Positions 1-64,000 of a stretch of 64,000 bases of DNA are shown one piece after another. The notes below the pieces were generated by a model. That model had not been told where the DNA came from, made no database searches, and saw only the letters and a list, made by a program, of their open reading frames with translations. Position numbers and translations under genes: made by a program. Position 1 is the stretch's first letter. Each line of letters begins with the position of its first letter. Origin of the DNA: an uncultured Candidatus Saccharibacteria bacterium (lineage in GTDB: Bacteria > Patescibacteriota > Saccharimonadia > Saccharimonadales > Saccharimonadaceae); NCBI GenBank assembly GCA_947302355.1, contig CAMYUU010000001.1, positions 465 to 64,464 on the forward strand. Reading direction: 5' to 3'.

Positions 1-9693: not shown

Positions 9694-10128
9694 TCATTTT
9701 TTAGGTTCCTTATTGTACGATAATTCCCTCTGATAAGAGTTACGAAGATTATCTTCCATAAAGTTGCGAACGTCTTTGTAAAAATTGGCAGCATTTCCGT
9801 CCTTTTCGAATTTATTTATGGCATCGTCTATGGCACCTACCGCTTCGCTACTGAGTTTGTCTGTGGTCTTTATGCCGATATTTGGGCTGGAGGTCTTGGG
9901 CGCACGGTCAATGTCTAAAGTAGCCTGCATTTCGGGCATATTTTCTAGTCTTGGATTTTCTAAATCTTCGCCAGGCAGAGACAAGGCTTTGTTGCCTATT
10001 TCTCTAGGGTTTTCTACTGTTTTTTCGGGGGGCCGCTCAATCTCGGCAGCTCGCTCAGTATTATAAAAATCACGAGGCAACAATTGACCATCGTAATTAG
10101 TAAAACGCACCTCGTTTTTATTATCCAT
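9694..10128 (-). CDS. hypothetical protein
   Basis: 144-aa ORF co-oriented with flanking genes; extended -10 box 6 nt upstream of the ATG; no family recognised. Confidence 0.5.
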   Translation of the reverse strand: MDNKNEVRFTNYDGQLLPRDFYNTERAAEIERPPEKTVENPREIGNKALSLPGEDLENPRLENMPEMQATLDIDRAPKTSSPNIGIKTTDKLSSEAVGAIDDAINKFEKDGNAANFYKDVRNFMEDNLRNSYQRELSYNKEPKK

Positions 10129-10134
10129 AAGCTT

Positions 10135-10143
10135 ATTGTATCA
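10135..10143 (-). promoter_or_regulatory. extended -10 box (TGATACAAT) 6 nt from ATG 10128; predicted leaderless start
   Basis: Minus strand reads TGATACAAT-AAGCTT-ATG. Confidence 0.45.
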
Positions 10144-10147
10144 CACT

Positions 10148-10501
10148 TTAAACTCTTTTGTATACTAAAAATTCCGCTAGCGCTAGAAAAAGGATGATCA
10201 AGGAGATAGTCCATAGGTTAATTGCGCCAAATGAGCGCGCCATCAGAAGCATGATTGGGCCGAAAGCAAAAACCGCCGCATAGAGATAATCCTTGCCTCT
10301 GAAGCTAGTCTTTCCTAGGGCTATGCGGCGGAATAATTGAAGTAAGATTGAAAAAATACAAAAGATTTCTATATATAATGTTGTAAAAAATAATAAAACA
10401 CCTACCGGACCGATTTCCGTAGGTGAAGTTATGTTTAGCATCGTGAGTAAAACTGCGAGTCCCACAATGCTAATGATATAAACAAAACGGTTATGTTTCA
10501 T
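10148..10501 (-). CDS. small integral membrane protein
   Basis: 117 aa with 3-4 hydrophobic helices (IISIVGLAVLLTMLNI, VGVLLFFTTLYIEIFCIFSILL, LYAAVFAFGPIMLLMA, WTISLIILFLALAEFLV). Confidence 0.55.
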   Translation of the reverse strand: MKHNRFVYIISIVGLAVLLTMLNITSPTEIGPVGVLLFFTTLYIEIFCIFSILLQLFRRIALGKTSFRGKDYLYAAVFAFGPIMLLMARSFGAINLWTISLIILFLALAEFLVYKRV

Positions 10502-10507
10502 AGCCTT

Positions 10508-10516
10508 ATTATATCA
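10508..10516 (-). promoter_or_regulatory. extended -10 box (TGATATAAT) 6 nt from ATG 10501; predicted leaderless start
   Basis: Minus strand reads TGATATAAT-AAGGCT-ATG. Confidence 0.45.
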
Positions 10517-11081
10517 TATATAGTACTGCCCCCAAGAATTCTTTTGGAGGGAGGCGGTGGCTATCCGGTACTAAAATCATAACTATTTACCTGAGCCATG
10601 ATCCGCCGTTCCCTTTTTGACCGCTTCACGCTAGGTGAAGCATTGTCCTTGCCTGCTATTTCTTTCATTCTTGTTTATGTATAATGAAGGTGCTAATGAA
10701 AGATTTGCGGCGCGCTCTACGCTTTTTTAGCGGAGCTCTAGGTAATTCCTAATTGTAATTTATGGCTAGAAATTACCTTTTCGCCCGCCAAATTTATGGT
10801 TTATCTTTTTTCATTTTGTTAAATTGCCTTTTATTTTTAGGTTTTTATTTAGTCATCTCGACTGCCTTTATCCTAGCATAAAAATCATAAAAAATCAATA
10901 GATTTGTTCAATTTTATAGATGTAAATATTACAACATTCGCCTCAATTATTCCCTGTTCAAATTCATTGTTCATTTTGTTGTATTATTTACAACATTTTC
11001 ACTTGTTCTTAATGTTTTGCCACCCATTTACGATGTTTAAACTTGTTTTTAGTGGGTGTTTATGCTAAAATAAGTGTAGTT

Positions 11082-11436
11082 GGGGCTGACAAAGCTTAGA
11101 CGAATTATTAACAGACGCGATGCATGCCGATTGAATACCGTAAGTATTAAATAAGTGCTAAAAACACTAAAACAGCGCATGTCATGTACATGCCTGCTTA
11201 TGCCTAAGATTTTATAGGCTGGTTTCGTTCTGAGGTTCCGTAGGATCGAAATTATCATATAACGGGAATAAGGCTATTTAGATGGCGAAAAATAGTTCGA
11301 TAATTAGCCACGGCGCTAGTTAAGTTTCGTTTCCTGTAGCTGCTAGAATTTGCCAAGACAAAACAGAAAACTATGCATGTAGATTCACGTCCACGTGATA
11401 ATCCGGACCCGGAGGCAGTATCCGGCAGCTCCACCA
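11082..11436 (+). ncRNA. ssrA: tmRNA (SsrA), one-piece
   Basis: 5' GGGGCUGACAAAGCUUAGACG and 3' CCGGAGGCAGUAUCCGG-CAGCUCCACCA form a tRNA-Ala-like acceptor with G3:U. Candidate tag ORF at nt 76 (11157-11207): GCU AAA AAC ACU AAA ACA GCG CAU GUC AUG UAC AUG CCU GCU UAU GCC UAA = AKNTKTAHVMYMPAYA*. A T-run follows. Confidence 0.85.
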
Positions 11437-11811
11437 ATTGGCCTAAAAAGGGTCTTTTTTTGTTGATTTCTGACGCTAAAATACCAAATGAAAAACGCGA
11501 GACAAAGAAAAAGACCGGTAACTGCGAGGAAAACCGGTCTTCTTTGTAGAGTGTGGAGTTATTTTGGCTAATTTTTTGTTTTGACCTTTTGAATAATTTT
11601 TTTATTCAAAAGCTACCTCTATAATAACGCTAAAAAATGGTTATGTCAATAGATTTTTTGAACAATTTTTGTATTTTTTTGCGAAGTTTTCCACAAGCAT
11701 ATTTGTCCTACCAATAAAAGAAAGCCGTTTTAGCGCGTAAAAACGCAATTTAAAAGCATGACTTTTTTATGTGGGTTGTATTGTTTTAGATTTCGTGTTA
11801 GTTAGGACGGC

Positions 11812-13323
11812 ATGATAGCAAAAATACATTCACTAGTGCCTTGCGGCTTTGATGGCGAGCTGGTAGAAGTCGAAGGCGACATAAATAAAGGTCTCCCGGC
11901 TTTTAATATTGTAGGGATGGCCAATAAAACTGTAAATGAAGCAAAAGAACGCGTACGTAGTGCCATCGTCAACTCTGCTTTTTCATTCCCTACCAAGAAA
12001 GTGACGATAAACTTGGCCCCTGCTGAATTGCAAAAAGATGGCACCTATCTGGATTTGCCCATTGCACTCTCGGTATTGGTATTATCGGGCCAATTAACGC
12101 AGCGTGACGTAGCGAATAAGCTATTTGTGGGAGAATTGTCCCTAAATGGTGAATTACGCCCAATAAAGGGCGTTGTGAACGTCGTAGAGGCTGCTCGCAG
12201 GGCTGGATATAAGGAGATTTATGTGCCGTCTAAAAACCTATCTCAGGCCTCACTTATTTCTGGAGTTAATGTCTATGGGGTAGACACCTTGCAAAATCTC
12301 TATCTAGGCCTAAATAGCCAGATTGCATTACCAGTAGCGAGCGAGATAAGTAAACAAAGACAATCGGATAAAAAAGCGGACTCCAGGATGGTCCTCCTAG
12401 ATCATATACGTGGGCAAGAATCCGCGAAGCGAGCGGTAGAAATCGCGATTGCTGGCCACCACAATATTTTAATTTCTGGTCCACCAGGGGCTGGCAAAAC
12501 ATTACTCGCCAAGGCAGCGGCAAATCTGCTACCAGATTTAACAAATGAAGAAGTGATTGATTTAACGAAGATCTATTCTATCGCGGGCCTGTCGAATGAC
12601 GAGATAGTGAGAAGTCGCCCTTTTAGGAATCCCCATCATACCGCTAGTCAAATATCCATCATCGGCGGGGGCGCTGGGCCTGGTGAAATATCTCTGGCGC
12701 ATAAGGGTATTTTATTTTTGGACGAAATTCCGGAGTTTTCGCGCACCGTCCTTGAATCTCTTAGACAGCCGTTAGAAGATAAGGTTATCGCAATTTCTAG
12801 AGCAAATCATAAAACCATTTACCCAGCAGACTTCATGCTGGTGGCCACGATGAATCCATGTCCTTGCGGTTATCTGGGAGATTCTACGCACGAGTGCAGT
12901 TGTACAGGGTTACAAATACAGAATTATCAGAAAAGACTCTCGGGGCCACTTTTCGATAGAATAGATATGGTGATAGACGTAGAAAGAGTTGATAATAAAA
13001 ATCTTCGTGCTCCGTGCTCTAGCCAAAATACCGAACATGTTGTTGTAAAAAATAATATAACTGAGGCAATTGAACGTCAAAAGAAGAGATACGGCAAGGG
13101 CGGAGTTTATAATGGTTCCCTTTCGTCTTTTGAGGTTGCTAAAATACTAAAACTAGAATCCTCTGCCGAGAAATTACTAGCTAGCGCCTCCGAAAAGCTT
13201 AGTCTTTCCGCTAGATCATATTTTAAAACCATAAAGGTCGCACAAACAATTGCTGATTTGGATGGCTCAAACATTATTAGACAAAATCATCTTGCTGAGG
13301 CGTTAATTTACCGTAAACGGTAA
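11812..13323 (+). CDS. comM: YifB/ComM family Mg-chelatase-like ATPase
   Basis: 503 aa. N-term MIAKIHSLVPCGFDGELVEVEGD (Lon-protease-like ChlI N-domain), Walker A GPPGAGKT, FLDEIPEF, Cys cluster NPCPCGYLGDSTHECSC. Confidence 0.92.
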   Translation: MIAKIHSLVPCGFDGELVEVEGDINKGLPAFNIVGMANKTVNEAKERVRSAIVNSAFSFPTKKVTINLAPAELQKDGTYLDLPIALSVLVLSGQLTQRDVANKLFVGELSLNGELRPIKGVVNVVEAARRAGYKEIYVPSKNLSQASLISGVNVYGVDTLQNLYLGLNSQIALPVASEISKQRQSDKKADSRMVLLDHIRGQESAKRAVEIAIAGHHNILISGPPGAGKTLLAKAAANLLPDLTNEEVIDLTKIYSIAGLSNDEIVRSRPFRNPHHTASQISIIGGGAGPGEISLAHKGILFLDEIPEFSRTVLESLRQPLEDKVIAISRANHKTIYPADFMLVATMNPCPCGYLGDSTHECSCTGLQIQNYQKRLSGPLFDRIDMVIDVERVDNKNLRAPCSSQNTEHVVVKNNITEAIERQKKRYGKGGVYNGSLSSFEVAKILKLESSAEKLLASASEKLSLSARSYFKTIKVAQTIADLDGSNIIRQNHLAEALIYRKR

Positions 13324-13413
13324 TAACTATGTTTCACTAAGAAATCTCTTGTATTTTTCTCTAGAATTTGATATAATATATCACAGGTTAATTCAAGAGA
13401 AGAAAGGACTACT

Positions 13414-13932
13414 ATCAAAAATAATTCACGGACTAGGCTGAACGGAGATATTCGTTATCCTGAGGTCCGCGTAATCGGTTCTAATGGGGAGCAGCTAGGT
13501 ATTATGTCTAGCCGTGAAGCCCAACTTCTCGCGAATGAACAGGGCGTGGACTTAGTGGAAATTGCCGCTAATGCCAATCCGCCGGTCGTTAAAATAATTG
13601 ACTGGGGTAAGTTCCAGTATCAGAAGATGAAAGAAGAAGCCAAGAATCGCAAAAAGGCTCGCGAAAAACAATCGGAGCTAAAGCAAATGAAAATTGGCCT
13701 CAAGATTTCAGAAAACGACCTTAACATTAAAGTCCGTAAAATACGTGGTTTTCTTGATGACGGAGATCGAGTAAAGATTTTAATTATCTTTCGTGGCCGT
13801 GAAATGATTCATCGAGAAATAGGCAACGAGCTCTTGAATAAAGTCGTTTCAATGCTAGGAGATGACGTTATCCTAGAAAGCAAGCCACAAATGAACGGAC
13901 GTAACCTATCAGCACAGGTACGAAAAAAGTAA
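13414..13932 (+). CDS. infC: translation initiation factor IF-3 (non-AUG start, ATC)
   Basis: ORF track starts at internal ATG 13504. The upstream in-frame sequence (I)KNNSRTRLNGDIRYPEVRVIGSNGEQLGIM matches the conserved IF-3 N-terminus. ATC at 13414 sits 6 nt after an AAAGGA SD. Confidence 0.85.
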   Translation: MKNNSRTRLNGDIRYPEVRVIGSNGEQLGIMSSREAQLLANEQGVDLVEIAANANPPVVKIIDWGKFQYQKMKEEAKNRKKAREKQSELKQMKIGLKISENDLNIKVRKIRGFLDDGDRVKILIIFRGREMIHREIGNELLNKVVSMLGDDVILESKPQMNGRNLSAQVRKK

Positions 13933-14018
13933 TTTCCTACTTTCAAGGCCAGCTGGTTGTTCTTTAGTATGACATTGTCATACAGTTTATATTAACCATA
14001 ATCAAAGGAAAACTTATT

Positions 14019-14213
14019 ATGCCAAAGTTAAAAACGCATAAAGGTACTGCTAAGCGCATCAAGGTCACCCGTTCTGGGAAGCTAGTGCGTGAGCGTGCTT
14101 ACGGGAATCATATTCTCGCTAAAAAGTCTAAAGCCAGGAAGCGCAATATTAAAACTACTGCCACAGTGAATGGCAAGATTGCTAAAAATATTAAGAAGGC
14201 GTTAGGAGTTTAA
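14019..14213 (+). CDS. rpmI: 50S ribosomal protein L35
   Basis: [22 protein letters not shown]; 64 aa; follows infC. Confidence 0.95.
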
Positions 14214-14214
14214 G

Positions 14215-14562
14215 ATGAGAATAAAAAGAGGTGTCGCCGCAAGAGCGAAGCATAAGAAAATATTGAAATCCGCTAAGGGTATGCAACATTACCGCACCCG
14301 AAGCTTTCGTCTTGGAAAACAAGGCGTAATTAAGGCTTTACGCTACGGTTATCGTGATCGCCGCAATCGCAAACGCGATTTGCGCGCGTTGTGGATTACT
14401 AGGATCAATAACGCATCGCGTGAACTCGGTGTTTCCTACTCGCAATTAATTGCTGGTATGAAGAGTAAAGGAATTAATCTTGATCGTAAAATATTAGCCG
14501 ATCTTGCAGTAAATAATCCCGAGGCGTTCAAGAAAATTGTTAACACAGTGAAGGAGAAATAA
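14215..14562 (+). CDS. rplT: 50S ribosomal protein L20
   Basis: [22 protein letters not shown]...[22 protein letters not shown]; 115 aa. Confidence 0.95.
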
Positions 14563-14563
14563 G

Positions 14564-14791
14564 ATGGCTATTTGTGAGATTAGTGGCAAAGGCAAAATGT
14601 ATGGCCATAATGTTTCATTCTCCCAGCGCCATACACGCAAGGTATTTAAGCCAAACGTTTCTAAGAGAACTTTGATTATCAACGGTCAGAAAGTGAAGTG
14701 CAATATTTCAACTTCTGCGCTTCGCACCCTAAAGAAAAAGGGGTTAATCGAAGATCCGAAGACTCGCGCTGAAAAGAAATCGAATAAATAA
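14564..14791 (+). CDS. rpmB: 50S ribosomal protein L28
   Basis: MAICEISGKGKMYGHNVSFSQRHTRKVFKPNV...RTLKKKG; 75 aa. Confidence 0.88.
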   Translation: MAICEISGKGKMYGHNVSFSQRHTRKVFKPNVSKRTLIINGQKVKCNISTSALRTLKKKGLIEDPKTRAEKKSNK

Positions 14792-14828
14792 TTTATGCTA
14801 AAAAACTGGTCATCTAGGCCAGTTTTTT

Positions 14829-15168
14829 GGTGAGCCATCTTTAAGCCGGGTTCTGTAACCGTCTCGGGAGACGATTGGCAATCATCTATCTAGATACTGC
14901 ATTGCTACAGTACTCTAGCGGTGAGCGTGCGTCTTCGAGCAGAAGCTGATAGCACTCCTTGCAACAGGTAGGGTTTGCCACCGAACCGTATCACTACGAT
15001 TCACTGTGGGCTCTTGCCCCACTCTTTTCACCCTTACCAGCAAGCTGGCGGTATTGTTTCTGTGGTACTTTCCCTATCCTTGCGGACGGTCGCCGTTAGC
15101 GACTACCCTGCTCTGTGTTGCCCGGACTTTCCTCTTGGTAACCCAAGCGATTGCCTTTCAGGCTCCAT
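14829..15168 (-). ncRNA. rnpB: RNase P RNA (bacterial type)
   Basis: Minus strand contains GAGGAAAGUCCGGGC near the 5' end and ACAGAACCCGGCUUA near the 3' end. P1 pairing GGAGCC/GGCUC. ORFs 14975..15172 and 15006..15188 lie inside it and are taken as spurious. Confidence 0.88.
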
Positions 15169-15195
15169 GTAATTATATCACCAAATGAATAGTTT

Positions 15196-16059
15196 TTAAA
15201 TCCTATCTGGTTTATTTGTGAGGTATTCTACCATTTGACCAGCGATGTCAGTACCTGTTATCATCTGGCATCTCGGGAAAAAGCACGGCATATTCACCTC
15301 AGCAACTTTAGGCCCATCTTCTGTGACCATGATGTCTACGCCGCCAAATTCTAGGCCAAGAGATTTTACGGCGCGAACTGCAATGTCATTGGTTTTCTCG
15401 TCGAATTCTTTTGATTCAACATTAGGAGTCTTTCCTTCATTGGAACGAAAATCGCCCTTAGGAGCCGAATACTCGATAGAGTCAATAACTTCGTCGCCTA
15501 AAACGATTAGGCGTGCGGTAGACGTCACATCGCAATACTCCTTCATGACCACCATGCCACCCTGTTCGCGCAGATAGTCTGATACTGAAAAAAGACTTTC
15601 TCGGCTATCAACACGCATCACACCGACCCCGTGACTGCCACCTAAAGCCTTAAGACATACTGGGAATCCACCTAGTTCGTCAACACATTTCATTAGAGCT
15701 GTTCTATCTTTGGGGAGATAATTGATGGTTTTAGGTGCTGGGATTTTAAATTCATCGAACAACATTGCATCGATTTTCCTGAATAATAAGGCGCTGTAAT
15801 CCGTATAGAATGATTTTGCACCTTTCAAAACCAATTCCCACTCCAGCTCCGATGCGCCGTAATGACATCCCGTTGCGACGCGATATACCGCATCACCTTT
15901 TTTGACAACAATATCAGATGGGCAAGTCTGACTCGGGATAAGCAATTTGTAGGGTATTTTACGTTTTTTACAAGCCTCAACCAATAGATTCGTTGTGACT
16001 TTTTGGCTTTCGTCGGTGATAATATAGAGTTTCACGTATCTCTTTTCCCTATGCACCAA
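15196..16059 (-). CDS. ATP-grasp ligase, RimK-like paralogue
   Basis: 287 aa. ATP-grasp pattern (PVCLKALGGSHGVGVMRVDS, VMKEYCD, GGVDIMVTEDGPKVAEVN). Overlaps rimK by 11 nt. Confidence 0.7.
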   Translation of the reverse strand: MVHREKRYVKLYIITDESQKVTTNLLVEACKKRKIPYKLLIPSQTCPSDIVVKKGDAVYRVATGCHYGASELEWELVLKGAKSFYTDYSALLFRKIDAMLFDEFKIPAPKTINYLPKDRTALMKCVDELGGFPVCLKALGGSHGVGVMRVDSRESLFSVSDYLREQGGMVVMKEYCDVTSTARLIVLGDEVIDSIEYSAPKGDFRSNEGKTPNVESKEFDEKTNDIAVRAVKSLGLEFGGVDIMVTEDGPKVAEVNMPCFFPRCQMITGTDIAGQMVEYLTNKPDRI

Positions 16060-16957
16060 CTCGATCTTTACCTATGCGACGAGAAGCATTGTGTTCAATG
16101 TATTCAATAATCTTAGAAGCCACATCGCGGCCGGTCACTTTTTCGATTCCGAAACCAGGAGAAGCATTAACCTCTAATACGAGTGGGCCCTTCTCCGAGC
16201 GCATAAGATCTACGCCACAAATATGGAGACCCATAGCCCTGGCTGCTTTGATTGCAGTACGCTTTTCGGCATCCGTTAATTTGATTGGTGTACCTGCGCC
16301 ACCCTGATGGAGGTTAGACCTAAAATCATCGTCAAGCGATGCTCTCTGCATTGAGGCAACCACGCGACCGCCGACTACGAAAGCACGAATATCCGTGCCA
16401 GCAGATTCCTTGATAAATTCCTGAAGTAAGATGTTGGTGCCATCTTCATTATAGAGGTAGAAAGCTTGCAGGGCCGATTTGGCCGCCTTTCTGGTGTCCG
16501 CAAGAATGACTCCGTTACCATGAGTACCCGTAGCCAGCTTAATGATAACCGGTAAACCAATTTGTTCGATGAGGTCGTCGATATCCGACGTATTACGAGA
16601 AACGAGAGTTTTGGGGGTATTTACGTCATATTTGGCAAGGATTTGGGCTGCGCGCAGTTTGTCTCTTGCCCTGGTAATAGCCACAGAGGTAGCAGAAGTA
16701 TAGATGCCTTGCATTTCGAATTGACGAACTACGGCACAACCATAGCGCGTCATATTATTGGAGATACGAGGTAAAATCGCATCGAACCCTTCGAGCTTCT
16801 TGCCCCTATAATAGATGTCTGGATGTTTGTCGTCAAGAGAAAGATAACAGTTTTTGTATTTAACAACTTTAACTTTATGACCGCGTTTTTCAGCTTCTTC
16901 GACTAAACGTTTAGTGGAATAATTAGCGTTACCGTTTGAAAGAATTGCAAGCCTCAT
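16049..16957 (-). CDS. rimK: RimK-type alpha-L-glutamate ligase (ribosomal protein S6 modification)
   Basis: MRLAILSNGNANYSTKRLVEEAEKRGHKVKVV...FDAILPRI aligns with the E. coli RimK N-terminus as I recall it. GVDLMRSEKGPLVLEVNASPG. Confidence 0.85.
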   Translation of the reverse strand: MRLAILSNGNANYSTKRLVEEAEKRGHKVKVVKYKNCYLSLDDKHPDIYYRGKKLEGFDAILPRISNNMTRYGCAVVRQFEMQGIYTSATSVAITRARDKLRAAQILAKYDVNTPKTLVSRNTSDIDDLIEQIGLPVIIKLATGTHGNGVILADTRKAAKSALQAFYLYNEDGTNILLQEFIKESAGTDIRAFVVGGRVVASMQRASLDDDFRSNLHQGGAGTPIKLTDAEKRTAIKAARAMGLHICGVDLMRSEKGPLVLEVNASPGFGIEKVTGRDVASKIIEYIEHNASRRIGKDRVGA

Positions 16958-17532
16958 TTTTGAGCTCCTTTCTTTAGTTTAATTCTATTAACGTCACCAG
17001 ACGTTTTTTTGACATATTCAAGGTGAAACTTATAGGGATCTTCTTTGAGTCGACGCTGGATTATTTTAGTCTTGGGGCTGGTAGGACGAATATTGGTGTG
17101 GTTCTTAGAAACATCCACCATAAATTTGCCGGAAATAGAACGGCGACCAACTAGAACTGGGAAATTGTTGGCGCTGCGATTTGAGAGGGTGAAAAGGATT
17201 CTGATAGTACGTCCCGCTATTTTCGCCCGGAGATGGGTGCGATAACGTATTTGCTCATGTCCGGATGAGCTGCGAACAACTGCAACCTTGTAGTCGGTGC
17301 GCTTGAACGCTCTACCGGTATAGAAAGGGCTTCCCTCATCAAAGAGGCGGAATTTTAAAACCCCATCCTTTGTAACTCGGATATGGCTAGCCCAAACCGA
17401 GGATGAATCAGCGCCAGTATCGACTTTGGCGGGGATATTCTTTATCCCTGCAATTTCGATGTATTCGGTGGACCCAATAACAGGTAAACTCTCACTATTC
17501 GATTTCATGCGTATATTATACCATGAAACCAT
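16954..17532 (-). CDS. RimK-associated retropepsin-like protease (DUF785 / COG4067, annotated 'ATP-dependent zinc protease')
   Basis: ORF track 16954..17583. A start at 17532 or 17508 avoids overlap with the upstream gene. IGSTEYIEIAGIKNIPAKVDTGADSSSVWA contains the DTGA aspartic-protease motif. 4-nt overlap with rimK. Confidence 0.7.
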   Translation of the reverse strand: MVSWYNIRMKSNSESLPVIGSTEYIEIAGIKNIPAKVDTGADSSSVWASHIRVTKDGVLKFRLFDEGSPFYTGRAFKRTDYKVAVVRSSSGHEQIRYRTHLRAKIAGRTIRILFTLSNRSANNFPVLVGRRSISGKFMVDVSKNHTNIRPTSPKTKIIQRRLKEDPYKFHLEYVKKTSGDVNRIKLKKGAQK

Positions 17533-17539
17533 AGAAAGT

Positions 17540-18391
17540 CTACCTTCTGCCCAGGGTTTTATTGATTGCAAGATTCGCTTCATGATCGGCTATTACATTC
17601 TTATCCCTATTCACGTGTGCAAACGAAACCGCCTCGAAGCTTTCAAGCTTTCCTTGGATATCTTCATAAATTGGAATAATGTCACGGTTTTTGATGCTAA
17701 AGATGCCATTTAATTGATTAACAACCATTAAGCTATCAGAAACGAAGCGGACCTTTTTGTATCCTAATTCTATAGCTAGCTCGACGCCTTTTCTCATAGC
17801 ACAGTATTCGGCTACCCTAGAAGTAGCGAACCCGATGAACTCTCCTCCTTGCTTAACGATATGACCACCGCCATCATATATACAATATCCGATACCAGAT
17901 GGCCCTGGATTGCCTCTTGATGCGCCATCAACATTAATGACTACGGCATTCATGGTGTCACGGCTAGAGATTCGGCCGGATGCCGTCTTGCCCTCTTCTA
18001 TCTCAATTACTGACATACTAGCTTCGTCTAACCTAATATTGGAGGAGGTAAATTCCTTAATGAATTTGAAGGCACTGTAGCGATCTTTTGGTGTTGGCTT
18101 AATTTCGCTCCCAATGCTAAGGTTGTAGACAATATAGAGGTTACTTAATCTGGTGGAACCCTCTGGCGCCAAGAATGTAATTACATCCTTCAGCTCTAGA
18201 GATGAAGCATTAAGTCCAGTATATTCTTCAAGGGAGCGTGCCATAGCCTCTTCTGGTTGCTCGCCAAATTTGATTTTGCCCGTGGGTAGTTCCCAAAAAA
18301 TGGGCGCCTCAGAACGCCCTCTATTGCGTTTAAAAACTAATACGCCTTCTTCTGTTTTGATAATACCGACTACGCGAATTCTTTGTTTCAT
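17540..18391 (-). CDS. Nudix hydrolase - RNase HI (RVT_3-type) fusion protein
   Basis: ORF track start 18397 (GTG); ATG at 18391 has an AAGGTGGGA SD. N-terminal Nudix box GKIKFGEQPEEAMARSLEEYTGL. C-terminal INVDGASRGNPGPSGIGY...EYCAMRKGVELAIE...SDSLMVVNQL...NVIADHEANLA is RNase H-like. Confidence 0.8.
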   Translation of the reverse strand: MKQRIRVVGIIKTEEGVLVFKRNRGRSEAPIFWELPTGKIKFGEQPEEAMARSLEEYTGLNASSLELKDVITFLAPEGSTRLSNLYIVYNLSIGSEIKPTPKDRYSAFKFIKEFTSSNIRLDEASMSVIEIEEGKTASGRISSRDTMNAVVINVDGASRGNPGPSGIGYCIYDGGGHIVKQGGEFIGFATSRVAEYCAMRKGVELAIELGYKKVRFVSDSLMVVNQLNGIFSIKNRDIIPIYEDIQGKLESFEAVSFAHVNRDKNVIADHEANLAINKTLGRR

Positions 18392-18552
18392 TCCCACCTT
18401 TTTTAGGTGCCCTGTTAGCTCATTTTCCCCGTAATATATACAAGGTGGGTAAAATCTTATGCGATACGGCCACGGCCGTAAGCCACGAAATCCCTAAAAC
18501 AAGATTATTCAGGAAAATCTTGCCACCAACAGGGCTTACCATTATTATATCA
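18392..18552 (-). promoter_or_regulatory. promoter (TGATATAAT 18544-18552) plus ~145-nt structured leader with SD/anti-SD pairing
   Basis: SD AAGGTGGGA (18392-18400) is complementary to CCCACCUU (18442-18449). A further upstream GGUGG (18523-18527) could compete. Nested helices GUAAGCC/GGCUUAC, CAAGAUU/AAUCUUG, ACGGC/GCCGU. Confidence 0.4.
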
Positions 18553-18573
18553 TACCCTAGAAAAATAGACTAA

Positions 18574-19212
18574 TTATCGTCCCACTAACAGGTAAAAGAA
18601 GTTTAGTATACCATTAGTACCGTTGATCATCAGTGATGAAAAGATTTCACCAAAAAGAACTATCAGCGCATAGACAACGATAATGCCATAAGGCTCAATT
18701 TGAGATAAAATTTTACGTACAGCATCAGGTGCTATAGCATAAAGGACACGAGACCCGTCTAGGGGCGGAATTGGGATAAGATTAAACAGCATGAAGCCCA
18801 GATTGATAAAAACTAGCTCCGAAAAGATGAATTCTAAGATTTCTCCTCCCGACCCATATAGCCAGCCGGAAAAATGCCCGACTAGAAAAGACAAGAGTGC
18901 GAGGAGAAAATTTGTAAATGGGCCAGCAAGAGCCACAAGCGCCATTCCCCACTCGTGCCACTTCAATTTGTTATAGTCAACGGGGACTGGTTTGGCTCCA
19001 CCAAAAACTGGAGCCCCTATCATATATAGTAAGACTGGGACCAAGATAGACATAAATGGATCAATATGCTTAATAGGATTAAGGTCAAGTCGTCCGGCTT
19101 CTTTTGCGGTATCATCACCCAGCCAATAAGCAACTAGGCCGTGAGCCAGTTCGTGTAAAATAACTGAGCTCATCACTATAATTAATACTATTACTACGCC
19201 TAGTAAATTCAT
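18574..19212 (-). CDS. site-2 protease family (M50) membrane metalloprotease
   Basis: 212 aa. HELAHGLVAYWLGD (HExxH) in the first TM region; multiple TM helices; LDGSRVL. Confidence 0.85.
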   Translation of the reverse strand: MNLLGVVIVLIIVMSSVILHELAHGLVAYWLGDDTAKEAGRLDLNPIKHIDPFMSILVPVLLYMIGAPVFGGAKPVPVDYNKLKWHEWGMALVALAGPFTNFLLALLSFLVGHFSGWLYGSGGEILEFIFSELVFINLGFMLFNLIPIPPLDGSRVLYAIAPDAVRKILSQIEPYGIIVVYALIVLFGEIFSSLMINGTNGILNFFYLLVGR

Positions 19213-19213
19213 C

Positions 19214-19660
19214 TTAACTTAGGACAACTACTTCTTTAGCTACTGGAAGAGAATCAAGGCTTTTTACTTTAAGCTTTTTCTCGGTACGAGCCGTCAACTT
19301 GAGATCTGTCACCATGCCGTCAACGTTGCCCATCGCTACAATCAGCTTAGGCTCAATTTCTCTAATCGCACGAACAGAAGAAGTACACAGAATATCGGCT
19401 ACGATGTCGTCAAGGTTTTCTTCTATACCGCCAATGATGCCAATATGCACTCCGCTTATGTTTATATCATAGATGGTTTTTCCGCTTTCTGTAGCTATGC
19501 CCCTAATGGTGGCATCGCCAATTTCAAATTCACCGGGACCCATTATCTTCCCTACAGGTAAGTCGGCATCTATACTGGCTTCTGCTATATCTATTTTGAT
19601 TGTGGTCTTTTTAGTAATTAATGTAATTTCGTCTGGGTTTTTGCTCTCAATTTCAAACAT
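19214..19660 (-). CDS. hypothetical protein (possibly a degenerate MBL-fold fragment)
   Basis: 148 aa. GPGEFEIGDATIRGI resembles UPF0173/MBL-fold proteins, but no His motif is seen. Confidence 0.35.
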   Translation of the reverse strand: MFEIESKNPDEITLITKKTTIKIDIAEASIDADLPVGKIMGPGEFEIGDATIRGIATESGKTIYDINISGVHIGIIGGIEENLDDIVADILCTSSVRAIREIEPKLIVAMGNVDGMVTDLKLTARTEKKLKVKSLDSLPVAKEVVVLS

Positions 19661-19668
19661 GATGACTC

Positions 19669-20274
19669 CTATTCTTTTATGATTTTGTCTGGATCGATTA
19701 TTTCGGTAATTTCCATTTCTAATACTTCATAGATGAAGCGATCGCGTACGCTCTTGCGATAAGTAAAATCGTCAGGAGACATAATAACGTAGTTGATTGG
19801 CTTTCCCTGCTTTTTTTCGATTAGCTCCGCCCAGCGCGTGAGCTTCTTGGTTTTATCGTTACCAATAATCAATAAATCAATACCATCCTGGCCGGGAAGG
19901 CGATTCGTAACGACTAGGCCTTTGAGATAGTTTTTGACAGGACGACTGTACGTTTCCCATGTGGATTCGTGCACTTCTTTTTCTTTAGCTGTATTAATTT
20001 TTTTCGAAAAGATGTCTATAAGTGGGCGATAGAAAGGATGTTTGTTGTTGGCTGAATAATAAACTTTATTGTCGAATGTGTCACTCTTAATAATGCCGAT
20101 ACCTTCGAGATTCAATAGTTCTCTTCTGACTGAGTTGATCTGTTCGTCAATTACCCTTGTCATTTCTCGAACGTAAAAAGATTTGGTAGGGTTTTCAAAA
20201 AATAAACGTAGCAGCTTTGCTCTTGTCTTCGAGCCGAATAATTTTTCTGTGGGTGTATTAGTTACTTTGCTCAT
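19669..20274 (-). CDS. winged-helix transcriptional regulator with nucleotidyltransferase-like C-terminal half
   Basis: 201 aa. KTRAKLLRLFFENPTKSFYVREMTRVIDEQINSVRRELLNLEGIGII is a wHTH. C-terminal GQDGIDLLIIG is minimal-NTase-like. Confidence 0.55.
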   Translation of the reverse strand: MSKVTNTPTEKLFGSKTRAKLLRLFFENPTKSFYVREMTRVIDEQINSVRRELLNLEGIGIIKSDTFDNKVYYSANNKHPFYRPLIDIFSKKINTAKEKEVHESTWETYSRPVKNYLKGLVVTNRLPGQDGIDLLIIGNDKTKKLTRWAELIEKKQGKPINYVIMSPDDFTYRKSVRDRFIYEVLEMEITEIIDPDKIIKE

Positions 20275-21136
20275 TCTGGATATATTTTATCACGAATGAA
20301 TAAATTTTATCAAGTTCTAGCCAAATTATATTATCGTTTCTTTTAAACCATGTAAGCTGTCTTTTGGCCAAGTGCCAATCTTCATAAAAGCACTTTTCCT
20401 TTGCCTCTTCTAAACTCAGTTCGCCTTGCATGTATCGCCAAGCGAATTCATAAATATCACTTTTCATGGCACCGTTTTCCCAGCCGTATTTTTGAACAAG
20501 TTTATTAACCTCGTCGTATAGTTCTGGGCGGAACATTCGAGTAATTCTTTTATACAGTCTGTTACGCAGTTCAGGTGTTGACCACTTAATACCAATCAGT
20601 AAATAATTGCCTTTTATCTCTTTACGGTCTGAACAAGTTTTTTGTTCAAAGTCACCAATTTTCTCTCCTGTCGGCCCTTTGAACTGATAATCGTAGATAA
20701 GCGCATCGATGTAGAGCCCAGTGCCGCCAACTATAATTGGGACCTTGCCACGAGCTCTAATGTCTTTAATTTTATCTTCAGTATATCGCTTCCAGTCGGC
20801 TACCGTAAATCTTTCGCCAGGTTCGACTAAATCTAGTCCGTAATGCGTTATTCCTTGTTGCTCTTCCCTGGTGGGTTTAGCTGTACCAATATCCATGCCT
20901 TTATAAATAGCTCTGGAATCGGCGGAGATTATTTCCCCATCCAGTGCTTTTGCAATCTTGATTGAGACGCCGGTCTTGCCAGAGCCCGTAGGACCTAAAA
21001 TAACAATTGTGGGTATAGCCGAACAATACCTTTCAGGGGACGCTTCGTCGCGCCCGTCGTTACGGGGCTCCTCGCTTAGTTGCTCCCCGTTGGTCGCAAA
21101 AGCCCCTGAAAAGGTATTATTCTGGTTATCTTTCAT
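20258..21136 (-). CDS. miaA: tRNA dimethylallyltransferase
   Basis: 292 aa with VILGPTGSGKTGVSIKIAKALDGEIISADSRAIYKGMDIGTAKPT. The ~40-aa N-terminal extension is encoded by repeat copy C. Confidence 0.93.
   Translation of the reverse strand: MKDNQNNTFSGAFATNGEQLSEEPRNDGRDEASPERYCSAIPTIVILGPTGSGKTGVSIKIAKALDGEIISADSRAIYKGMDIGTAKPTREEQQGITHYGLDLVEPGERFTVADWKRYTEDKIKDIRARGKVPIIVGGTGLYIDALIYDYQFKGPTGEKIGDFEQKTCSDRKEIKGNYLLIGIKWSTPELRNRLYKRITRMFRPELYDEVNKLVQKYGWENGAMKSDIYEFAWRYMQGELSLEEAKEKCFYEDWHLAKRQLTWFKRNDNIIWLELDKIYSFVIKYIQNEQSN
21025..21118. repeat. GC-rich palindromic mini-element, family 1 copy C (diverged; inside miaA codons ~7-37)
   Basis: Core 21034-21108 (75 nt) shares CGCTTCGTCG..CCCGTCG..ACGGGGCTC..CTCGC with copies A, B and D. 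Outer inverted repeat AATACCTTTCAGGGG / CCCCTGAAAAGGTATT. Confidence 0.7.
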
Positions 21137-21137
21137 C

Positions 21138-22883
21138 TTATTTTAGCTTTTTGAGGTAGTCTGCGAGTTTAGAGAGTTTAACTTTCTCTTCTTTGTCGCG
21201 GAGGCGAATGGAAACAACCTTTTCTTCGGCGTCTTTTGGACCAACTACAAAGACTGCTGGGATTTTCATTTCGGTAGCACGTCTAATTTTCTTCCCTAGT
21301 GAATCAGCTGAATCGTCAACGGTGTATCTTAACTCATTATATTTAAGAGGCTTGTCGAGGACCACCTTGTCTAATACGTCAGTGATTTTTGTGACATAGT
21401 CGCTGACCTTGTCGTTTACAGTAACGATGCGGACTTGTTCTGGTGCACACCAGAATGGGAACCAGCCACCGGTGTGCTCAATAAATACTGACAAGAAGCG
21501 TTCAATTGAACCGAGCGTAGCGTGGTGAATCATGACTGGGCGCTCTTTTTCGCCTTTGCTGTTAGTAAATTCTAGACCAAAACGCTCTGGCTGGACAAAG
21601 TCTAGCTGAATAGTGGCAAGCTGGTGTTCACGACCAATAGCGTCTTCGGCCATGAAGTCGATCTTTGGTCCATAAAAGGCCGCTTCACCTTCCTGTTCGA
21701 AATAATCTAGGCCATTATCGATGGCAGCTTGCTTTATTTGCTCCTGAGCCATTGTCCAGAGCTTTTTATCACCTAAGTATTTGTCTTCGTCAGAACGATA
21801 TGACAACCTAGCGCGAAGCTTTTGCATACCGACGGTTTCGTAGAGCTCTTTAACAATACCAACGAGTCTCTTAACTTCTTCTTTGATTTGGTCGTTACGG
21901 CAAAAAACGTGTGAATCATCTTGGGTCAAAGAGCGTACACGAGAGAGGCCACCGAGCTCACCGGTCTTTTCGTCGCGGTAATCCGTAGTAGCTTCCATAT
22001 ATCGTACTGGCATGTCACGATAGGTACGCGGCCTAGAAGCAAAGATCTGTGCGTGGTGAGGGCAGTTCATTGGCTTCATGGCAAAATCTTCACCATTAAC
22101 TTGGGAATGAACCATAAATAATTCATCGCCAAATTTTGCATAGTGACCAGAAGTTTTATAGAGATCAGTTTTAGTAATATGTGGGGTCCAAACTTTTTTG
22201 AATCCTTCCCTGCCGCGAAGACTGAGCGAATAATTAGCCATTAGTTCGCGAAGTTCGGTACCGCGCGGAGTAAACAGTGGCAAACCTGCACCAACTAAAT
22301 CAGAGAAACAGAAAAGATCTAACTCTTTTCCTAATTTGCGGTGATCGCGAGCCTTAGCCTCTTCTTGACGTTTTAGATATTCATCAAGTTCGGTTTCAGT
22401 TGCAAAAGCTACACCGTAAATACGAGTGAGCATTTCCCTCTTCTCGTCGCCGCGCCAGTAGGCACCGGCTACACGAATAAGCTTAAAAAAGCCAACTTCT
22501 GAAGTGTTTTTTACGTGAGGACCCTTGCACAAATCAGTAAATAAATCGCCCATATCATAAAAGGAGATTTCAGAATCTTCCGGGAGATCTTCGATTAGTT
22601 CAATCTTGTACTTTTGATTATTGTCTCGCGCCCAGTCTAGGGCTTCGATTTTAGATACAACGCGTTTTTCCATTGGTAATTTGCGGGAAACGATAGCGTG
22701 CATGCGTTTTTCGATTTTAGATAAATCTGTGTCGGAGATTTTAGTTTTGCCAAAATCAATATCGTAGTAAAAGCCATTGTCTATAGCGGGACCGATGCCG
22801 AAGGCTACGTCTGGGTAGAGTTCGCGCACGGCGGCGGCAAGTATATGACTTAAGGTATGACGCATTTTTTCTAGATCTTTCAT
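21138..22883 (-). CDS. thrS: threonine--tRNA ligase (lacks N-terminal TGS domain)
   Basis: 581 aa. Starts in the editing domain (HTLSHILAAAVRELYPDVAFGIGPAIDNGFYYDIDF). Class II core and anticodon-binding domain present. Confidence 0.95.
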   Translation of the reverse strand: MKDLEKMRHTLSHILAAAVRELYPDVAFGIGPAIDNGFYYDIDFGKTKISDTDLSKIEKRMHAIVSRKLPMEKRVVSKIEALDWARDNNQKYKIELIEDLPEDSEISFYDMGDLFTDLCKGPHVKNTSEVGFFKLIRVAGAYWRGDEKREMLTRIYGVAFATETELDEYLKRQEEAKARDHRKLGKELDLFCFSDLVGAGLPLFTPRGTELRELMANYSLSLRGREGFKKVWTPHITKTDLYKTSGHYAKFGDELFMVHSQVNGEDFAMKPMNCPHHAQIFASRPRTYRDMPVRYMEATTDYRDEKTGELGGLSRVRSLTQDDSHVFCRNDQIKEEVKRLVGIVKELYETVGMQKLRARLSYRSDEDKYLGDKKLWTMAQEQIKQAAIDNGLDYFEQEGEAAFYGPKIDFMAEDAIGREHQLATIQLDFVQPERFGLEFTNSKGEKERPVMIHHATLGSIERFLSVFIEHTGGWFPFWCAPEQVRIVTVNDKVSDYVTKITDVLDKVVLDKPLKYNELRYTVDDSADSLGKKIRRATEMKIPAVFVVGPKDAEEKVVSIRLRDKEEKVKLSKLADYLKKLK

Positions 22884-22944
22884 TTTATCTCCCTGTTTTA
22901 CTGTACTATATAATTATAGCACAAGAGAATAGATTAGGGTTTGA

Positions 22945-23604
22945 CTATTTTTTCTTAAAGTTACTGCGAATCTTGAGTGCGTGGCAGGTTTCTCTAAGAG
23001 CGTCGCTGAAGCTGCTATGTAGCCGCACTTTACAGCTGAATGCCTTCTCCAAATCAGACTTAATATCCTCCAACTGAGCGCAAGCCAAGATCACTCCGGT
23101 TGGGTGAAAGTTTTTTGCGAAGGTGAATTTACTGATTGTAACCTTGATTTCGTCAAGTGATAATTCCCCATCGTCAATTTTAGCTGGCCACGAATCAATC
23201 GTCATTGTGACTGTATGTCTTTTAAGCTGGCGCATAAATTTATGATATTTGATAGAACGCGATAGTGCTGTAGTGGTCAAAATTAGTATTTCTTGATCAA
23301 CATAAGTATCTGGATATTTTAAATTAAGCCCGATGAATTTTTGGTTTTTGTACTTCTGTCTAAAATAATTAAGGCTGGTCACCGACAAAAGGTGATTGGC
23401 AAAGATAATAAGGTCGACCTTATTGATATATGGCCTTAGGGCTTCTAGGGCGGCTTGCCTAGCAGTTCTGGTGCTTTTTAGGATTTCTTCCGCGTGTCGC
23501 CAATCTATCACCCTAATTACTTCGATGATAGGCAATTCCTGCTCCAATAAGTCTGCAAACACTTCCCCGCCATACCCACTATCAAAAACTACAACTTTTA
23601 GCAT
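22945..23604 (-). CDS. Asp/Glu racemase-fold protein (MurI-like, atypical)
   Basis: 219 aa. VVVFDSGYGGEVF resembles MurI FDSGVGG. The first catalytic-Cys position reads IIFANHLL (no Cys); the second reads VILACAQLE. Confidence 0.4.
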   Translation of the reverse strand: MLKVVVFDSGYGGEVFADLLEQELPIIEVIRVIDWRHAEEILKSTRTARQAALEALRPYINKVDLIIFANHLLSVTSLNYFRQKYKNQKFIGLNLKYPDTYVDQEILILTTTALSRSIKYHKFMRQLKRHTVTMTIDSWPAKIDDGELSLDEIKVTISKFTFAKNFHPTGVILACAQLEDIKSDLEKAFSCKVRLHSSFSDALRETCHALKIRSNFKKK

Positions 23605-23784
23605 TTAACTCCCTTTCTCCTCCGTTCGCCTGATTTTAACATACCGATAAGAGAAAGAAATTGCAAGATACGGAGTTTCGGGAGATTTCTCCCGTAAATC
23701 CCAAAATAGCCACAAAAACCGTCTTTAGTTTTTGAAGCACTATGCCAAATTCTGCATGTCCAGACACGCCCAAATACGCAGATG

Positions 23785-23813
23785 TTGACGCGGGTCGTAA
23801 GGTGTTATATAAT
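23785..23813 (+). promoter_or_regulatory. consensus sigma-70 promoter TTGACG-17 nt-TATAAT
   Basis: TTGACG 23785-23790, 17-nt spacer, TATAAT 23808-23813; about 60 nt upstream of ORF 23875. Confidence 0.55.
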
Positions 23814-23874
23814 TACGTGATCATCGGTAGCAGAGGTCTATTCGATAGCAACTTATCACGAGAAACGGAATGAG

Positions 23875-24384
23875 GTGAGTAACTTGAAAAACGTTGGTAA
23901 GGTAGCTAAACTATTGTCCGAGTTTGATATGAAGGGGGTGACTAGTTGTACTGTGAACGTCTACTTCCGCCTGAAGGAACACGAGCAATTGAGGGGTAGC
24001 GAACTAAGCTACCCACACCAGGGCGGTCTTGACTTTCTAGCATGGGATGAAGACCAATGGGAGGCCTACATCAACGGCAGGTGTGAAGTTCTTCGGGACC
24101 TAGAACCGGTAAGTATCGACGCCATACAAGTAAGTTTCCGCTTAGGCGATGATTCGCGCGCCCCAAGCTATTGTGTTGAGGCGAGAGATTTGTCGCAGGG
24201 GGGGAGGTTCAATAGGGTAGTATTCACAAATCCTCCCAAGGCAGACAGGTACCTAACGGCTAAAGAGTCAGAAGAGATGCGTGGCGTATTGGCTGTCGCC
24301 GAATATAGTGACAGTGTCTCCATAATGGAGAGGCGAAGGCGCCGCATGATTGGGGATGATCTCCCAGAGGCCATGACTCTTTAG
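23875..24384 (+). CDS. hypothetical protein (orphan, elevated G+C)
   Basis: 169-aa ORF (GTG 23875; alternative TTG 23884 after a GAGGTGA SD). Own promoter and strong terminator. No family recognised. Confidence 0.5.
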   Translation: MSNLKNVGKVAKLLSEFDMKGVTSCTVNVYFRLKEHEQLRGSELSYPHQGGLDFLAWDEDQWEAYINGRCEVLRDLEPVSIDAIQVSFRLGDDSRAPSYCVEARDLSQGGRFNRVVFTNPPKADRYLTAKESEEMRGVLAVAEYSDSVSIMERRRRRMIGDDLPEAMTL

Positions 24385-24410
24385 AACACTTCATTACAGT
24401 TCCCTTACTA

Positions 24411-24451
24411 CCCCGGCCTTACACATCAGAAGTGTGTGGGGCTGGGGTTTT
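24411..24451 (+). terminator. intrinsic terminator
   Basis: CCCCGGCCTTACACA-TCAGAAG-TGTGTGGGGCTGGGG-TTTT. Confidence 0.65.
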
Positions 24452-24582
24452 AGCTTTTGTCATATTCTATCAGAATAAAAATAAGTCCCCTTGGGACTTC
24501 TTTTTATTACTGGTGGGGCTCAATTAACCAGGTTTTAACAGCATACCGACTGGATGCATATATGGGATTTAAAGGGGTTTTA

Positions 24583-24591
24583 TGATACAAT
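24583..24591 (+). promoter_or_regulatory. extended -10 box (TGATACAAT) 7 nt from ATG 24599; predicted leaderless start
   Basis: TGATACAAT-AAAAAAC-ATG. Confidence 0.45.
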
Positions 24592-24598
24592 AAAAAAC

Positions 24599-25129
24599 AT
24601 GAAAACGTTATTTAATATTGATTTAAAAGATTATAACCCAGATGGAAAAAAGTTTTATCGTCCATCAGTTCGAGGCATAATTTTTGACGACGATAATAAT
24701 ATCGCAATGATTTATAGTAAAAAATATCATTATTATAAATTCCCTGGTGGCGGAATGGAAGAAGGCGAAACTCAACTTGAAACCTTGGCTAGAGAGATAA
24801 AAGAAGAAACTGGTATGACTCTTGTCCCAGGTTCCGCCAAAGAATTTGGTGAAGTTGTAAGAACCCAAAAATATAGCACCGAAGAGGATGATGACACAAT
24901 CTTTGTTCAGCAAAACTTTTATTACACTTGTGAAGTTGAAAAAGAAATAGGCGAACAGAATTTAGACGACAGCGAAAAAGAAGCAGAGTTTGTTTTGACT
25001 TTCGTACCAATAGATAAGGCTATAAAGGCTAATGCGTCATTCAAAACCGACAAAGGCCCAGCAAAAGAGCAGATGGTGGAACGCGAAAAGAGAGTTTTAG
25101 AGATAATAAAAAACACACTTTTACTTTAA
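24599..25129 (+). CDS. Nudix hydrolase
   Basis: ORF track 24554..25129; ATG 24599 preferred because of the -10 box. Nudix box GGGMEEGETQLETLAREIKEETGM. Confidence 0.8.
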   Translation: MKTLFNIDLKDYNPDGKKFYRPSVRGIIFDDDNNIAMIYSKKYHYYKFPGGGMEEGETQLETLAREIKEETGMTLVPGSAKEFGEVVRTQKYSTEEDDDTIFVQQNFYYTCEVEKEIGEQNLDDSEKEAEFVLTFVPIDKAIKANASFKTDKGPAKEQMVEREKRVLEIIKNTLLL

Positions 25130-25260
25130 ATATCCATTGAGGAAATTAATCAAGCAGTCAAAATATATATAAGTGTTTATAAAAACCTGCGCTTAATTGT
25201 TAGGGATTTAACAGACATTTACAGGTTACAGAATAGCTAAAAAGTTTTTTATAACCCGTA

Positions 25261-25400
25261 TGGTGGGTGATGAGGGGCTAGGATTTGCTTCGCAAATCCT
25301 TCCGTTCCTCCTCGCTCGAAGAATCTAGAATATTATTCTAGATTCTTGCTCGCTTCGTCGTCCGGTCGAACCCTACGGGATTCTCGCTCCTCACCTACAG
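25261..25400. repeat. ~140-nt imperfect palindrome: duplicated tRNA-Val 3' end + family 1 copy D
   Basis: 25261-25279 is an exact copy of tRNA-Val 3' end 25439-25457. Central hairpin AAGAATCTAGAATA-T-TATTCTAGATTCTT (25319-25347). 25348-25400 (GCTCGCTTCGTCGTCCGGTCGAACCCTACGGGATTCTCGCTCCTCACC) is related to copies A-C. Confidence 0.75.
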
Positions 25401-25409
25401 GAATTAAAT

Positions 25410-25429
25410 AAAGACCCTTCGGGTCTTTC
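25410..25429. terminator. hairpin terminator downstream of tRNA-Val
   Basis: AAAGACCC-TTCG-GGGTCTTT with T/A-rich flanks on both strands. Confidence 0.55.
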
Positions 25430-25438
25430 TTCAATTTC

Positions 25439-25515
25439 TGGTGGGTGATGAGGGGCTCGAACCCCCGACCTTCTCGGTGTAAACGAGACGCTCTAGCCAA
25501 CTGAGCTAATCACCC
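25439..25515 (-). tRNA. tRNA-Val (anticodon UAC), CCA encoded
   Basis: GGGTGATTAGCTCAGTTGGCTAGAGCGTCTCGTTTACACCGAGAAGGTCGGGGGTTCGAGCCCCTCATCACCCACCA. Cloverleaf folds by hand; anticodon loop UUUACAC. Confidence 0.92.
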
Positions 25516-25576
25516 ACTTCATATAAGTATACCATATTTTGTAAAAAAATGATACAATGAGACAAACGGAGGTAAA

Positions 25577-26188
25577 ATGAGGTTTCAAAACTATGCAAGG
25601 GTGGCACGACTTGCGGCGGGCGCCAGCTTATTAATTGGGCTAGGTGACTTTGTGTTATTAAAAATAGGCGAGCCAATTGGCCCGTTTTTGTTTGCTTTTG
25701 GGCTAATGGGGGTATGTGCCTTAGGGCTCAATCTGTTCACTGGTAAGTGTGGGTTCATATTTGAAGATGGGATAAAGCTAGTTGACATTCTTATTATCCT
25801 AATAATTAATCTAATTTTCGGTTATTTAGTAGGAGCGATGTTTGGATTAATTGATGACGGTGTACTTGTGGCTGCAAGTGCGAAAGTGGCTGGCTGGGAA
25901 TGCTCGGGAGAATTCTTCTTAAAATCCGTACTGTGTGGTGCCATAATGTACCTAGCTGTGGCGATTTATCGTAAAGGATCACCAATTGGGATACTGCTAG
26001 GAGTGCCACTTTTTATCTTTTGTGGTTTTCAGCACTCAATTGCAAATGCTATTACGATGGGTGTAGCTTTAAGCTTTAGTTGGTCAATAATAGTTTGTGT
26101 AGCCGGTAATCTGGTAGGCGCATTAGTAGCATGGTTAATTTGTACTCCTAAGCTAATTAGTACCACAAAAGCTGAAGAACAAAAATAG
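25577..26188 (+). CDS. formate/nitrite transporter (FNT) family membrane protein, short form
   Basis: 203 aa, about 6 TM helices. CGFQHSIANAITMG matches the FNT signature (GFEHSIANM). GGAGG SD 8 nt upstream, so it has a leader. Confidence 0.55.
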   Translation: MRFQNYARVARLAAGASLLIGLGDFVLLKIGEPIGPFLFAFGLMGVCALGLNLFTGKCGFIFEDGIKLVDILIILIINLIFGYLVGAMFGLIDDGVLVAASAKVAGWECSGEFFLKSVLCGAIMYLAVAIYRKGSPIGILLGVPLFIFCGFQHSIANAITMGVALSFSWSIIVCVAGNLVGALVAWLICTPKLISTTKAEEQK

Positions 26189-26190
26189 TA

Positions 26191-27810
26191 TTATTTCTTG
26201 ACCACTTTATTGGTGACATCAAACTTTTCCATGTATTTGCCGAGCATCAAGCGCGTTTGAGAATAGAACGCAGCCAAAGATTGATAAAGAATCGATGTAA
26301 CCGGCATCAGAATCCATTGTAAAATCATTGATATACTTCTGCTTTTTCGATATTTGGCGGGGCGCTTAGGTAGAATTTTAAATGAAATCAGAATTGATAC
26401 CAATAGACCAATTGACGCAAATGTCTCGACGATACTTACAATGTTAGGCAAGTTGTAAGCTACCATATTATGCGACGACAAATTCATAATCATCGGTATC
26501 CAGCCACCGAAGGCCACAATTGGAGCTAAGATTGCTAACGTAACGTGTCCATCCAAGAGGCGACAAAACTTGGGAAAAAGTAGCCAAAAAGGCATACCGC
26601 GATTCTTTGAAAAGAGCCTGCTACCCACATATGCTACATCGCTAGCACCATAATACCAGCGTCGTACCTGAATAAATTGTGCTTTGATTGTTTTAAAGAA
26701 TGAATCATCAATCACAGCATCTTGGTAGATTGGGATACGAATTGGAAGTACTGAATAATCGCCACTAAAGAAAAATAGACTACGCCAGTATTGATGGCCG
26801 TCCTCGACGATAGTGCGCTTGCTCCAAAAGTCCATGGCTTCGAGAGCCTGCAAGGGTTGAGAATGGGAGGCGAAATTGCGAAGTGAATGTGGGCGCATAG
26901 TAGAAATCACATTAAAGAAAGAGTTGGAAACCGCAATAACGCGTGAAGGGGCTGGGGCATCCCAAATATTATTAGTAAAGATTGATACTGGCTGATAACT
27001 AAGACGTTGGCGATTAGGGTGCGTAATAAACTCGTAAGCTACAGAGTCAAGATATTTGGGCGCCATATGGTTGTCGCTATCGAGAGATGTCACAATGATG
27101 TTTTCGATAGGTAAATGTTTATTGGTGACATATTCGGCGACAGCATGACCGGCATACGTAAGGTTGGGGCCCTTCCCTACGATTTCTCCGGGTAGACCAT
27201 CTGGATGTTCTACTAATAAGAAGTCTCGGAAAACACCATCATATTTTTGCTTTAAGTTTTTGGCGATTTGCGCCATAGTTTCGCCACCTCTTTGTTCATA
27301 AGCTAAGGCAAAAATTATGTGATCATTCGGGAAAGTGGAATCTTTTACGGCTTCGATTGATGGCCCCAAGACATCTTCACCTTCGTTGTACGCCGTCATG
27401 ATTACGACGTGATAAACATCTTCCGGAGCAGGATATTCCTTTTCCATCGAGGCGATCATTTTGAGGTTAGTGAGATGTTCTTCGAAATGGTAACTTCTAT
27501 TACGGTCGTCACGTAAACGTTCGTAGGCGTCGCGCGGATTAGATAAATCCTCGACACGCTTGCGCCAATCCACGCGCATGGCACTCTTGATGACGTTGTA
27601 GCCCTGGGCTGTACGAAAAGCCACGCTGATTGCTTTGACTAAGGTGGTAGCAATGATAATAAATAGATAAATTGCCCCTACAACTGGGTTAATCCAAGAC
27701 AAAACGAACAATAAGATAATGGCACCGTACGAAATGGCGCCTGGGAGGATTTCGAAAAAACGATAAATCGGTGTGCGTTTACCTTGAGGAATTTCAAGAC
27801 TTTTACGCAT
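26191..27810 (-). CDS. membrane-embedded family-2 glycosyltransferase (processive synthase-like)
   Basis: 539 aa. N- and C-terminal TM helices; VVIMTAYNEGE, SLDSDNHM, QVRRWYYGA (QxxRW). Confidence 0.75.
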   Translation of the reverse strand: MRKSLEIPQGKRTPIYRFFEILPGAISYGAIILLFVLSWINPVVGAIYLFIIIATTLVKAISVAFRTAQGYNVIKSAMRVDWRKRVEDLSNPRDAYERLRDDRNRSYHFEEHLTNLKMIASMEKEYPAPEDVYHVVIMTAYNEGEDVLGPSIEAVKDSTFPNDHIIFALAYEQRGGETMAQIAKNLKQKYDGVFRDFLLVEHPDGLPGEIVGKGPNLTYAGHAVAEYVTNKHLPIENIIVTSLDSDNHMAPKYLDSVAYEFITHPNRQRLSYQPVSIFTNNIWDAPAPSRVIAVSNSFFNVISTMRPHSLRNFASHSQPLQALEAMDFWSKRTIVEDGHQYWRSLFFFSGDYSVLPIRIPIYQDAVIDDSFFKTIKAQFIQVRRWYYGASDVAYVGSRLFSKNRGMPFWLLFPKFCRLLDGHVTLAILAPIVAFGGWIPMIMNLSSHNMVAYNLPNIVSIVETFASIGLLVSILISFKILPKRPAKYRKSRSISMILQWILMPVTSILYQSLAAFYSQTRLMLGKYMEKFDVTNKVVKK

Positions 27811-28173
27811 TTAGGCCTCCTTGATTAACCGTACGTAGACCAAGAAGGTCCCAAGAATTAGAACGGTAGTAGCGAGTAATAGAAATTTGGCCATTCCACT
27901 GCCACGTTTGCGGAATATTCTAAGTGCTAGAAAACCATGGACAATGCCAAAAATGATAGCAAGCATCGGAAAGGCCAACATATCACCCCACGTGCCGTCG
28001 CGATAGCCACCTATATCGCCATAGCCGATTTTAACCACTGCGCTATTGGGGTTAATCCTGATTGCCGTGAACACGAAAAGAATAATAGACAAGATTAGAT
28101 TAAGCAGCATGAATAATAAAAGGCCACGTTCGTTTTGGTATATTTCTATAAAATCTTCTTTGAACTTTTTCAT
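27811..28173 (-). CDS. small membrane protein
   Basis: 120 aa, 3 hydrophobic helices; directly abuts the GT2 gene. Confidence 0.5.
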   Translation of the reverse strand: MKKFKEDFIEIYQNERGLLLFMLLNLILSIILFVFTAIRINPNSAVVKIGYGDIGGYRDGTWGDMLAFPMLAIIFGIVHGFLALRIFRKRGSGMAKFLLLATTVLILGTFLVYVRLIKEA

Positions 28174-28174
28174 A

Positions 28175-28762
28175 TTATTCTTTAGTTATTTTGCTAATTA
28201 AAGTATCTACTTTCTGAATAAATAGGACGTCACCAACAATGCCAATTAATCCAGCTATGATCATCATCCAACCGATTACGACCGTAACATCATTAACAAT
28301 GACAAAAACACCAAGAGCCATGATGCCGAGAGCCAGCAATAAAACATATTTCCAAATTGACATATTGACCGCCGAAAGCTTGATTGCTGTATTAATCTTA
28401 ACTAATGATTCGTAAACCAACCAGATACCCAGCACAATACGGAAAAGGTTGGCGATGTTCCCTCCCATGGCTAGGACCGTAATACCAATCAGAACAGAGA
28501 TAACGCCCACTAGGAGTTCGTTATTATAAAAGTCATTCTGCCCTTTTTCAAGGAAATAATTGATAATCTGGAATGCACCTTTAATAATAAAGAATGCACC
28601 GACCAGATACGAAACTATTTTAGCCATGAAGTCTGGCCAAACGATAAATAAAACACCTAACACAATGATAGCTAAGGATTCAGCCACAGAAAACCAAGCC
28701 GATTTTTTAATATCATTGCCAACTTGTTCGACTGGACGCTTGATGACTTCTGCTTTAGGCAT
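28175..28762 (-). CDS. HdeD/DUF308-like membrane protein
   Basis: 195 aa, 6 TM helices. WFSVAESLAIIVLGVLFIVWP is typical of DUF308 repeats. AAGGAGAAG SD. Confidence 0.55.
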   Translation of the reverse strand: MPKAEVIKRPVEQVGNDIKKSAWFSVAESLAIIVLGVLFIVWPDFMAKIVSYLVGAFFIIKGAFQIINYFLEKGQNDFYNNELLVGVISVLIGITVLAMGGNIANLFRIVLGIWLVYESLVKINTAIKLSAVNMSIWKYVLLLALGIMALGVFVIVNDVTVVIGWMMIIAGLIGIVGDVLFIQKVDTLISKITKE

Positions 28763-28827
28763 CTCTTCTCCTTATGCTATGATTATTATGCTATGATTAT
28801 AGCATATTTATGTTATAATGAAAGAGC

Positions 28828-28903
28828 GCCGATGTAGCTCAGTTGGTAGAGCAGCTCATTCGTAACGAGCAGGTCACAGGTTCAAGCCCTGCCATCGGCT
28901 CCA
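28828..28903 (+). tRNA. tRNA-Thr (anticodon CGU), CCA encoded
   Basis: GCCGATGTAGCTCAGTTGGTAGAGCAGCTCATTCGTAACGAGCAGGTCACAGGTTCAAGCCCTGCCATCGGCTCCA. Close to the E. coli tRNA-Thr(CGU) layout as I recall it. Two A:C mismatches (31:39, 49:65). TGTTATAAT box at 28811-28819. Confidence 0.85.
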
Positions 28904-28952
28904 TTTTTTTAAAAATGTCGCCGGAGCGTCCCAAGGGGCAAACGGCTCCATC

Positions 28953-30392
28953 CTATTTATTTTTGTGAAGTCGATTACGAAGTTTTTGGCGAGCGTGTGA
29001 CGTAATTATTTTACCTAACCATGATTCTTTTGGAGTTTGATTCTTGGAGGTAAGAATCTCTACGATGTCACCCTGTTCTAATTTTTTATTCAAATTGCTC
29101 ATCTTGCCATTTATTTTGACACCTACCACGTGGTCGCCAATTTCGGTATGCAGTCGGTAAGCAAAATCAAGCGGCAAGGAGCCGGCCGGCAAATCGATGA
29201 TGTCCCCCTTAGGGGTATATACGAAGATTTTATCAGCAAATAGATTGAGCTTCAATTTTTTGAGGTCAATTTTTTTGCCTTCGCGCAGTCTAGCAGCGGT
29301 GGTCTGTAGTTCCCTAATCCATAGTAGGTTGGTGGGGAGATGCTCAATCTTCCCTTTTTTGTAATTCTCGGTAACTTTTTGCTCATTATAATAAAAGCTG
29401 GCGGCTAAACCACGTTCGGCGTATTCGTGCATTTCTTTAGTACGAATCTGAAACTCTACCACGCGCTTGTCTTTAGTTATCACGGTCGTATGTAGAGATT
29501 GATAGCCGTTTTGCTTAGGCATCGCGATATAATCTTTGATGCGCCCATCCATTGGTGTATATAGCGAATGAATTACTCCGAGCGTAAGATAACAATCTGT
29601 AATATCATCTACGATGATACGTAAAGCGGTTAAGTCGTAGATTTCGTTGATATTCTGATTATGCTTGGCGAGCTTCTTATGTAGTGAATAAACGGATTTT
29701 ACGCGTCCGGAAATCGTAAATTTAATCTTTTCCTTTTTTAATGCTGCCGAGACTTCATCTTCGATTTTTTTGAGGGATTTTTCGGCAGATTTATTGTGTT
29801 TCTTGATTAGTTTTTCAAGCTCTTCAAAACGGCGAGGGTCTACATATTTGAAGGCGAGATCTGCCATTTCTACGCGAAGACGCCCCATGTTGAGTCGGTC
29901 AGCAAGTGGTGCGAAAACTTCGAGAGATTCTTTAGCGATTTTTTTCTGTTTGTCGGGAGGGAGGGCGGAAAGAGTACGGAGATTATGTAAACGATCGGCT
30001 AGCTTAATGATTAGCACGCGAATATCGTCGCCAAGCGCGATCATGAGCCTCAAGAAATTATCTTTGGTGGCCGGAAGATATGTATCAATATCGCGCATGC
30101 CGTTACGAGCAGTAGAGAGCTTCGTGACGCCATCTACTAGGAATGCTACTGATTCCCCAAATTCTTTTTTGATGTCGTCTAGTGTCAAATCTGTGTCTTC
30201 AACGGTATCATGTAAGATTCCCGCGATGACAGTATCTTCATCCATGCCCCATTCTTCAAGAATTTTTTGGACGGCCAAGGGATGAACTATATATGGTTCG
30301 CCGGTCTTACGAAACTGGCCTTCGTGAGCCTTGGTAGCAATATTAACGGCCCGCTTTATCCTCTCTGATTTTTGCTGCTTTTTGACTACCAT
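28953..30392 (-). CDS. rel: RelA/SpoT-family (p)ppGpp synthetase/hydrolase, short form
   Basis: 479 aa. HD domain (HPLAV...ILHDTVEDT, DRLHNLRT), synthetase domain (YQSLHTTV), TGS (VYTPKGDIIDLPAGSLPLDFAY). No ACT/RRM region. Confidence 0.9.
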   Translation of the reverse strand: MVVKKQQKSERIKRAVNIATKAHEGQFRKTGEPYIVHPLAVQKILEEWGMDEDTVIAGILHDTVEDTDLTLDDIKKEFGESVAFLVDGVTKLSTARNGMRDIDTYLPATKDNFLRLMIALGDDIRVLIIKLADRLHNLRTLSALPPDKQKKIAKESLEVFAPLADRLNMGRLRVEMADLAFKYVDPRRFEELEKLIKKHNKSAEKSLKKIEDEVSAALKKEKIKFTISGRVKSVYSLHKKLAKHNQNINEIYDLTALRIIVDDITDCYLTLGVIHSLYTPMDGRIKDYIAMPKQNGYQSLHTTVITKDKRVVEFQIRTKEMHEYAERGLAASFYYNEQKVTENYKKGKIEHLPTNLLWIRELQTTAARLREGKKIDLKKLKLNLFADKIFVYTPKGDIIDLPAGSLPLDFAYRLHTEIGDHVVGVKINGKMSNLNKKLEQGDIVEILTSKNQTPKESWLGKIITSHARQKLRNRLHKNK

Positions 30393-30441
30393 ATAATATA
30401 TATTATATCATACGATGTTTCTGGTCATTCTGCGCTAGAGG

Positions 30442-30450
30442 TGATAAAAT
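30442..30450 (+). promoter_or_regulatory. extended -10 box (TGATAAAAT) 6 nt from ATG 30457; predicted leaderless start
   Basis: TGATAAAAT-AAACAT-ATG. Confidence 0.45.
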
Positions 30451-30456
30451 AAACAT

Positions 30457-31695
30457 ATGAAGATAGCTTTCTTTTCGGATTGTTATTTGGATTTAACTGG
30501 CGGGATTGTTTCCTCGATGAATGCGCAAAAAAAAGCGCTAGAAAAGGCTGGGCATGAAGTTTGTATTTTTAGTACTGCCTATCCTAAGACCGAGCAAGAA
30601 ATTAAGAAATTAGCCGAGCAACATATTTACGTGGTGCCGAGTTGTAAATACTTAGTACGTGGAGCTACGCCAATATCTCGTCGCCCTGGAATAGTTGAAA
30701 AATGGTTATTATCTGAACATCCAGAAATTAAAGAATATGATGTTCTTTATGTGCATTATGAGTCTGGGTGTTCGATCGCGGGACTAAGGCTGGGCCAGAA
30801 GCTTAAGATTCCTACCGTGCAGGTAATGCACGGGCGCGAAGATGTGGGAGAAAGCAATATCATTCCCTTTGGATTTCGTACGATAGTCGCAGTGCTGTTT
30901 AATTGGTTTCATTCTTGGTATCTACCACATACCGTAAAAATACATCGTGATGATTATTTGGCCACTACTCTGGCGAAAGCTAAGATGTGGAGCTTGATGG
31001 TAAACCATGCCAACTATGCAGATTTGGTGCTCACTCCATCCGAGCATTTCAAAAAAAAGCTTCTACATTATGGCGTGACAAAAAAGATAAAAGTTTTTCC
31101 AAATTGTTTTAATGATGACAAATTCCCTAAGAATCCAGAGCCCAAGGAGTTAAAAGAAGGCGAAGAGCTTAAAATAATTTGGCATTCTAGAGTGACGCCC
31201 GAAAAGCGTATCATACCGTTTTTAGAGGCATTAACTCAAGTGCACGGCAAATACCGGCTGGACGTATATGGTGGTGGCGTAGATTTAGCAAGAGCGAAAC
31301 GCTACGCGAAGGAACATAATATGAACGCAATCTTTCATGGTGATGTTCCGTTTGACCAGCTTTCTAAGGCTATTTCTGATTCACATTTAGACGTTTTGGT
31401 TTCTTATAATTGTGACACTTTCGGCATGGCTTTGATTGAAGCCGAGGCTTATGGTGTGCCGGTATTGTTCTGCGATCCGGATATGAAAGAAATAGTACCA
31501 AAAGGTGGATATATTTTGACGGATGGTATAGAGCCGATAAAAATTGCGGAGGCAATCAATGATTTAATTAAGAATCCTGATGCAATTAGGCAAATGTCTG
31601 AAGTGATGCTCAACCACCGCACTGAGGTGCTGGCGTCAAACAGAATTAAAATCCTAGAAAAGATACTGAAAGATAATTTAATGTCATTAACTTAA
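30457..31695 (+). CDS. GT-B fold glycosyltransferase (family 4-like; possible glycolipid synthase)
   Basis: 412 aa. MKIAFFSDCYLDLTGGIVSS...; C-terminal FGMALIEAEAYGVPVL (E-x7-E-type region). Next to a CDP-alcohol phosphatidyltransferase gene. Confidence 0.7.
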   Translation: MKIAFFSDCYLDLTGGIVSSMNAQKKALEKAGHEVCIFSTAYPKTEQEIKKLAEQHIYVVPSCKYLVRGATPISRRPGIVEKWLLSEHPEIKEYDVLYVHYESGCSIAGLRLGQKLKIPTVQVMHGREDVGESNIIPFGFRTIVAVLFNWFHSWYLPHTVKIHRDDYLATTLAKAKMWSLMVNHANYADLVLTPSEHFKKKLLHYGVTKKIKVFPNCFNDDKFPKNPEPKELKEGEELKIIWHSRVTPEKRIIPFLEALTQVHGKYRLDVYGGGVDLARAKRYAKEHNMNAIFHGDVPFDQLSKAISDSHLDVLVSYNCDTFGMALIEAEAYGVPVLFCDPDMKEIVPKGGYILTDGIEPIKIAEAINDLIKNPDAIRQMSEVMLNHRTEVLASNRIKILEKILKDNLMSLT

Positions 31696-31810
31696 GCATG
31701 CCTAGCATACATATACTTCCGAGGTACGCTCCAGGCCGCTCTGGCCAAGTCTTTATGCCCTCGGAAGCATATGCATACTAGGCTCTAAGAATGCTTAAGT
31801 TAATGACATT
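31680..31810. repeat. 131-nt palindrome, family 2 copy F, overlapping the stop codon of the GT4 gene
   Basis: Outer 20-nt perfect arms AATGTCATTAACTTAAGCAT / ATGCTTAAGTTAATGACATT; the left arm encodes ...MSLT-TAA. Inner arms GCCTAGCATACATATACTTCCGAGG / CCCTCGGAAGCATATGCATACTAGGC. Core 31726-31760. Confidence 0.85.
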
Positions 31811-31830
31811 GAAGATATTTTTAAATTTCA

Positions 31831-31839
31831 TGTTACAAT
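31831..31839 (+). promoter_or_regulatory. extended -10 box (TGTTACAAT) 6 nt from ATG 31846; predicted leaderless start
   Basis: TGTTACAAT-TCTTTT-ATG. Confidence 0.45.
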
Positions 31840-31845
31840 TCTTTT

Positions 31846-32490
31846 ATGAGATACTTAGCAGATTTACTAACGTTTTCGCGTTTAATTATGGGCGCGGTTT
31901 TGTTTGTGATGGCCTTTACGGGAGGGTCGCCTGAAGCTGCTTTTATTCTCTTTATAGTGGCGGAACTAACGGATGCTTTTGATGGTACTTGTGCGCGCAA
32001 ATGGCCATTTCCGAAGAATAAAACTCCAAAATATCGCAAATATGCGGCTAAGTTTGACATGGCTACGGACGTGCTACTGGCTGGAGCGCAAGTGCTGTTT
32101 TTGACGTTCCAGGTCAACTGGATAGCGGGCGTGATCATTATGATTTATTATGCGATTTCTTCTGTTGGTGGCGATTTACTAGTTTATGGTAAACTACTTG
32201 GGCATCCCGATGATTGCACGGATGGGTCGCTCGCCAAGCGTAATTTTCCGTTGGCTAAGAAGATAATATTAACTAGGCGATATCTATATACGATTTGCCT
32301 TGGGCTTGTAAATGCTATGATTCTATTCGCTACGAGTTGGTCGGAGCCAGTAAAGTATGGACTAATCGCGTTTGGGTGTTTAATCTTTGTATTTGCTTGG
32401 TTTTTCCTAAAGCAAAGGCGAAAGAATATTTCGCGTGATGCGGTTGAGATTGAACGAGAGTTGGCAAGCAAGAAGAAAAAAGGTGAATGA
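31846..32490 (+). CDS. CDP-alcohol phosphatidyltransferase family protein
   Basis: 214 aa, multi-TM. AELTDAFDGTCARKW matches the D-x2-D-G-x2-A-R motif. Confidence 0.85.
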   Translation: MRYLADLLTFSRLIMGAVLFVMAFTGGSPEAAFILFIVAELTDAFDGTCARKWPFPKNKTPKYRKYAAKFDMATDVLLAGAQVLFLTFQVNWIAGVIIMIYYAISSVGGDLLVYGKLLGHPDDCTDGSLAKRNFPLAKKIILTRRYLYTICLGLVNAMILFATSWSEPVKYGLIAFGCLIFVFAWFFLKQRRKNISRDAVEIERELASKKKKGE

Positions 32491-32572
32491 AAATTCCTAA
32501 GCGCGCCCTTCGGGCACGCTCCAAGGCCGCTCTGGCCAGTCTTTATGTCCCGCAAGGCACCTTAGGAATTTT
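32490..32572. repeat. 83-nt palindrome, family 2 copy G, spanning two convergent stop codons
   Basis: Arms AAAATTCCTAAG / CTTAGGAATTTT. The left arm starts at the last base of TGA (32488-32490). The right arm encodes ...KNS-TAA of the minus-strand gene. Core 32516-32551 matches 31726-31760 apart from three 1-nt indels. Confidence 0.85.
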
Positions 32573-33353
32573 TATTCGCCATTATTCCACTTACCGTTGC
32601 ATCCATAAAATTGTTAGGATTATAGAGGTTAAGCGCGAGGATTTTGGTGGCGAGTTCGCCGTTCCATATGGTGATAGGTGAGTAGCCAGATTTAGAAAGC
32701 GCAATGGCTTTAACTACGCCGTTTTTAGCTATTAGTATTTGTTCATTGTGTAGTGTAACGATAGATACGGGATAGCTTAATGTGAACTTATGAAAAGCAT
32801 CGGCGACTTGGATGAGCGACTGCGACAGCAATAATACCTTGGGATAATATACGGCGCGAAATAGTTTGATAAGTTGTGACATAGAAGCAAGGAAGACGAG
32901 ATTTTCGTTCATAAATAATCTATCATTGATATTTTCAGCTAATAAATCTATGGCATCACGCGTAATTAGCAAAGGTTTTTCGGAAGACGCGCAGGCGTTA
33001 GAAATGGCTTTACCGGTCACGGAATTTTTGGATAAATCACCGATTAATAAATTAAAATCGACGGAGTTAATCGTTTTTAATATTTCATCGGCATTTGCGA
33101 ATGAACCTGAGTCGGTAGATTCTAAAAATACGAAGTTCGGCAAAGGTGGGAGTTTGGTTTCTAGGGCATCCGGAAGCACGGTATGTAGATTTTCGATAGG
33201 ATAGTTTTTATCCATTAACTCCGAGATGCGGATTTCAGTATTAAAATGTTGGCTATTGCCGCCGATAATATTCACGCTTCCCTGTTTTCTGTCTGGAATA
33301 TTCCAGGTGAGATCCGTATCTAACGGGCGTTCGATTTTTTCAAAATAATCCAT
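32562..33353 (-). CDS. hypothetical protein (distant YjeF-C / carbohydrate-kinase-like?)
   Basis: 263 aa. GSVNIIGGNSQHF and LLITRDAIDLL loosely recall NAD(P)H-hydrate dehydratase, but catalytic motifs are not evident. Confidence 0.3.
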   Translation of the reverse strand: MDYFEKIERPLDTDLTWNIPDRKQGSVNIIGGNSQHFNTEIRISELMDKNYPIENLHTVLPDALETKLPPLPNFVFLESTDSGSFANADEILKTINSVDFNLLIGDLSKNSVTGKAISNACASSEKPLLITRDAIDLLAENINDRLFMNENLVFLASMSQLIKLFRAVYYPKVLLLSQSLIQVADAFHKFTLSYPVSIVTLHNEQILIAKNGVVKAIALSKSGYSPITIWNGELATKILALNLYNPNNFMDATVSGIMANKNS

Positions 33354-34135
33354 TAAAACTCCAAATCGATACTAATCGGGCAGTGATCGGAGCCCATATA
33401 GTCTTCATAAATTTCGGCAGACTTGAGGTTGGGTCGAAGGGCCTTCGAAATAAAGAAATAATCAATACGCCAACCGACATTATTTGCACGAGCATGACCC
33501 CAGTGGCTCCACCAAGTGTAGCGCACCTCGTCTGGATGAAGAATGCGAAAAGTGTCAATTATTCCAGCATCAATAATATTAGTAATTCCCTGACGTTCTT
33601 CGTCGGTAAAGCCAGCGGAATGATGGTTGGTCTTAGGCCTTGCGATATCAATTTCTTCATGCGCAGCATTAAAGTCGCCACACACTACGACTGGCTTAGT
33701 AGTTTCGAGCTGTTTGAGATATTTCAAAAACTCAGGATCCCATAAGTCGTGACGAAGATGAAGGCGTTCGAGGGCATTTTTAGAGTTAGGAGTATAGACG
33801 TTAACAAGATAAAAATGCTCAAATTCTGCCGTCAATACTCTACCTTCTTCTAGGGGATCACCGAAATTGTCTGCAAAAACTTCATCAGTAGGTAAATCGT
33901 TTCGCACGGAGATGGGTTTGATTTTTGTAAAAATAGCCGTGCCAGAATAGCCTGGACGCTTGGCCGAATTCCAAAGCTCTTCGTAAGCTGGTAGATCAAT
34001 CTCGGCTTGGCCTTGCTTGGCTTTAGTTTCTTGGATACATAAAATATCTGGATTTTCGGATTGAATAAATTTTTGCAAGGCGCCTTTATTAATGACGGCG
34101 CGAAGACCATTGACGTTCCAAGAATAAATTTTCAT
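33353..34135 (-). CDS. xth: exodeoxyribonuclease III
   Basis: 260 aa. MKIYSWNVNGLRA, LCIQETK, GDFNAAHEEID, SDHCPISIDL. Confidence 0.93.
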   Translation of the reverse strand: MKIYSWNVNGLRAVINKGALQKFIQSENPDILCIQETKAKQGQAEIDLPAYEELWNSAKRPGYSGTAIFTKIKPISVRNDLPTDEVFADNFGDPLEEGRVLTAEFEHFYLVNVYTPNSKNALERLHLRHDLWDPEFLKYLKQLETTKPVVVCGDFNAAHEEIDIARPKTNHHSAGFTDEERQGITNIIDAGIIDTFRILHPDEVRYTWWSHWGHARANNVGWRIDYFFISKALRPNLKSAEIYEDYMGSDHCPISIDLEF

Positions 34136-34548
34136 GCGTAACGGCCCCTTTCGATATCGCGTTTTTTGATAGTCTCACGTTTGTCGTATTTTTTCTTACC
34201 CTTCCCCACTGCGATTACGAGCTTGATATGGCGACCACCGCCTAAGAGCTTAACTGGCACGATGGTAGAGCCAGCAACCTTTTCACGTTCAAGACCAGCA
34301 ATCTGTTTCTTGGTGGCAAGAAGCTTAATATTGCGCGCCGTATCAGCACCAAGAGTAAGATTATTTAACCAGAGTTCAGAGTTTCTAATAGTTACAAAAG
34401 ATCCTTTCAACTGGACATGATGATCACGAATAGAGCGAACCTCATCGCCATTTAAACTCATACCGACGACAAGCTCATCACCAAGCGAATAGTCATAATG
34501 CGCTCTGCGATTAATTGTGACCATGTCTTTAGGTTTACTCTGTTTCAT
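34132..34548 (-). CDS. smpB: SsrA-binding protein
   Basis: ORF track 34132..34629. ATG 34548 (MKQSKPKDMVTINRRAHYDYSLGDELVVGMSLNGDEVRSIR) is preferred because TGATATAAT sits 7 nt upstream. 4-nt overlap with xth. Confidence 0.9.
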   Translation of the reverse strand: MKQSKPKDMVTINRRAHYDYSLGDELVVGMSLNGDEVRSIRDHHVQLKGSFVTIRNSELWLNNLTLGADTARNIKLLATKKQIAGLEREKVAGSTIVPVKLLGGGRHIKLVIAVGKGKKKYDKRETIKKRDIERGRYA

Positions 34549-34555
34549 AGGTATG

Positions 34556-34564
34556 ATTATATCA
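34556..34564 (-). promoter_or_regulatory. extended -10 box (TGATATAAT) 7 nt from ATG 34548; predicted leaderless start
   Basis: Minus strand reads TGATATAAT-CATACCT-ATG. Confidence 0.45.
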
Positions 34565-34657
34565 TAATTGAGCTCCATAAACCCCTCATTAAGATGTCTC
34601 TTTCGCAAAGTTTTACAATGCCCCACCAAGAAAACATTATCTTTAAAGGCTTAAATA

Positions 34658-37600
34658 TTAAAAACCGGAGACACAACGAATCGAAAAACCATTGTGTTTT
34701 TCATTGACGCCATCTTCAGTAATTGAGCTAGTTGTCAAGCGAAAAGTACTAGCCAAGAAATTTGACGATCTAGAAGACCAATAAAACCCTGTAGCACCAC
34801 GAAACGATGCCGAATTTTCAGACCACGAGCCAGAATAAATAAAATTATTCGGAAATGTGCGAATTCTTTTAGAACCCATCTGCTTATCAGTAATAGCGTT
34901 TATTTGATCACTTAAGTAATAAAAACCACCTTTAGTGTTGCCACCACCAGTACCAGATTCATTACCACCATACGGAAGTTTCCAACCAGATGGGCAAATA
35001 TCCCCTCCTACATTACCAATTAAAGAATTAGCATTACCATAACCAGCCGTTGCGGAATACCAGTTATAATAATTACCATAGGCATAAATAGTATCATCAA
35101 AGCTCGCATGTGCATCAACAGAAATAACTTTTTGAATCTGATTTGGCGTTACACCAGCTACAGTATTAGTAGTATTTAAACGGGACTGATTTTGGCAAGT
35201 AGTACTAGATTCAGCACACCAACCAAATGGAGCCAAAGACGCATCATAGGCTACACTGGAAGACGGAGACAAAGAATTAGACTTAGTAGCCAGTGAACTG
35301 TCGGCATTATAAATATTAGTAATTGGTAAAGTACTATTATTACCATCAATGTTAGTATTGGAGACAGAAAGAACAGTAGACACAGTATTCGCGTTTTCCT
35401 CATGCTCATTAGATAGTCTTAGATTTTCTACCGTCCAGCAAACATCGTCCGCAAGTTTAGCGACAGCATAAACTTCGCCATCTCGCTCATCAGTGAGAGC
35501 TGTAATACTATTTCTAGCTACGACAAAAGCATCGGTATCACTATTGTAAACAGTAGCAGTCATCGAACTACAGCCATTCCATCCTTGAAGATAAACTGGA
35601 TTATTACTGCCGTCTTTCTCAGCCGGAGCCCAAACTGCATAAAGAGTAATGACTTTATTATTATTCGCCTGCAAAGACGAAACGGTAAATGTCTCATTGG
35701 GTCCCCATATTTTAACATCATTATCCGGATCGTTATCTGCAAGTTTACTCCAGGCACTCGCATCCGTACTCCAGCCTACAAAACCATAACCCGCTTTCTT
35801 AAAATTGGAAGCAAATAGATCAAATGTTTCATTTTCATCCACATTAATATGCCGTACTGTTTTTAGACCGGTATTGGCGTCGGTAGACCCCATACCAGTA
35901 TTATCATTATCGGAGCCATTACCATCATATTGAACAGTATAGGATCCATCGAAAACGCAGCGGACTGAGTGCCCGGCGTAGTTACCGCTGTTCTTACTGC
36001 TTGGGTCGATGTTGGTACTGGTAAAGTTTAGTTTGTAAGCGCTGCTGGGAATGTAGGCCGAGGCAGACCAATAGTGCCCGCCGTAGCCCCTGTTGGACGC
36101 CTCGCTGCCACCCCAGCTGCCGGAGTAAACAAAGTTGTTGGGGAACATGCGCCACTTGTTAGACGCTACGCTGGTGCCTTGATATGCTCCTGTACCGCCC
36201 ATTTGTTTGTCTAGATACGAGAAACCACCTTTAGTGCCACCAATATTACTTCCGGAAGTTCCAGTATTACCGTAAGGAAGTTTCCAACCAGCTGGGCAGA
36301 GATCTCCTGCAGTAGGTTCACTAGTGCTTCTGCTATAAGTTCCGTAACCCACAGTGGCAGAATACCAGTTGTAGTAGTTGCCGTAACTATAGATAGTGTT
36401 ATTGAAGTTAGTATGAGCATTAGCAGAAGTGATGCTTTGGGTTTGGGATGGGGTGATATTGGCTACGGTATTAGTGGTGTTCAAGCGGGATTGATCATCA
36501 CAAGCAGCAGAATGAGTCGTACACCAGCCATAGTTTGTATCATTTGCGCTGTCCTGGCTGGATGATGGCGAGAGGGAGTTAGATTTAGTGGCGAGTGAGC
36601 TATCGGCATTGTAGATATTAGTAATAGGAAGAGTGCTATTATTGGGATCTATATTAGTGTTTGAAGTAGAAAGGGTAGTAGCAACGGTACTGCCACTTTC
36701 GTCGTGGGTATCAGCTAATCTTAAGTTTTCTATCATCCAGCAATTATCATCAGCGAGTTTAGCAATAGTATAAACTTCACCATCTCTTTGATCAGTAAGG
36801 GCAGTTATACTATTTTTGGCTACGGTGAGGGTGCCAGTAGTACTATCGTAAGTCGTGGCAGCCATAGCAGAGCAGCCAGTCCAGTTCTGGAGGTAGACTG
36901 GAGCGCTAGTAGGATTGCTCGGGTCAGTCTTTTCGGCTGGGGCCCAGATGGCATAGAGAGTGGTAATAGGAGTACCATTATACGCTGGAGCGGTGATGAT
37001 TTCATTGGGTCCCCAGATTTTCGCGTCATTCGTGGTGTCATTATCCGTTAGTTTATTCCAAGCATTAGCGTCTGTACTCCAGCCCACAAAACCGTAGCCT
37101 GCTTTCTTAAAATTACTAGCGAAGAGATCAAAGGTGTCACCTTCAGCTACATTGGTATGTCTCACCGATTTAAGACCATTGGCGTCAGTAGATCCCATAC
37201 CCGTAGCATCGTTGTCTGAACCATTGCCGTCATATTGTACGGTATAGATGGGTGCCCAGTGGGCATAGAGAGTGATACTATCACCAGGATTCGCTCCGGT
37301 CACCGCATAAGTGCTATCCACTGGATAAGCCGTACCAGTACCATCAGCATTAGTAGTCCATTCTTTAATCTTCCAACCAGATAAGTTAGTCCAAGCATTA
37401 TAATTCTTAAGTGTACCTGAACCATTACCGGAAGCATCCAAATTAATTTTCTGATTTAAAGTACTTATAGACTTATCGTCAGTACAGTTAGCATCATTTG
37501 GGGCCCAAGTTTTACAGTTGTGGACATAGTTAATTGTGTATTGTGGGGTCCACTGGGCATAAAGGGTTTCACCCGTAGAACCAGCTGGGATAGTGAAGCT

Positions 37601-39829
37601 AGATGTGTAAGATGTGCCAGAACCATCTGGGGCAGTATTCCAATTTTTAAAAACATAGCTAGCTTGCGCAATAGATGCTGAAGGGTTGGATGAGCTAGGC
37701 AAGGTTACCGTACTGCCAGCCGTACCATAAACTCTAGAAATTGCTCCAGTACCATTATTTGAATCCAAAGTAACTCCTACGTCCGATGAACCAATAAGAC
37801 AACGAACGCTAAAGCCGTCGTACTTATTGTTGCCGTTGTAGGACGGGTAGAGATACGTAGAGCTGAGGCTTAGATGGTAAGAGCTGAGGTTGCCGATTGC
37901 TGACCTACTCCAGTAGCGGCCGTACGTGCCACGATTATTCGCGGACGAGCCGTAGAAGCGGCCGGAGTAGAGGAAATTGTTTGGGAAAGTGCGGAAGCGA
38001 TTACTCATAATGTCACCAGCATTGGCAGCTCCATCTTGGTTACTTCCATTTCCGCCGTAGCTAGTAGAGAGAGTACCAAACTCCTTGGCAGTTCCGTTGC
38101 TGGACGGTAAATACCAGTTAGATGGACAGATGGAGGTACCAGCAGCTTCAGAAGTGGAAGAACTGGTGTAATAGTTAGTATTTGCCATAGCAGCTGCCCA
38201 GGTGTAGTAGTTGCCATAGCCGTAAATATTTGATGATGTATGATAGTTGGTGCCACTATTGGATGGGCTAGAAGCATCAGTATAGTCTTGCGTATAAGTA
38301 ATACTATCCACTAGGCTTACGGTGTTACTATTATTATAGCGTGGGAAACGGTAGGCTGGGTAGTTGGTTGAGCCAATATCTTCTAAAGTGCCATTACCAT
38401 CATAAGTATCAGTTGGCGAAGCGGCAGATGATTTGTAGATAGAGTTTGAAGTAGCAACATTAATGAAGTTGGCAGATTCTGGGTCAGCGAGACCTACGAA
38501 ATTACCATAGGTACCAGTAGTGCCACCATAACCTTGTGAGAGGCTTTGGTTAGTTACGTTGCTGTCATTAATGTTGTATCCTACTGTGCCTTCGTGTTCT
38601 AGTCTTAGGTTTTCTGCCATCCAGCAGTTACCATCAGCTAGTCTAGCCACAGTATAGACCATATTGTCACGTTTATCAGTAAGAGCGATAAAGCTGTCTT
38701 TTGTTGCGGTGATTTTACCTTTTTCATCAGTCACAGTATCATCAAAGACTGTTTGGGTTAAAGTACTACAACCATCATGTGGAAGTGTAGTATTAGGATT
38801 ATCCCAATCCTGGAAGTAGATGGTATTATTGTTGCCGTCTTTAGCTGCTGGTACCCATACGGCATACATATTGATTTGGTTTCTATTAGTAGCTGTAGCT
38901 ATGAGGTCTGCATCTATTACTACATCCTCCATCGGACCATAGATGATTGGATCATTAGTATTATCATTATCAGTAAAGTGAGTGTAAGCATCACTATCTG
39001 TGCTCCATCCTAAGAAGCCATAGCCTGCTTTTTTGAAATTAGATGGCAGAAGAGTAATCTTGGTATCTTCTACGATATTGATTTGCTTAACACTCTTATC
39101 ACCAATAGCATCAGTAGTACCCATACCATTAGGGTTATCTGCGCCATTAGCTTGGTATTGTACTTTATATGTCGTACAGGAGGTATCCATAGTGAGATAG
39201 TAAACAATAGTACCAGCATTATTATTACCATCCTGAGCCATTTGGTATGTTCCTGGAACAATGGAAGTATCCACCTTTACACCATAGTAAATATGAAAGG
39301 TATCATTAATATCACTACTAGGACTAGCTGTTTGAGATGAAGTCTTTAATGTAGAAGTAGTAGTAGATAGTGGAGAAAAGACAGTAGAACCAGTAGGATT
39401 ATTGGTTAATGTATATCCCCACTTGTTAGTATTATTACTACTACTTAGAGCTGAAGTACCATCTACTGCCGTAAAGGATGCACTAGCTGCTGGTGTATTG
39501 TTATCGTATTTATATAGATCACTACCCTCAGGTGTAGCAATAGACAAATTATATCCACTACGACAATCTGATATTACATTAATAGATTCATCCTTAATAG
39601 TTACGCCATCATTATCTACTACAGCATCTAGTTCTATAGAATTGTTAGTAGACATACTTACGGAATAGGCGGAAGCAGAGCTGGTGTTAAATACAAAAGA
39701 ACACAAGAACACTAATGACAATGAACCAGAAAGCAAAAAGAATAGGAGAAGACCTTTCTTACCTACATTATTAATATAGGTATAGTTCTCCAACAAAATC
39801 GTATTAACACCTTTTTGTTTTGCTCCCAT
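34658..39829 (-). CDS. giant surface protein: Listeria/Bacteroides-type B-repeats alternating with three FISUMP (Fibrobacter succinogenes major paralogous) domains
   Basis: 1723 aa. N-terminal TM/signal (LLLFFLLSGSLSLVFLCSFVF). B-repeat pattern Y.V.Y..NG....G.....F...GY.F.GWSTD. FISUMP pattern D.RDG.VY...KLAD..CW..ENLR...YGNYYNWY.A...CP.GWKLP...GFS.RC, three times. Confidence 0.85.
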   Translation of the reverse strand: MGAKQKGVNTILLENYTYINNVGKKGLLLFFLLSGSLSLVFLCSFVFNTSSASAYSVSMSTNNSIELDAVVDNDGVTIKDESINVISDCRSGYNLSIATPEGSDLYKYDNNTPAASASFTAVDGTSALSSSNNTNKWGYTLTNNPTGSTVFSPLSTTTSTLKTSSQTASPSSDINDTFHIYYGVKVDTSIVPGTYQMAQDGNNNAGTIVYYLTMDTSCTTYKVQYQANGADNPNGMGTTDAIGDKSVKQINIVEDTKITLLPSNFKKAGYGFLGWSTDSDAYTHFTDNDNTNDPIIYGPMEDVVIDADLIATATNRNQINMYAVWVPAAKDGNNNTIYFQDWDNPNTTLPHDGCSTLTQTVFDDTVTDEKGKITATKDSFIALTDKRDNMVYTVARLADGNCWMAENLRLEHEGTVGYNINDSNVTNQSLSQGYGGTTGTYGNFVGLADPESANFINVATSNSIYKSSAASPTDTYDGNGTLEDIGSTNYPAYRFPRYNNSNTVSLVDSITYTQDYTDASSPSNSGTNYHTSSNIYGYGNYYTWAAAMANTNYYTSSSTSEAAGTSICPSNWYLPSSNGTAKEFGTLSTSYGGNGSNQDGAANAGDIMSNRFRTFPNNFLYSGRFYGSSANNRGTYGRYWSRSAIGNLSSYHLSLSSTYLYPSYNGNNKYDGFSVRCLIGSSDVGVTLDSNNGTGAISRVYGTAGSTVTLPSSSNPSASIAQASYVFKNWNTAPDGSGTSYTSSFTIPAGSTGETLYAQWTPQYTINYVHNCKTWAPNDANCTDDKSISTLNQKINLDASGNGSGTLKNYNAWTNLSGWKIKEWTTNADGTGTAYPVDSTYAVTGANPGDSITLYAHWAPIYTVQYDGNGSDNDATGMGSTDANGLKSVRHTNVAEGDTFDLFASNFKKAGYGFVGWSTDANAWNKLTDNDTTNDAKIWGPNEIITAPAYNGTPITTLYAIWAPAEKTDPSNPTSAPVYLQNWTGCSAMAATTYDSTTGTLTVAKNSITALTDQRDGEVYTIAKLADDNCWMIENLRLADTHDESGSTVATTLSTSNTNIDPNNSTLPITNIYNADSSLATKSNSLSPSSSQDSANDTNYGWCTTHSAACDDQSRLNTTNTVANITPSQTQSITSANAHTNFNNTIYSYGNYYNWYSATVGYGTYSRSTSEPTAGDLCPAGWKLPYGNTGTSGSNIGGTKGGFSYLDKQMGGTGAYQGTSVASNKWRMFPNNFVYSGSWGGSEASNRGYGGHYWSASAYIPSSAYKLNFTSTNIDPSSKNSGNYAGHSVRCVFDGSYTVQYDGNGSDNDNTGMGSTDANTGLKTVRHINVDENETFDLFASNFKKAGYGFVGWSTDASAWSKLADNDPDNDVKIWGPNETFTVSSLQANNNKVITLYAVWAPAEKDGSNNPVYLQGWNGCSSMTATVYNSDTDAFVVARNSITALTDERDGEVYAVAKLADDVCWTVENLRLSNEHEENANTVSTVLSVSNTNIDGNNSTLPITNIYNADSSLATKSNSLSPSSSVAYDASLAPFGWCAESSTTCQNQSRLNTTNTVAGVTPNQIQKVISVDAHASFDDTIYAYGNYYNWYSATAGYGNANSLIGNVGGDICPSGWKLPYGGNESGTGGGNTKGGFYYLSDQINAITDKQMGSKRIRTFPNNFIYSGSWSENSASFRGATGFYWSSRSSNFLASTFRLTTSSITEDGVNEKHNGFSIRCVSGF
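34661..35941 (-). repeat. intragenic module 3 (B-repeat + FISUMP), boundaries approximate
   Basis: Starts YTVQYDGNGSDNDNTGMGSTDANTGLKTVRHINV...; paralogous to module 2 at both protein and DNA level. Confidence 0.7.
35942..37256 (-). repeat. intragenic module 2 (B-repeat + FISUMP), boundaries approximate
   Basis: Starts YTVQYDGNGSDNDATGMGSTDANGLKSVRHTNV...FASNFKKAGYGFVGWSTDANAW. Confidence 0.7.
37796..39169 (-). repeat. intragenic module 1 (B-repeat + FISUMP), more diverged, boundaries approximate
   Basis: Starts YKVQYQANGADNPNGMGTTDAIGDKSVKQINI...; ends GFSVRCL. Confidence 0.6.
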
Positions 39830-39904
39830 TATTAATGTATAACCTTAAATTATATATCTATATTAGCATGAGCTTTTTGAAATGCAAGAGTTTTTATAAA
39901 AATT

Positions 39905-42900
39905 TTATTTAACCACTACACTAGTTTCGCCCACGAGTTCACGGAGCTTAACCAGCAGGTCTTGGTCAGAAGTATCTACTTTAAATGGCATACGAAGCGG
40001 GCGCTTTTCTTCCCCCTCTTTTAATACTAGCACTACTTCTTGCATACCTAGATAAAGATCCGCAAGACGGCGAATAGCTTTGAGAATTTCGACGTCATCG
40101 GGGTTTTCGATTAGAATATATAAGCGTTCTTTAGTGTGATCTTTGGGTGGCTCCTTAAGGATACGAGGCGGTTCGGCTGGAGCAGAATTAGACGATACAT
40201 CGCTACCAGCGTAGACACGCTCAGCAGAAGTGCGTCCGCCACGCCTGCGATTCCCTCCTGGAGCTTTGACTGGCGCAGCAAGTTTGGTGCCGGTAGGTTT
40301 GTAATTTTCTAAGGTTTCATCGGAAACCAGCTCGATTGACTCAGCTAGAATCTTAATATCTGAGGTAATGTTGCCGTCTCTATCAGTGGCATTGATTTTA
40401 CCAGAGACACGCAAGACATTATCTACTTCGAGCTTGGCGCCATGTTCAGCAAAAACGCTCGGAAAAACGATGAATTCAGTCTCGCTAGTTTTGTTCTCAA
40501 TTTTAACAAAGGCCATCTTATCGCCCTTCTTAGTAAGGATAGTGCGGACATTGGTGACGATGCCACCGATGGTGATAAGTTTATTATTGTTTTCTGCAGT
40601 GATGAGACTCATGGGGTGAGTCTGTTCTTCAAAATAAGTGTCATATTTATCTAATGGATGAGCCGAGAGATAAAGCCCCATGAGATCGCGTTCCCAAAGC
40701 AATTGTTCTTTTTCTGGAAACTGAGTAGGGGCGGGTTTAATTTCTACTTCTGGAATGACACCAGCTTCGCCCATCATGCCGAATAAATCAGTTTGGCCAG
40801 AACCTACGTCTTTTTGGATTTTGGCACCGTAGGATTGGATTGCCTCGAGATTATACAGGAGATCTGAGCGCGAGGAGCCAAAACGGTCAAAAGCGCCTGT
40901 CTTAATGGCAGATTCCCAAGATTTCCTGTTAAATTTGGTTGAATCTACTCTTTTCGCAAAATCGCAAACAGATTGAAAGGGACCATTTTTGTCTCGTTCA
41001 GGAATCACGATTTCTTCAACTAAGGATTTACCCATGTTTTTGATGCCGGAGAGGCCAAAACGGATGGTGTTTTCGCCACCAACAATACCAAAATCGCCAT
41101 AAGATTGATTAATGTCTGGGCCGAGAACTTTAAGACCCATGCGTTTGCATTCGGAAATTTCGATGGCGAGGCGATCGGTCCAGCGCATGTCGGATGTCAT
41201 AAGAGCTGCCATGAAGGCGTCTGGAAAGTGGGCCTTTAGATAGGCAGTCCAATAAGCAATTAGACCATAACACGCGGCGTGAGATTTATTGAAGCAATAG
41301 TTTGCAAAGTCTAGAAGTTGGCCCCAGAACGTTTCAGCTATTTCTCTAGTGGCGCCGCCAATTTTAATTGCGCCCTCAATAAACTCTGGTTTGACTTTAT
41401 TCATGAGATCGATCTTTTTCTTACCTACGGCCTTGCGCAAGGTATCCGCCTGGCCACCAGTAAAGCCGCACCATTCCTTAGAGATCTGCATGAACTGCTC
41501 TTGGTAAATCAAAATGCCATAGGTGCTTTTGAGAGAGTTTTCGAGACCAGGGTGAAGGTAGGTGATTGGTTCTTCGCCGTGCTTGCGCTTAATAAACGAA
41601 TCAATAAACTGCATCGGGCCTGGGCGGTAAAGTGCCACCATAGCAATGATGTCTTCAAAAGTTGAAGCTTTGAGGTCTTTGAGATAGCGCTTCATGCCGG
41701 CAGATTCTAGCTGGAACACGCCAGTAGTCTCGGCGCGCTGTAATAGCTCGTAGGTCTTTTCATCGTCTAATGGCAGTGAATACATGTCGATATCCGTATT
41801 GTAAACTTTGCGGACCATACGTAAGGCATTATTGATCACGGATAGGTTAGATAAACCAAGGAAGTCCATTTTAAGAAGCCCCATTTCTTCGACTTGGCCC
41901 ATTGGGAATTGGGCCGCCACGGGGCCTTTGGCTGAAACTTCAAGTGGCAAAAACTTATCCAAATCATCTGGTGCAATGATTACGCCGCAAGCGTGAACGC
42001 CGTGGTTACGAATTGTGCCTTCTAGACGCGAGGCAAAATCGATTACCTCCTTACTAGTAGGATTGGTTTCGTATTCTTGTTTTAAGTCTGGCACTTCTTT
42101 AATGGCGTCGGACAAATGTACGTGATGTCCCATGACTGGATCGGGCACCATTTTAGCTAATCTATCCGCCTCGGCATATGGCACCTCTAGTACACGCGCT
42201 ACATCGCGCACAGCGTTTTTGGCCATCATTTTACCGAAAGTAGCAATGTTTGATACTCTTGCTTCACCATATTTACGCGTACAATATTCAATTACTTCAT
42301 CACGCCTGGTATCTTGAATATCAGTATCGATATCAGGCATACTGATACGGTCTGGATTCAAAAAACGTTCAAAGAGCAAATCGTACTTAAGTGGATCTAA
42401 CTCTGTAATACGTAAGGCATAAGCCAGAATTGAGCCCGCCGCACTACCTCGCCCTGGGCCGTAGACAATACGCTGTTCCTTGCCCCAGTTAATGAAGTCT
42501 TGCACGATTAAGAAATAACCGTTATAGCCCATTTTGTCTACTACGGATAATTCGTAATCAATACGTGGTAAGATTTGGTGTAATTCATCTCGGTCCTTGT
42601 CGATCTCCCCTAAGATTTTACGGCATTCTTCAATCGACAAATCGACTGTATCTTCTAGCTTTTTGTCACCATAACGATATACTAAGCCTTGGAAAACTAG
42701 TTTATCTAGATAAGTCTTTTCGTCGTCATCGGTAGGAATGGGAAATTTAGGAATCAAAATACGACCGAGTTGCAAATCTACGTCGCAGCGGTCGGCGATT
42801 TTCTTGGTGTTTAATACGGCCTCTGGGCAAGTATCTTGCCAGTGTTCGATAATTTCTTGAGCCGGAATGACATGAAGGTCGTAATCTTTTAATGTCATGC

Positions 42901-43633
42901 GATTAGGGTCAGAAAGATTGGAGGCAGTACCAATGCAAAGTAATACCTCATGTGCATCTTGATCTGCCTTTTTAAGATAATGCGCGTCGCAAGTAACTAC
43001 GAGCTGTAATCCGAGTTCTTTGGCGTGAGCCATATGCCAATCGTTTATTTTTTTCTGCTCCGCCGAGTGAGTAGAAGATTTAGGATGGCCGTGATCTTGC
43101 ATTTCAAGATAGAAACGATCACCATAAACTTTTTTATACCAATTGATTAACTCAATAGCGCGTTCATCGTCGCCCGCGCGAATGGCTTCGCTAATCTCGG
43201 AACCCATACATCCAGACAAGCAAATAATTCCTTCATTGTATTTTTCCAATTCGTCATGATCGGTACGCGGCTTATAATATTTGCCATATATTTCGGCGTT
43301 ACTCATAATGTGACAGAGGTTTTCGAAACCTTTGGCATTCATGGCGAGTAAAGTAATATGAAATCTCTGCTTGTCGTGGGCTGGATCCTTATCCGTCATT
43401 TTGCGAGCAGCGACATAAGACTCTAATCCAAGAATAGGCTTAATGCCATTTTCGTTGCAAGTCTTATAGAGTTCAACAAGGCCAGACATAGTGCCGTGAT
43501 CTGTGACGGCCACAGCTTCCATGCCGTCATTTTTAACGAAATCAACAAGCTCTGGGATTTTCGTTAATCCATCAAGTAGCGAATAGTGCGTGTGATTATG
43601 GAGATGAACAAAATCACTATTTTTTAATTTCAT
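39905..43633 (-). CDS. dnaE: DNA polymerase III alpha subunit
   Basis: 1242 aa. PHP domain FVHLHNHTHYSLLDG, polymerase core (PDIDTDI), OB fold; Gly/Arg-rich C-terminal extension. Confidence 0.96.
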   Translation of the reverse strand: MKLKNSDFVHLHNHTHYSLLDGLTKIPELVDFVKNDGMEAVAVTDHGTMSGLVELYKTCNENGIKPILGLESYVAARKMTDKDPAHDKQRFHITLLAMNAKGFENLCHIMSNAEIYGKYYKPRTDHDELEKYNEGIICLSGCMGSEISEAIRAGDDERAIELINWYKKVYGDRFYLEMQDHGHPKSSTHSAEQKKINDWHMAHAKELGLQLVVTCDAHYLKKADQDAHEVLLCIGTASNLSDPNRMTLKDYDLHVIPAQEIIEHWQDTCPEAVLNTKKIADRCDVDLQLGRILIPKFPIPTDDDEKTYLDKLVFQGLVYRYGDKKLEDTVDLSIEECRKILGEIDKDRDELHQILPRIDYELSVVDKMGYNGYFLIVQDFINWGKEQRIVYGPGRGSAAGSILAYALRITELDPLKYDLLFERFLNPDRISMPDIDTDIQDTRRDEVIEYCTRKYGEARVSNIATFGKMMAKNAVRDVARVLEVPYAEADRLAKMVPDPVMGHHVHLSDAIKEVPDLKQEYETNPTSKEVIDFASRLEGTIRNHGVHACGVIIAPDDLDKFLPLEVSAKGPVAAQFPMGQVEEMGLLKMDFLGLSNLSVINNALRMVRKVYNTDIDMYSLPLDDEKTYELLQRAETTGVFQLESAGMKRYLKDLKASTFEDIIAMVALYRPGPMQFIDSFIKRKHGEEPITYLHPGLENSLKSTYGILIYQEQFMQISKEWCGFTGGQADTLRKAVGKKKIDLMNKVKPEFIEGAIKIGGATREIAETFWGQLLDFANYCFNKSHAACYGLIAYWTAYLKAHFPDAFMAALMTSDMRWTDRLAIEISECKRMGLKVLGPDINQSYGDFGIVGGENTIRFGLSGIKNMGKSLVEEIVIPERDKNGPFQSVCDFAKRVDSTKFNRKSWESAIKTGAFDRFGSSRSDLLYNLEAIQSYGAKIQKDVGSGQTDLFGMMGEAGVIPEVEIKPAPTQFPEKEQLLWERDLMGLYLSAHPLDKYDTYFEEQTHPMSLITAENNNKLITIGGIVTNVRTILTKKGDKMAFVKIENKTSETEFIVFPSVFAEHGAKLEVDNVLRVSGKINATDRDGNITSDIKILAESIELVSDETLENYKPTGTKLAAPVKAPGGNRRRGGRTSAERVYAGSDVSSNSAPAEPPRILKEPPKDHTKERLYILIENPDDVEILKAIRRLADLYLGMQEVVLVLKEGEEKRPLRMPFKVDTSDQDLLVKLRELVGETSVVVK

Positions 43634-43827
43634 TTCGCTTTTTTGGTGGTTTTAGTAGATTTTCGTCCTACTGTTTCGACTGGAGCGGTATCGCTCTCGT
43701 CGATCTCCTCACCGCTATCCATGTTGTTTTTAATGAATCTACCAGCAATGGCTCCAGCGACACCACCAAGCAAAGCTCCTAAGAAAAACTTACCTTTCCC
43801 AGATTTATTTTTGGTCTTTTTTGCCAT
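43630..43827 (-). CDS. YtxH-like small membrane protein
   Basis: 65 aa. KGKFFLGALLGGVAGAIAGRFI (Gly-zipper helix); Lys-rich ends. Confidence 0.5.
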   Translation of the reverse strand: MAKKTKNKSGKGKFFLGALLGGVAGAIAGRFIKNNMDSGEEIDESDTAPVETVGRKSTKTTKKAK

Positions 43828-44113
43828 CTTTCTTCTCCTTCTTTTTTTCGTTCTTCTTAGCTTTCTTCTCTTTTAGCTTAGGGCTAACATATTTATCTAC
43901 AAACATTTCGACTACACCACCGATTGAAGTCATACCTTTAACATTTGACACTATACCATTGGCGTTGTCTGCAATATCTTGACCTTTGACGACTATTTTT
44001 TGGGCGTCTTTGGTGAGCTCAATTAATTTAACGATTAAGATGATTCCCAAAATTAGGAAGATAATAAGAGTGACGCTTAATATTGCAACTATTATCCATT
44101 CTGCTATATTCAT
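43805..44113 (-). CDS. DUF948-like membrane protein
   Basis: 102 aa. N-terminal TM IAEWIIVAILSVTLIIFLILGIILIV, then a helical segment; Lys-rich tail. Confidence 0.5.
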   Translation of the reverse strand: MNIAEWIIVAILSVTLIIFLILGIILIVKLIELTKDAQKIVVKGQDIADNANGIVSNVKGMTSIGGVVEMFVDKYVSPKLKEKKAKKNEKKKEKKDGKKDQK

Positions 44114-44114
44114 A

Positions 44115-44996
44115 TTATTTTCTCCTTGAGTCTATTATATCACGTATTCCATCGACATAGTCGGTTTCGGATAAGGCGTACTCAAGATATGCCATGAAAT
44201 AATTTTTGGGGTCGCCAGTAGTAACCCATTTACCACGACTATGTGCGACTATTACATCGCCATGTTCGGCGAGCTTAGTAATTGCGTCTACTGTCCATAA
44301 TTCACCATCTAATCCTGTATTAGATGGGACGAGATAGTCAAAGACTTCAGGCGTCAATAAGTAACGTCCATAGCTAGTGAGATTGCTGGGTGAAAGATCT
44401 GGTGTTTTGGGCTTTTCGACAATATGACTCAAAGTGCCATTTTCCTTGAGGGCGATCATGCCGTATTTATTCCAGACTTCTTCAGGCATTTCTTGAGCCG
44501 CGATGACGGCTTTAGCTTCTTCATGCTTTTGATATTCTTCGATTAAAGTCTTGACGTCTCCTTGACCCAGAATCAAATCATCACTGTATAGCACTACGAA
44601 GGCGTCTTCGTTTTCAACAAATTGCCTAGCTGATACAATTGGAGAGCCATTACCGTAAGGTAAATCGGGGTCTTGTTCGATAATAATGATATTGGGGAAA
44701 TTCAAAACGTTTTGGACTGACTCGAAACGATCAGACTTGCCCTGCTTATCCAGTAGAGCCTTTACATTTTCGGCGGGATTATGAAAATAATCTTCATAAA
44801 TTGCTTTGGACTTAGTATTCGGGGTAGCAACTATGATAATTTCTTCAATGCCGGCCTCAGCACATTCTTCGACACATAGCTGCATGACTGGCTTGGCCCC
44901 AATTGGGACCATGGCTTTTGGAATCGTCTTGGTGACTGGTAGGAAGCGACTAGCAAATCCTGCATCCGTGATGATGGCTTTTTTGATTGTAGGCAT
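44115..44996 (-). CDS. galU: UTP--glucose-1-phosphate uridylyltransferase
   Basis: 293 aa. KAIITDAGFASRFLPVTKTIPKAMVPI matches the GalU N-terminal signature. Confidence 0.85.
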   Translation of the reverse strand: MPTIKKAIITDAGFASRFLPVTKTIPKAMVPIGAKPVMQLCVEECAEAGIEEIIIVATPNTKSKAIYEDYFHNPAENVKALLDKQGKSDRFESVQNVLNFPNIIIIEQDPDLPYGNGSPIVSARQFVENEDAFVVLYSDDLILGQGDVKTLIEEYQKHEEAKAVIAAQEMPEEVWNKYGMIALKENGTLSHIVEKPKTPDLSPSNLTSYGRYLLTPEVFDYLVPSNTGLDGELWTVDAITKLAEHGDVIVAHSRGKWVTTGDPKNYFMAYLEYALSETDYVDGIRDIIDSRRK

Positions 44997-45014
44997 TTGT
45001 TCTCCTTATTATAA

Positions 45015-45881
45015 TTAGACTTCGATGTGCTTGAGCCCACGATTCTTTTTATGCTTTTTGATAATTTGGATAACGGTAATTATCAGTGTCACGATAGTCA
45101 TAATAACTAATGCCATAAACCAAATCGGGCAAATGATGACTTCTTTTTCAATTTGCGACAAATCACCTCTATAGTAAATGGATTGTGAAACCTTCACTAC
45201 CCCAAGAGCGGGGAGGTTATCAATTTCGCGTTCAATATAACGCTCTGTGTCTGGCATAATGATTTCGGAATACTCGCCAGGGTTATCTTCGGTGGGTAAT
45301 ATTACCTGACCGGTGAAGAAATCTGAAACAGTAATGATGAAAGTGGCATTTTCATGAACATTGCCATGGTTATTGAGCAAAGCGCTGACCGTGATTGGAG
45401 GGGATACTACAAAGCCCGGAATATTGTTTTCAAGCACTTTGCCTTCGTGTCTCGTTTCACCTGCTACCTGAGCATAGATGATGCTGGCTAGCTCGAAGAC
45501 ATTTTGTACGGTTACGCCATTATTAGATGAATCATCATTATTCGAAGACACGGCTATTGCGGCATATTGGCCGCCGGCCGGAGCGTCTTTCGGGACAGTA
45601 ATAGTGAAATTGATTTTCTTACTCTCGTTGGGCGCAACTTTGCCGGTCGGTTCATCAATCTTGATCCACTTAGAGATAGCGGTATAGCTGGTATCCGTTG
45701 TTAAGTCGGCCGAATAATCATTACCAACCACACCATACGGCATAATAGTAGCTTTGTAGCTAAAATCTTCTGTGGCGTCGGCTGGATTGACGACCGTAAT
45801 TGAGCCTTCTACCGTTTCGCCCGGCGCTAAATTATCAAAGCGCTGACTCATCGGCAAGACCGTAAAGGTATTGTTTTCCAT
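45015..45881 (-). CDS. membrane-anchored protein with beta-sandwich-like ectodomain (DUF916-like?)
   Basis: 288 aa. LAPGETVEGSITVVNPADATEDF pattern; C-terminal TM WFMALVIMTIVTLIITVIQII followed by KKHKKNR. Confidence 0.4.
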   Translation of the reverse strand: MENNTFTVLPMSQRFDNLAPGETVEGSITVVNPADATEDFSYKATIMPYGVVGNDYSADLTTDTSYTAISKWIKIDEPTGKVAPNESKKINFTITVPKDAPAGGQYAAIAVSSNNDDSSNNGVTVQNVFELASIIYAQVAGETRHEGKVLENNIPGFVVSPPITVSALLNNHGNVHENATFIITVSDFFTGQVILPTEDNPGEYSEIIMPDTERYIEREIDNLPALGVVKVSQSIYYRGDLSQIEKEVIICPIWFMALVIMTIVTLIITVIQIIKKHKKNRGLKHIEV

Positions 45882-45920
45882 TTATCCTCCACAATTTATT
45901 TTTTCTATTATAGCAGACTA

Positions 45921-46472
45921 TTACTCTATACGCAAAATCTCACCAGTGCCCGATTTGAGATATAGTAAACGTTGGTTATTTGAGCCACGAAACCTTAAGC
46001 TAAGGTCTTTCTTGGCCAAAATAAAAGGACCGTCAATTATGGCGTCAAGGGATTTAAGGAATTCCCATGGTTCCCCGCCAAATTCTTTGATTATCTCGTA
46101 AGTAAAACCAGAAAAGCTCCAAACGTTCCAATTTAATTCTTGGCGTACCCAGTCGGCAATTTCTTTACAAGCTTTGGCTTGCACGAACGGTTCTCCGCCA
46201 CAGAAAGTAAGACCCGCTTGACCTTTGAAATTTTTCAACTCTTTTTTAATATCGTCGATTTTGGCTAAATAACCAGCTTCATAATCCCAAGTTTCGGGAT
46301 TTTGACAGCCTTTACAATGATTGGGGCAACCCTGAGTCCAAAGGACTACTCTGAGACCATCACCGTTTACGATGTTGTCATGCTCGAGGGGGCCCGATAG
46401 CCTAATATAACCATCGGGCACCTCCATTTGCTTAGCGATTTTGTCTAGTGCAATTTTATGATAATCTTTCAA
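45921..46472 (-). CDS. nrdG: anaerobic ribonucleoside-triphosphate reductase activating protein (radical SAM)
   Basis: 183 aa. TTG start with a GAAGGAGA SD. IVNGDGLRVVLWTQGCPNHCKGCQNPETW matches the NrdG CxxxCxxC region. Overlaps nrdD by 17 nt. Confidence 0.9.
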   Translation of the reverse strand: MKDYHKIALDKIAKQMEVPDGYIRLSGPLEHDNIVNGDGLRVVLWTQGCPNHCKGCQNPETWDYEAGYLAKIDDIKKELKNFKGQAGLTFCGGEPFVQAKACKEIADWVRQELNWNVWSFSGFTYEIIKEFGGEPWEFLKSLDAIIDGPFILAKKDLSLRFRGSNNQRLLYLKSGTGEILRIE

Positions 46473-48633
46473 AGTTCACATCTCCTTCTAAGCGGCCACA
46501 GTGTGGGCAACGTTCACCAGTAATAACGCCTGAAAAACCACAGACCGGATCGCGATCAACTGGGTGATTGACTGAACCATAGCCAATACCTTCATCGTGC
46601 ATTTTGCGAATTACAGATTCGAAAGCTTCAATATTCTGGGACGGATCGCCATCTAACTCAATATAGGTGATGTGGCCGGCGTTACATAGATTATGGTATG
46701 GAGCCTCGATTTCAATTTTTTCGAAGGCGGAAATTGGGAAATAGACTGGGATATGAAAAGAGTTAGTATAGAATTCGCGGTCAGTGACGCCTTTAATTTT
46801 GCCATATTCTTTGCGATCCATCCGAGTGAAGCGCCCGGCGATTCCCTCTGCTGGAGTAGCAAGAAGCGAGAAATTAAGTTTGTACTTCTTGCAATATTGA
46901 TCACATTTTTCGCGCATGTGAGTAACTATATCAAGACCAAGTTCACGAGCGTCTTCGTCTTCACCGTGATGTTTGCCAACCATGGCGACGAGAGTTTCGG
47001 CAAGACCGATGAAGCCAATAGACAAAGTGCCATGTTTAATGACATCACGCAGGGTGTCATTAGGCCCAAGTTTTTCGGAACCGAACCAGTTGCCTTGACC
47101 CATTAGAAATGGGAAGTTGCGGACGTGTTGATTAGCTTGGAATTCGAAGCGCTCTAATAACTCGTCTCTTACGAGATCCATTTTTTCGTCAAGCTCTTTG
47201 TAGAATCCGTCCCAGTCAGCTTCTTTGCGTTCACCAAGACAGATACCATGCTTAATGCCAATGCGGACTAAATTGATAGTGGTAAAGGAAAGATTGCCAC
47301 GACCAGTGACGATACCATCGGATTCTGGGAAAATGGATGCAAAGACGCGAGTGCGGCAACCCATGGTAGCAATCTCGGTGCGGTAGTCGCCTTTTTTGTA
47401 GTACTTAAGATTGTATGGTGCGTCTACGAAACAGAAATTTGGGAAAAGTCGCTTGGCGGATACTTCCATAGATTTCTTAAACAAATCGTAGTTTGGGTCT
47501 TCAGGATTATAGTTTACGCCTTCTTTAACCTTGAAAATGCTGATTGGGAAAATTGGCGTTTCACCTTTGCCAAGGCCATTTTCGGTAGCCTGCAACAAAT
47601 ACTTCGAAACTAAGCGACCGGCCGGCGTGGTATCTGTGCCGAAGTTGATACTAGTAAATGGCACCTGGGCGCCCGCGCGGGAATGCATAGTATTAAGATT
47701 ATGAACAAAACCTTCCATTGCTTGGAGTGTTTCGCGTTCAACGTCTTCGTTTGAGGCCTCAATTACTTCTTTTGGCCATTTAGCTTTCTTTAACTTAGCA
47801 TCGTCGCCAAATTCGATATTGTCTTTGACTTCGAGGTCGAGCTTTTTGCCAGTAAATTTATTGTACTTCTCTAGATTCTTTTTCAGAGCCTTACGAAAAG
47901 ACTTATTGACGCCTGGCGCCATCGCATAGTCGAAATTAGGAATAGATTGACCACCGTGTTGTTCGTTCTGGTTAGCTTGAAGCAGGATTGCCGCAAGCGC
48001 ACCGTAGGAGCCGATAGAATTTGGAGTACGCAAGTGGCCATGGCCAGTGTTAAAACCGCCATTTTCAAACATTATAAAAGGATCCGACTGGCAGCAAGTG
48101 AGGGTGCCGGTAGCATAGAAATCTAAATCGTGAATATGGATATCACCACTGTCGTGAGCTAATGCGATATCTGGACGGAGCAAAATGGATTTTGCAAAAA
48201 TCTTGGAACCCTCGGCACCGAATTGAAGCATTTTACCCATGGCGGAGTTACCATCTACGTTAGCGTTAGACCTTTTAATATCTGAATCTTCAGAAGCATC
48301 AGCATTAGAAATGGTGCGATAAATCATCATTAAATCAGACTTAGCATCACGAATGCGCGAACGTTCTTGGCGATAGCGAATGTAGGCTCTAGCAGTCTTT
48401 TTAAAGCTAGATTCCATAAGAACTTCTTCTACTATATCCTGGATTTGCTCAACGTTTGGAGTGCGAGCAGTGATTTTTTCGTCAGCTTTTTTTAGAACTT
48501 TTTCAGTAAGAGCCTTAGCACGATCATACTTGAATTCTTCTGTTGCGAGGCCAGCTTTAGCGATAGCTTCAGTAATCTTTTCGGGGTCGAATTTGACAAT
48601 CTTGCCGTCTCTCTTGATAATTCTTTTGAACAT
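46456..48633 (-). CDS. nrdD: anaerobic ribonucleoside-triphosphate reductase, large subunit (no recognisable glycyl-radical motif at C-terminus)
   Basis: 725 aa. ATP-cone (IIKRDGKIVKFDPEKI), ATMGCRTRV, GRGNLSFTTINL, Zn-ribbon remnant VCGFSG...CPHCG. The ORF stops 13 aa after CPHC. Confidence 0.88.
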   Translation of the reverse strand: MFKRIIKRDGKIVKFDPEKITEAIAKAGLATEEFKYDRAKALTEKVLKKADEKITARTPNVEQIQDIVEEVLMESSFKKTARAYIRYRQERSRIRDAKSDLMMIYRTISNADASEDSDIKRSNANVDGNSAMGKMLQFGAEGSKIFAKSILLRPDIALAHDSGDIHIHDLDFYATGTLTCCQSDPFIMFENGGFNTGHGHLRTPNSIGSYGALAAILLQANQNEQHGGQSIPNFDYAMAPGVNKSFRKALKKNLEKYNKFTGKKLDLEVKDNIEFGDDAKLKKAKWPKEVIEASNEDVERETLQAMEGFVHNLNTMHSRAGAQVPFTSINFGTDTTPAGRLVSKYLLQATENGLGKGETPIFPISIFKVKEGVNYNPEDPNYDLFKKSMEVSAKRLFPNFCFVDAPYNLKYYKKGDYRTEIATMGCRTRVFASIFPESDGIVTGRGNLSFTTINLVRIGIKHGICLGERKEADWDGFYKELDEKMDLVRDELLERFEFQANQHVRNFPFLMGQGNWFGSEKLGPNDTLRDVIKHGTLSIGFIGLAETLVAMVGKHHGEDEDARELGLDIVTHMREKCDQYCKKYKLNFSLLATPAEGIAGRFTRMDRKEYGKIKGVTDREFYTNSFHIPVYFPISAFEKIEIEAPYHNLCNAGHITYIELDGDPSQNIEAFESVIRKMHDEGIGYGSVNHPVDRDPVCGFSGVITGERCPHCGRLEGDVNFERLS

Positions 48634-48667
48634 TTTACCTCCTTCGTATGTTCAGATATTTATGTAT

Positions 48668-48717
48668 AACGCTATATTTAGTGCTTAGTACCCAGTATAT
48701 AACACTAAATATGGGTT
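48668..48717. promoter_or_regulatory. putative tandem NrdR boxes upstream of nrdDG
   Basis: GCACTAAATATAGCGT (minus-strand reading of 48669-48684; 13/16 to the consensus acaCwAtATaTwGtgt as I recall it) and ACACTAAATATGGGTT (48702-48717; 12/16). Centres about 33 bp apart. Confidence 0.4.
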
Positions 48718-48734
48718 TGCAAGACTATTTATGG

Positions 48735-49760
48735 TTAATTCAAAAATCCGTTAATGATTCTCGATTCGGCTTCTTTTTTGGTCAGACCGAGCGTCATGAG
48801 CTTATTAATTTGGTCGGAGGCGAGTTTGCCGATGGCGGCCTCATGGATTAGCTCGGCGTCTTTAGTTTTGGCATTTAGTGCTGGAATAGCGTGGACCGCA
48901 GCATCGTCCATAATAATAGCATCACACTCAGAATGACCGCGACATTTATTATTCCCTATGATTGTGGCCTTAAAGGTTTGTTTTGATAGGTCACGAGCGA
49001 TGGAGCGCGAAGCGAGGTCGGCAGTAGAATCTTTACCATTTAAGTTTATTTCATAAAGACTTTCGGCACTTTGACGGCCATGGGTAAATAGGCGCTCTTT
49101 AACCATAAGCTTGGCGTTATCTTCGAGCTCCGCCGTGGTTTTTCGAATGGTAGAATCCACACCTTTGATTTGTTCAAGCTCAAGTGTTGCTTCGGAGTCT
49201 TTTTCGAGATAGACTTCAGTAGTTGGATTAAGGATTTTACCACCACCGCCGCGACCAAAACCATAGTGCTTTTCGATGTATTTTATTTTGGCATTTTTGC
49301 CCACGTAAAAACGATGGATGCCATCATGAACAGAATCTTGATCACCGCAATTATAGATACCGCAACCAGCAATAATAGTAACTTTGGAATTATCACCGAT
49401 ATAAAAATCGTTATATACCGCCTCCTTGAGGCCAGTGGCACTAATAGCTACAGGAATATGTACGGTTTCGTTTTTGGTGCCAGGTTTAATATAAATGTCT
49501 AAGCCGCTCTTTTTCTGCTTAGTTTTTATGTCAATATTTGCCGTGGATTTACGCCCGACAGATTTGCCATTGACACGAAAATTATAAGCACCTTTTGGAG
49601 CTGATAGCCGAAATGATGTTTCTCGGGCCGCGTCGCTCGCTCCCGTCGCCACGGGGCTCGCGCGCTCGTCCTCGCCTTGCCAGGCTCCGGATTCCCTCGA
49701 AACATCATTATCCGCTATTACTTCACAAAAGATTTGCTTTTCTTCTTCGCTTAGATTCAT
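48735..49760 (-). CDS. sufB: SufB/SufD-family Fe-S cluster assembly protein
   Basis: 341 aa. C-terminal IHEAAIGKLASDQINKLMTLGLTKKEAESRIINGF matches the SufB/D signature. The N-terminal region contains repeat copy B. 4-nt overlap with sufC. Confidence 0.85.
   Translation of the reverse strand: MNLSEEEKQIFCEVIADNDVSRESGAWQGEDERASPVATGASDAARETSFRLSAPKGAYNFRVNGKSVGRKSTANIDIKTKQKKSGLDIYIKPGTKNETVHIPVAISATGLKEAVYNDFYIGDNSKVTIIAGCGIYNCGDQDSVHDGIHRFYVGKNAKIKYIEKHYGFGRGGGGKILNPTTEVYLEKDSEATLELEQIKGVDSTIRKTTAELEDNAKLMVKERLFTHGRQSAESLYEINLNGKDSTADLASRSIARDLSKQTFKATIIGNNKCRGHSECDAIIMDDAAVHAIPALNAKTKDAELIHEAAIGKLASDQINKLMTLGLTKKEAESRIINGFLN
49612..49709. repeat. GC-rich palindromic mini-element, family 1 copy B (inside sufB/D codons ~18-50)
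   Basis: Core 49624-49698 matches copy A at 70/75. Perfect 11-nt outer arms AATGATGTTTC / GAAACATCATT. Confidence 0.85.
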
Positions 49761-50452
49761 AGCTTACCTCCTGTGATTTTGGGCAAAATCTTGGCAGGAG
49801 TGCCGTGAGATTTGATTTTGCCATCATTTAAAACGATGATTTCATCGGCGATTTTTAGGATTCTATCTTGATGAGAAATAATAATAAGAGTACGGTTTTC
49901 GGCTTTTAGCTTTTTGAAAACTTTGGTAAGGTTTTCAAAACTCCAGAGATCGATGCCGGCCTCGGGTTCATCAAAGATCATTATTTTAGCATCACGCGCT
50001 AGGACACTAGCAATTTCAATGCGTTTTAGTTCTCCGCCAGATAGTTTGTCATTTATCTCGCGCAATAGATATTCATCTGGATTTAGGCCTACTTGTTTGA
50101 GATATTTGCTGGCTTCCTTTTCGGAAACTAGCTCGCCGCGTGCGATACTAATCAAATCATAAACTTTGATGCCTTTTAATTTGACGGGTTGCTGAAAGGA
50201 AAAGGCGAGACCAAAATTGGCGCGTTCGGTAATGGTTTTATTAGTAATGTCGGTTTTATCTAGGAGGATTTGCCCCTCAGAGGGGCGCTTGATGCCCATA
50301 ATAATCTGGGCAAGGGTGGATTTTCCGCTGCCATTCGTGCCAGTAATTACAATAAGACTACCACCCTTAATTTTCAGCGAAATAGAGTCTAGGACTTTTT
50401 TCCTAGACCCACCGCTGACTTCGTAGCTTATATTCTTTATTTCAAACATCAT
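49757..50452 (-). CDS. sufC: Fe-S cluster assembly ATPase SufC
   Basis: 231 aa. Walker A GTNGSGKST, signature LSGGELKR, Walker B IMIFDEPEAGID. Confidence 0.92.
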   Translation of the reverse strand: MMFEIKNISYEVSGGSRKKVLDSISLKIKGGSLIVITGTNGSGKSTLAQIIMGIKRPSEGQILLDKTDITNKTITERANFGLAFSFQQPVKLKGIKVYDLISIARGELVSEKEASKYLKQVGLNPDEYLLREINDKLSGGELKRIEIASVLARDAKIMIFDEPEAGIDLWSFENLTKVFKKLKAENRTLIIISHQDRILKIADEIIVLNDGKIKSHGTPAKILPKITGGKL

Positions 50453-50495
50453 CCTTGTACATCTATGATTGTAGCATATATTTCATGGGAGTTTA

Positions 50496-50504
50496 TGCTA
50501 TATT
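50496..50504 (+). promoter_or_regulatory. extended -10 box (TGCTATATT) 6 nt from ATG 50511; predicted leaderless start
   Basis: TGCTATATT-TAATCT-ATG. Confidence 0.4.
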
Positions 50505-50510
50505 TAATCT

Positions 50511-50987
50511 ATGGATGTCATAATTAAACGAGCAAAAATTAATGATTTAGAAACGGTCCAGCAATTTGGATATCGATTGCTGGAGTACGAACGAAACAAT
50601 TGGGACCCAGATCTTGAACTGGATTGGCCTTTTAGCGAACAAGGTAAGGATGCATACACCAAAGCTATAAATGACGGTTATACGATAATCGCAGAGATAG
50701 ATGGGAGGCCAGTAGGGTTCTTAATTGGCTCCATCAGAAGACCAAAAGCTGGAACTGCTCGCCAGATAACGGCTGCACAACTAGAAAATATTTTTGTAAA
50801 TGAGGACGCGCGAGTTAAAGGTGTGGGTAAGAAATTAGCTGAAGAATTCAAAAAATATTGCCTTGCGGAGAAAGTTGATAAACTAAATGTGGTGGTAAAT
50901 TCTGAAAATGTGGGAGCTATAGAGTTTTATAAAAAGATTGGTTTTCTTCCTTCGCGAATGATTTTGTCGCAAGATTTAAGTAATTAA
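50511..50987 (+). CDS. GNAT family N-acetyltransferase
   Basis: 158 aa. LENIFVNEDARVKGVGKKLAEE is the acetyl-CoA binding motif A (Q/RxxGxG/A). Confidence 0.8.
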   Translation: MDVIIKRAKINDLETVQQFGYRLLEYERNNWDPDLELDWPFSEQGKDAYTKAINDGYTIIAEIDGRPVGFLIGSIRRPKAGTARQITAAQLENIFVNEDARVKGVGKKLAEEFKKYCLAEKVDKLNVVVNSENVGAIEFYKKIGFLPSRMILSQDLSN

Positions 50988-50991
50988 ATCA

Positions 50992-51000
50992 TGTTATAAT
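50992..51000 (+). promoter_or_regulatory. extended -10 box (TGTTATAAT) 6 nt from ATG 51007; predicted leaderless start
   Basis: TGTTATAAT-GAGCTT-ATG. Confidence 0.45.
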
Positions 51001-51006
51001 GAGCTT

Positions 51007-51651
51007 ATGGTAAAGAAGCTAACTTTTCAGAAAAATTATCATGATTATTTAGACGGCAAGTTAAAACTTGCGAATTATCAAAAAGTTGGTATTGCCTTTC
51101 TAATTACGGTAATTGCTGGATGTGTGGGATGGCTGTATGAATTTGTGTTTACTTTTGCTAATGAAGGTACGGGCGAATGGTATATGAAAGGCGGAAATTT
51201 GTTGCCGTGGATTAATATTTATGCAATTGGCGCGCTTCTAGTAGTGCCGCTAACATATCGCTTTAGGCAATATCCACCCGTCGTGTTTGTGATTGCGTTT
51301 TTAACGACTGGTTTTGTGGAATTGGTGGGTGGCTGGTTGGTTTATGTAATTGGCAATGGTACAAGGTATTGGGACTATAATGATCAGCCTTGGAATTTTG
51401 GCAATATTGGTGGGTTCGTATGCTTACTCAGTGTTTCAGCATTCGCAATTGGTTCCCTGCTCCTAATGTATGCAGTGCTACCGTTTTGTATTTATTTGGC
51501 AAGAAGAATGAGCAAGCGGGCTTTTTTAGCGCTCGCAATTACGCTATTTGCATTGATAATGATTGATGAATTAATGAATCTGACTTTAAAGAATATGAAT
51601 TTGCCAACGGCAATGGACTATTACCGGTCGCAGGGGTGGGAATACAGATAA
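51007..51651 (+). CDS. integral membrane protein (DUF1113/CmpB-like?)
   Basis: 214 aa, about 5 TM helices. GCVGWLYEFVF...GGNLLPWINIYAIGALL is loosely like the putative ABC-transporter type IV family. Confidence 0.45.
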   Translation: MVKKLTFQKNYHDYLDGKLKLANYQKVGIAFLITVIAGCVGWLYEFVFTFANEGTGEWYMKGGNLLPWINIYAIGALLVVPLTYRFRQYPPVVFVIAFLTTGFVELVGGWLVYVIGNGTRYWDYNDQPWNFGNIGGFVCLLSVSAFAIGSLLLMYAVLPFCIYLARRMSKRAFLALAITLFALIMIDELMNLTLKNMNLPTAMDYYRSQGWEYR

Positions 51652-51723
51652 TTTTTTAACAAAAAGAAAGCCCGAGGACTTACGTGGCCTATAACGGCCA
51701 CTGCCCCGGGTTTTCCCACCTTC

Positions 51724-52377
51724 TTAATGTGCTGGCACGAACGCATCGGATATGCATTCTGGGCAATAGATTTGCCCTGCTTGCCAAGCGTCACGTGCAT
51801 GCTCGATCCACTCTGGCACTGACATCCCTTGGCGCATGACGCAACCGTAGTTGGTGCAGTGCCGACCAAGCTTCTCTTCGGTATGAGGACGCCTTGGATC
51901 TGCGGCCATGCCGAGGATATGTCCAAGCTCGTGCCAGATTAGGGTTTCGATTGCTAAGAAACGTTCGAGGTCGGAGTAGCCCCTAAACCTAAACACACTT
52001 TGGATGGATACCCCCTTTCCGAAGTCAGCGAGCCCGAACACAAAGTTTAGCTGTTTCCCATCATCCAGAGCCGTAATGTCATACGAAGTGACGACGATAT
52101 CGATGTGCGGGTCATTCCCCCGCCATGGTTCGCCGGCGACCAGGTCGATGAGACTGTCAGCGTTGAGTTGCGTCCCTCCGTAATTGCCGTGGACTATCTC
52201 CGTGTGCTGGATATACCAGTCGGCCGACGAGTATGCTCCGGTTGACCAGGCTGCAGATCCGTAATTTCTTATCTCCAACCCCGTGACCATCACCTTAATC
52301 TTCTGAATAGCATCTGAAATGGCATCCCTTTCCAGCTCGTCCAAACCACTGTCGTACATGACATAAATTGGCAACAT
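51724..52377 (-). CDS. archaemetzincin-like zinc metallopeptidase (M54-type motif)
   Basis: 217 aa. HELGHILGM...HCTNYGCVM...CPEC fits HExxHxxG...Cx4CxM...CxxC. Elevated G+C. Confidence 0.65.
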   Translation of the reverse strand: MLPIYVMYDSGLDELERDAISDAIQKIKVMVTGLEIRNYGSAAWSTGAYSSADWYIQHTEIVHGNYGGTQLNADSLIDLVAGEPWRGNDPHIDIVVTSYDITALDDGKQLNFVFGLADFGKGVSIQSVFRFRGYSDLERFLAIETLIWHELGHILGMAADPRRPHTEEKLGRHCTNYGCVMRQGMSVPEWIEHARDAWQAGQIYCPECISDAFVPAH

Positions 52378-52486
52378 TTTTCCCCCTTTGATAGTTTGCC
52401 CAATGCTACTTTTATAGTTTTATCATATTATAATCATTTTGTCAATGCAAACAAGAAATAAAAAATGGCCTCCAACGAGGACTTTA

Positions 52487-52563
52487 TGGTGGGGATTACA
52501 GGGCTTGAACCTGTGACCTTACGAATGTGAATCGTACGCTCTAGCCAACTGAGCTAAATCCCC
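52487..52563 (-). tRNA. tRNA-Val (anticodon CAC), CCA encoded
   Basis: GGGGATTTAGCTCAGTTGGCTAGAGCGTACGATTCACATTCGTAAGGTCACAGGTTCAAGCCCTGTAATCCCCACCA; anticodon loop UUCACAU. Confidence 0.92.
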
Positions 52564-52712
52564 AATGCAGTAATTATACCCTAATTTCTAAAAACCAGCA
52601 AGAATGCGAGGTAGTTAAGCCGCTAAGCAAGGCTCATATGACTCATCAATCTTAATATTACCTTGATTTTTTGGCAGTTTAATGTATAATTATAAACCGT
52701 TAGCCCTATTTT

Positions 52713-53645
52713 ATGGCCGTAATTCAAGGTTGGAAGGGGAGCACATTGGACAAGTATGTGTTGTTAAACGAAGAGAGCACAGTGATAGGTGAAGGGGGGA
52801 TGCCAAAAGTCGTACGGAGGATTCAGGCAGAGATTGATATCCCTCGTCATGGCGTCGTAAGAGGCCAGAAAGGCGGCTGGATTGAGAGCGAGGATAACCT
52901 CTCTCAAGATGGCGACGCCTGGGTTGATATCAACGCGACCGTTTACAATGAAGCCGTAGTAAAAGACAACGCCCTTGTTACTGGGTGGGCCGTAGTCGAG
53001 GGTAAAGCTGTCATCGAAGATGATGCTAAGGTGTGCGGATCGGCCTGGGTCTATGATGATGCTAGAGTATCAGGTCGAGCGGTAGTATCTGGATATGCCA
53101 ACGTCTTTAACCAGGCGCACATTTATGATGATGCGCTGTTGGGGGGTGTAGCAAAGGCGTTCGGTAGCACCAAGATTCACGGTCATGCCAGGCTACATGA
53201 TGAAGCTCGTGCCTATGAAAACGCCGATCTTAGCGACTATGCAAACGTGCGTTATAACGCTAGGATTCATGGTGACGCTGAGATTGGCGGTCACGCTGAC
53301 ATCTGTGGCGAGGCCGAGGTGTATGAGCGTGCCAAGGTGCTGGGGGATGCCCATGTCTATGGCTCCACCAAGATTCATGGTGACGCACAGATTGATGGTA
53401 ATGTAGTGATCTGTGGTAACGTTCAGATTTTCGAAGAAGCCAAACTCTTCGGTAACGCTATGGCCAAGGGTCATGCTTTGATTGCCGGAAAGGCGAACGT
53501 GTCCGAGAGGGCCATAATCTGTGATTCAGCCGAAGTCCGTGGCGAAACCGTTGTTCGTGGGAAAGCGAAAGTCTGTCGTCGCGCAAGCCTAGTTCAAGGC
53601 GATTACTCGCGTGGCTGGATTGTGATTAAGCAACAACATGCATAG
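52713..53645 (+). CDS. YdcK-like left-handed beta-helix (hexapeptide-repeat) protein
   Basis: 310 aa. N-terminal VVRRIQAEIDIPRHGVVRGQKGGWIESEDNLSQDGDAWV parallels E. coli YdcK as I recall it. It is followed by 35 or more six-residue repeats ([DN]A.[VI].G). Elevated G+C. Confidence 0.6.
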   Translation: MAVIQGWKGSTLDKYVLLNEESTVIGEGGMPKVVRRIQAEIDIPRHGVVRGQKGGWIESEDNLSQDGDAWVDINATVYNEAVVKDNALVTGWAVVEGKAVIEDDAKVCGSAWVYDDARVSGRAVVSGYANVFNQAHIYDDALLGGVAKAFGSTKIHGHARLHDEARAYENADLSDYANVRYNARIHGDAEIGGHADICGEAEVYERAKVLGDAHVYGSTKIHGDAQIDGNVVICGNVQIFEEAKLFGNAMAKGHALIAGKANVSERAIICDSAEVRGETVVRGKAKVCRRASLVQGDYSRGWIVIKQQHA

Positions 53646-53669
53646 AGCAACCATAGAGGATGGTTGCGG

Positions 53670-53698
53670 CGCCCGCAGGAGTTTCTGCGGGCGTTTTT
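53670..53698 (+). terminator. intrinsic terminator
   Basis: CGCCCGCAG-GAGTTT-CTGCGGGCG-TTTTT. Confidence 0.8.
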
Positions 53699-53699
53699 G

Positions 53700-53708
53700 T
53701 GTTATAAT
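53700..53708 (+). promoter_or_regulatory. extended -10 box (TGTTATAAT) 6 nt from ATG 53715; predicted leaderless prfA
   Basis: TGTTATAAT-TACACT-ATG, immediately after the terminator. Confidence 0.5.
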
Positions 53709-53714
53709 TACACT

Positions 53715-54755
53715 ATGGATTCAGAGAAGTATGAAGAGGAACTAAAACAAATTGACGATTTTTTGGCGCGGCCAGATTCTTATACTAGTCCGGAGTTTGC
53801 TAGTAAAAGTAAGCGTGCAACGACTATCCGAGAAATCTTAGAATTGAGTAAAAAAATTGAACAGTTTTCGGCGAATTTAACAGAGGCCGAAAGCCTGGTC
53901 AATGATCCAGAATTAGGCGAAATGGCACGAGAAGACGTCGATAACTTAAAGAATGAGCTCAAGTCAGCTAATGACCGTATGGGAGAATTACTATTACCGC
54001 ATGATCCGGAGGATGATAAGCCAGCTATCATTGAGATTCGTGCGGGTGCGGGTGGTGATGAAGCTTCACTTTTCGCGGCAGAGCTATATAGAATGTATCT
54101 AAAATACACCGAGGCTCACAATATGAAGGCAGAATTGATTTCAGAAAATTTGAATGAGGCTGGTGGCGCTAAAGAAGTGATTTTTAAAGTTACTGGTGAG
54201 GAGCCTTATGGCAGACTGAAGTTTGAAGGTGGCGTACATCGCGTACAGAGAGTACCAGTGACCGAATCACAAGGACGAATCCATACTTCTACGGTAACAG
54301 TAGCGGTGCTACCGGAAGCTTCAGAACAAGAGCTAGAAATTAACCCTGAAGATTTGCGAATTGACATCTATCGATCTGGTGGACACGGTGGCCAAGGTGT
54401 AAATACGACCGATTCGGCAGTGAGGATTACACATTTACCGACCGGGATTGTGGTGGCAATGCAGGATGAAAGAAGTCAACAGCAAAACCGAATTAAGGCG
54501 ATGAATATTTTACGTTCTAGGTTGCTCGAGAAGAAAAAAGAGGAAGAGATTAGAAATGCGAGTGAGGCAAGAAAATCTTTAATTGGAACTGGAGATAGAA
54601 GCGAAAAAATACGCACTTATAATTTCCCACAAGATAGAGTAACAGACCATCGCATTCATTATTCTAGGTCCAATATTCCAGCAGTAATGAATGGAGATAT
54701 TGACGATATCATTCAGGAACTTATCAAACATGAACGCGGACTCTCGCAAGATTGA
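53715..54755 (+). CDS. prfA: peptide chain release factor 1
   Basis: ORF track 53664..54755, but its 5' part overlaps the terminator; ATG 53715 ([14 protein letters not shown]) preferred. GGQ motif [25 protein letters not shown] PxT-region equivalent is present. Confidence 0.93.
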
Positions 54756-55374
54756 CTTCTACGGGCGCGACTTCACTATCACGCCAGATGTATTGATTCC
54801 CCGCCCAGAGACTGAGATGGTGGTGGATGTGGTGCTGAATTTGGTGGGTAAACCTATTTTGCCTGGCGTGAAGCCACGCAAGGCTAAGTTGCCGCAGGAT
54901 TGCTCCATTTTAGACGTAGGGACAGGCTCGGGTTGCGTAGCAATTAGTTTAGCCTTGGAACTACCCGCAGCCCATGTAAGCGCTTGCGATATTTCCGAAA
55001 AAGCATTGGGCGTAGCACAGAAAAATGCGGCAAAATTAGGGGCGAAGATAGAATTTAAAAAGTCTGATTTAATGAACGATGTTGATGGCGATTTTGATGT
55101 AGTAGTGGCGAATTTGCCTTATGTGGATGAGAGCTGGGACTGGATAGATAAAGAAGCCTTAGCGCGCGAACCAGCAATAGCGCTTTACGCCAAGGATGGC
55201 GGATTAGCACTTATTAAAAAGCTGATTAGTCAAGCCACTGAACGTAAAGTTCCCTATTTGGTCTTGGAGGCTGACCCTTGTCAACATGAACGAATAACTA
55301 GTTTTGCAAAAGAAAATGATTATCTCCTGCTTGAAATACGTGGTTTTGTTATGACGTTTAATTGCAGTTTTTAG
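54730..55374 (+). CDS. prmC: release factor glutamine N5-methyltransferase (short form)
   Basis: ORF track 54691..55374; ATG 54730. SAM motif [16 protein letters not shown]; substrate motif VVANLPYV (NPPY variant). Confidence 0.8.
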
Positions 55375-55760
55375 CAATAGCATAAAGCGGGTGTTGTATT
55401 TTGTTGTGCTATATGCTTATAATGGCGGCGGGTTGGCTTCGGAGTTTAGTGGACCAGGAACGCAAGCGCTGGGTGTGGGCTCGCGAGTGACCGAGGGCTC
55501 ACTAAACGGCTTTTCTAGGATAGTCAAAGTTACCCAGGAAAGGATAGTGAAAATGACTATACAGCTAGACATATTGTGTATCATTATCCCGAAACGGAAT
55601 AGACGCCCGAAGAAAAAGGATTAGGCTATAAGCCTAATCAAACAAACCCAGAGAGTAGTTCCTAGAGCTGCTCTCTTATGTTTTTATTGTATCACAGTAG
55701 CAAGAATCTAGCAAAAATTACCAGCACAAAGGCTGATAATTTTCTTCTAGCTCTAAAATT

Positions 55761-56945
55761 TTACTCTTGATATCCTTCGAGAGTGACATTGACAGCTATT
55801 TCATCGCCTTCGCGGACGACCGTGAGTTGTACTGTGTCGCCTGGCTTGTATTCACCAATGAGATTTGCGAGTGAACCGGCAGCCCCTACCTCTACGCCGT
55901 TGACTTTTGTGACGATATCTTTGTCTTTGAGGCCAGCTTTAGCGGCTGGGCTATCTTTGACTACAGCAGAATAGTTAGATGAACTGTAAAGGTAGGAACC
56001 GGTCTCTACTGGTAAGTTGTAGGCTTTAGCTATTTCAGGTGTGATTTCAACACTATAAACTCCTAGATAAGTACGCTTAGCTTTGCCAGTCTCAATAAGC
56101 TGAGATAACATTCCTTTGACGCTGGAAATAGGAATGGCAAAGCCCATGTTTTCGGCAGAGGTAGATGTGGCTGTATTAATGCCAATAACCTCCCCGGCGG
56201 CGTTTACTAATGGGCCACCAGAATTACCCGAATTAATTGCGGCGTCAGTCTGAATCATATCTGTAAGTGTTTCGGCATTGTATCCTGAGCCGTCTGAAGC
56301 CGTAACTGAGCGACCAGTACCAGAGATAATACCAGAGGTTACAGTGTTTTGATACTCGCCTAGAGCGTTACCAATTGCTATGACTTGCTGGCCTACACTA
56401 ATCGTCTTAGAATCGCCCAGTGTAGCTGCCGGCAAATCCGTTGCGTCTTTGATTTTCAAGAAAGCTACGTCGTTTAGCGGGTCAGTGGCTACGACCTCAA
56501 CATCTTCATAGGTAGTACCATCGTCTAGAACAACTGTAACTTTATTTGCGCCATTAATTACGTGCTTATTAGTAATAACGTAACCATCGCTAGTGGCAAT
56601 AATACCAGTACCAGCCGCAGAAGCATCGTAGCTTTGGCCAAAGAAATTCGTCGCCTTAGTAGAGGTGATGATGGAAACTACGCTTTTTGACACCTTGTCG
56701 GCAATGTCGGCAATGGAGCCCTCGACGAAATTGGCTGAATTACCATCGTTGCCATTGTTTAAAAAGGTGATAGGGGTGTTGGATTTTTCGTAGCCCATCC
56801 AACCTAGAGCTAAACCGCCGCAGCCAAACGCAATGGCGATTGATGAAAGTACGATTGCTAGACCATTATGGTTAGCATGAGCTTCGGATTCCTTTTTAAC
56901 GGGTGCCGATGCTTCTGTTGTATTCTTTTTTTCCTCTTCTTTCAT
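55761..56945 (-). CDS. htrA: HtrA/DegP-family serine protease with PDZ domain
   Basis: 394 aa. N-terminal TM, His region TNKHV, DVAFLKI, GNSGGPLVN, C-terminal PDZ. Confidence 0.9.
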   Translation of the reverse strand: MKEEEKKNTTEASAPVKKESEAHANHNGLAIVLSSIAIAFGCGGLALGWMGYEKSNTPITFLNNGNDGNSANFVEGSIADIADKVSKSVVSIITSTKATNFFGQSYDASAAGTGIIATSDGYVITNKHVINGANKVTVVLDDGTTYEDVEVVATDPLNDVAFLKIKDATDLPAATLGDSKTISVGQQVIAIGNALGEYQNTVTSGIISGTGRSVTASDGSGYNAETLTDMIQTDAAINSGNSGGPLVNAAGEVIGINTATSTSAENMGFAIPISSVKGMLSQLIETGKAKRTYLGVYSVEITPEIAKAYNLPVETGSYLYSSSNYSAVVKDSPAAKAGLKDKDIVTKVNGVEVGAAGSLANLIGEYKPGDTVQLTVVREGDEIAVNVTLEGYQE

Positions 56946-56954
56946 TTTCCTCCT

Positions 56955-57737
56955 TTAAATGTTAAATATCGGATTACTAAAGCATAGAACGATGATACCA
57001 ATGAGTACTGCACCAAAAATCACTGGTACCAAAATATGCTTAAAACGAAAATCTTCTTGATATCTAATCATAGCTTGACGTGCATAATTATAAACAAAGG
57101 CAAAAATAGTTAAGATAATAGCGAGCTGCGGAATGCGGATGCCAGTATTACCGAATGTATAAATAATCTCCCATGAATAGCAAAGCCAGGAAATTTCAGC
57201 AAATACTAGACCACATACTAAAGTCGTAAGTGTAAAATCTTTGGCATCACTTTGAGATAATACATGACGACTAGCAGCGTATCCGATAAGGAAAGCTAAT
57301 AAAACAAGGAAAGTAGGATCAGTGTTAGCGGTCATGATGGTGGCGGCGGAAATACCGAGGAAAACCGCAATTAGTGATTGGGCCAAGGTGGCTGCTTCCG
57401 ATGACAACGGTTTAATAAAGAGAAGCCAAGCGCAGTAGATAATCATTAAGACGAAATCTACTGGTAAAATTGATGGTCCAGCGTAATAGGTAAGTAAAAC
57501 TATGCTGACACCAACAATAATATCAACAAGGTTAGATTTGATATTGAGCCAAAGGTAGCGTGCGCGCACGGCGAAGATTCGCCATTTGGATATCAAAACC
57601 AAAAGTAAACCTAGAATTGGTCCGCCAGATAGCACGGTAATCAGAACTGAACCCACGCCGAGTAGCAAGTTTAAAAATACATGCACAGCTGAGCTCGCAA
57701 TGTTGCGCGATTTTCTCGCCAAAATGTAATCTGCCAT
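56955..57737 (-). CDS. polytopic membrane protein, unknown function
   Basis: 260 aa, 7-8 hydrophobic helices; no family recognised. Confidence 0.5.
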   Translation of the reverse strand: MADYILARKSRNIASSAVHVFLNLLLGVGSVLITVLSGGPILGLLLVLISKWRIFAVRARYLWLNIKSNLVDIIVGVSIVLLTYYAGPSILPVDFVLMIIYCAWLLFIKPLSSEAATLAQSLIAVFLGISAATIMTANTDPTFLVLLAFLIGYAASRHVLSQSDAKDFTLTTLVCGLVFAEISWLCYSWEIIYTFGNTGIRIPQLAIILTIFAFVYNYARQAMIRYQEDFRFKHILVPVIFGAVLIGIIVLCFSNPIFNI

Positions 57738-57780
57738 ATGTATATATTATAGCAAATATTTTAAACTAAGCTTAAAATAA

Positions 57781-57789
57781 TGATATAAT
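57781..57789 (+). promoter_or_regulatory. extended -10 box (TGATATAAT) 7 nt from ATG 57797; predicted leaderless lepB
   Basis: TGATATAAT-AGCCCAT-ATG. Confidence 0.45.
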
Positions 57790-57796
57790 AGCCCAT

Positions 57797-58465
57797 ATGG
57801 AGGCAACTTTTTTTCAGAAGCATCCTTTAGCTAAAGATTTGCTTAGCTTGACTTCGTTTATTATAGCGATTGTGCTAGGCACTATGTTTTTGAATACTTA
57901 TATTTACCGTTCTTATAATGTGGTGGGGGGCAGCATGGAGAATACTTTGCACGAAGATGACCGCGTAATAGTCAATCGCGCAGCCGTATCTTGGGCGCAT
58001 TTTGTTGGTCAGGAGTACGTGCCAGAACGTGGACAAATAATTGTATTTCTAAATGAAGACGAAGCAAAAGTAGCCGAATACAAGGCGCAGGGTGTATCTA
58101 ATCCTATGACTTGCACTGTTCCCTCTGGAGTCAGTGATCAATATATTATCAAAAGAGTAATTGCTTTTCCGGGTGAGCGCGTGGTAGTGAAAGATGGCGT
58201 AATGACAATTTATAACGAAGAATATCCCGACGGTTTTGTCTATGATGAAGGCTGGCGCACTTCTGAAACGGATGGCCCAAAAGAACATACTTCTGGAGAA
58301 GTAGATTTAGTCGTACCTGATGGCGAACTATTTGTGTCTGGCGATACTCGTGAGGGTTCGAATTCGTGGGATTCCCGAAATGGCTTAGGTACCATTCCGT
58401 ATTGCCGAATTATTGGGCCCGTAGCGTTAAGAATTTTCCCATTCGATCATATTAAAACTTTTTAA
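57797..58465 (+). CDS. lepB: signal peptidase I
   Basis: 222 aa. GGSMENTL (catalytic Ser), IKRVIAFPGERV (Lys), GDTREGSNSWDSR. Confidence 0.92.
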   Translation: MEATFFQKHPLAKDLLSLTSFIIAIVLGTMFLNTYIYRSYNVVGGSMENTLHEDDRVIVNRAAVSWAHFVGQEYVPERGQIIVFLNEDEAKVAEYKAQGVSNPMTCTVPSGVSDQYIIKRVIAFPGERVVVKDGVMTIYNEEYPDGFVYDEGWRTSETDGPKEHTSGEVDLVVPDGELFVSGDTREGSNSWDSRNGLGTIPYCRIIGPVALRIFPFDHIKTF

Positions 58466-58468
58466 TAA

Positions 58469-59311
58469 TTAACCATTAAGTCGCTTGATTAATTCTTTTA
58501 GGTCTTTTTCGGTCTTACACTTAAAGGTGAGACTGTGGCCACTAATGCGAGCTACAGCATTATATTTGTCGCTAAGAGTGTCTTCTTCTTTACGATAAAG
58601 GCTTTGTTTGATTAAGGCTGTAGAGGATTTCTTTTTATGATCTGCAAAATAACGTTCTACTTTGCGGGCAGTCCAGCCCTCTTTGATAATCTTTGGTAAC
58701 ACTTTATTAATGGTGGCTTCATCACGAGAAACTAGAGGACGCATGACCCCTTCAGATAGTTTTTCCTTAACCATGATTTTCTTGACATCTTCTGGCAAGT
58801 TAAGTAGTCTCATGGTGCTCTGGACGGAAGCTTCACTTTTACCAACTTTGGCTGCGATATCCTCAGCGCTAAGATTAAACTGGTTTTTAAGCTTAGCATA
58901 TGCGGTGGCAAGCTCAATTGCGTTAAGGTCTTCCCTTTGGGCGTTTTCAATAATGGAGAGTTCGAGACGGTTTTGAGAATCAAGAGTACGGACAATGGCT
59001 GGGATTCTATCAAGGCCTGCAATTTTAGAAGCTCGCCAGCGACGCTCACCTGCAACGATTTTGTATTTTCCGTCTTCTCTAGTTACTACGATTGGTTGCA
59101 AAACGCCGTGTTCCTTGATTGATTGAGCTAGGGCATTTATTGCGTCCTGATCAAATTCGCGCCTTGGCTGATCTTCGTCACGAACGATTTCTGTGATTCT
59201 GATCTGCTTTAGCTCACTATTCTTTTTATCTTCGGCCGCAGTAGGATCAAATTCGTCGTCTATTAGCTCGGTTGGAATTAAACTTTCAAAGCCTCTGCCT
59301 AATCCTTTCAT
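58469..59311 (-). CDS. parB: chromosome partitioning protein ParB
   Basis: 280 aa. GVLQPIVV, KIVAGERRWRASK, HTH region. Confidence 0.92.
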   Translation of the reverse strand: MKGLGRGFESLIPTELIDDEFDPTAAEDKKNSELKQIRITEIVRDEDQPRREFDQDAINALAQSIKEHGVLQPIVVTREDGKYKIVAGERRWRASKIAGLDRIPAIVRTLDSQNRLELSIIENAQREDLNAIELATAYAKLKNQFNLSAEDIAAKVGKSEASVQSTMRLLNLPEDVKKIMVKEKLSEGVMRPLVSRDEATINKVLPKIIKEGWTARKVERYFADHKKKSSTALIKQSLYRKEEDTLSDKYNAVARISGHSLTFKCKTEKDLKELIKRLNG

Positions 59312-60078
59312 TTTGTTCTCCCTTCTAATTCTCTAGTGAAATTTTTATAAGCCTTTGCACCTTTTGAAAACCTGTCGTAATCGCCTACCGGCACACCGTG
59401 ACTCGGAGCCTCGGCTACCCGTACATTGCGAGGGATAGTAGTCTTGAAGGTCAATTGCTTGAAATACTTTTGGATTTCGGCATAGACTTGCGCCGAAAGA
59501 CTGGTTCTTTTGTCATACATCGTAGCCAGGACACCAAGCAACTTGAGATTAGGGTTGGCTTGCTTCATAACGAGCTTCATGGATTCTAAAAGTTGCGCTA
59601 CGCCTTCCAGGGCATAAAATTCAGTCTGCACAGGAAGTAAAAGGTAATTAGAAGCGATCATACCATTTACCGTTAAAAGCGAAAGGGATGGTGGCGAGTC
59701 AATAATGACATAGTCGTAGTTTTGTTCTACTGAACGAATCGCATCGCGCAAACGAGTAAACCTGCGCGCTTGCCCAGCCATTTCAACCTCAGCATTAGCC
59801 AATTCTGGAGTAGCAGGTGCTAAATCAAAATTCTTGTATTTGGTGTGATGGATGACGTTTTCGAGTGGGGTATTCTCCGTTATTACGTTTGTCATGGTCG
59901 GGCCAAGGGATTCGTCGTTTTTATCTATCCCGAGGCCACTAGTAGCATTACCCTGAGGGTCGAAATCGATAAGTAAAGTTCTAAACTTATCTTTGGCAAG
60001 GTAATAGCTCAGATTAACAGCAGTAGTGGTCTTCCCTACGCCGCCTTTCTGATTTGTAACACAGATTACCTTCGCCAT
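59308..60078 (-). CDS. parA: chromosome partitioning ATPase ParA/Soj
   Basis: ORF track start 60153; ATG 60078 (MAKVICVTNQKGGVGKTTT) fits the deviant Walker A N-terminus. TGTTATAAT sits 10 nt upstream. Confidence 0.92.
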   Translation of the reverse strand: MAKVICVTNQKGGVGKTTTAVNLSYYLAKDKFRTLLIDFDPQGNATSGLGIDKNDESLGPTMTNVITENTPLENVIHHTKYKNFDLAPATPELANAEVEMAGQARRFTRLRDAIRSVEQNYDYVIIDSPPSLSLLTVNGMIASNYLLLPVQTEFYALEGVAQLLESMKLVMKQANPNLKLLGVLATMYDKRTSLSAQVYAEIQKYFKQLTFKTTIPRNVRVAEAPSHGVPVGDYDRFSKGAKAYKNFTRELEGRTK

Positions 60079-60088
60079 AATACTTACG

Positions 60089-60097
60089 ATTATAACA
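60089..60097 (-). promoter_or_regulatory. extended -10 box (TGTTATAAT) 10 nt from parA ATG (very short leader)
   Basis: Minus strand reads TGTTATAAT-CGTAAGTATT-ATG. Confidence 0.4.
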
Positions 60098-60110
60098 TAA
60101 AAATCACAAA

Positions 60111-60264
60111 AAAATAACTCGTCTTCATTCGCAGTTTGCTTTGCTCCAAGCAAAACCTTCGTTGGCCAATCGGACTTGCGCCCGGTACTATCCGGTACTC
60201 AGCTCGACTGACCTCCTCGGTTTTGCTTGGGCTCGCTCAATGCTCACTCAGTCTGAGTTATTTT
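60111..60264. repeat. 154-nt compound palindrome E between rplU stop and parA promoter
   Basis: Outer arms AAAATAACTC / GAGTTATTTT; the right arm overlaps the rplU TAA. Inner 12-bp arms CCAAGCAAAACC / GGTTTTGCTTGG. GC-rich centre with CTCCTCGG and GGGCTCGCTC motifs. A T-run follows on the minus strand, so it is terminator-like. Confidence 0.75.
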
Positions 60265-60571
60265 AGGCGATTTTTACGATTTCAATCTCGGTGTATTTTT
60301 GGCGATGGCCAGTTTCGGTATGTTCGCGTTTCTTTGGCTTATAATGAATTACGCGAATTTTATCACCTTTTACTTCGGGCGTTTTGACCTTAGCTGAAAC
60401 TTTTACGCCCTTTACCGTAGGTGTACCGACCTGCGTTTTATCGCCGTCGATCACTAGCAAAGCGTCAAGTTCGAGCTCTTTGGTGCCTGCCGGGAGGAGG
60501 TCCACCCGTAGGGTCTCTTTTTCGGCGACGAGATATTGCTTCCCGCCAACCAATATGACTGCTTTTTTCAT
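60263..60571 (-). CDS. rplU: 50S ribosomal protein L21
   Basis: 102 aa. MKKAVILVGGKQYLVAEKETLRVD...; AAAGGA SD. Confidence 0.92.
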   Translation of the reverse strand: MKKAVILVGGKQYLVAEKETLRVDLLPAGTKELELDALLVIDGDKTQVGTPTVKGVKVSAKVKTPEVKGDKIRVIHYKPKKREHTETGHRQKYTEIEIVKIA

Positions 60572-60680
60572 ATTATTCCTTTATTAACTCTGACTATTTT
60601 ACCATATTATCTGAGTTTTGGGAAGAGGTAATATTGACTGGTTTATTATTGTTACAAATATAGTTTATTAAAAAGACAAG

Positions 60681-60706
60681 AAAAGGCGCCGCGGTTAAGC
60701 GGCGCC
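60681..60706 (-). terminator. intrinsic terminator of the 60715..61188 gene
   Basis: GGCGCCGC-GGTTAA-GCGGCGCC, followed on the minus strand by TTTTCTTGTCTTTTT. Confidence 0.75.
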
Positions 60707-60714
60707 GTAAGGGG

Positions 60715-61188
60715 CTACTGGGGCCCCGGTACGAGGAGGACGACAAATCGGAGGGGGTCCTTAAAGACCTCATCCACGTCAACCCCGTCATCTGACGGGA
60801 CTTCGGCATTGGGTGCCGAAGCATCCTCGTCGGAGGAGGAGGAACCATTGCTGGCCGAGAAGAGGCGCTCCACTGGTAGCTGGTTGCCCAGACGATAGAC
60901 GGAGCCGCTGTGGGTCTCTATCTCCAGGCCACGCCGGTCGTGGATGATCGTCTCAATGTTGCCCGTGACCCAGACCTCGCCGTTAAGGCTGCGATCCTCG
61001 TTGGTCATATTTGCCAACACGAAGAGCCCACGACGAAGCTCGAGGCCGACCATGGCGCCCCCCTTCAGGAGCTCGACAGCCGCCTTGGCGACATCAGCAA
61101 CGCCTTCGTCAAGCCACTGGTTGCACCTCTTCGCGGCGATGTCGTACCCCCTCCGGTCGGTTACGACATAGTTCTCCAAGAGTTTCAC
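60715..61188 (-). CDS. hypothetical protein (high G+C island)
   Basis: 157 aa. GTG start with an AAAGGAGAA SD; acidic Ser/Asp-rich C-terminal third; no family recognised. Confidence 0.5.
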   Translation of the reverse strand: MKLLENYVVTDRRGYDIAAKRCNQWLDEGVADVAKAAVELLKGGAMVGLELRRGLFVLANMTNEDRSLNGEVWVTGNIETIIHDRRGLEIETHSGSVYRLGNQLPVERLFSASNGSSSSDEDASAPNAEVPSDDGVDVDEVFKDPLRFVVLLVPGPQ

Positions 61189-61274
61189 GGTTTTCTCCTT
61201 TCCTCTCTTGGTTTTTAATGTGCACCTTCACGGCCCTCCCCCTGATCTCTCAGGGGGAGGATGCTACTGGGATG

Positions 61275-61937
61275 CTACACTCTGATAACCTCATACTCGA
61301 GATTATCAAGGTTCAACAAGGCACAGACATCGGTTCGGTAGGTTCCCAAATCGATGCAGACCTTGTGGCCTTCGCAGTAGAAATGAGGCTCTATGGGCAC
61401 ACGCCCAAAATAACCACAATCCACCGGAGTGTGTCCGTGTACAACGAAGATTTTCCTAGCCCCGAGTTCCCAGGGGTCGGAAAAGTGATCGCGGTCCCAG
61501 AGGAAGTCGTCGTCCGACAAACTCGTCAAGGCGACTTTCCTTGGAGTGTACCCGGCGTGACTAAGGAGCATGAGCCCCATCTTTGTCACGAGCACTTCCC
61601 TGGTTGGGGTGGAACGCAACTTTTCGAGTATGCGAATCGGACAGCCGTCCGCTCGCCACCCATCGAAAGTCGGTTGACCACCACAACGGTAAACCCAGTG
61701 AATGAAGTTCTCGTGGTCGTTCTCGAGGACTCCATTCACGAACAAGTCGTCGTGGTTACCCTTAATGTAGGTGATGCGCGGATCGGCCAAGATTTCTCTC
61801 AGCATGAGGTACCCATCAGGGCCCCTATCCGCAACATCGCCCAAGCAAAAAAGGCGATCACTAGGACTGGTTCGTTCCTGGATTGCGCGCCACGCATCCA
61901 GATTGCCGTGCAGGTCGGAGAAGGCGAAGTTAGCCAT
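61275..61937 (-). CDS. lambda-type Ser/Thr protein phosphatase (calcineurin-like metallophosphoesterase)
   Basis: 220 aa. FSDLHGN, LGDVADRGPDG, IKGNHDD, VVHGHTP are the PPP-family motifs. GAAAGGAG SD. Confidence 0.8.
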   Translation of the reverse strand: MANFAFSDLHGNLDAWRAIQERTSPSDRLFCLGDVADRGPDGYLMLREILADPRITYIKGNHDDLFVNGVLENDHENFIHWVYRCGGQPTFDGWRADGCPIRILEKLRSTPTREVLVTKMGLMLLSHAGYTPRKVALTSLSDDDFLWDRDHFSDPWELGARKIFVVHGHTPVDCGYFGRVPIEPHFYCEGHKVCIDLGTYRTDVCALLNLDNLEYEVIRV

Positions 61938-62038
61938 GCTAACTCCTTTCTGCGCCGATTTGGCGCGGTTGGGGGATAAAAGACAATAAATCTAATACGT
62001 ATTAATCCTCAGGGGATCCCCACAACCTTCTCCTATTT

Positions 62039-62075
62039 GTGAAACAACGTTTCACCAGCTTACTACTGGTGAAAC
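62039..62075. promoter_or_regulatory. candidate operator: three GTGAAAC half-sites in overlapping inverted repeats
   Basis: GTGAAAC-AAC-GTTTCAC-CAG-CTTACTA-CTG-GTGAAAC. Lies between divergent promoters (TGATAAAAT on the minus strand just upstream; TTGACT-17-TATAAT on the plus strand). Confidence 0.45.
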
Positions 62076-62128
62076 AGTATCTATTTTATCATATATTTGC
62101 ATATAAGTCAATACCATTTGTTTATTCA

Positions 62129-62157
62129 TTGACTTTTTATGGTATTTGTGGTATAAT
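62129..62157 (+). promoter_or_regulatory. consensus promoter TTGACT-17 nt-(TG)nTATAAT
   Basis: TTGACT 62129-62134; TATAAT 62152-62157 preceded by TGG. The 5' UTR contains GGGGTTAT/ATAACCCC and the GGGCAATTGCCC palindrome. Confidence 0.55.
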
Positions 62158-62238
62158 GTAGGTGATATGTAACAGTCGGGGTTATAGATAGTACCTTAAT
62201 AACCCCCCTTTGGGCAATTGCCCAGAAAGGAGCTTCTC

Positions 62239-63201
62239 ATGAGCGAGGAGAACCTGATTGCAGTAGTCCAGATTCTTGCCGAGATGGGGTGTGTTGGCAT
62301 ACTCTTTGACGAGCTGGTCGAGATTGGGCTTCGGCCCACTCAACTGGTTGAGCACATGTCGGCGTACGAGATGTGCTGCCATGCCGAGGATATCCTCGAT
62401 GACGGTATGTCTGCGGACGAGTTTCTTCGCTCGGTAGGCGCAGAAGTTGAGGAGTGCCTCAATGAAGGCAATGACTCCTGTCTCAAAGCCTTGCTCTGCC
62501 ACGGCGCCGATGCGACGATGCTGGTAGAGATGGCTTCAGATGGCTTGACTCCTCAGCACCTCAAGCTCTTTCGAGAGTTCGGTGCAAGCGAGGAAGCAAT
62601 TGCTAAGTCAATTCCCCTCGAGCTGTCGCGTAGTCAGAGGAGGCGATTCGGCCTACAGTTGGAGGACAAGCGCGTGACGGCCCATACCCTTCTCGAGAAT
62701 ATGGATAAGGGTAAGCTCGGGAGGTACTGCGGTGAGGTCTTGGATCTCGGAGTTTATCCCGAGCTTGCGGCCGCTGCCCTCGATCCGATTGACCTGGCAG
62801 ACAACATGGAGGTGCTGATTCAGCATGGAGCAGATCCGAACTCCGTGGCCGCCTTACTTCCGCAGGAGCTTAAGTTCGAGTTCTGCGAGGAGCTAATTGA
62901 GTTGGGCGTGAAGCTCAACGCAAACGAGCTTGTCGAGTACATCAAGAGCGCTAACATTGGAAATCCTGAAGTGGTTTCCTATGTTGCCATCATGACGATG
63001 GACGGCGACGGCCTGTATCTTGATGGCCTGGAAAAGGTCTTCAAGCGTGGCGCGACTAGCTGGCTCGAGGAACGTGACTGGGACGACGAGGGCAACGAGG
63101 ACGATGAAAACGACGAGGATGACGACGGCAATGAGAGCGACGATACTGACGATGATGTCAACTATTATTGGCGCAATAACGTCCTAGGCATCTCGCCGTA
63201 G
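62239..63201 (+). CDS. helical-repeat (ankyrin-like?) protein with poly-acidic C-terminal tail
   Basis: ORF track 62218 (TTG); ATG 62239 has an AAAGGAG SD. LKALLCHGADATML, MEVLIQHGADPNSV and EELIELGVKLNAN recall ankyrin LL..GAD.N ends. Tail is DWDDEGNEDDENDEDDDGNESDDTDDD. Confidence 0.5.
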   Translation: MSEENLIAVVQILAEMGCVGILFDELVEIGLRPTQLVEHMSAYEMCCHAEDILDDGMSADEFLRSVGAEVEECLNEGNDSCLKALLCHGADATMLVEMASDGLTPQHLKLFREFGASEEAIAKSIPLELSRSQRRRFGLQLEDKRVTAHTLLENMDKGKLGRYCGEVLDLGVYPELAAAALDPIDLADNMEVLIQHGADPNSVAALLPQELKFEFCEELIELGVKLNANELVEYIKSANIGNPEVVSYVAIMTMDGDGLYLDGLEKVFKRGATSWLEERDWDDEGNEDDENDEDDDGNESDDTDDDVNYYWRNNVLGISP

Positions 63202-63228
63202 CGCGTCCCAGGCGTTGCACCAAAGGGG

Positions 63229-63259
63229 AAAACCACTCCTATTACGGGAGTGGTTTTCT
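63229..63259. terminator. bidirectional intrinsic terminator
   Basis: GAAAACCACTCC-TATTAC-GGGAGTGGTTTTC between convergent genes. Confidence 0.7.
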
Positions 63260-63271
63260 GTGCCTCAAAAA

Positions 63272-64000
63272 CTATTGTTTTGTTGTCTGATTGCTGGTAG
63301 CTTTAGTCTCTTCTGGTTTCTTTTCTGCCGACTTATCTTTTTTATCTTTTTTGTCACCTTTTACATCTTTCTCTACAGTCCTCAGGGTCTTTTTTGTGCG
63401 ATAGAGATAATATCCACCACCTCCGATACCGAGCACTACAATGATGGCCATGATAATTTCAAGCGGTCCGGTACTTGGAAGTTCTTGGCAGCCTTCCATT
63501 TCTGGATTAGTCTTGCAATTTTTCTCTTGACAGCCAGGGAGGCTTGGGTTGGTTTCACAATTATCCAATGGTATTTCTGGTTCTTCACAATCTGTTTTTT
63601 TGACTATAACGGTGGCGGAATCTTCTTTTGTGTCACCGCTTTCTGTTTCGCTGTCGTAAACTAGTGTAGCATTGTTAACCAATTCCTTTCCCGTACAATC
63701 AAAATCTTCGCCCGCTTTAGCTTTGTAGGTAATATATATTGTATTACCGGTGCCAACCGTGCCAAGATTATAACCAGTGCCTAGTATATTGTCTGATAGT
63801 GGATCTACGGTCGTCGAATCGTTGGCACTTAAGCCTACACTATCTGGAACGAGCGTTAATCCCTCTGGGAGCGAATCTTTAATGGTGACATTAGTGAGTG
63901 CGACATCGCCGGTGTTTCTGATTGCTAAGCGAAAGTAGACTTCTTCATCTGGCGCTATATTAACGCTTTCACCATACTTTAGACCGTCTTTAGAAACGGT
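63272..64000 (-). CDS. LPXTG-anchored surface protein with DUF11-type repeat (5' end beyond window)
   Basis: The frame is open to the window edge. TVSKDGLKYGESVNIAPDEEVYFRLAIRNTGDVALTNVTIKDSLPEGLTLVPDS is the DUF11 'conserved repeat' pattern. C-terminal LPSTG + TM (LEIIMAIIVVLGIGGGGYYLY) + RTKK basic tail. Confidence 0.75.
   Translation of the reverse strand, partial: TVSKDGLKYGESVNIAPDEEVYFRLAIRNTGDVALTNVTIKDSLPEGLTLVPDSVGLSANDSTTVDPLSDNILGTGYNLGTVGTGNTIYITYKAKAGEDFDCTGKELVNNATLVYDSETESGDTKEDSATVIVKKTDCEEPEIPLDNCETNPSLPGCQEKNCKTNPEMEGCQELPSTGPLEIIMAIIVVLGIGGGGYYLYRTKKTLRTVEKDVKGDKKDKKDKSAEKKPEETKATSNQTTKQ

What the first reader, a model, noticed from the sequence alone, without database searches (positions are those of the whole stretch)
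49612..49709. Second copy of the same element in sufB/D, read in a different frame at nearly the same distance from the start codon
Seen: the shared core is translated here as ESGAWQGEDERASPVATGASDAAR. In gyrA the same nucleotides give GVRSLARRGVAREPRGDGSERRAP. For example, GAG CCC CGT in gyrA corresponds to GCG AGC CCC GTG here. One DNA element is therefore tolerated in two reading frames in two housekeeping proteins. The core starts 62 nt after the ATG here and 66 nt after it in gyrA. This copy has perfect 11-nt outer arms, AATGATGTTTC (49612-49622) and GAAACATCATT (49699-49709), which differ from the arms of the other copies. Inference: either insertions are only tolerated in disordered N-terminal tails, or the hairpin has an RNA-level role near the 5' end of these mRNAs.
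Basis: partly seen in the sequence, partly recalled or inferred. Interest (0 to 1): 0.75.

Follow-up and report, generated by a model that had tools for sequence, protein, structure and literature searches.

The report
In-frame palindromic repeats in Saccharibacteria genes
The GC-rich hairpin inside sufD is one copy of a ~120-nt palindromic repeat that sits in frame in dozens of housekeeping genes of Saccharibacteria; it resembles the selfish 'protein-coding palindromes' of Rickettsia, but its arms are specific to each locus and its orientation follows DNA strand asymmetry.

Summary
The 76-nt GC-rich core at 49623-49698 is 93% identical to one in gyrA. The two are read in different frames, 62 and 66 nt after well-supported start codons. 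The sufD copy has perfect 11-nt arms of its own. A third, diverged copy lies in miaA.

The element belongs to a large family in Candidatus Saccharibacteria: more than 120 loci, 145 copies analysed. Each copy has a conserved three-way-junction core and arms of about 22 nt that differ at every locus yet stay complementary.

About 90% of copies lie inside long ORFs that read through them. They occupy 61 independent sites spread evenly along genes, in both orientations, using two of the three sense frames. They therefore appear to be translated, tolerated insertions. The sufD copy falls in an N-terminal tail with pLDDT below 50. The family shows no 5'-end rule and no fixed orientation relative to the mRNA.

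Orientation instead follows DNA strand asymmetry: 118 of 134 copies have their sense strand on the C-rich strand. Cores flip in place, the two arms change in concert, and deletion remnants exist.

Best reading: a selfish DNA-level palindromic repeat like the Rickettsia RPEs. It is a new variant, and how it moves is unknown.

The parts
49602..49721 (-). Copy B, the whole structured element (arms plus core) inside sufD
   Evidence: Covariance model R1 matches full length at 83.0 bits, E 1.4e-16. The sense strand folds at -60.5 kcal/mol as RNA, z -5.65, and at -32.5 kcal/mol as DNA.
49699..49718 (-).
   Evidence: It pairs with the 3' arm. Its sequence differs from that of every other copy.
49623..49698 (-). 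Copy B core. It starts with GA and ends with GA (a tandem G.A junction) and holds a closing stem, a variable hairpin 1 (GCCTGGCAAGGC) and a conserved hairpin 2
   Evidence: 93% identical to 4873-4948. Structure. Covariation.
49637..49659 (-). Most conserved part, hairpin 2: GAGCCCCGTGGCGACGGGAGCGA on the sense strand
   Evidence: This pattern seeded 120 or more loci in Saccharibacteria genomes. Its upper stem is nearly invariant across 127 sequences.
49604..49622 (-). Copy B 3' arm (sense GAAACATCATTTCGGCTAT, encodes ETSFRL)
   Evidence: It changes in concert with the 5' arm in five other SufD lineages.
48735..49760 (-). sufD-family gene (341 aa) that hosts copy B; the insertion adds 34 codons net
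   Evidence: ORF. Homologues are SufD / PF01458; most are 307 aa and the filled ones are 340-342 aa.
4851..4973 (-). Copy A in gyrA (core 4873-4948), read in the other frame
   Evidence: R1 scores 69.1 bits.
2297..5014 (-). gyrA, host of copy A
   Evidence: The Shine-Dalgarno sequence plus ATG lie directly after the gyrB stop.
21013..21131 (-). Copy C in miaA (core about 21034-21109), a different hairpin-1 subtype, in the gyrA frame
   Evidence: R1 scores 86.8 bits. Orthologous copies occur in L001 and L092.
20258..21136 (-). miaA, host of copy C
   Evidence: The P-loop GPTGSGKT follows the insertion.

Best explanation
Copy B belongs to an old, multi-copy family of palindromic repeats in Candidatus Saccharibacteria. 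Each unit is about 120 nt long. It has a conserved GC-rich core of about 75 nt with two hairpins on a three-way junction, bracketed by tandem G.A, and two complementary arms of about 22 nt that are specific to each locus.

Shown. Copies lie inside coding sequence wherever the host protein tolerates an extra loop or tail of about 34-40 residues. The only intragenic copies seen are those that keep the reading frame open. They are therefore most likely translated as filler peptides whose sequence is irrelevant. Two sense frames and the antisense frames are all used, and substitutions in the core are compensatory at the nucleotide level but non-synonymous.

Inferred. The element behaves as selfish DNA acting through single-stranded DNA hairpins or a cruciform, not through the host mRNA. 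Its orientation is tied to the compositional (replication-type) asymmetry of the two DNA strands. The core can flip between its arms. The two arms are kept complementary by concerted change, through template switching or arm-to-arm conversion and/or selection for the stem. Cores are homogenised or replaced by subtype across copies. Copies are lost by internal deletions that leave arm footprints.

Unknown. How new copies arise. No transposase, target-site duplication or autonomous partner was identified.
For: Family and host range. 145 true copies were found, and 128 match the covariance model.

Structure. 83.5% of cells are paired against 58% in shuffles. The covariation score is 0.588 against 0.147 (0 of 500 shuffles reach it) and 0.09-0.12 in the slid controls. 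All 20 outer-stem pairs use all four Watson-Crick types. The arms carry almost no consensus but pair out to a mode of 22 nt.

Reading frame kept open. Of 138 copies, 124 lie in ORFs of at least 120 codons that read through them: 89 sense and 35 antisense. Sense copies use frames 55:32:0. The unused frame has TAA or TGA in the GTAACG/GTGACG loop (read directly from the sequences). In L125 against the window, four core changes form two compensatory pairs, and all four are non-synonymous.

Tolerated and dispensable. SufD is 307 aa without the element and 340-342 aa with it. Residues 1-71 have pLDDT below 50. Deletion remnants are L129 and L130 and L131 and L132.

Not tied to the mRNA. There are 61 host sites, position along the gene is uniform, and 7 sites carry both orientations. 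In-place inversion is seen in L045 against L079 and in P0124 against P0126.

DNA-strand polarity. GC skew on the element-sense strand is negative for 118 of 134 copies. This holds for sense copies (76/86), antisense copies (31/34) and intergenic copies (11/14), and for 52 of 59 independent sites, p = 1e-9. Copies within one locus lie on the same strand in 29 of 34 pairs. The coding-strand effect is too small to explain this.

Concerted arms. Between the window and L128, 4 of 4 arm differences are mirrored in the other arm. Between the MnmA copies L064 and L133, 3 of 6 are mirrored.

Core against flanks. At orthologous sites the core is either at least 95% identical or of a different subtype. 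Arms (63%) evolve faster than flanks (72%).
Against: No transposase, autonomous element or target-site duplication was found. The longest direct match across the arm ends averages 3.47 nt against 3.20 +/- 0.12 in the control. Mobility is therefore inferred only from copy number and patchy distribution.

Identical 64-nt cores occur in at least 10 species whose flanks are 70-80% identical. This is hard to explain without strong nucleotide-level selection, which could mean a host function, or ongoing transfer between species.

G.T mismatches outnumber A.C by 144 to 74 in element orientation. The sense strand always folds better. Both point to a strand-specific folded form, which could be RNA as well as ssDNA.

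Translation of the insert is inferred from ORF integrity, not shown.

Filled and empty SufD alleles are interleaved in phylogeny. This requires allele transfer or recurrent gain and loss, and neither was demonstrated.
Confidence: 0.6

Rival explanations
1. A new kind of mobile element that builds its own arms. In this reading only the core moves, for example as a folded single strand at the replication fork. Fold-back (template-switch) synthesis then copies about 22 nt of one target flank in inverted orientation, producing a locus-specific palindrome at each insertion.
For: The arms are unique at every locus even when the cores are identical. Arm length has a sharp mode at 20-24 nt. The outer arm sometimes coincides with native codons: GTGATT (V-I) in L058 and RTNM / ILVR in MnmA. 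The SufD left arm keeps the lineage's own A-D or A-G codons. A second, unrelated core family in the same genomes also has locus-specific arms. Orientation shows replication-strand polarity.
Against: In the filled-versus-empty pairs examined, neither arm is clearly present at the empty site. The net insert size of 99-111 nt fits neither 'core + 1 arm' nor 'core + 2 arms' cleanly. Arms demonstrably change in concert after insertion, so old shared terminal repeats could have drifted apart while staying complementary. A weak residual consensus (TTC|GA...GA|GAA, with an A-rich stretch at positions 10-14) is compatible with decayed terminal inverted repeats. No recent presence/absence polymorphism was available to test this.
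Confidence: 0.15
2. A host-beneficial nucleic-acid site. The conserved T-shaped core would be a binding or processing site for a cellular factor, on DNA (for example related to replication or chromosome structure) or on RNA. It would be scattered through the chromosome and merely tolerated by the proteins it interrupts.
For: Cores are extremely conserved across species relative to their flanks: 0.96-1.0 against 0.69-0.87 for cores of the same subtype. Changes in the core are compensatory. The tandem G.A and tetraloop features are typical of recognised motifs. Orientation follows strict strand polarity, as for other polar chromosomal motifs. G.T mismatches exceed A.C on one strand.
Against: Individual copies are dispensable: orthologues are empty or hold deletion remnants. 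Different hairpin-1 subtypes occupy the same site. The element is absent from most SufD lineages. No Rfam family matches even at E <= 10. No partner has been identified.
Confidence: 0.15
3. A cis-acting mRNA structure near the 5' end of housekeeping mRNAs. It would regulate translation or mRNA stability.
For: All three window copies lie within about 70 nt of a start codon. The sense RNA folds very stably, at -50 to -67 kcal/mol with z about -5. The stem of 20 bp or more could be an RNase III substrate (inference).
Against: Position is uniform along genes across 61 sites. 28% of intragenic copies are antisense to the host gene. The core is inverted in place between species. Orientation follows the DNA strand, not the gene. 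The element is absent from most orthologues of the same genes.
Confidence: 0.05
4. An intervening sequence that never reaches the protein. It would be excised from the mRNA at the long stem, or bypassed by the ribosome (as with T4 gene 60 or the mitochondrial 'byp' elements).
For: The element is a GC-rich insert in an AT-rich genome, with a long perfect stem that brings the flanking codons together. This is an analogy only.
Against: Every intragenic copy keeps the host frame open with no stop: 124 of 124 lie in ORFs of at least 120 codons. The one sense frame that contains a stop is never used (0 of 87). Net insert lengths are multiples of three, for example 102 nt in SufD. That constraint would be unnecessary if the insert were removed or skipped.
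Confidence: 0.03

Closest known systems
Rickettsia palindromic elements, RPE-1 to RPE-8 (Ogata et al. 2000 Science 290:347; 2002 Genome Res 12:808; cited from my own knowledge and from the reference list of PMC6649704)
   Same: Both are palindromic repeats of about 100-150 nt, in many copies in a small host-associated genome. Both insert in frame into housekeeping genes, are compatible with the protein fold, occur in genes and between genes, and are interpreted as selfish DNA that is translated.
   Different: The phylum differs and no sequence relationship was tested. RPE copies share a consensus over their whole length, termini included. Here only the core is shared and the 22-nt arms are unique to each locus and evolve in concert. 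Here also the orientation follows strand skew in 88% of copies, and the core flips in place. According to PMC6649704, RPEs lose repeat identity over time, whereas these arms stay complementary.
Bacterial MITEs (Correia/CREE, ERIC, RUP, Coxiella QMITE; review PMC10969869; PMC5896051)
   Same: Both are small, non-autonomous, hairpin-forming and multi-copy, and both occasionally extend or interrupt ORFs.
   Different: MITEs are defined by conserved terminal inverted repeats, target-site duplications and a parent insertion sequence. Here the terminal repeats are not conserved between copies, no target-site duplication signal is seen, and no parent element is known.
ssDNA-hairpin elements: IS200/IS605 and their PATEs, and REP/BIME with RAYT transposases (PMC3733652; replication coupling of IS608 cited from my own knowledge, Ton-Hoang et al. 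2010 Cell)
   Same: Both depend on a hairpin formed by one particular DNA strand, and both show an orientation bias relative to replication. This is the behaviour the strand polarity and the G.T over A.C asymmetry suggest here.
   Different: Those elements have small subterminal or single REP hairpins with a conserved GTAG or CGTC tag, are extragenic, and come with an HUH transposase. Here the element is a 120-nt T-shaped palindrome, mostly intragenic, and no HUH gene was examined or found.
Coding palindromes in Nematomorpha mitochondrial genes (PMC6649704)
   Same: Both have locus-specific inverted repeats inside coding sequence, with both arms translated. In both, arm identity is actively maintained. 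Template switching or conversion is proposed as the mechanism, with a parasitic character.
   Different: Those palindromes have no shared conserved core and are not a dispersed repeat family. The arms there are up to 284 bp long.
Parvovirus/AAV inverted terminal repeats (shape analogy only, from my own knowledge)
   Same: Both have a T- or Y-shaped fold, with a long stem carrying two small hairpins. In both, the asymmetric centre exists in two orientations (flip and flop).
   Different: The viral repeats are genome termini used for rolling-hairpin replication. No homology, no viral context (0 hits in viral contigs and phages) and no Rep protein is seen here.
Mitochondrial GC clusters, double-hairpin elements and 'byp' elements (from my own knowledge)
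   Same: Both are GC-rich hairpin elements that spread in AT-rich compact genomes and sometimes land in coding regions.
   Different: Those are shorter and organellar, and the byp elements are skipped by the ribosome. Here the frame is always preserved.

Membership tests
Protein-coding palindromic repeats (RPE-like, as a kind) | Dispersed multi-copy palindromic repeat of about 100-150 nt | tested here: met
   There are 3 copies in 64 kb and 145 copies in about 1 Mb of Saccharibacteria loci. Units are about 117-123 nt.
Protein-coding palindromic repeats (RPE-like, as a kind) | Inserted in frame in protein-coding genes, with the ORF preserved | tested here: met
   Of 138 copies, 124 lie in read-through ORFs of at least 120 codons. 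SufD gains 34 codons.
Protein-coding palindromic repeats (RPE-like, as a kind) | Insert is transcribed and translated | not testable with these tools
   This is inferred only from the preserved frame and the avoidance of the stop-containing frame.
Rickettsia RPE families proper | Sequence homology to the RPE-1 to RPE-8 consensus; Rickettsiales host | not tested
The host here is Saccharibacteria, so common descent is unlikely.
Rickettsia RPE families proper | Consensus conserved over the full length, including the palindromic ends | tested here: not met
   The arms carry at most 0.3 bit per position beyond the 3 junction-proximal nucleotides, yet they pair out to about 22 nt.
MITE (classical) | Terminal inverted repeats shared by all copies | tested here: not met
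MITE (classical) | Target-site duplication | tested here: inconclusive
   The longest direct match at the arm ends averages 3.47 nt against 3.20 +/- 0.12 in shuffled pairs. The arm ends are fuzzy.
MITE (classical) | Related autonomous insertion sequence with a transposase | not tested
   Only 10 window ORFs were scanned, and none is a transposase. No genome-wide search was possible.
REP/RAYT or IS200/IS605-type ssDNA elements | Orientation bias relative to the replication strand | tested here: met
   118 of 134 copies and 52 of 59 sites have the sense strand on the C-rich strand. Which strand is the leading one is not settled.
REP/RAYT or IS200/IS605-type ssDNA elements | Short REP hairpin with a GTAG or CGTC tag, extragenic location, linked HUH Y1 transposase | tested here: not met
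   The element is a 120-nt three-way-junction palindrome and is 90% intragenic. The transposase was not examined.
Cis-regulatory mRNA structure | Fixed orientation and position relative to the regulated gene; conserved in orthologues | tested here: not met
   No Rfam match.
Excised or bypassed intervening sequence | Insert need not preserve the frame or avoid stops | tested here: not met
   The frame is always preserved, and the stop-containing frame is used by 0 of 87 sense copies.

The most novel reading that the evidence does not exclude
The element may be a previously unrecognised class of replication-polarised hairpin element. In this reading a conserved T-shaped core propagates, or is maintained, through single-stranded DNA at the fork. 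It creates and continually repairs its own locus-specific arms by fold-back or template-switch synthesis, flips between two orientations, and spreads between Saccharibacteria alleles by recombination. This would be a mobility and maintenance mechanism without conserved ends or a dedicated transposase. Alternatively, the core is a polar chromosomal site with a host function, embedded inside essential genes.
Probability: 0.2. Interest if true: 0.85.

Novelty: new variant of a known kind. Interest (0 to 1): 0.62.

Why it matters
Saccharibacteria have some of the smallest and most streamlined bacterial genomes. Even so, dozens of their essential genes carry an in-frame palindrome of about 120 nt. 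The hosts seen here include gyrA, sufD, miaA, mnmA, dus, trmD and several aminoacyl-tRNA synthetases, sometimes with three copies in one gene.

- Annotation. The element explains puzzling length variation and low-complexity inserts in these proteins (SufD 307 or 341 aa, MnmA 345-444 aa). It also causes mis-called start codons, as in P0002.
- A second lineage for 'protein-coding palindromes'. It gives an independent and much larger natural data set on how proteins absorb arbitrary peptides in several frames.
- A system for studying palindrome maintenance. The locus-specific, concertedly evolving arms, the in-place flipping and the 88% strand polarity bear directly on how palindromes are created, maintained and oriented with respect to replication. 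Saccharibacteria can now be manipulated genetically (PMC10633639), so these questions can be tested.
- A practical marker. The conserved core is a specific sequence marker for this clade in metagenomes.

Tried and rejected
**Searches that found nothing**
- Rfam, with gathering thresholds on the whole window and with E <= 10 on the locus: nothing beyond RNase P, tmRNA and tRNAs.
- Exact-pattern scan of viral contigs: 0 hits.
- BLAST of the element against plasmids and phages: one chance GC-rich hit and none, respectively.
- Four literature searches: no description of this element in Saccharibacteria or Patescibacteria.
- More window copies: the next-best covariance-model hit scores 12 bits, E 1.8.
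- Pfam on ten window ORFs: no transposase.

**Ideas tested and rejected**
- N-terminal or 5' bias. Rejected at family level.
- 'The arm is simply the native flank duplicated in inverted form.' Filled-versus-empty comparisons in SufD, IleRS-like, YchF-like, LepA, RluB-like, TyrRS-like, ValRS and ArgRS were ambiguous, because the sites are variable loops and the pairs are only 50-90% identical.
- 'Perfect arms mean a young insertion.' Rejected. The MnmA and SufD sites are old, yet their arms are near perfect because both arms change together.
- The 'empty' MnmA alleles as naive sites. Rejected. They retain outer arms and a hairpin-1 fragment, so they are internal deletions.
- Target-site duplication. 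No convincing signal.
- Single insertion plus vertical descent for SufD. Rejected. Filled L125 is closest to empty L124 (87%), and filled alleles are scattered in the tree.
- Coding-strand composition as the cause of the skew polarity. Rejected.

**Left inconclusive**
- Leading or lagging strand. Gene orientation in the window favours the element-sense strand as leading. A few translation-gene markers favour the G-rich strand as leading.
- Family 2. The first search pattern for it failed because of an indel; it was recovered with fuzzy matching.
Full report

Yes. The + strand at 49612-49709 reads AATGATGTTTC, then a 76-nt core, then GAAACATCATT. The core (49623-49698) is about 80% GC in a window of 43% GC. 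It is 93% identical to 4873-4948. A 24-nt piece of it occurs exactly twice in the window, against zero expected.

Both copies lie in minus-strand ORFs. One is a SufD-family gene (48735-49760) and the other is gyrA (2297-5014). Translation gives RESGAWQGEDERASPVATGASDAARETS in sufD and GVRSLARRGVAREPRGDGSERRAP in gyrA. The same nucleotides are thus read in two frames. The cores begin 62 and 66 nt after the ATGs.

The starts are sound. Each has a strong Shine-Dalgarno sequence and abuts the stop of the upstream gene (sufC, gyrB). The 14 SufD residues before the insert are conserved in 120 orthologues. A third, diverged copy lies in miaA (about 21013-21131, in the gyrA frame). The arms of the three copies are unrelated to each other.

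**2. Anatomy**

The sense strand of each copy folds into a long outer stem. The stem leads through a symmetric GA/GA internal loop into a short closing stem and a three-way junction with two hairpins. RNA folding energies are -60.5, -67.0 and -50.5 kcal/mol, with z about -5 to -5.7.

Hairpin 2 (GCGCGAGCCCCGTNNCGACGGGNGCGAGCG, with its own tandem GA) is the conserved heart. Hairpin 1 comes in several subtypes. With both RNA and DNA parameters, the sense strand always folds better than its complement. Rfam has nothing like it, even at E <= 10.

**3. It is a family**

Apart from a few chance matches in GC-rich proteobacteria, all were Candidatus Saccharibacteria or Nanosyncoccus MAGs from ruminant and human samples.

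A profile search found 145 true copies in these loci plus the window. A covariance model built from 47 copies finds exactly the three window copies (86.8, 83.0 and 69.1 bits) and 128 copies in 98 sources.

On that alignment, 83.5% of cells are paired against 58% in shuffles. The covariation score is 0.588, against 0.147 in shuffles (0 of 500 reach it) and 0.09-0.12 when partners are slid. All 20 outer-stem pairs show changes on both sides and use all four Watson-Crick types.

Anchoring on the GA junction shows that the arms have almost no consensus beyond three nucleotides (TTC|GA ... GA|GAA). Even so, they pair out to a mode of 22 nt, with a tail beyond 50 nt. Copies with identical 64-nt cores in different species have completely different arms.

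**4. Relation to genes**

Of 138 analysable copies, 124 lie inside ORFs of at least 120 codons that read straight through them: 89 sense and 35 antisense. The other 14 have no long ORF through them and appear to be intergenic.

Sense copies use two frames (55 and 32) and never the third. In most subtypes the third frame has TAA or TGA in the hairpin-2 loop (read directly from the sequences). The 124 intragenic copies fall into 61 independent host sites. These are spread evenly along genes (deciles 7 3 7 9 5 8 4 7 5 0).

Hosts include gyrA, sufD, miaA, mnmA, dus, trmD, lepA, ychF-like genes and several aminoacyl-tRNA synthetases. Up to three copies occur in one gene.

SufD orthologues are mostly 307 aa; those with the element are 340-342 aa, a net gain of 34 codons. 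An AlphaFold2 model of the window SufD has pLDDT below 50 for residues 1-71 and a beta-helix core modelled with higher confidence from about residue 61 onward. This copy therefore sits in a tail that is probably disordered.

Intact frames everywhere, avoidance of the stop-containing frame, and insert sizes that are multiples of three all argue that the inserts are translated rather than excised or bypassed. This is an inference; no expression data were available. The peptide itself is not what is conserved. Between the window and L125, the four core differences form two compensatory pairs, and all four are non-synonymous.

**5. Dynamics**

*a. Patchy distribution.* In a tree of 120 SufD sequences built without the insert region, the filled alleles are scattered. 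All share the same site, homologous arms and the same 1-nt bulge, so they have a single origin. Filled L125 is closest to empty L124 (87% nt identity), closer than to any other filled allele. This requires allele exchange by recombination or repeated gain and loss.

*b. Loss.* L129 keeps the 5' arm and the first 13 nt of the core. L130 keeps the 3' part. The 'empty' MnmA alleles L131 and L132 still have the outer arms, and in L131 a hairpin-1 fragment. They are internal deletions.

*c. Concerted arms.* Across six SufD lineages the arms differ at many positions, but both arms change together. Between the window and L128, 4 of 4 differences are mirrored. Between the MnmA copies L064 and L133, 3 of 6 are mirrored. 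Arms evolve faster than the flanking coding sequence (63% against 72% identity in 45 orthologous pairs). Cores are either at least 95% identical or of a different subtype at the same site. This suggests homogenisation or replacement of cores, together with structural constraint.

*d. Inversion in place.* L045 and L079 share flanks (87-91% identical) and homologous arms, but the core is reverse-complemented. P0124 and P0126 show the same at the MnmA site, with the small asymmetries between the arms swapped as well.

*e. No target-site duplication signal*.

**6. The orientation rule**

Orientation relative to the host gene is only 72:28. Relative to the DNA strands it is close to fixed.

- GC skew of the surrounding locus, with the element excluded, is negative on the element-sense strand for 118 of 134 copies (mean -0.115).
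- This holds for copies sense to their gene (76/86), antisense (31/34) and intergenic (11/14).
- It also holds for 52 of 59 independent sites (p = 1e-9).
- Copies that share a locus lie on the same strand in 29 of 34 pairs.

The coding-strand contribution to skew (about +0.065) is much smaller than the strand effect (about 0.16) and has the wrong sign for sense copies. Where the same gene lies on opposite skew strands in different species (MnmA, TrmD, ValRS), the element's orientation relative to the gene differs, so the rule is kept.

Mismatches in the arms are G.T twice as often as A.C in element orientation (144:74). The ratio is 40:10 in copies antisense to their gene, although alignment bias may contribute. 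Together these results point to a folded form of one particular DNA strand, linked to replication, rather than to the host mRNA.

I could not settle which strand is the leading one. In the window the element-sense strand carries 77% of the coding length. A few translation-factor markers in other loci lie on the G-rich strand.

**7. Interpretation**

The best-supported reading is a selfish DNA-level palindromic repeat family. It survives inside genes only where an extra loop of about 35 residues is harmless. That is the same kind of element as the Rickettsia palindromic elements.

It differs from them in several ways:
- only the core is shared between copies;
- the arms are specific to each locus and kept complementary by concerted change (template switching or conversion, as discussed for other coding palindromes in PMC6649704, and/or selection);
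- the core flips in place;
- orientation is polarised with strand asymmetry, a behaviour known for ssDNA-hairpin elements such as IS200/IS605.

It fails the defining tests for a classical MITE, since it has no shared terminal inverted repeats and no clear target-site duplication. It also fails those for REP and for a cis-regulatory RNA.

Three things remain open: how copies arise, why cores stay identical across species, and whether the arms are decayed terminal repeats or are made from the target by fold-back synthesis. A second, unrelated core family in the same genomes also has locus-specific arms. This suggests a general process in these organisms.

**8. Verdict on the finding**

The second alternative, an RNA role at the 5' end, is not supported.

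No description of this family was found in the searchable literature, in Rfam, or in the phage and plasmid collections. I rate it a new variant of a known kind. Interest is moderately high because of the strand polarity, the arm behaviour and the scale of in-frame colonisation of essential genes in a minimal genome.

Noticed in passing
window 31677-31813 and 32470-32592; also L091 (minus strand, about 215-365) and L103 (minus strand, about 3970-4120): A second, unrelated palindromic family. The shared core is ACGCTCCA(A)GGCCGCTCTGGCCA(A)GTCTTTATG(C/T)CC, with long AT-rich arms that differ at each locus. Both window copies are intergenic, directly after gene ends. Neither Rfam nor model R1 hits them. 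They follow the same building principle as the main element: a conserved GC-rich core plus locus-specific arms.
   Followed up: partly
window about 4830-4860 (minus strand, gyrA codons ...SSVSEEGVSEVS...): Downstream of copy A, gyrA encodes SEEGVSE. This is homologous to the 3' arm of the element that occupies a slightly different position in gyrA of L101, L026 and L005. It looks like a footprint of an older insertion next to the present one, so the gyrA N-terminal tail is a recurrent landing site.
   Followed up: partly
L117 (ValRS-like ORF, 982 aa), L025 (ArgRS-like ORF, 660 aa): Each gene carries three separate copies of the element in frame.
   Followed up: no
MnmA orthologues P0121-P0240 (L064, L131-L133): Protein length ranges from 345 to 444 aa. 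This arises because elements are present, absent, inverted or partly deleted at at least three sites (N-terminus, mid-protein, C-terminal region). One allele (P0125) has an extra nested insert.
   Followed up: partly
L123:1501 (protein P0002): The public annotation starts this SufD at an ATG created inside the 5' arm of the element (MADNDVSRES..., 327 aa). The conserved start lies 14 codons upstream. The element therefore causes start-codon mis-calls.
   Followed up: yes
L008 (about 6754-6895), L076 (about 5151-5303), L035 (about 5972-6127), L066 (about 2087-2243): Longer variants of 140-157 nt, with an extra GC-rich hairpin nested inside hairpin 1 or hairpin 2 of the core.
   Followed up: no
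Intergenic copies, e.g. L002, L008, L009, L044, L085, L091: In intergenic copies the right arm often runs into a T tract, with an A tract before the left arm. The unit therefore looks like a bidirectional intrinsic terminator with the core in its loop.
   Followed up: no
window 60677-61105 and ORFs 60987-61976, 62203-63198: A GC-rich island (up to 0.73 GC) and two ORFs of about 330 aa with no Pfam match, next to parA (59311-60198). This may be foreign or lineage-specific DNA.
   Followed up: no
window, whole: 77% of the coding length lies on the minus strand, while the + strand has a weakly positive GC skew throughout. There is no skew switch, so the window lies within one replichore. Other features: RNase P RNA at 14827-15166 (-), tmRNA at 11082-11436 (+), and three tRNAs.
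   Followed up: partly
window 53246-53452: 18-nt periodic direct repeats inside an ORF with weak, sub-threshold hexapeptide / beta-solenoid Pfam hits (52704-53642). This is an ordinary left-handed beta-helix repeat, unrelated to the element.
   Followed up: yes
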